Shown: piece by piece, positions 1 through 64,000 of the stretch
Numbering within the stretch: the first letter of the stretch is position 1
How the letters are laid out: the number at the start of each line of letters is the position of its first letter
From: Okamejei kenojei
Taxonomy: Eukaryota
NCBI GenBank assembly: GCA_035221665.1
Contig: CM069147.1
Coordinates: 1,550,001 to 1,614,000 of the forward strand
Length of the DNA stretch: 64,000 bases
Direction of reading: 5' to 3'
Translations under genes and position numbers: made by a program
Notes under the pieces: model-generated
What the model saw: the letters and a program-made list of their open reading frames with translations, nothing else
Told to the model about the DNA's origin: nothing
Databases searched by the model: none

Positions 1-156
1 ACAGTGCTGTTTACAAGATGTTCTGCGACGTGGCCACTTTATGTCATGTTCATTGACATTACAAATACTTTTAATCACTATTATAAAGACTGTTTATCTA
101 CACAATAAATATTCAGCCAAGGACCCAGGAAACTACAGGCATGGAGTAGACTGTAC

Positions 157-400
157 AGGGCCTGTCCCACTTGGCCGGCCTTTGCGTGTCACACAGATGG
201 CGCGCAAAGATTTTGTACACACCAAAATCCTGGGGAGCCGCACAGGATCGCGCGTTACTGCCTATGTCACCACGCAACATGCGCGCGTAATGCACACCAT
301 GCGTGCGTCACGTGCATGTCATGGCGCGCGGCGTGCGTCTTGATGCGTAAATGATGTTGCATAAATGACACGCAAATGACACCCAAGTGGGACAGGCCCT
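157..400. mobile_element. Non-autonomous DNA transposon (MITE), probably PIF/Harbinger-like
   Basis: Perfect 18-bp terminal inverted repeats AGGGCCTGTCCCACTTGG (157-174) and CCAAGTGGGACAGGCCCT (383-400) around a CpG-rich non-coding core. The right flank is TTA; the left flank does not give a clean TSD. The same terminus recurs at ~62952-62966. Confidence 0.75.
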
Positions 401-670
401 TTACTCCAGCACTCTGTGAAACGTCACCTATCCATGTTCCCCACAGATGCTGCCTGACCCGCTGAGTTACTCCAGCACTCTGTGAAACGTCACCTATCCA
501 TGTTCCCCACAGATGCTGCCTGACCCGCTGAGTTACTCCAGCACTCTGTGAAACGTCACCTATCCATGTTCTCCACAGATGCTGCCTGACCCGCTGAGTT
601 ACTCCAGCACTCTGTGTCTATCTTCTGTGTTTCTTCATCTGCATTCACTCATCTGCAGCTCCTTGTATAC
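401..670 (+). repeat. 66-bp tandem array derived from the PLE terminal repeat (about 3.3 units plus element tail)
   Basis: Unit TTACTCCAGCACTCTGTGAAACGTCACCTATCCATGTTCYCCACAGATGCTGCCTGACCCGCTGAG starts at 401, 467, 533 and 599. It matches the sequence downstream of the PLE ORF at 7274-7350. Confidence 0.9.
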
Positions 671-1366
671 ACGACAGTGTCTTTCTTGAATTATTGTTCT
701 TGTTCTCTCCCCTTCCCTCGCACTCTACCCCTGTCTGCCTTCATGTAGGAGCTGGAGAAAAATAATCATCTGACATCTCCATCTCTCGCTCACTTCACCC
801 GTCACCTTTAGAATTGTGAATGTCGCTTCCATTTGCTTCTACTCCTGACTTGCTGTGAACTAATGTGATTACCGGGGAACACGATGGAACCACAGCCACA
901 CGGTACACTCATTGGCTTCAATATAAAAATTGAAAAGGAGGATTACAATCAAAACTAAAAGCACCCGACGGACAAAAAGGAAATTTTAATGAATTAAAAA
1001 GAAATCGATTCCCAAAACAAGTGGAAAGGACAACCAATGTGGACGTTTCAAACAAGAAATGATAAAGCATAAATAAAACACATTTCTGGAAGAGGGGACT
1101 CATCAAGAGTTGAAGTTCTTTGATAAATAGAGATATCAAATTTAATACAAGTGATCTTCACAAGGTGGCAAATGATGAGCGTCGGGGCAGCGCGAGGGGG
1201 GAAGATCAAGACGAGAAGCAGACTGCTAAAGGGGAAGGACTCGTCATTAAACAGAATCATGAATATGGAGCAAAATACAAAGGGACCTCGCAGCACAGAA
1301 CGTGGGAAAACTGATTGCAGGAGGAAAGAACTTTTGTGGAGGATGAAGTCATGATGGAAAAGCCAC

Positions 1367-1849
1367 ATCTACTCGTATTTTCAGATGTGAGCACTCACGC
1401 TGTTGTGTGGCCTTAACTTTCCAGATGCTTATTCACTTTTAACAATATAACGGCATTCACCGTGATCATCTCACTGTTTGGAAAAGCCACGTTAATATTA
1501 CGTTTTTCCCACAAGGGACTTTGATCGGAAGGACGGGAATGTTGCAGCAGGGAAGGGAAAGGTGGCATCCGTACACTGGTCACGTTGCTGGGATTCAGTT
1601 GTGGAAGACATTCCACACTTTAATTCCAGGCATTCAGGAATTCCGAAGGAAACCAGGCAGGCTGGAACATTTTCCATTGGGGTATATCGGACAATTGGAT
1701 CGGACAATTTGGGATGTAATTCCATCCTGAACAATGAAGAACTCAGTCAAACAGTGGTAATAATCACACTGCCTTTAATTCTTAAAAGGGAACATGGATC
1801 TGGGTAGCTAATGCTAAACGTGTATTCACATCTGAAAATACGAGTAGAT
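1367..1849. mobile_element. Putative TIR element (Tc1/mariner-like MITE relic)
   Basis: Perfect 24-bp inverted repeat ATCTACTCGTATTTTCAGATGTGA (1367-1390) / TCACATCTGAAAATACGAGTAGAT (1826-1849). It can be read as TA + CTCGTATTTTC... termini; there is no internal ORF. Confidence 0.55.
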
Positions 1850-2189
1850 TGATTGGACTGAGCGAGAATTAACAAAGAAAATACCATCAATGCTAGGTAC
1901 GGATTTTCAAAAGATAATGTGATTGGATCTGTAGGAAAATGAATGTTGGAAAAATTAAAGTGCTCAGTTTCCTTGGAAAAGTTACGGTGTGGGTAGAACA
2001 TTAGTTAAAGGACAGTAAACTGGAATAAAACGCAGATAGTAGATGCATTGGTTGTATAAAATGGTGTCCCGCGATGGACAGCATCTGAACACATAGTTTA
2101 TTTCGCTTTATGAATGAAGGCATGTAAAAGTGATTTGGACAAGTGTATAGGAACAGTATGGAGAGGTATGTGATATGGGGCAAATCAAA

Positions 2190-2500
2190 TAGAGGGGGCT
2201 CGCCCCAGAGGGTGGTCAATCTGTGACATGCTTTGGCCACAGACCGCGGTGGAGGTCAAGTCATTGGGTATTTTTAAAGTGGAGATTGATAAGTTCTTGA
2301 TTAGTGAGGACAACAAAGGTTATGGGGAGAAGGCAGGGGAATGGGTTTGAGAGGGGAAGATAGATCAGCCCTGATCAAATGGCGGAGCAGACTCGATGGG
2401 CCGAATGGCCTAACTCTGCTCCTATGTCTCATGGGGCATGTTGATCGGCATGGAGGCGAGGGGCTGAAGGGCCTGTTCCCGTCTGTATGACTCTCTGACT
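2190..2500 (+). mobile_element. CR1/HER1-type LINE 3' end fragments
   Basis: CAGAGGGTGGTCAATCTGTG...TTTAAAGTGGAGATTGATA...GGGGAGAAGGCAGG...GATGGGCCGAATGGCCT tail, shared with many copies in the window. Confidence 0.85.
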
Positions 2501-2539
2501 GTGATCCTGTGATTCACTTTGCCTGCAAGGAGCAGCGGA

Positions 2540-2870
2540 GAAACTTGTGAGAGTTGCCACAGAGTTTACAGGGAATCTGACAGAGGCATTCAAAATGACT
2601 ACTTATTTCTGGAAGATTAATGGGGGAAAAACTATTTTCACTGACCAATGAGTTGCTAAGTACAGAGCATAAATTCCAAATCATTGCAAAAGACTGAAAG
2701 AAGAGAGGAGGAATATGTCCTTTGATGCCAAGGATTGGTGGCGCATGGAATGCCCTCCCAGAAACACCACTGACAGCAGAATCTATTACAGCTTCTAAAA
2801 GGGAGCGGATAAATATCTGAAAAAAAGTGAAAGGTGGATGAACTGCGGATATTCTTCTAAACGCTGGCCA
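2540..2870 (+). mobile_element. Old, diverged CR1 LINE 3' fragment
   Basis: Degenerate match to the CR1 ORF2 C-terminal region (GCATGGAATGCCCTCCCAGAA...TTCTAAAAGGGAGCGGATAAATAT). Confidence 0.55.
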
Positions 2871-2875
2871 CAACA

Positions 2876-3327
2876 CTGTATGGAGTTTGCACGTTCACCC
2901 ATTAACCTGCGTGGGTTTTCTCCAAGATCAGTGGATATGTTTAAGGCAGAGGTAGATACGATTCTTGATTTGTACGGGTGTCAGAGGTTATGGGGAGGAG
3001 GCAGGAGAATGGGGTTAGGAGGGAGACATAGATCAGCCATGATTGAATGGCAGAGTAGACTTGATGGGCTGAATGGCTCCTATAACATGAACATAAACTT
3101 ATGAAGAAGGGTCTCAACCTGAATTCTACTCCTATCACTTATGACCTTATCTTCGGTTTCTTCCCACACTCCAAAGACGTACAGGATTGTAGGTTAATTG
3201 GCTTGGTGTAATGCAAAATTGTCCCCAGTGTGTGTAGGGTAGTGTTAGTGTGCGGGGATCGCTGGTCGGTGCGGACACGGTGGGCCAAGGGTCCAGTTCC
3301 CACGCTGTATCTCTAACCTAAACTAAA
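2876..3327 (+). mobile_element. SINE interrupted by a CR1 3' fragment
   Basis: The SINE core (GGAGTTTGCACGTT...TTTTCTCCAAGATC) breaks at ~2928, a CR1 tail occupies ~2929-3148, and the SINE resumes with CTTCGGTTTC...CTAAACTAAA at 3150-3327. Confidence 0.8.
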
Positions 3328-3574
3328 CACTGGTGGGCCCGATGGCATAATTTGCAACATGCATAGAATGTATAAAAATAGTTGCCATTTTAAATATTAC
3401 CTTTCTACAATAACCTTTTACTTTAATCAACCATAGAAGCATAGAGTGATACAGAGTGGAAACGTTGCCCATTTCCTTCGCTCCATAGATGCTGCCTCAC
3501 CCACTGAGTTTCTCCAGCACTTTTGTCTACCTTCGATTTTCCAGCGTTTGCAGTTTCTTCTGAAACATTGTTGG

Positions 3575-3790
3575 CGGTGTGGGCAAGTTGGGCCGAAGGG
3601 CCTGTTTCCACACTGTATCACTCTATGACTAGTGTAGCTGGGACATGCTGGCCGGTGTGGGCAAGTTAGGCCAAAGGGCCTGTTTCCACACTGCATCACT
3701 CTATGACTAGTGTAGCTGGGACATGCTGGCCGGTGTGGGCAAGTTAGGCCAAAGGGCCTGTTTCCACACTGTATCACTCTACGATTCTAT
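3575..3790 (+). repeat. 78-bp tandem repeat (about 2.7 units) of a CR1 3' UTR tail
   Basis: Unit GTGTAGCTGGGACATGCTGGCCGGTGTGGGCAAGTTAGGCCAAAGGGCCTGTTTCCACACTGYATCACTCTATGACTA; a 26-aa periodicity is visible in ORF 3427..3777. Confidence 0.85.
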
Positions 3791-3799
3791 GGTTGATAG

Positions 3800-4410
3800 A
3801 ACAATGTCCCAGCTACTCTAGCCCACTTGCCTGCGTTTGGTCCATATCCCTCCAAACCGGTCCTATCCATGTATCTGTCTAACTGTTTCTTAAATGATGG
3901 GATTAGTCCCAGCCTCAACTGCCTCCTCTGGCAGCATTTTCCATACACCCACCACCCTCTGTGTGAATAAGTTACCCCTCAGATTCCTATTAAATCTTTT
4001 CCCCTTCACCTTGAACTTATGTCTTCTGGTCCTCGATTCCCCTACTCTGGCAAGATGCAAGGAGAATGCATCTACCCGATCTATTCCTCTCATAATTTTG
4101 TCTACCTTTATAAGATCCCCCCTCATCCTCCTGCGCTCCATGGAATAGAGACCCAGCCAACTCACCCACTCCCTATAGCTCTAGTCCTGGCAACATCCTC
4201 GTAAATCTTTTCTGAACCCTTTCCAGCTTGACAACATCTTTCCTATAACACGGCGCCCAGAACTGAACACAATATTCTAAATGCGGCCTCACCAACATCT
4301 TATACAACTGCAACATCACCTCCCAACCTCTATACTCAATGCTCTGACTGATGAAGGCCAAAGTGCCAAAAGCCTTTTTGACCGCCTTTATCTACCTGCG
4401 AGTCGACCTA
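3800..4410 (-). mobile_element. CR1 LINE ORF2 C-terminal fragment (decayed)
   Basis: ORFs 4173..4361 (LYKMLVRPHLEYCVQFWAP...LERVQKRFTRMLPGL) and 3890..4165 (LYSMERRRMRGDLI) are typical of the CR1 RT C-terminus. Confidence 0.93.
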
Positions 4411-4887
4411 TATGTTTTTATCCTTTGTGAAATAATTCAATTTTATGCTACATTACCAATTAAAGGAATAATTTCCTGTGGTACGTAACATTGTCATAGT
4501 CACAAGGCATCCCAACGTAAGGATCATGTTGGCAAGGAATCGAGCGAGTCAGTCTGTTGTTTAATGAGAGCCCACTGACAATGAGGGAGCATCAGATGAC
4601 ACTGGTTGTTCAGAACTATTGGACGTATGCAGGTCACGGAGGGCCGGTTATGCTGCAGGATTCTATTGGCCAAATTGCTGTAGAATTATGTCCTCTGCTC
4701 CAGATTCTGCCACCGTTTCTTTCACTTTCAAAAGAATAAGCACGACAGCCGCTATTTAAATTATCACCCAAAATATGATAATTCCAGAAGATGCAAACCT
4801 CCTCCGATGGACTCTCCGTCACTCTCATTGCTGCCGCCTTTGTCCCTCTGCATTTCACCTTTCGTCCTCAGTGTGCTTGGTGTTGGG

Positions 4888-5355
4888 TTCATAAGGTCAT
4901 AAGTGATAGGAGTCGAATTAGGCCATTCAGCCCATCAAGTCTACGCCACCATTCAATCATGGATGATCTATCTCTCCCTCCTAACCCCATTCTCCTGCCT
5001 TCTCCCTATAACCCCAGACACCTGCACTAATCTCAAATCTATCTGTCTCTGTCTTAAAAATATCCACTGACTTGACCTCCACAGCCTTCTGTGGCAAATA
5101 ATTCCACAGATTCACCGCCCTCTGACTAAATAAATCTCTCCTCATCTCCTTTCCAAAAGAACATCCTTTAAATCTGAGGCTATGACCGCTAGTTCTAGAC
5201 TCTCCCACTAGTAGAAACATCCTCTCCATATCCACATCCAGGCCTTTCACTATTCTGAACGTTTCAATGATGTTCCCCCACATTCTTCTAAACTCCAGCG
5301 AGTACAGGCCCAGAGCCGACAATCGCTCAACATAGGTTAATCTACTCATTCCTGC
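4888..5355 (-). mobile_element. CR1 LINE 3' end
   Basis: ORF 4981..5349 (LGLYSLEFRRM...FSQRAVNLWN) followed by the 3' UTR ending CTTATGACCTTATGA. Confidence 0.92.
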
Positions 5356-5454
5356 GTGGTTCTTGGTTGATAGCCCTGTGTTGTGTAGGCTGAGGTTATT
5401 ACATCACCTCTCATTCTCTGCCCTTCCCAATGTTTTGTTTCGCTGCAACCTCTT

Positions 5455-5560
5455 TGTGCTATAAAGTTAATGGTGACAATGACCATATTGTGGTCACTGC
5501 TTGGGAGGTATTCTCTGACTCTGAGCTGCCCTGCCACCTCCTGGTAGTTAGTTATTATCA
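5455..5560 (-). mobile_element. Ancient CR1 endonuclease-domain relic
   Basis: Translation VREYLPSSDHNMVIVTI contains the SDH motif that ends APE-type endonucleases. Confidence 0.45.
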
Positions 5561-5734
5561 TAACCATTGGTATTGTGGATCATGCCCCTTTCATGACCCA
5601 TGGCTTCAGATAACAATTCCATTTTGTACGCAGGATCATATCCCCATTCCAATTTCACCCCGAATAGATTCCCGATCTATCACAAATAAAGTACAGTGAC
5701 CAATGGCAATGAGATCCTTTACACCTCCATATAA

Positions 5735-6048
5735 TTTAGTTTAGTTTGTACAGCGAGGAAACAGGCCCTTCGGCCCACCGAGTCCGTGCCGACCAGCGCG
5801 ATCCCGCACACTAACACAACCCTACACACTAGGGTCAATTTACATTTACACCAAGTATACAAACCCAAGCCAATTAATCTACAAACCTGTAGTCGTCTTT
5901 CGAGTGTGGGAGGAAACCGAAGATCTCGGAGAAAACCCACGTGGTCACGGGGAGAAGGTAGAAACTCCGTACAGACAGCACCTGTAGTCGGGATCGAACC
6001 CGGGTCTCTGGCGCTGAAAGCGCTGTAAGGCAGCAACTACACCGCTGC
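5735..6048 (-). mobile_element. tRNA-derived SINE (HE1/V-SINE type), near full length
   Basis: On the minus strand: tRNA-like head with B box GGTTCGATCC, a central core, a CR1-like tail GGGCCGAAGGGCCTGTTTCC and a (CTAAA)n end. Confidence 0.9.
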
Positions 6049-6331
6049 CCTAGCATGCTGCCCCATTTCCTCCTTATCACAGGGCCCTCTGGTTGCTCCT
6101 TGTAGAATTCCACCCAAGACTCCAGCATCTGCAGTTCCTTCATGCAGATCCAGATGTAATAAAATGGAGGTATAATGGGACTGGATCTCTCTGGTAAGTG
6201 TGAGGTGATGGAGCCAAGGAATGGAATAATATTAAAGTGTTAGTGAGGGGTCTCATTTTAACAAGAAAGAACCAGAGGGCTCTCTGGCCTTTCCTGGAGG
6301 TGTGAAGGGAGAATCAGAAGTAAACGCAGAG

Positions 6332-6480
6332 GGTGGCTCAGCAGCGCCAGAGGCCCGGGTTTGTTCCCGACCTCGGGTGCTGCCTGTGTGTGGAGTTTGC
6401 ACGTTCTCCCTGGGACCACGTGGGTTTCTTCTGGGTGCTCCGGTTCCCCCTACATTCCAGGACATGCTAGACTGTAGGAC
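6332..6480 (+). mobile_element. Diverged SINE 5' half
   Basis: GGTGGCTCAG...CCCGGGTTTGTTCCCGAC...GGAGTTTGCACGTTCTCCC core. Confidence 0.75.
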
Positions 6481-7273
6481 GTGTACAGACATTCACACAG
6501 GAACCCCTACGCATATGTACGTTAGCGTAGTAAACCACAGGATATTTACTGGCACAAGTCCAATGATAAATGGTGCAGTATAGCAGGATTTATTTCATGA
6601 ATGAGAACCTCAATGTGTGTGAATTAAGAGGCTTTCATGCTTGAAAAATAAACCTAATAGTTTACTACTACCTATGCACACCTCTAGATTTATTCAACAG
6701 GCAGCTTGATAAATCCCATCAGATAAGAAGCTGATGTCCCAGCCAAATGTGATACAAAACTTATCACATGCGGTGACAGCATTGTGTTGGGAGTGACTTC
6801 ACCTTCTTCGATTACTGCTGTAAATCTGCATGCCTCCAGTGCCTCACAGCCACAGCACCAGATTTATCACCCGCTCCGTACAACTAAATTGGCAAAAGTG
6901 TTGTTTCTTTCCGCACGGCAGCCGCTAGTAAACTCTGCAAATTTGGGGTTCTATTTTCACTTGGTGTAACGACGCACTTTGATGTACCCAGCTCACGCTG
7001 TAGTTTCAGGTTTATCCTCATTCATGCACGCACGCACATCAGGCTCACGCTTACATCCAATCCACCCATAAGTTAAGATCATGCAAAGTATTAAAAGTAA
7101 ACACGACTTAAACTCGACCTCCAGCAATTAATTATTCCCCAAGAAAACTAGTTTTCGCAGAGTGGATTGAGGGAAGCCATGGATAGGCTGTGAGCAGAAA
7201 TGTTTGTATGCATTTAGTTGTAGGATGGATAGACTCCTGTTTATGTCAAGGCAAACGAGGGCTGTTTTAAACC

Positions 7274-7815
7274 GCAGATAGACACAAAATGCTGGAGTAA
7301 CTCAGCAGGTCAGGCAGCATCTCTGGAGAGAAGGAACGGGTGACGTTTCGGGTCGAGACCCTTCTTCAGACTGATGTCAGGGGAGTGGGAGACACAGAGA
7401 TAAGGAAGTGTAAGGTGTAAAAACAGGACTGTGGAGAATGGAGATCAAGGAAAATGTAGCTTCGATCAGTGTTAGTTTGGAGAAGGCAACAACAAAGCAA
7501 TCAGAGATAAAATGTAGTCTGAGACAGTCAGACTGGTGGGAGAACTGGGAAGGGGAGGGATGGAGAGAGAGGGAAAGCAAGGGTTACTTGAAGTTAGAGA
7601 AGTCAATGTTCATACCGCTGGGGTGTAAACTATCCAAGCAAAATATGAGGTACTGTTCCTCCAATTTGCACTGGGCCTCACTCTGGCAATGGAGGAGGCG
7701 TGGGACGGAGAGGTCAGATTGGGAATGGGAGGGGGAGTTAAAGTGCTGAGCCACCGGGAGATCAGGTAGGTTTAGGCGGGCTGAGCGGAGGTGTTCAGCG
7801 AAACAATCGCCGAGC
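7274..7815 (-). mobile_element. Penelope-like element 3' end (GIY-YIG endonuclease C-terminus plus terminal repeat)
   Basis: The end of ORF 7584..8087 (LGDCFAEHLRSARLNLPDLPVAQHFNSPSHS...KLEEQYLIFCLDSLHPSGMNIDF) is the characteristic PLE endonuclease C-terminus. It is followed by a ~310-nt non-coding terminus. Confidence 0.9.
7338..7372 (-). ncRNA. Minimal type I hammerhead ribozyme motif in the PLE terminal repeat
   Basis: The minus strand reads agu-CUGAAGA-A-GGGU(CUCG)ACCC-GAAA-C-GUC-accc: both core boxes intact, 4-bp stem II, palindromic ACGU in place of helix III, and a GUC cleavage triplet. Activity is not demonstrated. Confidence 0.75.
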
Positions 7816-8349
7816 ACGGGCTTTTTTAAAGTGGACCTTTGTCTGCCTTGACAACCTCCCACTGCTTTGATGCCGTTCCTGATTACACTTGCAGGGAATG
7901 CCAATAAATGGTTAATTAGTGGTACAGTACACAGGAGAGTCTCTGACTGGGGTTGTACACAGAGTGAGGGCAGAGAGGAACTTGCTTTTCTTCTCCAAAA
8001 TGCGAGTACATCTGTTACTAGCAGGTCGAAGTAGGAGCAGGTCACCAGAACTGAAAACAAATTGTACAGTCTCAATGATTTCCTCATGAGACAAGCATGG
8101 ACTGAGAGAACATGTGAATTTAATATATTATTCTTGATTAAAGGGTTTCATGTCTGAATAGAGGTGAAAATAAGTTCACTAGGTATAATAGGGATTTATG
8201 TAGTGGCTCCTGCACTTCTGATGTCACCCATTAAACTCAACATTTAAAAACATTGAATCATTCACTTCAAAAATATATCAAACGAAATTCAAAAATTAAT
8301 CTAGATTTTGAACGAAGAGATTGGAAAGGTTTTATTTAAAATGTATTGA

Positions 8350-8455
8350 TTTTGCCCAATGGGTCAGAGAGTGTGTGCAGTAAGTAGGTCCGTCATAAAG
8401 CACAGAAAGACCATGTGTAATTCCCAGTCCGTGCTGAGTTAGCTGATCTTAACTC
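8350..8455 (+). mobile_element. Ancient SINE relic (AmnSINE2-like head)
   Basis: CCCAGTCCGTGCTGAGTTAGCTGATCT (8423-8449) resembles the post-B-box segment of AmnSINE2 as I recall it; it needs a Dfam check. Confidence 0.4.
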
Positions 8456-8611
8456 ATCTTAGCCTTTAGTCTCCCAGTTCACTGACCTCCTGTCATGCCT
8501 TTAGCTTAACCTCCACATCAACTCTCGTGCCCCACATCCACAGTCACCCCTCTGACCTTCGCAACTTCAATTCCTACATCTCAATTACAGACAAGACAAT
8601 CTCTGACTTCT

Positions 8612-8747
8612 TGTGTGGAAAGGAACTGCAGATGCTGGTTTATACCGAAGGTAGACACAAAGTGCTTGAGTAGCTCAGCGGGTCAGGCAGCAGCGTCTCT
8701 GGAGAAAAGGAAAAGGTGACGTTTCGGCTTGGTACCCTTCTTCAGAA
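8612..8747 (-). mobile_element. Short non-coding PLE-terminus element with decayed hammerhead stem II
   Basis: GGAACTGCAGATGCTGG...AGACACAAAGTGCT...GGTGACGTTTCGG...CCCTTCTTCAG. Confidence 0.85.
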
Positions 8748-8784
8748 GGAGGATCTGTGTTTATTTTCCTGCTTCTCTGCTGGA

Positions 8785-8995
8785 TTCCCTATTTGTTCCC
8801 ATTCCCTATTTGTTCCCATTCCCTATCCATATCCCTATCCAAAGCCCTATCCCTTCACCTATCCCATTCCCATTCTCTATCCATATCCTTATCCCCATCT
8901 GTATACTTATATCTATCCCACTCCCACTCCCAATCCATATCCCTGTCCCCATCCGTATGCCTATACCTATCCCATTCCATATCCTTTCCCATTCC
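8785..8995. repeat. Degenerate hexamer simple repeat (CCCATT/CCCTAT)n
   Basis: Visible 6-bp periodicity, which produces spurious PYPYP and SLSLS ORFs. Confidence 0.85.
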
Positions 8996-9120
8996 AGGTA
9001 CTTTGTGCATCAGGCTTGGAATATATTCTGCAGCAACTCAGTGACACTGCACATTTGAACATCCAGTGGTTCAGTTTCTGGCCCCGCTCACACTTGAGTT
9101 AATGATCTCGTCAATTACAT

Positions 9121-9360
9121 TGTGTAGGAAGGAACGGCGGATGTCGGGTTCACACCAAAGGCAGGCAAAGAGTGCTGGAGTAACTCAGTGGGACCGGCAG
9201 CAACTGTGGAGAACATGGATAGGTGACGTTTCACAGAGTGCTGGAGTAACTCAGCGGGTCAGGCAGCATCTGTGGAGAATGTGGATAGGTGAAGGATGCC
9301 AACCCAAAAGGTGGATAGGTGGATAGAAGAAGGATGCCAACCCAAAATGTCACTAGTCCA
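9121..9360 (-). repeat. PLE-terminus element with two 66-bp units
   Basis: GAGTGCTGGAGTAACTCAG...GGATAGGTGA at ~9170 and ~9236. Confidence 0.8.
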
Positions 9361-9786
9361 GTTACATCACCTCTGCCTTGAATTGTCCTGGCCACCACAG
9401 CCTTCTGTGGCAAGGAATCTCACAAATTCACACTATCTGACTAAAGTAATTCCTCCTCATCTCCTTTCCAAAGGAACATCCTTTTATGCTAAGGCTATGG
9501 CCTCCAGTCCCACTATGGTAGTTTTACCTCTAAGTTACTCCAGCACTTTATATCTTTTTTGGTAAACCAGCCTTTGCAATTTCTTGTATCCACGTCTGAC
9601 CTCTAATTAACCTTCACTGGATAATTAAGAGTTAAATAAAATGGATCCTATTGAATCAATCATCTGTAATTACGAATTATGCTTTCTTGTAATTGCAAAT
9701 ACTTTTTACCTTAAGTAACCTTTAATTTGACCATTTTGTTTGTTAATCATTCGGTGTAATTATAACCAGCACCATACTTTGGAATA

Positions 9787-10200
9787 GGCATCACGGTGGC
9801 GCAGGGGTCGAGCTGCTGCCTCACAGCGCCACAGACACGGGTTCCTTCCCGACTACGGGCTGTCAGTACGGAGTTTGCACGTTCTCCCCGTGACCTGCGT
9901 GGGTTTTCTCCGGGTGCTTCAATTTCTTCCCACACTCCAAAGACGTGCGGGTTTGTAGGTTAATTGGCTTCGGTAAAAATTGTAATGGGGATCGCTAGTT
10001 GGAGCGGGCTTGGTGGGCCAAAGGTACGTCTAGTGTGTGTGTGGTCGCTGGTTGGCATGGGCTGGAGGGCCTGTTTCCGCGCTGTTTCTCTAACGCCTAA
10101 AGTCTAGTGTGTGGATGATCGCTGGTCGGCACAGACTCGGTGGGCTGAAGGGCCTGTTTCCACGCTCTATCGCTAAACTAAACTGTATTAAACCAAACTA
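9787..10200 (+). mobile_element. tRNA-derived SINE with tandemly repeated 3' tail
   Basis: Head ACGGTGGCGCAG and core, then three versions of the GATCGCTGGTCGG...GGGCC tail segment ending (CTAAA)n. Confidence 0.88.
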
Positions 10201-10729
10201 GGATAATCCCCGGATCAAGGGCTTGCACAGGTTGGATGCCAAAGTGTTGCACCCACCTTATACCTGGTGTTCCCTGATCCCATTTACTCTGCCGATAATT
10301 TTTATCCCGTGTTGGTTTAACTATATATGTTAGAGTTTAATTTTGCAGCTCGTACAGGAGACAGTGATGTATGGGTTACATCAAGCTTTGCTGAAATGAT
10401 ACGATCCCCAGGGAGCTGGGAGCTGGGTAGTGTCTCGCTGAGCAGAAGGGTGGGGAGAGGAGGTGGTAGTTTGCTCTCTGAACCTGGCCATCCTGCCCAA
10501 CACCTGCTTCACCAACACTTATTGATTTTGTTTTTATAGTTTTAAATCTTGTTCAAATGATCTCAGACAGTGACCTTCACCAGGTGAAACTCAACTATTT
10601 CACGAGAAGAAAAGGGATGATAAAAAAGACAAAGGACGCAAAATTGAACATTAATAAAATCCAAACATGTAGCATCAGGTGCCATGTTTACAGCCCAGTA
10701 GCCTCTTCTGCACCAGCAGAATAAAGAGC

Positions 10730-11150
10730 ACTTGCTGCCCAGCGCCTCACCCCCCCCTCCCCACACTCACCCTCCCGTCCTGGGCCTCCTCCACTGTCAG
10801 AGTGCTGCCCAGCGCCTCACCCCGCTCCCATCCCCACACTCACCTTCCTGTCACTGCTTCCATTTGCTGCTCAACACCTCACCCCCCTCCATTCCCACAC
10901 TGACCTTCCCGTCCTGGGCCTCCTCCACTGTCCGAGTGAGGCTCAGCGCAAATTGGAGGAACAGCACCTCATATTTCACTTGGGCAGCTCACACCCCAGC
11001 GGTATGAACATTGACTTTTCTAACTTCAGATAGCCCTTGCTTTTTCTCTGTCTCCTTCCCCCCCTCGCAGTCTCCCACCAGTCTGAGTGTCTCCGACTAC
11101 ACTGTATCTGTTTGCTTTGTTGTTGCCCCCTCTCCCAACTAGCGCTGATC
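10730..11150 (+). mobile_element. Penelope-like element 3' fragment (left part, internally duplicated)
   Basis: Encodes VLGLLHC.SEAQRKLEEQHLIFHLGSSHPSGMNIDFSNFR*; the segment GTCCTGGGCCTCCTCCACTGTC is present twice. Confidence 0.88.
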
Positions 11151-11760
11151 TCATGATCATGATCATACTTTATTAGCCAAGTATCATTTTGCAACGTACG
11201 AGGAATTTTATGTGTCATACAGTCACACCAATAAAAAGCAAAATAACACACAAAACACATTTTAACATGAACATCCACCACAGTGACTCCTCCACATTCC
11301 TCACTGTGATGAAAGGCGAATAAAAGTTCAATCTCTTCCCTCCTTTGTCCTCCAGCGGTCGTGGGCCTCTAACCTCCCGTAGCCGGCGCTGGCCCTCCGC
11401 GTCAGGGTAATCAAGCTCCCCGCACTGGGCGATCTTTGGAGCTTCTCGACTCTGGTCTCTACCCGAGACTGCGAGCTCTCGATGTTAAAGTCCGCAGGCC
11501 ACGCACGGTTGGAGCGTCGATCCCAGGCTCCGATGGTAATCCACGCCACAAGGTGGGGCTCAAGGTCAGTCTTGAGCAACGCCTCCAGCTCCGGCAAGGT
11601 GAGAGATTGAAAAACAGTTTCCCCCGACCCCCTCACCCACCCCCAACATAAAACAAACCAGAGAACATTAACACATACTTTATAAACACATTAAAAATAA
11701 CAAAAAAAATGCAAAAGACAGATCATTGGCGAGGCTGCCATCGAAACGCCACCTGGTGGA
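11151..11760 (-). mobile_element. ~610-bp non-autonomous retroelement inserted into the PLE
   Basis: It interrupts the PLE terminus (the flanks rejoin as in the 7274-7815 copy). The minus strand ends in AATAAAGT plus a short (ATGATC) repeat tail shared with ~16620-16690. Confidence 0.65.
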
Positions 11761-11975
11761 TTTATTCTACATTTTCCTTGATCTCCATTCCCTTTGTCTT
11801 GTCTTCATACCTTACACTTCCTTATCTATGCACCTCCCTCTCCCCTGACATCAGTCAGCAGTGCCTCAACCCGAAATGTCACCCATCTCTCCAGAGATGC
11901 TGCCTGTCCCGCTGAGTTACTCCAGCTTTTTGCCTACCTTCATCTGCATCAGCATCTGCAGTTCCTTCCTGCACA
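11761..11975 (+). mobile_element. Penelope-like element terminal repeat (right part), hammerhead core decayed
   Basis: CTACATTTTCCTTGATCTCCATT...CCCCTGACATCAGTC...ACCCGAAATGTCACCC...GCTGAGTTACTCCAGC matches the reverse complement of 7274-7460. Confidence 0.88.
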
Positions 11976-12094
11976 TGAAGAGTGTTTGTGGTCTTTTTAT
12001 TTCTACATTAAGCAGTTGATGTCATGAGTGGTTACACTACGCCCTCTAGTAACCCTTGAGGCTGTACGAGTAATGGTCAACTCTGACCCAATCA

Positions 12095-12680
12095 GCCGCT
12101 GCCTTACAGCGCCAGAGACCCAGGTTCAATCCCCACCTCTGGTGCTGTCCATGTGGTGTTTGCACGTTTAGTTTAGTTTAGATATACAGCACGGAATGTG
12201 GCCCTTCGGCCCACCGAGTCCACACCTCCCACATCCCAAAGACATGCCGCTTTGCAGGCTAATCGGCCCACTGTAAATTGCCCCTAGTGTGTAGGGAGTG
12301 TCTGAGAAAGTGGGATAACATAGAACCTGTGGACGGTGACGGTGGCGCAGCGGTAGCGTTGCTGCCTTACAGCGCTTGCAGCGCCAGAGACCCGAGTTCC
12401 ATCCCGACTGTGAGCGCTGTCTGCACGGAGTTTGCACGTTCTCCCCTTGACTGCGGGGAGTTTCTCAAAGATCTTCGATTTCCTTCCACACTCCAAAGAC
12501 GTACAGGTTTGTAGGTTACTTGGCCTGGTGTATGCAAAAATGTCCCTAGTGTGCGTTGGATGTGAATGTGTGAGGATCGCTGGTCGGCGCAGGCTCGGTG
12601 GGCCGAAGGGGGGGTTTCCGCGCTGTATCTCTAAACTAAACTAACTGGTGTGAACGGATGATCGATGGTCGGAGATAGAC
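12095..12680 (+). mobile_element. Nested SINE cluster including a full-length copy at 12339-12645
   Basis: An outer SINE (12095-~12330, resuming ~12646) contains an inverted tail (12168-12222) and a complete SINE with A box TGGCGCAGCGG and a (CTAAA)n tail. Confidence 0.85.
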
Positions 12681-12875
12681 AGAATGCTGTAGTATCTCAG
12701 CAGGACAGGCAGCATCCCTGGAGAGAAGGAATGGGTGGCGTTTTGGATTGAGACCCTTCTTCAGTTGATGGTTGGTGTGGACCTGTTCCACAGACACATA
12801 GCCAGAGCAGCCAACAAGATAGACACACAGTGCTGGAGTAACTCTGCGGGTCAGGCAGCATCCCTTGAGTTCACT

Positions 12876-13215
12876 TAGAAATAGAGAAACATAGAAAATA
12901 GGTGCAGGAGTAGGCCATTCGACCCTTCGGGCTAGCACCGCCATCCAATATGATCATGGTTGATCATCCAAAGTCAGTACCCCGCTCCTGCTTTCTCCCC
13001 ATATCCCTTGACTCCGTTAGCCCTAAGAGCTAAATCTAACTCTCTCTTGAAAACATCCAGTGAATTGGCCTCCACTGCCTTCTGTAGCAGATAATTCCGC
13101 AGATTCACAACTCTCTGGGTGAAAAGGTTTTTCCTCATCTCAGTTCTAAATGGCTTGCCCCTTCTTCTTAAACTGTGACCCCTGGCTCTGGACTCCCCCA
13201 ACATCGGGAACATTT
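12876..13215 (-). mobile_element. CR1 LINE 3' end
   Basis: ORF 12974..13213 MFPMLGESRARGHSL...FTQRVVNL...FKRELD plus 3' UTR. Confidence 0.92.
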
Positions 13216-14118
13216 TTCATGGAAAGATTATGTTTTGGGTGGGAACCCTTCTTCGCACATCAAGATGGGTTTGGCAACTAGATAACATTGGTGTTAGTAT
13301 CAAATCTCCTGCATCAGCCCTGGTCAGAGCAACTGACCATACACAGAGTACAGTGGTCTGCCAAAACACTGCTGAGAACATGACGTTCTCACAACAAGCG
13401 CAACGGTTAACCCTTGCTCACCGTACCACATCATTCACTCAGGCTGGGCAAACTATTATATAGACACAAAATGTTGGAGTAACTCACATAAACTATTATA
13501 TATATATATACACAGCGTGAGAAATTGTAACTTTCTGCATTCATTTCCAATACATGTACAGATCTCTGCTGCCGACTCAATTATTCATTACTTTTGCAGT
13601 TTGTATTATGTGCCCTGAAATGTAGTTAAAATATACTGTCCAGTTACAAGCACATCAGTGATATTCTATTTTTCTCCTGTAAATAAGATAGTGTTTTCTT
13701 TCAAGCTTAACAGCCAAATCAGCAAGTGAATGATTTCATTGGCTTTTGCTATTTGGAGGCTTTACAGGACAAATGTCGTTGTGTTGTTACAACAGTGCGT
13801 TACTGCAAATGTGAGTTCCACCTGGCCTGGTATTGGACCATTGAAGGAACTGATATTGTACCAAAGCCTGACCCTGGGAGTGTAACAAATGAAGCAATTA
13901 TGTGCGAGCGTTAAATGGCACTGGAGACCTGCCTGCTTTTCAGGTGCACGGAACCATTATAAGTTCCTTTGACAGGTTGTGTAATTTAAAGAGGAAATAC
14001 ACCGAACAAATTCCTTTGACATGGCAGGTACCCCGCAGAACACATCACGGGCAGGATTACAATTTCCCTCAGCAAGAAACACATGGAGGTGTTTGTGGAC
14101 AAACCTGCCCGAAACAGG

Positions 14119-14403
14119 GCGGCACGGCGGCGCAGCGTAGCGTTGCTGCCTCACAGCGCCAGAGACCCGGGTTCGATCCTGACTACGGATGCTGCCTGTA
14201 CGGAGTTTGCACGTTCCCCCTGTGACCTGCCTGGGTTTTCTCCAGGTGCTCAGGTTTCCTCCCACACTCCAAAGACATACAGGTTTGTAAGTAAATAGGC
14301 TTAGTGTAAATGTAGTGTGTGTAGGATAGTGTTAGCATGTGGGGATCATTGGTCAGCATTGACTCAGTGGGCCGAAGGGCCTGTTTCTCTAAACAAAACT
14401 AAA
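14119..14403 (+). mobile_element. tRNA-derived SINE, full length
   Basis: GCGGCACGGCGGCGCAGC head, B box GGTTCGATCC at 14170-14179, core and CR1-like tail. Confidence 0.9.
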
Positions 14404-14767
14404 CATCCAACTCTGCAAGCATACAATGTGGCCCTGTCACGTCCTGTCATTTCACAGATGACACACTGTCTGACAACCTCCTGTAAAGAAATAGAAATTG
14501 TCCGAGAAGTGTCCCGGCCCTGAATCGTCACCTATCCATGTTCCCCACAGATGCTGCCTGACCCACTGAGTTACTCTGTGTTTATCTCTGGCATTTACTA
14601 GGTTCAAATACAAAATGACAAAATTCAGGAGAAAAGGAATAACAGTGTTTAGCAAAAAAATGTTAAACATAATTTAGTCATTCCTATGGAGTCAACATAT
14701 TAGTTATGCTGGAGACTCAACGTTAAAATCCCTATCAGTATTCAGTACGTTCAGTGAAGGGGTGGCC

Positions 14768-15092
14768 CAGTGGCGCAGTGGGTAGAGCCGCTTTATTTTG
14801 CAGCGCCAGGGACGTGGTTTCAATCCTGACCACGGGTGCTGTCTATGTGGAGTTTGCACGTTCTCCCTATGACCGTGTGGGTTTCCTCCTGGTGCTCCGG
14901 TTTCCTCCCTCATCCCAAAGATGTGCGTGTTTGTAGGTTAATCGGCCCTCTGTAAATTGTCCGTAGCGTGTAGGGAGTGGATGAGAAAGTGGGGTAACAT
15001 AGAACTAGTGTGAACGGGTGATCGATGGTCGGCCTGGACTCGGTGGGCCAAAGGGCCTGTTTCCATGCTGCATCTCCAAACTAAACTCTAAA
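14768..15092 (+). mobile_element. tRNA-derived SINE, full length
   Basis: TGGCGCAGTGG A box, GGTTTCAATCC B-box variant, core, and tail ending CTAAACTCTAAAC. Confidence 0.9.
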
Positions 15093-15285
15093 CAATTTAT
15101 GTAGGAAGGAACTGCAGATACGTACAAATTGCTGGATTCACTCAGCGGGACTGGCAGCATCTCTGGTTAGAAGGAATGGGTGTCATTTCAAGTTGAGACC
15201 CTTCTTCAGACCAATTTAAACAATCATGTGACAATGTGAGTTGTAATGAGTAGGTTATCTTACTGAAGCAATGGTGCTTACTGAA

Positions 15286-15602
15286 ACGGTGCAGCGGTAG
15301 AGTTGCTGCCTTACAGCACTTGCAGCCCCAGAGACGCGGGTTCCATCCCGACTACAGGTGCTGTCTGTACGGAGTTTGTACGCTCTCCCCGTGACCTGTG
15401 GGGGTTTTCTCTGAGATCTTCGGTTTCCTCCCACACTCCAAAGACGTACCGGTAGAAATATTTAATTGGCTTGGTAAATTGTCCCTAGTGTGTGCAGGGT
15501 GTGTAAGATGGTGTTAATGAGCGGGGATCGCTGGTCGGTGCAGGCTCGGTGGGCCGAAGGGCCTGTTTCCGTGCTGTATCTCTGAACTAAACCAAACTAA
15601 AC
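15286..15602 (+). mobile_element. tRNA-derived SINE, full length
   Basis: GGTGCAGCGGTAGAGTTGCTGCC head, GGTTCCATCC, core and (CTAAA)n tail. Confidence 0.9.
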
Positions 15603-16305
15603 AATGCTTGTTGTGGAGCAGGAGACTCGTGTACTGGGAATCCAACAGCAAGCGAACATGAGCCTCTATTACATTAGCAGGACCTCAGACAGATACCACA
15701 ACCAAATCACTTGGGGATAGAGGCACAACCACAAGCAGAATATCAAAGACTGAAGCGGAACCATCATTGCCAGAAGTGCTGACAATAAAACCTGATGCAC
15801 AGTTACAGCTCGTCTCAACAATGGTCTCCAACTCATAAACATTAGAGAGAAAAATAATAGAAATGAGTCTTTCAATCAGAACTAACTTCAACAGGACAAT
15901 GTGCAGGTCAAATAAAAACACAAAACGCTGGAAATACTGGAAAGTGTTTCAGAAACAAGTGTCAAGAGTCACGAGAGTTTTAGCATCATGTGTCCCAAAT
16001 GGAACAATTAAATTCTTACTTGCAGCGGCACGACAGAATAAACACAGTACTTAAATCACCATAATAAGCAAAATAAATTAAACGTATTCTAACAGGCCCT
16101 TCAGCCCACCGAGTCTGTACCGACCAGCGATCGGCCCGTACACCAGCACTATATGAAGATGGATTATTATGCACTATTGTTTAACTGATGTTTACTTCTT
16201 GCATACACACAATCCTTGCCACAATCAGTGGCACAACTCCTCCTCACACACAGGTTGGAACTTTGTTGGTGAATTTAATGTGCTGAAGTGAGTAGGTTAC
16301 CACTG

Positions 16306-16580
16306 GTTTAGTTTGGAGATACAGCGTGGAAACAGGCCCTTTGGCCCACCTAGCCCGTGCCGACCAGCGATCCCTGCACACTAACACTATTTTACATTAA
16401 CACCAAAGCCAATCAACCTACAAACCTGCACGTCTTTGGAGTGTGGGAGGAAACCGAAGATCTCGGAGAAAACCCACGCGGGTCACGGGGAGAACGTACA
16501 AACTCCGTACAGACAGCGCCCGTAGTCGGGATGGAACCCGGGTCCCTGGCGCTGTGAGGCAGCAACTCTACCCACTGCCG
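16306..16580 (-). mobile_element. tRNA-derived SINE, near full length
   Basis: Reverse complement of the same family consensus. Confidence 0.9.
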
Positions 16581-17198
16581 TCACATTCTCCAGGGCCATT
16601 TTCCTAAAGTGTTACCATCACAATCACAATAATACTTTATTGGCCAAGTATGTTTTGCAACATACGAGGAATTTCATTTGCCAAGTCAGTCATAGAATTA
16701 CGGGCCACATACGTGTGATGGTCGGTGAATGTAGGCTGATAAACAGCAGAGATGTCAGTGTAAGCGTGCTGACACTGGGTCCACAGTGGCACTGGCATAA
16801 CCAAGGACCAGGTGGAAGGGAACCTACCCAGAGAAAAGGGATCAGAGGTGTGAATAATCAGCATGTGTGTACCAGCCAAAACATTAAATAAGTTTGTATG
16901 CATCAAGTGACTCTGCAAATAACCATTCAGTAATATCTTCCACTTGCTGAGTTTTCACATAACATGCCATCTTACAGAAATATGGATAACATATAAGTGA
17001 TGCTCCATTTAAAAAATCGTGCAATGCTATTTTGTAAAATGGTTTACAGATTCTCAATGTGGTACTGCAACAGTCAGGCAGTCTATTAATCATTTTAAAG
17101 CATTGCAAATGTTTTTTTTAAGGCAGCATATTCCAATCCTCAGTTGAAAGACTACCTGTAAGTTGCTGCAAGTCAGCGACACTGAACGGAGGAAGAGG

Positions 17199-17753
17199 CA
17201 GCAGCCACCGCCGTCTGGAGATACACTCAGCATGATCCCAGCAGCCACCGCCGTCTGGAGATACACAACATGATCCCAGCAGCCACCGCCGTCTGGAGAT
17301 ACACAACATGATCCCAGCAGCCACCGCCGTCTGGAGATACACAACATGATCCCAGCAGCCACCGCCGTCTGGAGATACACAACATGATCCCAGCAGCCAC
17401 CGCCGTCTGGAGATACCCTCAGCATGATCCCAGCAGCCACCGCCGTCTGGAGATACACCCAGCATGATCCCAGCAGCCACCGCCGTCTGGAGATACACCC
17501 AGCATGATCCCAGCAGCCACCGCCGTCTGGACATACACTCAGCATGATCCCAGCAGCCACCGCCGTCTGGAGATACACAACATGATCCCAACAGCCACCG
17601 CCGTCTGGACATACACTCAGCATGATCCCAGCAGCCACCGCCGTCTGGACATACACTCAGCATGATCCCAGCAGCCACCGCCGTCTGGAGATACACTCAG
17701 CATGATCCCAGCAGCCACCGCCGTCTGGACATACACTCAGCATGATCCCAGCA
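17199..17753. repeat. 38/40-bp minisatellite, about 14 units
   Basis: Unit CAGCAGCCACCGCCGTCTGGAGATACAC(TCAG|AA)CATGATCC, highly homogeneous. Confidence 0.95.
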
Positions 17754-18217
17754 ATCAGTGGGTTAGCATATGATGAGCGTTTGACGGCACAGGGCCTGTA
17801 CTCGCTGGAGTTTAGAAGGATGAGCGGGGACCTCATTGAAACTTACCAACTAGTGAGAGGCTTGGAGAGGATGTTTCCACTAGTGGGAGAGTCTCGGACT
17901 AGAGGTCACCGCCTCAGAATTGAAGGAAGTTCCTTTCGGAAGGAGATGAGGAGGAATTTCATTTAGTGGTGAATCTGTGGAATCCATTGCCACAGATGGC
18001 TGTGGAGGCCAAGTCAGTGGATATTCTAAAGGCAGAGATAGATTTGTGACGGGTGTCAGGGGTTATGGGGAGAAGGCACGAGAATGGGGTTAGGAGGGAG
18101 AGCTAGATAGGTCATAATGTCAAAAGGGCATAATTGAATTGAATGGGTCATGATTGAACGGCAGAGTAGAGTTGATGGGCTGAATGGCCTAATTCTGCTC
18201 CTATCACTTATCACCTT
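17742..18217 (+). mobile_element. CR1 LINE 3' end
   Basis: ORF 17742..17966 (GLYSLEFRRMSGDLIETY...FPLVGESRTRGH) and a 3' UTR. Confidence 0.92.
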
Positions 18218-18344
18218 GTGATGTTGTGCAGAAGGTGCAAGGCTGTGAGGATGCTCACAGAAGCTGGTCCTTGTGTTATCCACATAAAGCCCTGGTTGGA
18301 CCTGTGCCAAGACAGTGGAACTTGGTCCTCTCTCCTTGCAGTGA

Positions 18345-18745
18345 ATTGTGGACGCAGCCCAGACCATCACACACCAACCTCCCTTCCATTTACACCTCAC
18401 GCTGCCTCGGCAAGGCCAGCAGCATCTTCACAGACAAGTCACACCCCAGCCACTCCCTCTTCCAGATTCAGGGACAGTTTCTTCCCGGCTGTTATCAGGC
18501 AACTGAACCATCCTACCACAACCAGAGATCAATGCTGAACTACTATCGACCTCATTGGCGACCCTCAGACTATTCTTGATCGGACATTGCCGGCTCTACC
18601 TTGCACGGAACCTTATTCCCTTATCATGCATCTACACAATGTAAATGGCTCGATTGCAATAAAGTACTGTCTTTCTGCTGAAGGGTTAGCTCATAACAAA
18701 AGCTTTTCACTGTACCTCAGTACACGTGACAATAAACTAGACTGT
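18345..18745 (+). mobile_element. L2/Rex-Babar-like LINE 3' fragment or derived short element
   Basis: Encodes RFRDSFFPAVIRQLN. The tail AAAGCTTTTCACTGTACCTC.GTACACGTGACAATAAACT recurs at ~19400, ~39480 and (minus) ~57900. Confidence 0.7.
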
Positions 18746-18934
18746 AACTGCACAGGGCACTGCACTACAAGATAGACACATCTTCATAAACTAACCCTCC
18801 CTGCGCACTGCACCACAAGCCTGTTCACGAAGTGTACCTGAACAAGCACCTGTACCTATTCAGTGCAACCGAGGCACTGTGGTAACTGTGTTAGAACACA
18901 CAATATGGAACAGTGCAGAAAATGACACAAAGTG

Positions 18935-19380
18935 TGTAGGAAGGAACTACAGATGCAGATTTACACTGAAGATAGACACAAAGTGCTGGAATAACTCAGT
19001 GGGACAGGCAACATCTCTGAAGAAAAGGAACAGGTGATGTTTTGGGTCGAGACCCTTCTTCAGAGTCAGGGGATAGGGAAACTTGAGATATGAAAAGGTT
19101 CAGAATGAACCACAGCCGGCACTGGTGATCAAAGAAAGGTGGAGCCCATAATGGTCCATTGTAGGCTGTGGAAGAGGTGATATGTAGTTATCAAAGTTAA
19201 CAAAGAAGACACAGAGTGCTGGAGTAACTCAGCGGGTCAGGCAGCATCTGTGGGGAACATGGATAGGTGACGTTTCACAGAGTGCTGGAGTAACTTAACA
19301 GATCAGGCAGCATCTGTGGAGAACATGGATAGGTGACGTTTCACAGAGTGCTGGAGTAACTCAGCGGGTCAGGCAGCATT
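18935..19380 (-). mobile_element. Cluster of PLE-terminus elements including a 66-bp array (19210-19378)
   Basis: A copy with a hammerhead-like end at 19033-19063 (mutated), then three GAGTGCTGGAGTAACT units. Confidence 0.85.
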
Positions 19381-20084
19381 TAAAAGACATCTGGGTGAAA
19401 GCTTTTCACTGTACCTCAGTACACGTGACAATAAACTAAACTGACATAGCCATGACCAGAAAGGTTTAGAGGGATGTGGGCCAAACACAGGCAGGTGGGA
19501 CTAGTATAGATGGGGCATCTTGGTCATCATGAACAAGTTGGGATGAAGGGTCTGTTTCCATGCTGTATGACTATAACCCTTAAAACAGAAGTAAACGGTG
19601 GTGAAGATAGTAACAGACTTCAAGAGTAAAAACAGAATGATGGAATAATTGAGTAGGAAGGAACTGCACATACTGGTTTAAGCCGAAGATAGAAACCTAG
19701 TCTGAGGAAGGGTCTCAATCTGAAACGTCACCCATTCCTTCTCTCCAGTGATGCTGCCTGTCCCGCTGAGTTACCCCATCATTCCGTGTCCACCTTTCTT
19801 CAGGACAGGAAAGGTTTAGACTGAGGGACCAAATTGGGTCGGTGGGTCGAGTATAATTGGACATTTTGGTCAGTATGGATGAGTTGGGCAGAAGGGCCTG
19901 CTTCTGAGCAGTACATGTCTATGACTAGAAGTGAACTCAGCACCCACTTAGCCTCCTGCCGTAAACAGGCATAGCTTAGATGTTCAGCAGTGGGCAAGGT
20001 GAGCAGTGGATAGGTATGTGGGAGCTCTGACAGAAACATGGCTGAGAGATGGACAGGGCCAGCGATTCAATGTTATTGGTTCCA

Positions 20085-20710
20085 AACACACCCACCTCCC
20101 TCTGAGTGAAACCGTTGTCCCTCAGGTTCCTATTAAATCTTTCCCCCCTCATCTTAAACCTACTATATGTCATCTATTTCTTAATTCCCCTACTCTGGTT
20201 AAAATATTCTGTGCATTCACCTTATCCATTCCCCTCATAATTTTACACATCTCTTTAAAATCAATATGGATTTGAAGAAGTCTGAAGAAGGGTGTCGACC
20301 CGAAACATCACCCATTCCTTTCTTCCAGAGATGCTGCCTGTCATGCTGAGTTAATCCAGCATTTTGTGTCTATCTTTAGATTTTACACATCTCCATAAGA
20401 TCAATATAGATTATACACATCTCTATACGATCAAGATATATTTCATGTTTAAGAAAGAACTGCAGGTGCTGGAAATCGACAAAAATGCTGGAGAAACTCA
20501 ACGGGTGAGGCAGCATCTATGGAGCGAAGGAATAGGTGACGTTTTGGGTCGAGACCCTTCTTCAGATAGATAGATTTCATATATTTCTAAAAGAGCAATA
20601 TGAATTTTACACATCTCTATAAGATCAATATGGATTTTATACATCGCTATAAGATCAAAGTAGATTTTGTACATCTCTTTAAGATCAATATAGATGTTAT
20701 ATATTTCTAT
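20085..20710. repeat. CR1 fragment (minus) seeding a ~30-bp tandem repeat, interrupted by two oppositely oriented PLE-terminus elements
   Basis: Unit ATTTTACACATCTCTATAAGATCAATATAG recurs at ~20240, 20380-20445 and 20570-20710. PLE termini lie at 20280-20375 (+) and ~20450-20566 (-). Confidence 0.75.
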
Positions 20711-21671
20711 GTGGTAAAGAAGGTATTTGGTACACTTGGGTATACAGTACAAGCCAGAATGTCATAACACACCTTTGTAGGAATTGTTGTTCATTAGACA
20801 TGTTGATCTTTAACTGTGAGCAGCTGAATCCATTGTTAATAAAACGTTAGTTATCTTGATATATTGTCCGTTGCAGTTGCTCATTGGGATGTTGTGTTTA
20901 ATGTTGCCAGGTATACTGGACCCAATACAGGGCTAAGATAAAGTATGTATTACAGATTTACCCTACAGCTAGACAATACCGAAACGTAACAAAAAGATGA
21001 GGTTCTATATATTTCATATGTGTTCCTCTTGCAATGATGTCACTGAAATGGGCATTCACTCATGCAGTGGGTATATAATTTACATTCCTGCTCTTGTGTT
21101 GCTTCATTAAGACAAGAATACTATGTGTGTCTTGATCAGTTATTCGAATGTAAAATGGAGTTTAAATGCCCACAGACAAAATGTGCAAAGTATTTTTTGC
21201 ACAAATGAGCTCAGATGTTTGTGCTACACATCATTGTCGAGCAGTATACATGATAAGGTGTCATCCAATACTTACTTTAGACTTGATCCTACATAAATAT
21301 TTACACACAGCCCTATCACAGTCTTTTACAAACTGCTTCTGTATTCTCAGTTCACAGTACTGGGTCACAGGATAGTCAAAACTACGGTATCCTTGAGGCC
21401 AACAGATGATAGTGAATCTGCACATTTAGACAGAAAAAACAGCTCCTTGCTTCTCAATAGCCGTCCGAACAAACACATAAATCTTGACAATTTCCATCAA
21501 CGTCTATGAATACGTTCATTCTAACTTCCGATTCCAAATGTACACATGAGCAACAGACACAGACCAAATGTGTAAAATAAAGCCACGTAAACCCAGAGGC
21601 GATCGTTCCAGAGTCATCCCTCGCTTAAGTCACATAGCCTTGGACTCGCACAACAATGCTCCACTCTTGTT

Positions 21672-21990
21672 CAGGAAGGAACTGCAGATGCTGGTTTACA
21701 GTGAAGATAGACACAAAATGCTGGAGTAACTCAGCGGGGCCGGCAGCATCCCAGGAGAGAAGGAATGGGTGACGTTTCGGGTCGAGATGTCTGAAGATGG
21801 GTCTTGACCCGCAGCGTCAACACTTTACTGGCATGAAGGTGGATTGGCACGTTATAAAACGGCTGCTTCTCCAGGTCATTCAAACATCTACACTGGCGGC
21901 TGCTGTAAACATGGAGACACTGGACCCGAAACATCACCCATTCCTTCCTTCTCCCCAGGGATGCTGCCTGTCCCGCTGAGTTACTGCAGC
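21672..21990. mobile_element. Back-to-back inverted pair of PLE-terminus elements
   Basis: 21672-21787 is in one orientation; CTGAAGATGGGTCTTGACCC at 21791 and GACCCGAAACATCACCC...GCTGAGTTACT at 21923-21985 are in the other. Confidence 0.8.
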
Positions 21991-24900
21991 ACCTGAACTA
22001 TTCATGGCTTTGACGCCCCTCAACTTCTCCAGAACCTTATGAAGGTTTTGCAAGATGTCACGCCAGCGGCGCATGCAGTAGTTTGCAACACACCTGGGTG
22101 ACGGGTCAAGCACCATGTTACTGTCCGGCGGCTAAATCATTGCTGCCTAACGCTGGGAATGTCACCCACACAGAGATGCAGGGACCACAACACAAAACAG
22201 AAAGCAAACTGCAGCCAACATCGGGATGTGTAAGGAAGGACAACGTGACATCCTGCCTGCTCTCTAAAGCACTGCGCTCTTTAACGTGCCTACAAGGTGA
22301 GCAATCACACCACCTTTGTATAAAACTGCTGGAAACAGTCATCACAACAATAATATTCTTTCCCCCTCTCATTTCTGAAACATTTAGCTCACATCAATCT
22401 CCGGCAGAATGCAACGCCAATGAATTACATCAAGTGCATATTTAACACCACATTTGTCCACAGTAGCTTACATGCATATATCATGGCCTCATTTGAATTG
22501 ACACAAGGCAATAATTCTGATAAGTGATTTCACACATCAGTTTGAACAATTGGTATTTAATGCTCACTGAAAAGAAATAATCAACTGAGATGAAGCTTAG
22601 GGGGAAAAAAACTCTTCCATCAAGGTGAAAGGTTTTCACCCACGTTAGCCCATAGAGAGAGCAAGAACATATTGTAACACCGAGCAGCCAGTCTCTGGAT
22701 CTGGATGTGTGTTTCACTTCAGCTTAATAATACAGTTGACTGAAAACTAAAATATCAAACTTGGTTAATGCAGTTATACGTGAAGAGATGTACTGTGAGA
22801 GACATGCAGCAGCTTGTGCGATGATGAAACATGTCTTTGTTCAGCAAGTTATCAACTTCCACCACTGTAACACAGAATACTGCAAATTAAAGAAACGACC
22901 TCCCTCTCACATGCATCACAGCATCACCTTTACCTTGCAAACACATGAAGAATAAACAGACCCACACCACACACTGCAAGCGCCACATACATTTGTCGAG
23001 GAACAGAATCGTTCTATTCCACCTGCTTAATTAGCTATCAGCTTTCTAACAGGCAAAACAAAAATCAATTTTAGCTAAACATATTTATGTCACTCATCCA
23101 AATATAGGAAGCACTGAATATTCTCGTTATTTCTTATGTTTTATTCTAAATATCCACAGCCCAGCTACTGCAGAATTCACATACCATCTGCACCATTCTT
23201 TGGAAAAGTCATTGTTACATCAATCACAAAACAAGGACATCTATCAGCCTGCCGAGCACATTTGGAACATAATTCATTAATTCAGCTTTTAATATTCATA
23301 CAGCAGCAATATTGGATCCAAATGCAGGAGAATAAAACTCTATAATTGTTATTAACTGCAATAACATAACAGTAGTTTTAATCCGACAACCTTTACAATG
23401 ATGATTTGACTTTGGCAACATGAGTTGGATTAATGAAGAATGATGATCGGTTGCCAAAGTGTTCAGACATTTCACAGCATACTGAGGAGTGAGTGGAATG
23501 ATGTAACTCAGAATGCATTCATTACATTAAAACCACTGGCTACAAACCTAACTCTGCAAGGCAAAAATAAATACGTTACTTGGATTTGGACTGTGCATTG
23601 CCTGCATCTATTAATACATCTAATTTCTTCCACGATATTAGTAACAAAGACATATCAGGACTAAACTTGCATTTGTTTATTTGCAATGTTAATTTGCAGA
23701 GTGTGGAATGTCTTATTAATTGTAATGTTATTTCTAGTTTGATAAATGTTTACCCAAGTTGATGTCATAAGGATTCTCTCCTGGGGTCAAAACTGATAAT
23801 GTCAAACTCTATCTTTAACGGACATTTTCACATTCTCTGGAATACTTTGGTGGAAAAGCAATAACGAGTTCATTTTTGTTTCATGGATGTTGGGGTGAAT
23901 TAATATTTTAATATATAGTTTGAGACAATTACAGTATTTCCAACAAAATGGCATCATTGCTGTTTAGTGGCGAGCAAGATCCCACAACGGTATGTTCAAG
24001 AGAAGATGTGTAGGGTTGCCTTTCGCTGAAGGATGTACAGCATTATGACCAGACTTGTGCATCATTCTAGATCTCTGATCTTCAACACTAACCAGGGGAC
24101 TGGGAGTTGCTGAAGCCAAGTCATAAATGCCAGTGTTAAATGTCCAATTTCTCCTTAAAGCCTATAATATGCAGGCCTTTGTGATCTTACATGTTCGAGT
24201 AAGATGTTTTTGTTTGTGACTTTAGAGCAGAATTCATTTTACTTTGGAAATAACTGCTGTTTGGCAGAGCTTTGTGCAATTGTAAAGGACAGGGTTGTAA
24301 GAAATAAGTATGTGAAAATGCACCTACTGCTGATCATTTCTGACTGGAACATGGAAACGGTGTCATGTTACTTCATCTGTCGCGCCGTGTAACATAACAG
24401 GACTGAATTATCGAAAATTAAGGGATTATATTTAACATGTGCATGTTACTGTACAGTGGTCCCAGTGTAGATAATAGATATTGATGCTGTGGGAACGCAA
24501 GCTTGCTTCCTGAATGATGCTGCCTCTTCCCAAACCACCCCCATCCTCTTCAGTGCTACAAATTTGATCCAGCTCCTAATGATAAATTTTAGGTCTGGCT
24601 GCTTTTTTTTAAACAAAGCATCAAGCGACAATGCACACGCAACGCTCAAAGACATAATGCAAATGTACATTGTTGGACCGTGTTCCCATTTATTCCCGCC
24701 TTACATTCAGCACAGATTTTGCACAAATAATGACAGGTTGAATAACAGGAACCGCACACCCCTTACAACCTCAGTGCTTTCTGACTAATATTGCTTTGCT
24801 GTGATACCAACATGAATTCCCGCCATCGCTTATAATGCTTCTTAAATTCGCAGATAAATTATATATTAACGTGAAATAATAATTTCCTTTGGTGCTTAAA

Positions 24901-26229
24901 TGAAGCATCTAACGCACTCCACGAGCGAGCACCTGGTGTAAGCTGGGCTGGAAGTTGACAACTCAACAGCAGGTGAGTGCAGAGCCACCAAGGTTAACCG
25001 CTGCCAGCTCAGAAAACTCGCACAAGAAATGTTTTTATCACAAACATTGGCAAGAATCAATATGGTGTTTCGTTCTGGTCCTGGGCTCCGATCAGCTGCT
25101 ATTCCGCTTTGATCAGCATGTCCTCCGTTGGGCTTTTATCGCTGGGGTTTAGATTCTTCCCTACAGCCACCAGGCTATTAAACACTATAACCTCTAATAA
25201 GCTGTGAACTGCATCGACTATTATTGTTATCATTGCACTATTAGTGTTGGTTTTGTATGTGTGCGAATATAATATATATATATATACAATACGATAGAAC
25301 TGTATTTATCCCAGGAGGGAAATTGATGATATATACATGTGTGTGTGTGTATATGTGTGTACATGTGTNNNNNNNNNNNNNNNNNNNNNNNNNNNNNNNN
25401 NNNNNNNNNNNNNNNNNNNNNNNNNNNNNNNNNNNNNNNNNNNNNNNNNNNNNNNNNNNNNNNNNNNNNNNNNNNNNNNNNNNNNNNNNNNNNNNNNNNN
25501 NNNNNNNNNNNNNNNNNNNNNNNNNNNNNNNNNNNNNNNNNNNNNNNNNNNNNNNNNNNNNNNNNNNNNNNNNNNNNNNNNNNNNNNNNNNNNNNNNNNN
25601 NNNNNNNNNNNNNNNNNNNNNNNNNNNNNNNNNNNNNNNNNNNNNNNNNNNNNNNNNNNNNNNNNNNNNNNNNNNNNNNNNNNNNNNNNNNNNNNNNNNN
25701 NNNNNNNNNNNNNNNNNNNNNNNNNNNNNNNNNNNNNNNNNNNNNNNNNNNNNNNNNNNNNNNNNNNNNNNNNNNNNNNNNNNNNNNNNNNNNNNNNNNN
25801 NNNNNNNNNNNNNNNNNNNNNNNNNNNNNNNNNNNNNNNNNNNNNNNNNNNNNNNNNNNNNNNNNNNNNNNNNNNNNNNNNNNNNNNNNNNNNNNNNNNN
25901 NNNNNNNNNNNNNNNNNNNNNNNNNNNNNNNNNNNNNNNNNNNNNNNNNNNNNNNNNNNNNNNNNNNNNNNNNNNNNNNNNNNNNNNNNNNNNNNNNNNN
26001 NNNNNNNNNNNNNNNNNNNNNNNNNNNNNNNNNNNNNNNNNNNNNNNNNNNNNNNNNNNNNNNNNNNNNNNNNNNNNNNNNNNNNNNATTATATTGTTTC
26101 CAGTGTACTATGTTTACATGTGTAGTGTTGCTGCCAGTAAGAATGTCGTTGTTCTGTCTCGGACACATGACAATAAAACACTCTTGAATCGTGTCAGTCT
26201 CTACAGTCTATTGCAGAAGGCTCCAAGTC

Positions 26230-27607
26230 CGCTCGGGTGCCGTGATTGTTCACCTGTCCTTTTAGATATGAAGAGGTGCAAACGTCTGCGCCAAATGTCA
26301 AGCGTGTATCGGCGCGGGGGGAACGGAGCGGTGGTTAAAGTGCGTCGGTGTCAACCTTAAATTAATGGCAAGTGTTGGGTATGTTTAAAAAAAAAAAAGA
26401 TTTAGTCAGCTATTGGTCTCCGGACAACTCCGGATGTTTTTTAAAAAATAGTCCATGCCAGAAACTGAAAAACAGTTCCCCAAAAAAGACTGAACCGAGT
26501 GAGCGCCGTCAGCCCGAGCAGCGCGGCGGCTCAGGAAACTTGGCCGTAACTATTCACAGCGAAGCTTTCAAGCAAGCAATGAAAATGTGTTTTAATTTCA
26601 CTAGGAGTTAACTTTCCATTTTGCACGCTTATTTGTTGGCGCTTGAAGTATGACTAAATACAGAAGGGTGCATGAGAGAGCGGTGCCGACACTGAAGCAA
26701 GAAAGGTGATGGCTGGAGGTAGGTCGGCGCGCTGCTCAACCCTGCCCGGCACTAACACCAGCCTCAATGTAACAAGCCTTGTAAAGCTGCCCGCTTTAAC
26801 CCCGGACTGCAAGCTGGCATTTTAGCCCAGCAGAAAGTGCGTTGAATCTTTACAAAATGCTCTGGGCCTGTTGTGAAGGAGATCGGAGCAATCTGCCGGC
26901 AGAAGACGCGGGGACGGGCACCAGCCACGGCTCACACTCTTGGATTGTGGCGATAATACTCACTTTATACATCCTCCTTCAGTTCCCCCGGCGCACCTGG
27001 TGTGTAGTGACAACGGGGCGAATGTAACATATACACCTCTCTCTCTATGTGTATTTATATATATCCATATACCGTATATNNNNNNNNNNNNNNNNNNNNN
27101 NNNNNNNNNNNNNNNNNNNNNNNNNNNNNNNNNNNNNNNNNNNNNNNNNNNNNNNNNNNNNNNNNNNNNNNNNNNNNNNNNNNNNNNNNNNNNNNNNNNN
27201 NNNNNNNATACAAACGCGTCGTATTACCGGACTGGAGTATGCGACGGTGTGACGGGGGTTGCAGGCGAGGGCTTGGGCGGGCAAGGTCTATAGAGGCGGC
27301 AATGTCTGGCCGCTCCAGCGCCGGGGTGCGAGTCTGTGTCTGTGAGTGTTTCTCGCGTCCCAGAGCGTTTGGGTCATAGCTCGGGGGTAGGACAAGACAC
27401 CGATTAAAATAAAGAAGCGCCGTGATCAGAAACACAGCCCGTTTGCTCCAGCGGCCAGACAGACAGACAGACTGACTGAGGCAGCGGGGAAATGATACTT
27501 GGCCAAAGCTGGTGTGAAATCTCTCCCCTCCCTCTGTCTTTGCCGCGACGAAGCCTCGATTGTTAATTCCACCATTCTGCCACGACGTGAAACTTTGTTT
27601 AAAAAAC

Positions 27608-27643
<36 letters not shown>

Positions 27644-29200
27644 GGCCCCGCGAGTGTGTAATTGTCCTGGTCTGGGTGTGTTTGTGTGGATCACAGCCCC
27701 GGACATTACATCCCACATTCCTTAAACGCCCAGCAGGTTTACAAACTATCCCCGGGAAAAACAAAAACCGCGGCTTCAACTAAAGTCGGATTGGCGACAA
27801 GCTGCGCCGACTAGTCTCCCCTTTGCTACTTGTCTGGGCCCCCAGACCGGCGCGGATCCGTCTAGACTTGAACGGGGTCCCCTTTGTCCCGGGCCCCGCT
27901 AGATGACCAGGGAGACAGGATATCATCTGACCATGCATTTACCGGATACAATATAAATCTAGGCAGCGAGCGGAGAGCAACGAACAGCGGAAACGTGGCA
28001 CAGGCACGGAACCAGCCGCAAATGAGCCTGTGAGGAATTGTCACATCAGCGGAGAGGCGGCGAGAGAGCGAGAGCGAGAGAGCGACTTGCAGCGAACTCA
28101 AAGCTCTGTCCAAAAGCACACACTGTCACACACACGCCGGTCCCGCCACTAAAGCGGCTTAGCGGCGAATATCTGCGCTAAGATTTATCGTGAGGAGTCG
28201 AGAAACTGCACAGAACCCGCCCAACTGATCACAATCGCGAGTGGAAGGATATTAAACATACAACTATCAGTCATCCGAGTCGTGGCAGCGCCAACAACTC
28301 CACTCCGNNNNNNNNNNNNNNNNNNNNNNNNNNNNNNNNNNNNNNNNNNNNNNNNNNNNNNNNNNNNNNNNNNNNNNNNNNNNNNNNNNNNNNNNNNNNN
28401 NNNNNNNNNNNNNNNNNNNNNNNNNNNNNNNNNNNNNNNNNNNNNNNNNNNNNNNNNNNNNNNNNNNNNNNNNNNNNNNNNNNNNNTCTCTCCCCCCTCC
28501 TTCTCCCTCTCTCCCCCTCTCTCCCCTCTCTCCCCCTCTCCCCCTCTCTCCCTCTCTCCCCCTCTCCCCCCTGCCCGGGCCGCCCGGCTTGCCCGACACT
28601 GTACATTGGTCCTGTGCCAGCCGCTATTTATTCCACTAGATTAGAAACATTTGAAACAAATCCTCGTCGCAGCCCGGACATGAAAGCAGAATCAACTTCG
28701 CGCGCCGGGACTCTGAGGAAATAATGCAATGGTTCATGTTAATGCCCCACACGGTGAAGGCAATGGTTAGTGCTGCATATACCGGTACAAGTTAGCACAC
28801 GGGGGGAGCGCTGCCAGGCACACTCTATTGTACCAAAAAAGGAAAACCCCCACTGGAATACAGTTTATCGAATTCGGGCATATAATCGATATCGATTACT
28901 CTGTGTGGGGGCAATTGTTAATTCGTAAACATCAAAACGGCCCAGTAAATAGGTAATTAAAATGGTCGGTGTGAGTGATGGCAAGGCGCGGATTAAGCAG
29001 CGGCCGGTGAGAATCAACGAAGTCCCGGCTATCAGAATAAGTAGCGGGTGGTTCAGGGCAGGCGACAACGACGACAGCACACACACAAGTTTGCCCAACT
29101 TTGCGGGGAAATAGAAATGATGTGACGTTTGTCAGGTGGCAGCCCGCTGCCGCGCTGGCCGCAGTTTGCAAAGTTGCAGACATTTAGAATTTCCAACCGC
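26230..29200. promoter_or_regulatory. Upstream CpG-rich region (distal CpG island; candidate divergent promoter or Polycomb-type island)
   Basis: Marked CpG enrichment in unique sequence relative to the flanks, no SINE/LINE insertions, interrupted by two N gaps. Confidence 0.55.
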
Positions 29201-29844
29201 GCGTTTGGTGATTTCACAAATCGGCCTTGGAGAGATTTGATCAAATGTGTAGGAAGCAACTGCAGGTGCTGCAGGAACTCAGCGGGACGGGCAGCATCTC
29301 TGGAGAGAAGGAATGGGAGGTGATATTGGGACGGGGCGCAGATATATCGTTACTGATGAGTTTGGGTGATTTTTACCCGGTTTGGGGGGGGGGGGGGGGG
29401 GGAGGGTAGATCCGGATTAAATAGACAAGTGTGGTGACTGAGGCTGATATTGGCAGCAAATTGTTGCAATCTGTACCACGCGCCTTTGGAAACGAGAAAA
29501 GAGGGGCGGAGAAATAAATAGACCGTAAATATAGTTAGCCGAACCTCTGATTTCAGTTTGTATCCGGGTGGGGAACTGGTTGAGATAGAATTTGATAGCG
29601 GGGCAGAATTACTGTTGCAACGATTTAAATTCACAGAGAAACAAGGTCCGAAACTCCACAATTTTCAATAAACTACATTTATACTGTCAGGTTCATCTGA
29701 ATACAGAACAGGTGTAAACAGGATCAGCCCGCGCCGCGCTGGTCCCAGCGATGCCCACACACAAACTCCACACATCCCCGTACCCTACAAACGCTCATCC
29801 ACGCCGCCTTTTCCAATATCGAGTTTATAAATTAAGACTCGGGC

Positions 29845-29955
29845 GTGGGAGAGGCACGGGGGCCGGTGGGAGAGGCACGGGGGCCGGTGGGGGAGGCACG
29901 GGGGCCGGTGGGGGAGGCACGGGGGCCGGTGGGGGTGGCACGGGGGCCGGTGGGA
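29845..29955 (+). repeat. 21-bp G-rich minisatellite, 5 units
   Basis: Unit GGGGGAGGCACGGGGGCCGGT. Confidence 0.92.
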
Positions 29956-30039
29956 CACGGCGTTACGTGGCGTTGTTCGGGACGGTGCTTGGGAAGGAAT
30001 GTTCCCGCGCGGAGGGCTGGTGTGGCAGGGCTGTGTATG

Positions 30040-30406
30040 TGTGTGCGAGTAGTGTGTGTGGGAGAGTGTGTGTGTAGTGTATGTTTGTAGTATGTGTGGT
30101 GAGTGAGTGAGTGTGTTGAGTGAGTGTGTGTGTTGAGTGAGTGTGTGTTGAGTGAGTGTGTGTGTTGAGTGAGTGTGTGTTGAGTGAGTGTGTGTGTTGA
30201 GTGAGTGTGTGTGTGTTGAGTGAGTGTGTGTTGAGTGAGTGTGTTGTTGAGTGTGTGTGTTGAGTGAGTGAGTGTGTGTGTTGAGTGAGTGTGTGTTTGA
30301 GTGAGTGTGTGTTGAGTGAGTGTGTGTTGAGTGAGTGTGTGTTGAGTGAGTGTGTGTGCAGTGTGTGTGTAGTGAGTGAGTGTGTGTGCAGTGTGAGTGT
30401 GTGTTG
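30040..30406. repeat. (TG)/(TGAG) compound simple repeat
   Basis: Directly visible. Confidence 0.95.
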
Positions 30407-30409
30407 TGT

Positions 30410-31600
30410 AACGCCCACACACCGCGCCGATGTGCTGCGAGTGTGTGTACACGCCGTGACACTGATAGATAGGCCAATGGTGAGACGGACAGATGTTAGG
30501 GCGGTTCTAACGGAATGTGCCCGTCTACATTGGGCTAAAACCATCTCGATTCAGTAAAGTCACTTACTCCGCCCGAAAGCGAGGACGCAGGTCGCCGCTC
30601 TACCGTTCACACCGCAGCCTGCCTGCCCGACCAGCCCGACCAGCCGGCCGACCGGCCTCCCGGGCTGGAGAGAGAGATAGAGAGAGGGAGGGAGAGAGAG
30701 AGAGGGAGAGAGCGGAGAGGGAGGGGAGAGAGATATATAGAGAGAGAGGGAGGGTGGGGAGAGGGGGAGAGAGATAGAGAGAGAGGGAGGAGAGAGGGAG
30801 GGTAGGGAGGGGCGAGAGAGAGGGGTAGAGAGAGAGGGAGCTAGAAATATAGAGGAGAGAGGGAGGGGAGAGGGAGGGGAGCCCACGACTGGGTGAAGCT
30901 GGAGCTGCCCGCACTTGGCAGGAGGAGCGGAATCTGACAACTCACCACTTTCCTCTCTGTGTCTCAGTGTGTCCCGCTCGGCAAACAGATCGTCACTTCC
31001 AGGAGCGGGCAGGTTGCGTGTGGCGAGCGGAGAGAGCGGGACACACACCGATTACTGGGGGCATCGTGAAGCGGGCAGCGCGTACGTGGGACTGGCGGCA
31101 CGGTGCCAGCGGCGAGAGCGGGATGAGAGGAGCCACGGTCGGCTCGGCGCGCACATGAAGTTGTGACGCAGGATATTGAAATCTGCCCAGTTTTCAGACA
31201 CTTGGAATATTTCCAGCGCTCCAGAGGATGGAGGAGACGCGCCGCCAGTGAAGCCGCCGCCGCCGCCGCCGCCGCCGCCGAGCAGCAGCAGGATCGCCCG
31301 CAGCAGCAGCGCTCTCGCCCGGCGCCCACTCGCTGCCCGGGGCCCGGCAGCCGCTGCCCGTCGCTGGGCTGGGTCGGCCCATGTTGGCCCGGCCCCCGCC
31401 ACCCACCCACCTCTACATGGAGTCGCTGCCCCCGCACTGGCCCAGCTGCCCCCCGCCCGTCTGACCTCCCGCACTCGCACCCGGACCCGGACCCGCACAT
31501 GAGCCTGAGCCGCAGCGCCCACCCGCCCGGGAACGGAGCCGCTCCTGCCCGCCACACCGACACACAGCGGCCGCTGCCTGTGAGTAGCACCCGGGGCGGG
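30410..31600 (+). promoter_or_regulatory. CpG-island promoter and probable 5' UTR exon of the teashirt gene
   Basis: CCAAT at 30474, ATTGG at ~30529, GC boxes at ~30499 and ~30569, a GA-rich tract at 30668-30880, (GCC)9 at ~31253-31279, and donor-like CCT|GTGAGT at 31580. Confidence 0.6.
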
Positions 31601-31999
31601 GGGCAGAGAGGGGGGGGGGGGGGGGGCAGAGTGGGTGAGGGGGGAAGAGGGTGGGGGGGGGACAGAGTGAGTGAGGGGGGGGAGAGAGTGGGGGAGACAG
31701 AGTGAGAATGGAGGATGGGTGGGGGGGAGGCAGAGTGAGAGGGGAGGGAGTGGGGGAGTTGACTCGCCTCTCTCTCTCTCTGTGATTCATCCTCACCCTC
31801 ATGGCCAGTAAGTGTGAAGAAGCAGCGCCAGTGTGTGTGTTGGGGGGAGGGGGTCGCGGCCAGGGGGGGGGGGGGGGGGCGTGGGGGGAGTTTGCGGTTT
31901 GTTTCGCTGTTTGTGGAAGTTGACAATTAAAGAATGTGGAGTTTGGGTGACGCGAGCCTCGAGTTTTCTTTTAAGTTTGTCTGATGCGGGGGGGGGGGG

Positions 32000-32460
32000 G
32001 AGTGTGAGAATATGTGTGTGTGTGAGTGAGTGTGAGAATATGTGTGAGAGTGAGTGTGTGAGTGTGAGAATGTGTGAGTGAGTGTGTTTGAGTGAGTGTG
32101 TGATTATGAGAGTGTGAGTGTGAGTGTGAGTGAGTGTGTGAGTGAAAGTGTGAGAATATGTGTGAGTGTGATTATGAGTGTGAGTGAGTGTGTGTGAGTG
32201 AGTGTGAGAATATGTGTGAGTGTGTGTGAGTGAGTGTGAGAATATGTGTGAGTGAGTGTGTGTGAGCGAGTGTGTGATTATGAGTGTGAGTGTGTGTGAG
32301 TGAGTGTGTGATTATGAGTGTGAGTGTGAGAATATGTGTGAGTGAGTGTGAGAATATGTGTGTGTGAGTGTGTGTGAGCGAGTGTGAGTGAGTGTGTGAT
32401 TATGAGTGTGAGTGTGTGTGAGTGTGTGTGTGATTGTGAGTGTGTGTGAGTGAGTGTGTG
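32000..32460. repeat. TG/GAGT compound simple repeat
   Basis: Directly visible. Confidence 0.95.
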
Positions 32461-32609
32461 CCCTCTGTCCCTCGCCCTCACCACCCTCTGTGTGTCTCCG
32501 CCCGCAGCCCCGCCGCCGCCGCCGCCGCCGCGTGTATGAGAAGGCCGCCGGGCCGGTCCGCGCCGCTGCCCCGGGAGGAGAGGGGCTGATCTGGGGCTGA
32601 GCGGGCAGG

Positions 32610-32649
32610 ATGCCCCGGAGGAAGCAGGAGGCGCCCCGGCGCTCGGCAG
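32610..32649 (+). CDS. TSHZ1: Teashirt zinc finger homeobox gene, first coding exon (40 nt, MPRRKQEAPRRSA + 1 nt); most similar to TSHZ1
   Basis: ATG at 32610, in-frame stop TGA at 32598-32600 upstream, donor CAG|GTAACG at 32650. Vertebrate TSHZ proteins begin MPRRKQQAP(R/K)R(S/A)A, encoded by a 40-nt phase-1 exon followed by a long intron. RRSA is the TSHZ1 variant. Family assignment is firm; paralog identity is less so. Exon 2 is not in the window. Confidence 0.85.
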
Positions 32650-33199
32650 GTAACGGCCCGGGGGGGTGGGGGGACCGGTCAATCCCCGAGTCTGTCAGGA
32701 GGGGGGTGACGACCCCTCCCGGTCTTTGCTCAACTTGCCCCCCCCCCTCAGGTCAGCGACAGCAGCCGTGGCGGGTCAGTCTGAGTCTGGCGATCAGTCT
32801 GGATCTGTGGTCAGTCTAATCATGGCCAGTCTGTGGCCTGTCTGAGGTCAGTCTAGGTCTGGGGATCAGTCTGACTTTGGCCAGACTAACTGCAGCCAGT
32901 CTGGCCACTCTACATCTGTGGTTTAGCTGTGTCCAGCGCTGGCTGTGTCTATTCTGTCCTTGTGTCCAGCTGTGGCTATGTCCACTCTAGTAGCCCTAGT
33001 AGCCCTGTGCCCCACCTCGGCCATGTCCAGTCCAGTGTCCAGCTCGGTGTCCAGTGTAGCTGTGTCCAGTCAGGGTCATGTCCAGGTGTATTGTGTCCAC
33101 TCTGGCCATGTCCACTCCAGTGTGGCTGTGTCCAGGGGCAGTGTCCACTGTAGGCATGTCCAGCCCCATGTCCACTCTGGCCATGTTTACTGTAGCGGA

Positions 33200-33850
33200 A
33201 CAGGGTGCAGGAGAGTGGGGTGCAGGATAGTGCGGGGTGCTGAGGGAGGGTGCGGGGTGTTGCAGGGTGCGGGGTGTTGCAGGGTGCAGGGTGTTGAGGG
33301 AGGGTGCGGGGTGCTGTAAGGTGTTGCAGGGTGCAGGGTGCTGAGGGAGGGTGCGGGGTGCTGTAAGGTGCAGGGTTGCAGGGTGCAGGGTGCTGAGGGA
33401 GGGTGCGGGGTGTTGCAGGGTGCGGGGTGTTGCAGGGTGCAGGGTGTTGAGGGAGGGTGCGGGGTGCTGCAGGGTGCGGGGTGTTGCAGGGTGCAGGGTG
33501 CTGAGGGAGGGTGCGGGGTGTTGCAGGGTGCGGGGTGTTGCAGGGTGCAGGGTGCTGAGGGAGGGTGCGGGGTGTTTGCAGGGTGCAGGGTGCTGAGGGA
33601 GGGTGCGGGGTGTTGCAGGTGCGGGGTGCTGCAGGGTGCGGGGTGCTGCTGAGGGAGGGTGCGGGGTGCTGAGGGAGGGTGCGGGGTGCTGAGGGAGGGT
33701 GCGGGGTGTTGCAGGGTGCGGGGTGTTGCAGGGTGCAGGGTGCTGAGGGAGGGTGCTGTAAGGTGTTGCAGGGTGCGGGTGCTGAGGGAGGGTGCGGGGT
33801 GCTGAGGGGGTGCGGGGTGTTGCAGGGTGCTGTAAGGTGTTGCAGGGTGC
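33200..33850 (+). repeat. G-rich compound minisatellite
   Basis: Modules GGGTGCGGGGTGTTGCA / GGGTGCA / GGGTGCTGAGGGA. Confidence 0.95.
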
Positions 33851-33899
33851 ACGTTGCTGCAGGGATCCTCCCCGTTAACAATGGGTCCTGGAACTGGAA

Positions 33900-34420
33900 A
33901 TGGTTTTTCCAGACAATGCCATCGTTGATTTGATGTGTGATTGATTGCCTGTCCACCGGGCTCCTTTGATCTATTCATTCCCGATAAACATCAATAAATC
34001 ACTCGCCATAGCAACGCTCACGTCCGTGACGTAACACCTGGCTTGTCATCTCTCTGTCAAACCTCTTCACTGATTTTTGTTCCTCTTTTTTTCCTTCTCT
34101 CTCTTTATATATATATATACATATATAAAGATATATATAAAGACCAAGAGATTGGACAAGATATTTTTGTAAACAGCAAGCTAAAGGCATGTCGGCTGGG
34201 AGAGGAGAGGGGAGAAGAGGAGTGTTCTATCAAAATGACCTGTCAAAACGACTTTGTTTCATATTTGATTTAATTGTCTCAGTTCTGACAGGCACATTCA
34301 TCAATAGCTTAATGGTCAATCAGAAGTTGGCAGAGTGAATGCTCTCATTCTTTCCCATACACAAGCTCTGGCATACTCGATCAAAATGCCTAATGGATAC
34401 GGGGAAGAGGGAGATGATCA
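33900..34420. promoter_or_regulatory. Candidate intronic enhancer with PBX-HOX and MEIS motifs
   Basis: TGATTGAT 33938, ATAAATCA 33994, CTGTCA 34240, TGATTTAA 34266 and TGACAG 34286 in unique sequence. Confidence 0.4.
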
Positions 34421-34669
34421 CTGGAAGACCACTTATTTAAAAAGAGAGGAAAAAATAAGTGTTTATCCCCTTGATGGGTAGATGAAGACAAATTAGTGAG
34501 CCCAGCTTTGCTTTTGTTTTCCCTCTCAGTTTTGTTAGAGTCAGAGCAACTTCCTGTCATTTTGTTCCACAGGCCCTCGCTCACAGCTGCATGTTCTAAA
34601 GTTCACCACTGCTTTGTGGTAGACGCAGTGATGACAAATTGATTGCTGTCTTCTGATGGAAGGCGCGTA

Positions 34670-35297
34670 CATTCACACACACGAGCGCACACACACGCGC
34701 ACACACACACGAGCGCACATGCGAGCGCACATGCGTATATACGCGTGTGCACGCACACACACACGAGCGCACACACGAGCGCACATGCGAATATACGCGT
34801 GTGCACGCACACACACACGAGCGCACACACGAGCGCACATGCGTATATACGCGCGCACACGCACACACACACGAGCGCACACACGCGCACACACCTCCAC
34901 ACACACACACGAGCGCACACACGCGCACACACCTCCACACATACGCGCGCGCACACACACTCACACACACGAGCGCACATGCGTATATACGCACGCGCGC
35001 ACACACACACAAGCGCACACGCGCGCACACACAAGTCCCCACAAGCGCACGCACACACACACGTCCACACACACACACAAGTGCACATGCTTATATACAC
35101 ACGCGCACAAACACACGCACACACACACATACGAGCACACATGCGTATATATACACACGCACACATACACACACGAGCGCACACACGCGCACATGTACAC
35201 ACACATACATGAGCGCACATGCTTATATACACACACGCGCACACGTACACACGCACGTGCACATGCGTGCACACACACGCGCACATACACACACGCA
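34670..35297. repeat. Alternating purine-pyrimidine (CA/CG/TA) repeat
   Basis: CACACACGAGCGCACATGCGTATATACGCG modules. Confidence 0.95.
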
Positions 35298-36371
35298 GGA
35301 TGATGTGCCGTGACTGATGGTGACTTTGGGAAATCTTGGGCGGGTTGAGTAGACAGACGTAAGATTCTCCAAACTGAAAGGTCCGTTCAGCCGTAAAAAA
35401 AAAAAGTTGTTTTGCCAGCTTCATTAGTGTTCACCTAATTAGCTGTAAACCTGATGGACTCCTGACAGGTTTAATGATGAGAGATGACGGGCTGTACACA
35501 CTGTCATGCAGCAGAATTAGGTTAGCAGCTAGTTTGATGTAATCAAGTTGATATTATACAGTCCAAGCTGCCTCTAGTTGGGCACTAACTCCATTTTCTG
35601 CTGCAGGTGACAAATGGGTCTTGATACCTGGATATTCATGTCACAGGAATCAGGGCCCTTTAATGTTCTCTGGTCAAGAAGCACCAACTAGGAAAACTAG
35701 CGGCAGTAATGGTGGTGGTGTAGACACAACAGACAGGTGCACAAATTCTTTACGTCTTGCTTGATTGTGACAGCGCATTGTGAATTGTCTAATAGAGAAG
35801 CCTAAAACTGTCGCCAGGAATCTGTAAAGAGATTGATTTAGTTTCTGGGCTGAGTAGGGGAGGAATCGCCTGTAAGGCTGGGTATATGCAGCAGAGTACA
35901 CTTTCTAAGAAAGCACAAAGGGGTGTGGATCATATGTTGCTGGGAGAGGATTTTCTAGTTTCCTCACGCAGCTGTGGGCACAGAGCGATTTTATTCCATG
36001 TCAACACTTGGTCAAATGTAATATAACACCCGCTTGGACCGGATTACAGACGTGTGTGTGTGTGTGTGTGTGTGTGGGTGTGGGGGGGGGGGGGGGGGGG
36101 GGGGGTTAGGGAGGGAAAAGGGAAATAAATGCAGCGGGGGGGGGGATGCATTTATTATTCATTTTCCCGCCTATGGCGTACTGTATAAAAGTTTAAAATT
36201 CATGTGTCAACAACGTTGTCTTATTGAGATGCAAAATGATCGCTGCCAGGTGAAGAGAATCAATCAGCGAGATAGAGTGTGTGAGGCCGAGAGCAGGATT
36301 GCACTCATCATCCCCAAACGCTGGGATAGGCAGTGAGAGGGGATACCTACAGAGCTACATGTGTTTCACAG

Positions 36372-36995
36372 TCTAGTTTAGAGTGCGGAAACGGGCCCCT
36401 CGACCCACCAAGTCAGCGCCGACCTGCGATCACCACACACTAATTTAGTTTAGAGATACAATAGACAACAGGTGCAGGAGTAGGCCACTCGGCCCTTCGA
36501 GCCAGCACTGCCATGCAATGTGATCGTGGCTGATCATCCCCAATCAGTTCCCCGTTCCCGCCTTCTCCCCATATCCCCTGACTCTGCTATTTTTAAGAGC
36601 CCTATCTAGCTCTCTCTTGAAAGCATCCAGAGAACCTCCACCACCCTCTAAGGCAGAGAATTCCACAGACTCACCACTCTCTGTGAGAAAAAGTGTTTCT
36701 TCATCTCTGTTCTCAATGGCTTACCCCTTATTCTTAAACGGCAGTGTGGAAACAGGCCCTTCCCCACGGAGTCGCGCCAACCAGCGATCACCCCGTACAC
36801 TAACACTGTCCGACAGTTTAACCGTTTTTACCAAGCCATTTAAACAACAAACCTCTACTTCTTTGGAGTGTGGGAGGAAATCGGAGTGCGGGTCATGGGG
36901 AGGACGTACAAACTCCATACAGACAGCACCCATAGTCGGGGTTGAACCCAGGCCCCTGGCGCTGTGAGGCAGCAGCTCCACCCGCTGCGCCAGCG
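36372..36995 (-). mobile_element. SINE tails, CR1 3' end (36460-36740) and SINE (36745-36993)
   Basis: Reverse-complement matches to the SINE and CR1 families seen elsewhere in the window. Confidence 0.85.
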
Positions 36996-37689
36996 TACTG
37001 CCCGACTGTTGTGGCGTTATTTGCGGAGAGACCTGCCACACACCCCGGCCCTCTCTGCTAGACTGAGATCCCCACAAGCAGCCGAACTGACAAGGTGATT
37101 AGTCACGGGCATTCACAGCTTCTGCAGGAATGAACAACAAAGACGGGAGAAGGGGGGAGAGAGGGAAAACCACAAGGCTGCCTGGAAGTTTCTCTGAAAT
37201 ATGTAACCGGGAAACAGAATCTTCCAGAATCCACCAGCCTCGCTTGCATTAGGCTGACAGCTGTCAATTACTGCGGCAGCATTTTCCCGGGCAGCAGTTT
37301 ATTGCACGCAGTTGCTGCTGTCATTTTGTTCCTAGTTTTGCCTTGAGCGCTATCACAAGCAGGGGTGAAATAGTCAATAGCTGATGGATCAGCAGTTATT
37401 TCTTAAATTGGTTCACAAGTCTGCATTTTTCTTTTTCCTAAAGATTGTTTTGTAAAGTGATTAGAATGAACAATGACTGCTGCAGGGTTGTGGGGATGTC
37501 GTGTAGGCAGGTGAGGCTGGTACACTATGTAGTGGAGAGGCTCGCACACAGACAGGCAGGCAGACAGGGAGAGGGTGACAGGGACAGGGAGACAGGGACA
37601 GGAGGCAGGGTGAGGCTGGTACACTATGTAGTGGAGAGGCTCGCACACAGACAGGCAGACAGGCAGAGAGAGAAAGTGCCGGGGCTGTG

Positions 37690-38533
37690 CTCCGAGTGAA
37701 GCTCAGACACAGGAGTGAAGCACAGGCATGGTTAGGTCTCGGAGTGAAGCACAGACACAGGGCTGGGCTCGGAGTGAAGCACAGACACAGGGCTGGGCTC
37801 AGAGTGAAGCCACAGACCACAGGGCTGGGTCTCGGGAGTAGAGCACAGACACAGGGCTGGGCTCAGAGTGAAGCACAGACACAGGGCTGGGCTCGGAGTG
37901 AAGCACAGACACAGGGCTGGGCTCGGAGTGAAGCACAGACAGGGCTGGGCTCGGAGTGAAGCACAGACACAGGGCTGGGCTCGGAGTGAAGCACAGACAG
38001 GGCTGGGCTCAGAGTGAAGCACAGACAGGGCTGGGCTCGGAGTGAAGCACAGACACAGGGCTGGGCTCAGAGTGAAGCACAGACAGGGCTGGGCTCGGAG
38101 TGGAGTGAACACAGACAGGGCTGGGCTCACAGAGTGAAGCACAGACACAGGGCTGGGCTCAGAGTGAAGCACAGACAGGGCTGGGCTCAGGAGTAAAGCC
38201 AACACAGGGCACAGACAGGGCTGGGCTCAGAGTGAAGCACAGACAGGGCTGGGCTGGAAGAAGTGAAGTGAAGCACAGACACAGGGCTGGGCTCAGAGTA
38301 AAGCACAGACAGGGCTGGGCTCGGAGTGAAGCACAGACAGGGCTGGGCTCGGAGTGAAGCACAGACAGGGCTGGGCTCAGAGTGAAGCACAGACACAGGG
38401 CTGGGCTCAGAGTGAAGCACAGACAGGGCTGGGCTCGGAGTGAAGCACAGACAGGGCTGGGCTCAGAGTGAAGCACAGACAGGGCTGGGCTCGGAGTGAA
38501 GCACAGACAGGGCTGGGCTCAGAGTGAAGCACA
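37690..38533. repeat. 28/30-bp minisatellite, roughly 28 units
   Basis: Unit AGGGCTGGGCTCRGAGTGAAGCACAGAC(AC). Confidence 0.95.
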
Positions 38534-38919
38534 ACCGAGAAGCTTCACATCCGTGTGTTATATTCAGAGTATGGTGTTCCGCACACCCTAACGTGTTTGC
38601 TGTTATAATTAAAAGTGTAACACTTGAACAATGCTTTGAAGACCTAACTTCTTTTTATATGTGATTATGAATTATTAATCTGCATTGTCAGGGCACATGT
38701 TATCAATTATGAATATCTGCTTTCATCATTTACAGCAGCTGTTAAGGAAGGGGAAATTGTAACAAAGTTATTTTATCTAGTGCTTGGTATCTGTTCCAGA
38801 GATGTGCTCCATTTCATCATTTACCCAACGTCCAAAAACACAAAACTGCTTATTTTTAGCTCCTGGTGTCTATTTTTAACTGCCATCTGTGTTATAACCT
38901 GGTCATTGTGGAGTAAGGT

Positions 38920-39100
38920 GTGTGGGAAGGAACTGCAGGTGCTGTTAGATAGGCACAGAGTGCTGGAGTAACTCAGCGGGTCAGGCAGCATCTGTGGAGA
39001 ACATGGATAGGTGACGTTTCACAGAGTGCTGGAGTAACTCAGCGGGTCAGGCAGCATCTGTGGAGAACATGGATAGGTGACGTTTCGGTTCGAGACCCTC
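38920..39100 (-). repeat. PLE-terminus element with two 66-bp units
   Basis: CAGAGTGCTGGAGTAACTCAG... twice, ending GACGTTTCGGTTCGAGACCCT. Confidence 0.88.
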
Positions 39101-39756
39101 CTCCTCTCTTTGCTCTTTACGCTCCACTCTTTGGTCTGATCATCGCTAGCCCAGAGTGGAGCGTACCAGAGCTGCGTGCTCGTGTTTTAGACGCACACTT
39201 AGGAAGGGCTGGGCTGATGTCAGCTCGGGGCGATGGGTATCACTGGCGGACGCACACTCACGTCCTCACACTAACACTTACAGACGGCCCCCAACCCAGG
39301 CGACTATGTGCGTGCTGGCCACACAAGCAGAACTACACTCACAAATTACAATCGCTCCACACTCTTCAATCTCTACTCCTGCAATAACATTAGTTACATT
39401 AGCTATGATATTGTGTATCTATACACTGTAAACGGCTCGATTGTAATCCTGTCTTGACCGGTTAGCACACAACAACAGCTTTTCACTGTACCTCGGTACA
39501 CGTGACAATAAACTCAACTCAAACTGGTTTCCGTGGGGATTGAGGCTGGCCGGGCAGCATCATCCGAGTCAAGCCACCTCGCTGTCTACGGGGAAATCTA
39601 TCTGGGATCCAGGGATCAGGAAGTGGCTGTGACCTAGGGTGTATGTGGGTTAACAGTAGATGTATCAGGAAGGTCGACACTGCCTGAGTCAAGCTTGATG
39701 GACCCATTCTCTCTGCGTGTGCATTTGGTTATATCAATGGTATTTGATGATCAAAC

Positions 39757-40120
39757 TGCTGGAGTAACTCAGCGGGTCAGGTAGCACCTCTGGAGAGAAG
39801 GAATGGGTGACGTTTGGGGTCCAGACCCTTCTTCAGACTGAGAGTCGGGGGAAAGGGAAATGAGAGATCTAGTCGACGTAGTAGTGAGATTTAGGACAGA
39901 TGAATGAATGATATTCAAAAAAGGTAATGACGATAAAGGAAGCAGTCCATTGTTATCTGTTTGCTAGGTGAGAACGAGATGCTGGTGCAACTTTGGTAGG
40001 CGAGGAATGAACAGAGAGAGAGAATGCTGGGGTTACTTGAAGTGAGAGCAATCAATATTTATACCACTGGGGTGTAAGCTGCCCAAGCAAACGGTATGAT
40101 GCTGTTCCTCCAATTTGTAT
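39757..40120 (-). mobile_element. Penelope-like element 3' end
   Basis: GGGTTACTTGAAGT...ACCACTGGGGTGTAAGCTGCCCAAGC...TGTTCCTCCAATTTG matches 7580-7670. The hammerhead at ~39807-39840 has GAAA mutated to CAAA. Confidence 0.85.
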
Positions 40121-40284
40121 TTAGGGAAACCAGGCTATTTGTGAACCTTAATATTGTTGTATTTAATGAAACTTTTGCTTAGAGCGTGCAAATACAGCGT
40201 GCTCGCCTTTCCAGCATTGCAGTTCCTTGGTGTCTACTAAATATATTTTGCTTGCTGACATTCAAAAAGCGAGAATGTGGAAAT

Positions 40285-40468
40285 AAGGAACTGCAGATGC
40301 TGTATAATAAACAAAAGGACACAGTGCTGGAGTAACTCAGCGGGTCAGGCAGCATCTGTGGTGAACATGGATAGGTGAGGTTTCACAGAGTGCTGGAGTA
40401 ACTCAGCGGGTCAGGCAGCATCTGTGAAACATGGATAGGTGACGTTACGGGTCGGGACTCTTTCAGAC
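40285..40468 (-). repeat. PLE-terminus element with two 66-bp-type units
   Basis: Same family as 38920-39100. Confidence 0.85.
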
Positions 40469-40482
40469 ATGAGGATTCTAGT

Positions 40483-40516
<34 letters not shown>

Positions 40517-40689
40517 ACGATGTTGGGCATTCCCTTAGCAACTGGTATTCTATATGTTAAATAATAGTAAAAGTTTTGAATATGCAGCGTAGAGTTATCT
40601 CCACAGTAGGCGCAGGTGAGGGGGATCTGTCGACATTTATCCTTGCAGGAGCATTGGCCACCAACTGTACCTTCCTCCCAGTAACACAC

Positions 40690-40935
40690 CGAGTGTGCAC
40701 CGACCAGCCATCCCCGCACACCAACACCATCCTACACACACTAGGAACAATTTACACTTGTACCAAGACATTCAACCATCAAACCTGTACATCTTTGGAG
40801 TGGGAGAGGAAACCGGAGCTCCCAGAAGGTCACGGGGAGAACGTGCAAACTCGATACAGACAGCACCCGTAGTCGGGATAGAACCGGGTCTGTGGTGCTG
40901 TGAGGCAGCAACTCTACCGCTGCGCCACCGTGCCA
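40690..40935 (-). mobile_element. tRNA-derived SINE
   Basis: The minus strand begins GGCACGGTGGCGCAGCGGTAGAGTTGCTGCC. Confidence 0.88.
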
Positions 40936-40970
40936 CAGCACAATACAAGGGGCGGCCACAACCAGAGGCC

Positions 40971-41265
40971 CTCCAGCTCCAGCACCAGCTCCAGCTCCGG
41001 CTCCAGCTCCGGCTCCAGCTCCAGCTCCAGCTCCAGCAGCACCCAGCTCCGCACCAGCTCCACTCGCGAGCTCCAGCTCCGGCTCCAGCTCCTCCAGCAC
41101 ACCCACCCGGGGGCCTCCAAACTCCGGCTCCAGCTCCAGCACCACTCGCGCTCCAGCTCCGGCTCCAGCTCCGGCCTCCAGCCACCGGGCTCCAGGCTCC
41201 CGACTCCAGCTCCAGCTCCAGCTCCAGCTCCAGCTCCAGCTCCAGCTCCAGCTCCAGCTCCAGCA
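40971..41265. repeat. (CCAGCT)n hexamer repeat
   Basis: Directly visible; it opens spurious ORFs in all frames. Confidence 0.95.
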
Positions 41266-42566
41266 ACCAAAGTCCCATCCCACCCCATGGAATGTGATCG
41301 TAGGCTCATGGATAGGCCAGTCAGCCTACCACACAAGCTCAGTCATTCAGTTAGATCACGGCTGATATGTAGCTCAGCTCCATGTACCTGTCTTTGATCC
41401 CTGCACCTTGATACCTTTTACAGAATAAAGAAATCTGGTGATCTTTGAAATTTTCTAAGGTAGATAAAAAATGCTAGAGAAACTCAGCGAGTGAGGCAGC
41501 ATCTGTGGAGCGAGGGAATAGGGTCGAGGCCCTTTTGTTGCCATCCGTAGTGTCAAGTTGAGCTGGGTGACAAAGTGCACCGCATCCTGGCTTGTGACAA
41601 TTACATGAACATGCTAGATACTGCGTGTCTGTGTGTGAGGGAGCAGCTTTTCCACACAAGCCATGTATTAAAAAAAACAGATCTCAGCCGTTCACTTTAG
41701 CAGTTTGAGGGAGGAAAGCCCACCCAATCCTGATAGTTTTGTTTTGAAAGGAAGCAGTGTGCTGTTTAATGAGTGGAGCTTGGGCTGGGGGCCGAGCCTG
41801 TGCCCCTTGCCAGATCAAGGACTTTCTTTGAGGGTTGCATCACCACAGGCACCAGCGCTGTCCAGACTGACACACATCAGTCATGCATCTGTGACTGGGG
41901 CTGTGTTGTTGTCGAAGGGAGAGGCGATGAAAGGCGAGGAGGCCTCTAGTAATCAGGGCCAGTGATGACATCCTTCCCAACTTTGACAGCCCCTTCCTCT
42001 CGCCCCCCCCCCCCCACCCACGTTACACCCATCACTCTCTCAACTGATCCCTGCCCCCTCCCCCTCCCACCCACCCCCGGTTTCATGTAGCTGATGAATC
42101 TCAGATGCTGGGACTAATGTTACTGTGGGCGTGGGCCGTTGCTGGCAGTGGGATGGGCAGGTGTTGTTAGAAGCCAGTTTTTTTTTGTACTGTAGGCCCT
42201 GTTGCTAATTAATGTTCCTCCATAAGATTCTGTCTGAGTTGAGTAATGTTTTTGATCTTTATGCCTGATAACTGCATACTTAATGAGATTTCAAAGCTTC
42301 TTGAGCTGTGAATGCAGCTCACTGCAATTATTGACAGATGCCTTCTCTTAGCCATTGGGTTCAGCTCCATAAATCCTCTCTGGGTAATGAGTTCACAAGT
42401 GCCACCCCACCAGCCAGTTAATGAAAGGATGGGGGATGGAGGGGAGGGGAGGGGGGGGGGGGGGGTGTTGTAAAAGAGAGATGCCCATGCCTATCCCAAA
42501 AGCTTTCTTAAAATGTTCTCCTCTGCAGATACCAAGCAGTTATTCAGCAGCGTGTATTCATCTGGA

Positions 42567-42719
42567 CGACGCTTCGGGTCGAGACCCTTCTTCAGGCTGG
42601 AGAACAGTCTCGACCTGAAACGTCACCCGTTCCTTCTCTCCAGAGATGCTGCCTGTCCCACTGAGTTACTCCAGCTTTTTGTGTCTGTCTTCGGTTTAAA
42701 CCAGCATCTGCAGATCCTT

Positions 42720-42780
<61 letters not shown>
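42567..42780. mobile_element. Inverted pair of PLE-terminus fragments ending in a (TG)n microsatellite
   Basis: GGGTCGAGACCCTTCTTCAG (42576-42595), then TCTCGACCTGAAACGTCACCC...CCAGCATCTGCAG (42608-42713), then (TG)n. Confidence 0.8.
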
Positions 42781-42783
<3 letters not shown>

Positions 42784-44974
42784 TGTTTCTATGTGTGTGT
42801 TTGGGAGTATGCACNNNNNNNNNNNNNNNNNNNNNNNNNNNNNNNNNNNNNNNNNNNNNNNNNNNNNNNNNNNNNNNNNNNNNNNNNNNNNNNNNNNNNN
42901 NNNNNNNNNNNNNNNNNNNNNNNNNNNNNNNNNNNNNNNNNNNNNNNNNNNNNNNNNNNNNNNNNNNNNNNNNNNNNNNNNNNNNNNNNNNNNNNNNNNN
43001 NNNNNNNNNNNNNNNNNNNNNNNNNNNNNNNNNNNNNNNNNNNNNNNNNNNNNNNNNNNNNNNNNNNNNNNNNNNNNNNNNNNNNNNNNNNNNNNNNNNN
43101 NNNNNNNNNNNNNNNNNNNNNNNNNNNNNNNNNNNNNNNNNNNNNNNNNNNNNNNNNNNNNNNNNNNNNNNNNNNNNNNNNNNNNNNNNNNNNNNNNNNN
43201 NNNNNNNNNNNNNNNNNNNNNNNNNNNNNNNNNNNNNNNNNNNNNNNNNNNNNTTGTGGACGTATTGTCACTCCAGGGTCAGATGGGGGCCCTTCTTGTG
43301 GTTTCCTCCAGAAAGACTCTTTCACCGAAATGCTGAAGGGCACGGAGCAAGGGTGGCCAGGGGGTTGGCACGTCAGTCCTCCGCCCCCCTCCCCCCACTC
43401 CCCTCCCACACACACTCTCTCTCCCTGCATGCACGGAGCAGAGTTGTGAAACCAGATCTGGTGGAGTTTGGCTGCATGGAGCCAAGCAGCCCACTTCCCC
43501 ACTCAGCGGAGTCATAGATCACAGACCCACCCTGCCCCTCGCACACACTGACAGGTGTCATTTATCAAGTGGACCCAGACACACACGTGGGANNNNNNNN
43601 NNNNNNNNNNNNNNNNNNNNNNNNNNNNNNNNNNNNNNNNNNNNNNNNNNNNNNNNNNNNNNNNNNNNNNNNNNNNNNNNNNNNNNNNNNNNNNNNNNNN
43701 NNNNNNNNNNNNNNNNNNNNNNNNNNNNNNNNNNNNNNNNNNNNNNNNNNNNNNNNNNNNNNNNNNNNNNNNNNNNNNNNNNNNNNNNNNNNNNNNNNNN
43801 NNNNNNNNNNNNNNNNNNNNNNNNNNNNNNNNNNNNNNNNNNNNNNNNNNNNNNNNNNNNNNNNNNNNNNTCTCACTCTGTCTCTCTCTNNNNNNNNNNN
43901 NNNNNNNNNNNNNNNNNNNNNNNNNNNNNNNNNNNNNNNNNNNNNNNNNNNNNNNNNNNNNNNNNNNNNNNNNNNNNNNNNNNNNNNNNNNNNNNNNNNN
44001 NNNNNNNNNNNNNNNNNNNNNNNNNNNNNNNNNNNNNNNNNNNNNNNNNNNNNNNNNNNNNNNNNNNNNNNNNNNNNNNNNNNNNNNNNNNNNNNNNNNN
44101 NNNNNNNNNNNNNNNNNNNNNNNNNNNNNNNNNNNNNNNNNNNNNNNNNNNNNNNNNNNNNNNNNNNNNNNNNNNNNNNNNNNNNNNNNNNNNNNNNNNN
44201 NNNNNNNNNNNCTCTCTGTCTCTGTGCTTCTCTCTGTGTCTCTGTGCTTCTCTCTGTGTGTCTCTGTCTGTTTCTCTGTCTCTCTGGTTTTGGGAGGTGT
44301 GTGCGTGAGGGGGTGATTGGGGCAAGAGTGGTGGGAGGTGTGGGGAGGGAAGGAGGGAGAGAGAGGGGGAGATTGACGGGGTAAGTGAAGAGGCTGCAGT
44401 GTTATTATCGACACTCCCTCGAGCTCTGCAGACAGCCTAGTACTTGTGGCCATTTGACAGGCATCATTCAGGCAGCAATGCTTGCTGCAGCTGTAAATGA
44501 GTCTGGGAGCTGCTGGCTTCACACGATTCAAGCCTACATTATTGAAGATGGATGTTTCTTAAAAAAAGATTGATGATGGATATCAGGCTTATGGTGCCAT
44601 TTATCATTGAGAATATTATTTAGACTTGCCGTGCAGAGCTGTAACTTGAGAGTTGGCCGGGCTGGGACGGAGCAGAGGCCTAGATGTGCACCATTTGATG
44701 GATGGCTTCACGTTCTCGTTGTTTGTTACCAGATACCAGCTGGTCATTATGGGACTGTGTTGCATTTTTGTAAGTGAACGGAAAGATCATGTATGGTAAG
44801 AAAAATATTCCTTGTAATGAGATGGTGAGTGGAGGAAAGTTTGTAGCCTTGGCTGGAATAGTGGGTGGAGCGCGACTAATGTAACACAACAAAGCAGAAA
44901 GAATGAAGTAAACCTCTTTAGTACAAGGCGTGAACAAAGCAAGGTAAGGGCATGTGGGGGGTGGTTCACACTTT

Positions 44975-45295
44975 CATGTAGTGTGTGCACGAGTGTGTAA
45001 GTGAGTGTGCGTGCGCGAGTGTGTAAGTGAGTGCGTGCGTGTGCGCACGAGTGTATAAGTGTTTGCGCGTGCAAGCGAGTGAGTGGGAGTGTGTGTGCAA
45101 GAGTGTACGTGAGTGAGTGTGTGCGCGAGTGTGTGCGTGTGCGAGTGTGTAAGTGAGGTGTGCGTTCGCGAGTGTGTAAGTGAGTACGTGCGTGTGCGCG
45201 CAAGTGTATAAGTGCGCATGCAAGCGAGTGGGTGGGAGGGAGTGTGTGTGCAAGAGTGTACGTGTGTGAGTGTGCGCGAGTGTGTAAGTGAGTGT
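44975..45295. repeat. TG/CG compound simple repeat
   Basis: Directly visible. Confidence 0.92.
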
Positions 45296-47319
45296 TGGGG
45301 GGGAGGAGTAGTTACAGGTGTGGATGGGCTCCAGAGGTGATGCCCTTTGCAAACTTTACCCGTCGAAAGTTTGCTTGAATCTGATCCCGAGTCGGTTTCA
45401 GGTGCGACAGGAAAAAAACCCACAGAGTTGAGGAGGCGAAAGTGTACTTTTGTTTTGTTTTATTCTTGGCTTTTTACTGTGTTATAGTCGGGAGACATGA
45501 TTTATTGTAGCCATCCATCTTTAGGTCTCATCCATCACACCAGCGTTGCTAGGCGATCATGGCAGCAGCTGTTTGCTTTGAATCAGACAGAAAAGTTGTC
45601 AATCACCAAAGGCAGGTGAATAGCATTAGAAACAGGCTATTGTCAGACAGAATAATTAATCAAAGCTGCAAAAGATAATTAAAAAGATATGACCCTTTGC
45701 AAGTACTTGCTCTGGATTGCTTGGGAAAAAAAATCCAACTCTTTTCTCGACACTTATACAGCTGAGGCTGGTAGAAAATGTGCACTTTGTGCTTCGTTTT
45801 TTTAATTAATAATAAAAAAAATGATTTGGCATTCACGGTTCATTCAAGAGAAAGATCTGAGCAAAATGCGAAGAAATGAGTGGAGTTTGCCGAAAACCCC
45901 CGACAAACATAGTGAACTTTTTGTGTCGTTAACCATGTGTCTCATGTCCCGAGCGGCATGTTTTTCTCAGCTGCGCAAACCCCACCTTTACCATCGTTGT
46001 TGCATTGTGGGTTTCCTTGCACAATTCCTCATCTTTGTCCGCGCAGACCTGGACACAGATGTGGGATACGACCATCAGGAAGTTTGCAGCAAGCTCCCAG
46101 AAATATTCTGCACATCAGGNNNNNNNNNNNNNNNNNNNNNNNNNNNNNNNNNNNNNNNNNNNNNNNNNNNNNNNNNNNNNNNNNNNNNNNNNNNNNNNNN
46201 NNNNNNNNNNNNNNNNNNNNNNNNNNNNNNNNNNNNNNNNNNNNNNNNNNNNNNNNNNNNNNNNNNNNNNNNNNNNNNNNNNNNNNNNNNNNNNNNNNNN
46301 NNNNNNNNNNNNNNNNNNNNNNNNNNNNNNNNNNNNNNNNNNNNNNNNNNNNNNNNNNNNNNNNNNNNNNNNNNNNNNNNNNNNNNNNNNNNNNNNNNNN
46401 NNNNNNNNNNNNNNNNNNNNNNNNNNNNNNNNNNNNNNNNNNNNNNNNNNNNNNNNNNNNNNNNNNNNNNNNNNNNNNNNNNNNNNNNNNNNNNNNNNNN
46501 NNNNNNNNNNNNNNNNNNNNNNNNNTCTCTGTGGTGTGTCTCTCTCCTGTTCTCTCTTNNNNNNNNNNNNNNNNNNNNNNNNNNNNNNNNNNNNNNNNNN
46601 NNNNNNNNNNNNNNNNNNNNNNNNNNNNNNNNNNNNNNNNNNNNNNNNNNNNNNNNNNNNNNNNNNNNNNNNNNNNNNNNNNNNNNNNNNNNNNNNNNNN
46701 NNNNNNNNNNNNNNNNNNNNNNNNNNNNNNNNNNNNNNNNNNNNNNNNNNNNNNNNNNNNNCTCTCCGTGTCTCTGCATCAGGCAACATCTCCAGTACAT
46801 GTCCCCTTTAATTTCCAGTGTGTGTGTGAGTGCGGTGCCTGGGAGACTTGGGTCACTGTGGCTTGTGTCAGGGACTTGGCTGCAACTTCCAGCGGTGCCC
46901 AGTGTTCACAAACGGACCCAGAGTATGGGAGTAACTCAGCGGGTCAGGCAGCATCTGTGGAGAACATGGATAGGTGACGTTTCAATGTCTGGACCCTACT
47001 TCAGACTGATGACCCTAAAGACCCCAGCCTAACATGCACTGACTGCACTGATCTCCTCACTAATCCCACCTTTTTCCCTACTCTTTCCCACCCTCTCCAT
47101 CCTGTTTGTGTCGTTGCCCGCTCTACCAGCGGTGATGTGCCGTGGCCAAGTGATCTACCAACCCACAATCATTTTGTTAAGGAGACGTGTAAACTCCACA
47201 CAGACAGCACTGGAAGTCCAGACTGATCCAGTGTCGCTGGCTGCCCACGCTAATCTCAAAACACATTTACAATCTCAGCCGTATGGTCTCCAGCCTTGCA
47301 GTTGATATCCCGGCTGAAC

Positions 47320-60348: not shown

Positions 60349-60616
60349 GTAGGCCAAGCTGTCACCTTTGATTTTGGTGTCAGGGTTATTATTGGAACGT
60401 GTAGCCGAGCAGAATGAGCGCTGTGTTTGCTTGCTGTACAATCAGATCAGATATATATACCACAGAGATACAATAAGGTCAAGCTCATACTCCTTAGCCC
60501 AGACCCAGGAGTTACTTCCACAAGCATGGGGTGGATCTTCAATGGAGATAGCTAGCTGCCATGATGGATTTGTTAGCAGTTGTGGAAACCAGACCAATTT
60601 CCATTACCATTGAAAT

Positions 60617-61115
60617 GACAATAGACAATAGGTGCAGGAGTAGGCCATTCGGCCCTTCGAGCCAGCACCGCCATTCAATGTGATCATGGCTGATCATCCC
60701 CAATCAGTACCCCGTTCCTGCCTTCTCCCCATATCTCCTGACTCCGCTATCTTTAAGAGCCCTATCTAACTCTCTCTTGAAAGTATTCAGAGAACCGGCC
60801 TCCACCGCTCTCTGAGGCAGAGAATTCCACAGGCTCACATCTCTCTGTGAGAAAAAGTGTTTCCTCGTCTCCGTTTTAAATGGCTTACCCCTTATTCTTG
60901 AACTGTGGCCCCTGGTTCTGGACTCCCCCAACATTGGGAACATGTTTTCCTGCCCCTAGCGTGTCCAAACCCTTAACAATCTCATATGTTTCAATAAGAT
61001 TCCCTCTCATCCTTCTAAATTGCAGCGTATACAAGCCCAGCCGCTCCATTCTATCAACATATGACAGTCCCGCCATCCTGTAATTAACCTGGTGAACCTA
61101 CGCTGCACTCCCTCA
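60617..61115 (-). mobile_element. CR1 LINE 3' end
   Basis: ORFs 60885..61076 (LGLYTLQFRRMRGNLIETY) and 60704..60943 (FPMLGESRTRGH...FKRELD). Confidence 0.93.
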
Positions 61116-61572
61116 AATGAGTAAAAGTGAAGAAAGAGTAAGCACTTCCCATAACTAAGTGGTGTTGTGTCCCGTTGGCTAGTTGCTGATGGAAGTGTAT
61201 GACACAGGACTTGGAAATTGCCCTTTGCTGATCTTCCCCATCTTGGCCACATTGCATAGCTCTTAATGGATGTTCCAGTCTGTGGTTTGTGGGTATGGGG
61301 GGGGGGGGGGGGGGGGGGAACGAAGGGGGCTGATAAAGGTATGAATGATGCTGAATATTTATATAGGTATCTCGAGCAATATGTTTGAGGATAATTTTGA
61401 AGCGTTTGTTTTAAAACTCATGGTGTTTATTAGATGCCCGTTCCATCCGTATACGGACGTTTGTTGAGCTGTTAGTAGTGTGTGTTTGGTGGGAACAATG
61501 ATATTATCTAACATTCAAAGCTCTGATTCTGCTCAGTGATGAGATGGCTTCTACTGGTTGAAGTAAAATGCA

Positions 61573-61605
<33 letters not shown>

Positions 61606-61790
61606 GGGGGGAGGCAGGTCATCGTTCACATGAAGTGTCTCATCTTCATCAGCAGTCACCATTGTTCTGAGCTCTACTTTCACATTTTCACCGAATCCTG
61701 TTTGATGCCATCGCCATGAATGGTTTTTCGGGCAAGAGGTATAACGACAGCAAACATTTGTGTCTACAGATCGCCGATACCTGCAGTACC

Positions 61791-62112
61791 GTTTCCACTA
61801 GTGGGAGAGTCTAGGACTAGAGGGCGTAGCCCCAGGATTAAAGGCCGTTCCTTTAGGAAGGAGATGAGGAGGAATTTCTTTAGTCAGACGGTGGTGAATC
61901 TGTGGAATTCTTTGCCACACCAGACTGTGGAGGTCGTCAGTGAATATTTTAAAGGCGGATATAGATAGATTGTTGATTAGTACGGGTGTCGGGGGTTATG
62001 GGGAGAAGGCAGGAGAATGGGGTTAGGATGGAGAGATAGATCAGCCATGATTGAATGGCGGAGCAGACTTGATGGGCCGAATGGCCTAATTCTGCTCCTG
62101 TCACCTATGAAC
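61791..62112 (+). mobile_element. CR1 LINE 3' end
   Basis: FPLVGESRTRG...FRKEMRRNFFSQTVVNLWNSLP plus 3' UTR. Confidence 0.92.
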
Positions 62113-62859
62113 TTGTACCACTCCAAGAATAATGATGCTGTTGGAATAATGCACTAACTACTTGACAGAAATCTATCCAGCATTTAGTCAAGGGAGCCCA
62201 GAGTGTTAAAGTGTCAAATGTACCGCCAACTGAACAGTGAACTTGTTACTTGCAGCAGCTTAACAGGCTCATAAACACAATACATGTTTATAGAAAATAT
62301 ATCTGTATCATCATGGATAATATATAGTAAATAATATATAATAAATAAAAAATCAATCAATTAATCAACCAGCTGTGGCCTGCGCCAGATACTGGCAGAA
62401 CGACATCTGAGATTGCAACGGACTCGACGAAGAAGGATCAATTAATGACACCAATGCTGGTGCAAATAATCCTGAAGATCTTAGTGCAACCAAACAGGGT
62501 CGGGCCCCACTTCAATACGATACGATACGATACGATAGAACGTTATTTATCCCAGCGGGAAATTGGTCGAGGTTCAGAGTTGAGGTTAGTGTTGTGCGGT
62601 GTTCAAGGACCTGATGGTTGCTGGGAAAAGCTGTTCTTGAACCTGGTGGTCAGGGTTATCAGACTTCCTGTACCAGTTGGAGTGAAACGAGAGGGTGATG
62701 GGGTAAAGTGAAGCGTGAGGGTTGGTGGTTGAGTTGGGCATGCAGCAGGTGGAGCTGATGCTGCAGTTGTAAAGATCTCCGTTTGGTCTTATCCGAATGA
62801 TGGCTCCAGTTCTGGGCATCAGAGTTAGCAACACAATCATGGCCATAGAGTTGGTGCAG

Positions 62860-62968
62860 CGAGAGCACCGAGTACCTACGAGCGGCTATTGCCGTAATTC
62901 TCCGAGTTCGAATCAGGGGAAACTCTGGAAAACTCTTGAATTACCTCTTATAGTGGGACAGGCCCTTA
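62860..62968. mobile_element. One end of a Harbinger-like TIR element
   Basis: Ends AGTGGGACAGGCCCT-TAA, the same terminus as the 157-400 element; the partner TIR was not found. Confidence 0.5.
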
Positions 62969-63039
62969 AAATCTTCAGCAAGAACGGCACAGACTGGCTT
63001 GAACATCCTCGCGTATGGAAGATGAAGACTTGATCTAGT

Positions 63040-63178
63040 CAGAAGGTCATTAGTGATAGGAGTAGAATTAGACCAATCGGCCCATCAGGTCTACTCCGCC
63101 ATACAATCATGGCTGATCCATCCCTCCCTCCCAACCACATTCTCCTGTCTTTTCCCCATAACCCCCGACACCCGTACA
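63040..63178 (-). mobile_element. CR1 3' UTR fragment abutting the LTR
   Basis: GATAGGAGTAGAATTAG...CCATAACCCCCGACACCCGTAC. Confidence 0.85.
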
Positions 63179-63180
63179 TT

Positions 63181-63445
63181 TGGTTTAGATGATCGAACGA
63201 TGTGTGAGTGAAGATGAATTGTTTATTGGGGGCCCAATAATAAAAACACACTCATGGTGAAATCCAACCCTGCAATGTGTTTCACCAGCCAGCTGCTGGT
63301 GTCTGGCTTACTAACTAGTGTGCCCGAGCTAGAGAGACAGAGAGAGAGAGTCTTTGTGTAGTACCGTAATACTATGTAAAGGGTGGCATGCACATATGTG
63401 TGGTGAATGTTATAAATGGCATGAATTAATAAGGGTTAACCTACA
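63181..63445 (-). mobile_element. 3' LTR (~265 bp) of a Gypsy-type retrotransposon
   Basis: Minus strand: polypurine tract AGGAGGAAGGA (63456-63446) directly followed by TGTAGG..., with an internal AATAAA and ending ...AAACCA. Confidence 0.75.
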
Positions 63446-64000
63446 TCCTTCCTCCTAAAGAAGTAAAGCATATAGTGGTTAGTGGAGCAAATATAAAACA
63501 TCAGTATAAGGTGCGGTATTTATTATATTACTGCATATGAGAGGGCATAAACTAAACAGGTCATGCACAGTTCAGGTACAGCCAGTACATTTTCCAATTA
63601 GCGGGTTTGGCCTACAGACGCGACCTGCACGTGTACGCTAATAACCTCCAGCAGACACCTCATCCTTCGCTGGGGAAACAAGTCCCTTATTGGGTGAATA
63701 CGGAGGAGAAGCCACTGGTGGAGATTGGGGCACGGGGGAAGGCAAGGATGGAGCCGGCACTGGCAGAGGAATCGCTGGAGCAGCAATCGCAGAGCGTGAG
63801 GGAGACGTGGAGGTGCTGGTTGATTAACCGGAAGGAGTGTTGGCGGGTTCGCCGATAGATGCCGTTGTCAATACTGACCAGATACAAGCGTGGTTCCGCG
63901 GTGGACCCCAGAATGAGACCGAGGCGGTCGTAACCTCGGAGTGACCGCAAACGGCCAACCCGTCCCTTGTTGAGCGGTTGAAGCGGAGAGCTGGTTTTAT
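63446..64000 (-). mobile_element. Gypsy-type LTR retrotransposon, decayed integrase C-terminus (truncated by the window end)
   Basis: Minus-strand translation PLQPLNKGRVGRLRSLRGYDRLGLI...EPRLYLVSIDNGIYRRTRQH matches the PRSY...YRRNR motif after Gypsy integrase. It ends RTRAGRVCRPNP, followed by the PPT. Confidence 0.8.

Follow-up and report, generated by a model that had tools for sequence, protein, structure and literature searches.

A minimal type I hammerhead motif, putatively a ribozyme, in the pseudo-LTR of an abundant Penelope-like element that likely transposes from uncut RNA

The minimal hammerhead ribozymes of metazoan Penelope-like elements (PLEs) are the closest described systems to the locus considered here. 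According to the part of Cervera and De la Pena (2014; PMC4209133) on which we draw, they carry an extra base after A9, a G10.1-C11.1 pair, a palindromic helix III and, in D. virilis, a helix I of 2 bp, and they show no activity as monomers and low activity as dimers. The PLE ribozyme of Anolis, in the portion used of PMC11167929, cuts only with the protein of the element, and uncut RNA is the main template. A CX2-5CxxC linker was defined for Neptune and Nematis in the relevant section of PMC8557442, where the function of PLE hammerheads is still called unclear. Non-LTR retrozymes, which also contain PLE-related type I hammerheads, are present in the one chondrichthyan sampled (bioRxiv 10.64898/2026.07.22.740005, in the part referred to), and the Penelope element of D. 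virilis has an internal promoter made of Inr and DPE (PMC2377424, in the part referred to).

Here, we analysed a 64-kb stretch of Okamejei kenojei DNA, referred to as the window in its whole length. Judged from its letters, the minus-strand segment 7372-7338 is an intact minimal type I hammerhead motif of a PLE and a putative ribozyme. We hold with moderate confidence that it represents a fossil minimal hammerhead in the pseudo-LTR of an abundant PLE, selected in the master elements and weak or protein-dependent in its activity, and that the element transposes from uncut RNA with a 5' end 2-4 nt before the CUGA box. All offsets given below are counted from C3 of this box (window position 7369 = 0), which places the putative cut between +27 and +28. 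The features of the locus, in the direction of the element, are as follows:

7818-7830, minus strand: AT-rich target-site duplication of 13 bp, 5' copy, agreeing with the 3' one at 12 of 13 letters
7272-7817, minus strand: 5'-truncated PLE insertion, comprising the end of GIY-YIG, the 3' UTR, the pseudo-LTR that carries the hammerhead, and a short tail; counted from C3, homology to the family extends from about -453 to +92..+109, and the target duplication bounds the insertion
7584-7817, minus strand: GIY-YIG endonuclease frame, C-terminal part; stop TAA at 7584-7586
7370-7372, minus strand: AGU, 5' strand of putative helix I; start point of short family copies (presumed RNA 5' end, initiator-like)
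7362-7369, minus strand: CUGAAGA core box and the extra A after A9
7350-7361, minus strand: helix II GGGU/ACCC with loop CUCG
7342-7349, minus strand: GAAA box, ACGU palindrome in the place of helix III, and GUC triplet; putative cut after 7342
7338-7341, minus strand: ACCC, 3' strand of putative helix I; predicted decoy partner of the helix II 5' strand
7272-7337, minus strand: tail of the pseudo-LTR / 5' UTR, reaching to the nearer of two zones where reverse transcription starts (+89..+94)
7259-7271, minus strand: target-site duplication, 3' copy, with a microhomology overlap into the tail of the element

Read from 7372 to 7338, the motif consists of AGU, CUGAAGA, A, GGGU, CUCG, ACCC, GAAA, C and GUC / ACCC, with C3 at 7369, G12 at 7349, C17 at 7342 and the putative scissile bond at 7342/7341. 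Both core boxes (CUGANGA and GAAA) are intact and the NUH cleavage triplet is present. Helix II comprises 4 bp, including the G10.1-C11.1 pair, and is preceded by one unpaired base after A9; helix I has 2 bp (U-A and G-C) followed by an A.C mismatch, and the palindrome ACGU replaces helix III. The original prediction, made from the sequence only, had placed an intact minimal hammerhead with a helix I of about 2 bp at a PLE terminus, about 210 nt past a GIY-YIG stop codon. The letters bear this out: the distance from the stop TAA to C3 is 214 nt, and the motif lies in the pseudo-LTR of an element encoding RT and GIY-YIG. The prediction had also described the extra base after A9 as tolerated in natural hammerheads and the palindromic helix III as a known PLE feature, and the part of PMC4209133 cited here agrees, also providing the D. 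virilis precedent for the short helix I.

As compared with the metazoan minimal hammerheads (PMC4209133, in the part cited), the motif retains both boxes, the extra base between 9 and 10.1, the G10.1-C11.1 pair and the palindrome at 15.2-16.2, as well as the pseudo-LTR location, the prevalence of single truncated copies and the low expected activity. In contrast, helices II and I are 7-8 and 4-5 bp long in Schistosoma and 4 and 2 bp here, and D. virilis, which also has a 2-bp helix I, carries a small helix III insertion. The part of that work used here mentions neither sharks nor rays. The motif adds one more lineage to a described class, at a copy number of about 1e6 fragments.

With a strict descriptor, which required the two boxes, the palindrome, NUH and a helix II of 4 bp or more, we found 51 matches in a 1.43-Mb blind genome sample, all from this PLE family, versus 0-1 in each of ten dinucleotide shuffles (3 in all), and hence the motif is not due to chance. 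In the window, which holds 38 anchored family copies, there are two strict matches, namely the 7372-7338 copy on the minus strand and one at 19702 on the plus strand. An Rfam scan of positions 4000-12000 gave no match to any hammerhead family at E<=10, which is unsurprising given that the motif lacks helix III. A pattern scan of metagenomes returned two matches (contigs L261 and L262), similar minimal hammerheads with other loops, GUU triplets and helices I of 3 bp and 1 bp, respectively; the scan pattern fixed the stem, so these two give no covariation evidence.

The host insertion is 546 bp long (7272-7817) and is a 5'-truncated fossil without coding capacity. A Pfam search of its own GIY-YIG fragment (7584-7817) gave no match, and longer family copies gave weak RVT_1 and GIY-YIG matches under the curated cut-offs. 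The RT part retrieved 209 homologues, most of them with RVT_1, the best named ones being from rays and sharks. The linker, C-x4-C-x2-C, fits the CX2-5CxxC motif, and by its sequence the element is an EN+ PLE of Neptune/Nematis type, the linker being common to the two. Besides the linker, it has in common with the Neptune and Nematis units, in the part of PMC8557442 used, a C-terminal GIY-YIG, partial tandems, an inverted 5'-truncated copy, a 30-40 bp tail and a ribozyme in the pseudo-LTR; in our family, inverted 5'-truncated copies and a short PLE tail are both present. PAc (Poseidon of Anolis carolinensis, Frangieh et al., 2024, PMC11167929, in the portion used), on the other hand, belongs to the Penelope/Poseidon clade and its ORF starts in stem II, whereas here the linker is of Neptune/Nematis type, the ATG lies at +162 and reverse transcription starts in the 5' UTR.

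The family is highly abundant. Its reading frame gave 117,904 first-look candidates in the 2.76-Gb genome, and the blind sample contains 507 end fragments in 1.4 Mb, which extrapolates to about 1.0 million (~1e6) family fragments genome-wide; the 7372-7338 copy is one decaying member among about a million, which the original prediction had missed, as it had the sharp start of the copies at the 5' edge of the ribozyme. We distinguished a young subfamily, whose long copies are 94-98% identical and of which one 33-mer has 41,095 exact matches. Its layout is hammerhead, ATG at +162, a single ORF (RT and C-terminal GIY-YIG) and the next hammerhead, with the hammerheads 3,919-3,993 bp apart in five of eight long loci; partial tandems are frequent. 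A case of self-insertion was also observed, in which a short young copy with target duplication lies inside the pseudo-LTR of another copy (L211:210 / L279).

Several other repeats were noted in the window. Head-to-tail 66-bp arrays of the unit +20..+85, with the GAAACGUC half only, occur at 401-616, 9169-9292, 19210-19379, 38954-39086, 40319-40468, 47404-47649 and 58703-58966. Their units (66-bp rows) are 89-100% identical and adjoin degraded or missing CUGA halves, and their junctions number 13 in the 64-kb window versus 4 in the 1.43-Mb blind sample; the arrays appear to be a local, recent amplification or conversion. We considered the 66-bp duplication as a cis dimer partner and rejected it, given the degraded or missing CUGA halves next to the window arrays and the rarity of such junctions elsewhere. 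Identity with a retrozyme was rejected as well: the copy is single and joined to GIY-YIG sequence, and the arrays carry the GAAACGUC half without the CUGA half. Retrozymes are non-coding tandem repeats, each unit of which has its own complete ribozyme, whereas here we deal with dispersed element ends with target duplications (bioRxiv 10.64898/2026.07.22.740005, in the part referred to). Unrelated minisatellites are found at 17199-17753 (40 bp), 33230-33865 (17/37/54 bp) and 37712-38533 (28/86 bp). The minus-strand segments 3890-4180, 4981-5403 and 12974-13216 resemble, by their translations, the 3' ends of CR1/L2-type LINEs, and we take them to be ordinary repeat debris.

For the analysis of conservation, 223 copies were collected by a pattern over the core (up to 4 mismatches) and clustered on the tail alone, which gave six tail-defined clusters. 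Between the clusters, changes affect 2 of 21 core, palindrome and helix II sites as compared with 16 of 56 tail sites (p=0.07); both changed sites are instances of CpG decay in the oldest cluster, and without CpG sites the figures become 0/19 versus 16/56 (p=0.005). The collection pattern, which spans the core, shifts these comparisons towards conservation. Apart from CpG decay, the palindrome is kept in all six clusters. Tolerant sites of the ribozyme changed more freely (4 of 10), the changed letters being loop 2, C17 to U (H17) and A to G at 1.1. The core conservation anticipated across subfamilies is thus seen at non-CpG sites. As to covariation of stem II, one-sided changes that keep a wobble pair occur (U-A to U.G in 13 of 34 copies of one cluster), and no two-sided change was present in the 13 copies compared, the subfamilies being too close. 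Conservation is not limited to the ribozyme, as the tail also has blocks as conserved as its core, and it could instead serve a promoter or protein binding.

After insertion, decay is even (7.5% in the core, 9% in helix II, 8.1% in the tail and 20% at CpG), which implies that selection acted on the master elements and that the window copy is intact by youth or luck. In its cluster, 8 of 79 copies are fully intact, the 7372-7338 copy included. We conclude that the motif is likely under selection in active masters.

The positions at which the copies begin were scored in the 470 of 507 blind-sample copies that aligned well. Of these, 184 have their first letter within -5..0 and 3 within +27..+29, with +28 itself empty, against a local background of 2.4 per position; insertions from cut RNA thus have an upper 95% bound of 1.9%. 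The peak stays at -5..-1 after dropping 105 copies whose reference itself began at -3. The 235 copies with a 5' box comprise 115 solo, 60 inverted, 54 long and 6 tandem ones. The solo copies keep T(-1) in 83, G(-2) in 82, A(-3) in 74 and C(-4) in 53 cases, with background letters from -6; the start positions range over -5..+3, and roughly one solo copy in four begins at or after C3. Three head-to-head inverted pairs joined at the ribozyme were also noted in the window (21690-21819, 42568-42705 and 48877-49074), which, if transcribed, would give long hairpin RNA.

The young subfamily, represented by 107 copies (those of the blind sample together with 59 loci chosen by a sequence that lies downstream of the cut site), displays a similar edge, with 33 of 81 short copies starting at -4..-2. 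Target duplications of 10-16 bp flank 30 of 54 non-inverted short young copies, a few of them called far from the junction. Three young copies were scored at +28: two have a whole sister-subfamily ribozyme upstream and the third, L254 (G000:C2:103437299-103440360), is an inverted pair joined at +28/+29. This is the only junction found at the putative cut site, and it could be due either to a cut template or to palindrome fold-back. Contigs from DNA runs of three other, related organisms have the edge at the same place: the depth falls about tenfold (two runs) or about eightfold (third) between 7365-69 and 7375-79, and the best-supported head-to-tail joints run from 7371-7372 back to 7276.

The 3' ends fall in two zones, +89..94 and +125..130, which constitute the PLE tail. 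No excess was detected at +27, where 2 of 191 ends fall, both with family tail further on. PAc likewise has two internal RT start zones about 35-40 nt apart that form the tail, and it also has in common with our family AT-rich targets and, as we infer here, uncut RNA as template; for PAc, neither genomic nor RNA traces of the cut site are reported, while here DNA ends alone lack a cut-site peak (PMC11167929, in the portion used). A 5' end at the ribozyme edge is not described for PAc in that portion. Near these zones we observed a conserved long-range helix of AGAUGCUG (+47) with CAGCAUCU (about +110), which encloses a small hairpin and is seen at L085:8923-9056, L138:4806-4937, L210 and other loci. 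It brackets both RT start zones and is predicted to be a candidate protein-binding structure; the window copy has no 3' arm. Inside this helix there is a conserved upstream ATG (L210:433-600; window 7322-7324, minus strand), about 115 nt before the main ATG, and in the young subfamily a short upstream reading frame begins with it.

The simplest reading of a fixed 5' edge that lies past a hairpin is the physical end of the template RNA. Judged by the DNA ends, uncut RNA with its 5' end at the ribozyme edge is the likely template of transposition, and this end is probably the transcription start. A different model, proposed in the part of PMC4209133 used here, is that both hammerheads of a tandem transcript cut and release a unit RNA that forms a circle, from which rolling-circle copies are made, the short copies being a by-product of uncut linear RNA. 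It would account for partial tandems exceeding one unit and for private variants common to both pseudo-LTRs of one insertion (L272, L273 and L274), and a re-ligated junction would be scarless in DNA. Yet, among the 470 blind copies there is no excess of 5' ends at +28, just as the 2 of 191 3' ends at +27 reveal none, and jumping of the RT accounts for tandems too. Moreover, a circle without an end at -3 cannot yield the dominant copy class, and we regard this model as unlikely. Signs of jumping were found directly: in L277, a C3-to-2.5-kb segment followed by a second C3-to-tail segment lies inside one 13-bp duplication, and both segments end at C3, which implies a jump after reaching the 5' end. 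In L258 and L078, copying resumes from +31/+32, past the cut site, and such joints recur in one other organism. The lack of cut templates in DNA is compatible with cleavage, since cut RNA may decay before insertion or re-ligate into circles.

We also considered that the sharp 5' edge is a processing point, produced by a nick from the element's endonuclease, by folding back at the short palindrome near -1, or by splicing (AG/U at -1 as the 3' site). An inverted duplicate is present at the edge in 60 of 235 copies, CAG-T-CTG forms a palindrome, the pyrimidine-rich sequence upstream has CAG as its last letters, and in D. virilis an intron ends at helix I (PMC4209133, in the part cited). However, A(-3) and G(-2) are retained in the majority of solo copies, and the solo, non-inverted copies have the same start edge as the inverted ones. 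A spliced first exon upstream of AG/U was rejected, as no shared upstream sequence was found and the letters are at background from -6. Altogether, a processing point seems quite improbable to us. Cap-templated G as evidence for the start site did not hold up either. In a small young set, G precedes the junction in 13 of 18 cases versus 6 of 18 (hand count); in genome-wide lists, it was found in 33 of 100 first matches at -4 versus 59 of 100 at an internal control junction, which thus gave more G. In these lists, 26 of 46 A's at -4 belong to one recurrent duplication and 45 control cases to one recurrent prefix.

Returning to the start at the ribozyme edge, A(-3) lies in the context YYA+1NWYY, which is the initiator consensus. 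With A(-3) taken as +1, the letters GTCA/GTCG/GTTG at +29..+32 match four of the five letters of the DPE (RGWYV at +28..+32; PMC5580651, in the part used). This and the Inr and DPE precedent of D. virilis (PMC2377424, in the part referred to) are consistent with a hammerhead that is catalytically dead in this lineage, with letters kept as DNA for an internal initiator and DPE-like promoter or for a protein-binding site. Such a possibility also agrees with the 2-bp helix I of the youngest master and with the low predicted probability of helix II (at most 0.20). On the other side, loop 2 varies, yet the 13 letters of core and palindrome are all retained, as are the three G-C pairs, which is more what one expects of a hammerhead than of a promoter motif of five letters; a four-of-five DPE match arises by chance with a probability of about 5%, and in humans the DPE is said to be rare (PMC5580651, in the part used). 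We therefore consider a dead hammerhead improbable.

How far the putative ribozyme folds was approached by structure prediction. Helix I has 2 bp in 29 of the 51 strict matches and 4 bp in four, owed to flanking DNA; in the young master it consists of U.G plus G-C, still 2 bp. No distal extension of helix I was predicted in folds with 40-60 nt of upstream sequence, and an extension by upstream sequence was thus rejected. Immediately after the cut site there is an alternative partner for the 5' strand of helix II (ACCC, ACCU or GCCU), and the consensus fold is predicted to prefer this decoy. In 18 folds of six natural copies, the probability of helix II is <=0.20; the predicted decoy pairing dominates short constructs in five of the six, and other folds win in longer constructs. 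A dimer with both helices II and the ACGU helix is calculated at -12.7 kcal/mol versus -21.1 for the best dimer fold, and adding helix I costs 3.3 kcal/mol, tertiary contacts being ignored in both cases. The monomer is thus predicted to misfold. Self-cleavage of the family after GUC, which the original prediction had proposed, gains support neither from these folds nor from the one-sided covariation nor from the insertion record, in which cut RNA left no trace as a template. Taken together with the published minimal and Anolis hammerheads, these predictions make weak or assisted cleavage the best guess, and the putative cleavage is probably weak or protein-dependent.

The preferred reading, copying from uncut RNA, may be pictured as follows. 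Transcription would start at or beside A(-3), leaving 3 nt for helix I, which would explain its length of 2 bp. The RT of the element would then start internally at +89 or +125 and copy to the 5' end, giving a product of 92-135 nt. This short product would be inserted alone, or fold back to yield an inverted pair, or jump on into the 3' UTR and the ORF; a jump to the homologous 3' repeat would leave no seam, so that we can only infer it. Decoy pairing would mostly hold the ribozyme off, with cutting after GUC only as a dimer or with the element protein, and cutting would be a side branch that switches off or circularises the RNA.

In retroviruses, minus-strand strong-stop synthesis is primed by a tRNA near the RNA 5' end, a short product is made to that end and then jumps. 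Here, by comparison, nicked target DNA would prime, the short product would itself be inserted, and the transfer to the 3' repeat is conjectural. As a tentative extension, the hammerhead may form the first 31 nt of an mRNA that overlies an internal promoter: strong-stop cDNA from +89/+125 to the cap would give the roughly one million SINE-like stubs, the rest would jump to the 3' repeat and rebuild the pseudo-LTRs, and selective cutting by the downstream ribozyme would set a 31-nt R region. If this is true, a 31-nt terminal redundancy (R region) would be a function of PLE hammerheads that leaves no scar in DNA.

In the open-access literature listings searched, we found no earlier account of a PLE that starts at the edge of its ribozyme, of a strong-stop model or of this shark/ray family. 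What is added here are the insertion-end statistics, which bound the use of cut RNA to under 2% of insertions. The young subfamily with its clean junctions gives a precise candidate RNA 5' end and a testable copying model, which bear on the function of PLE hammerheads and on the origin of pseudo-LTRs and tandems.
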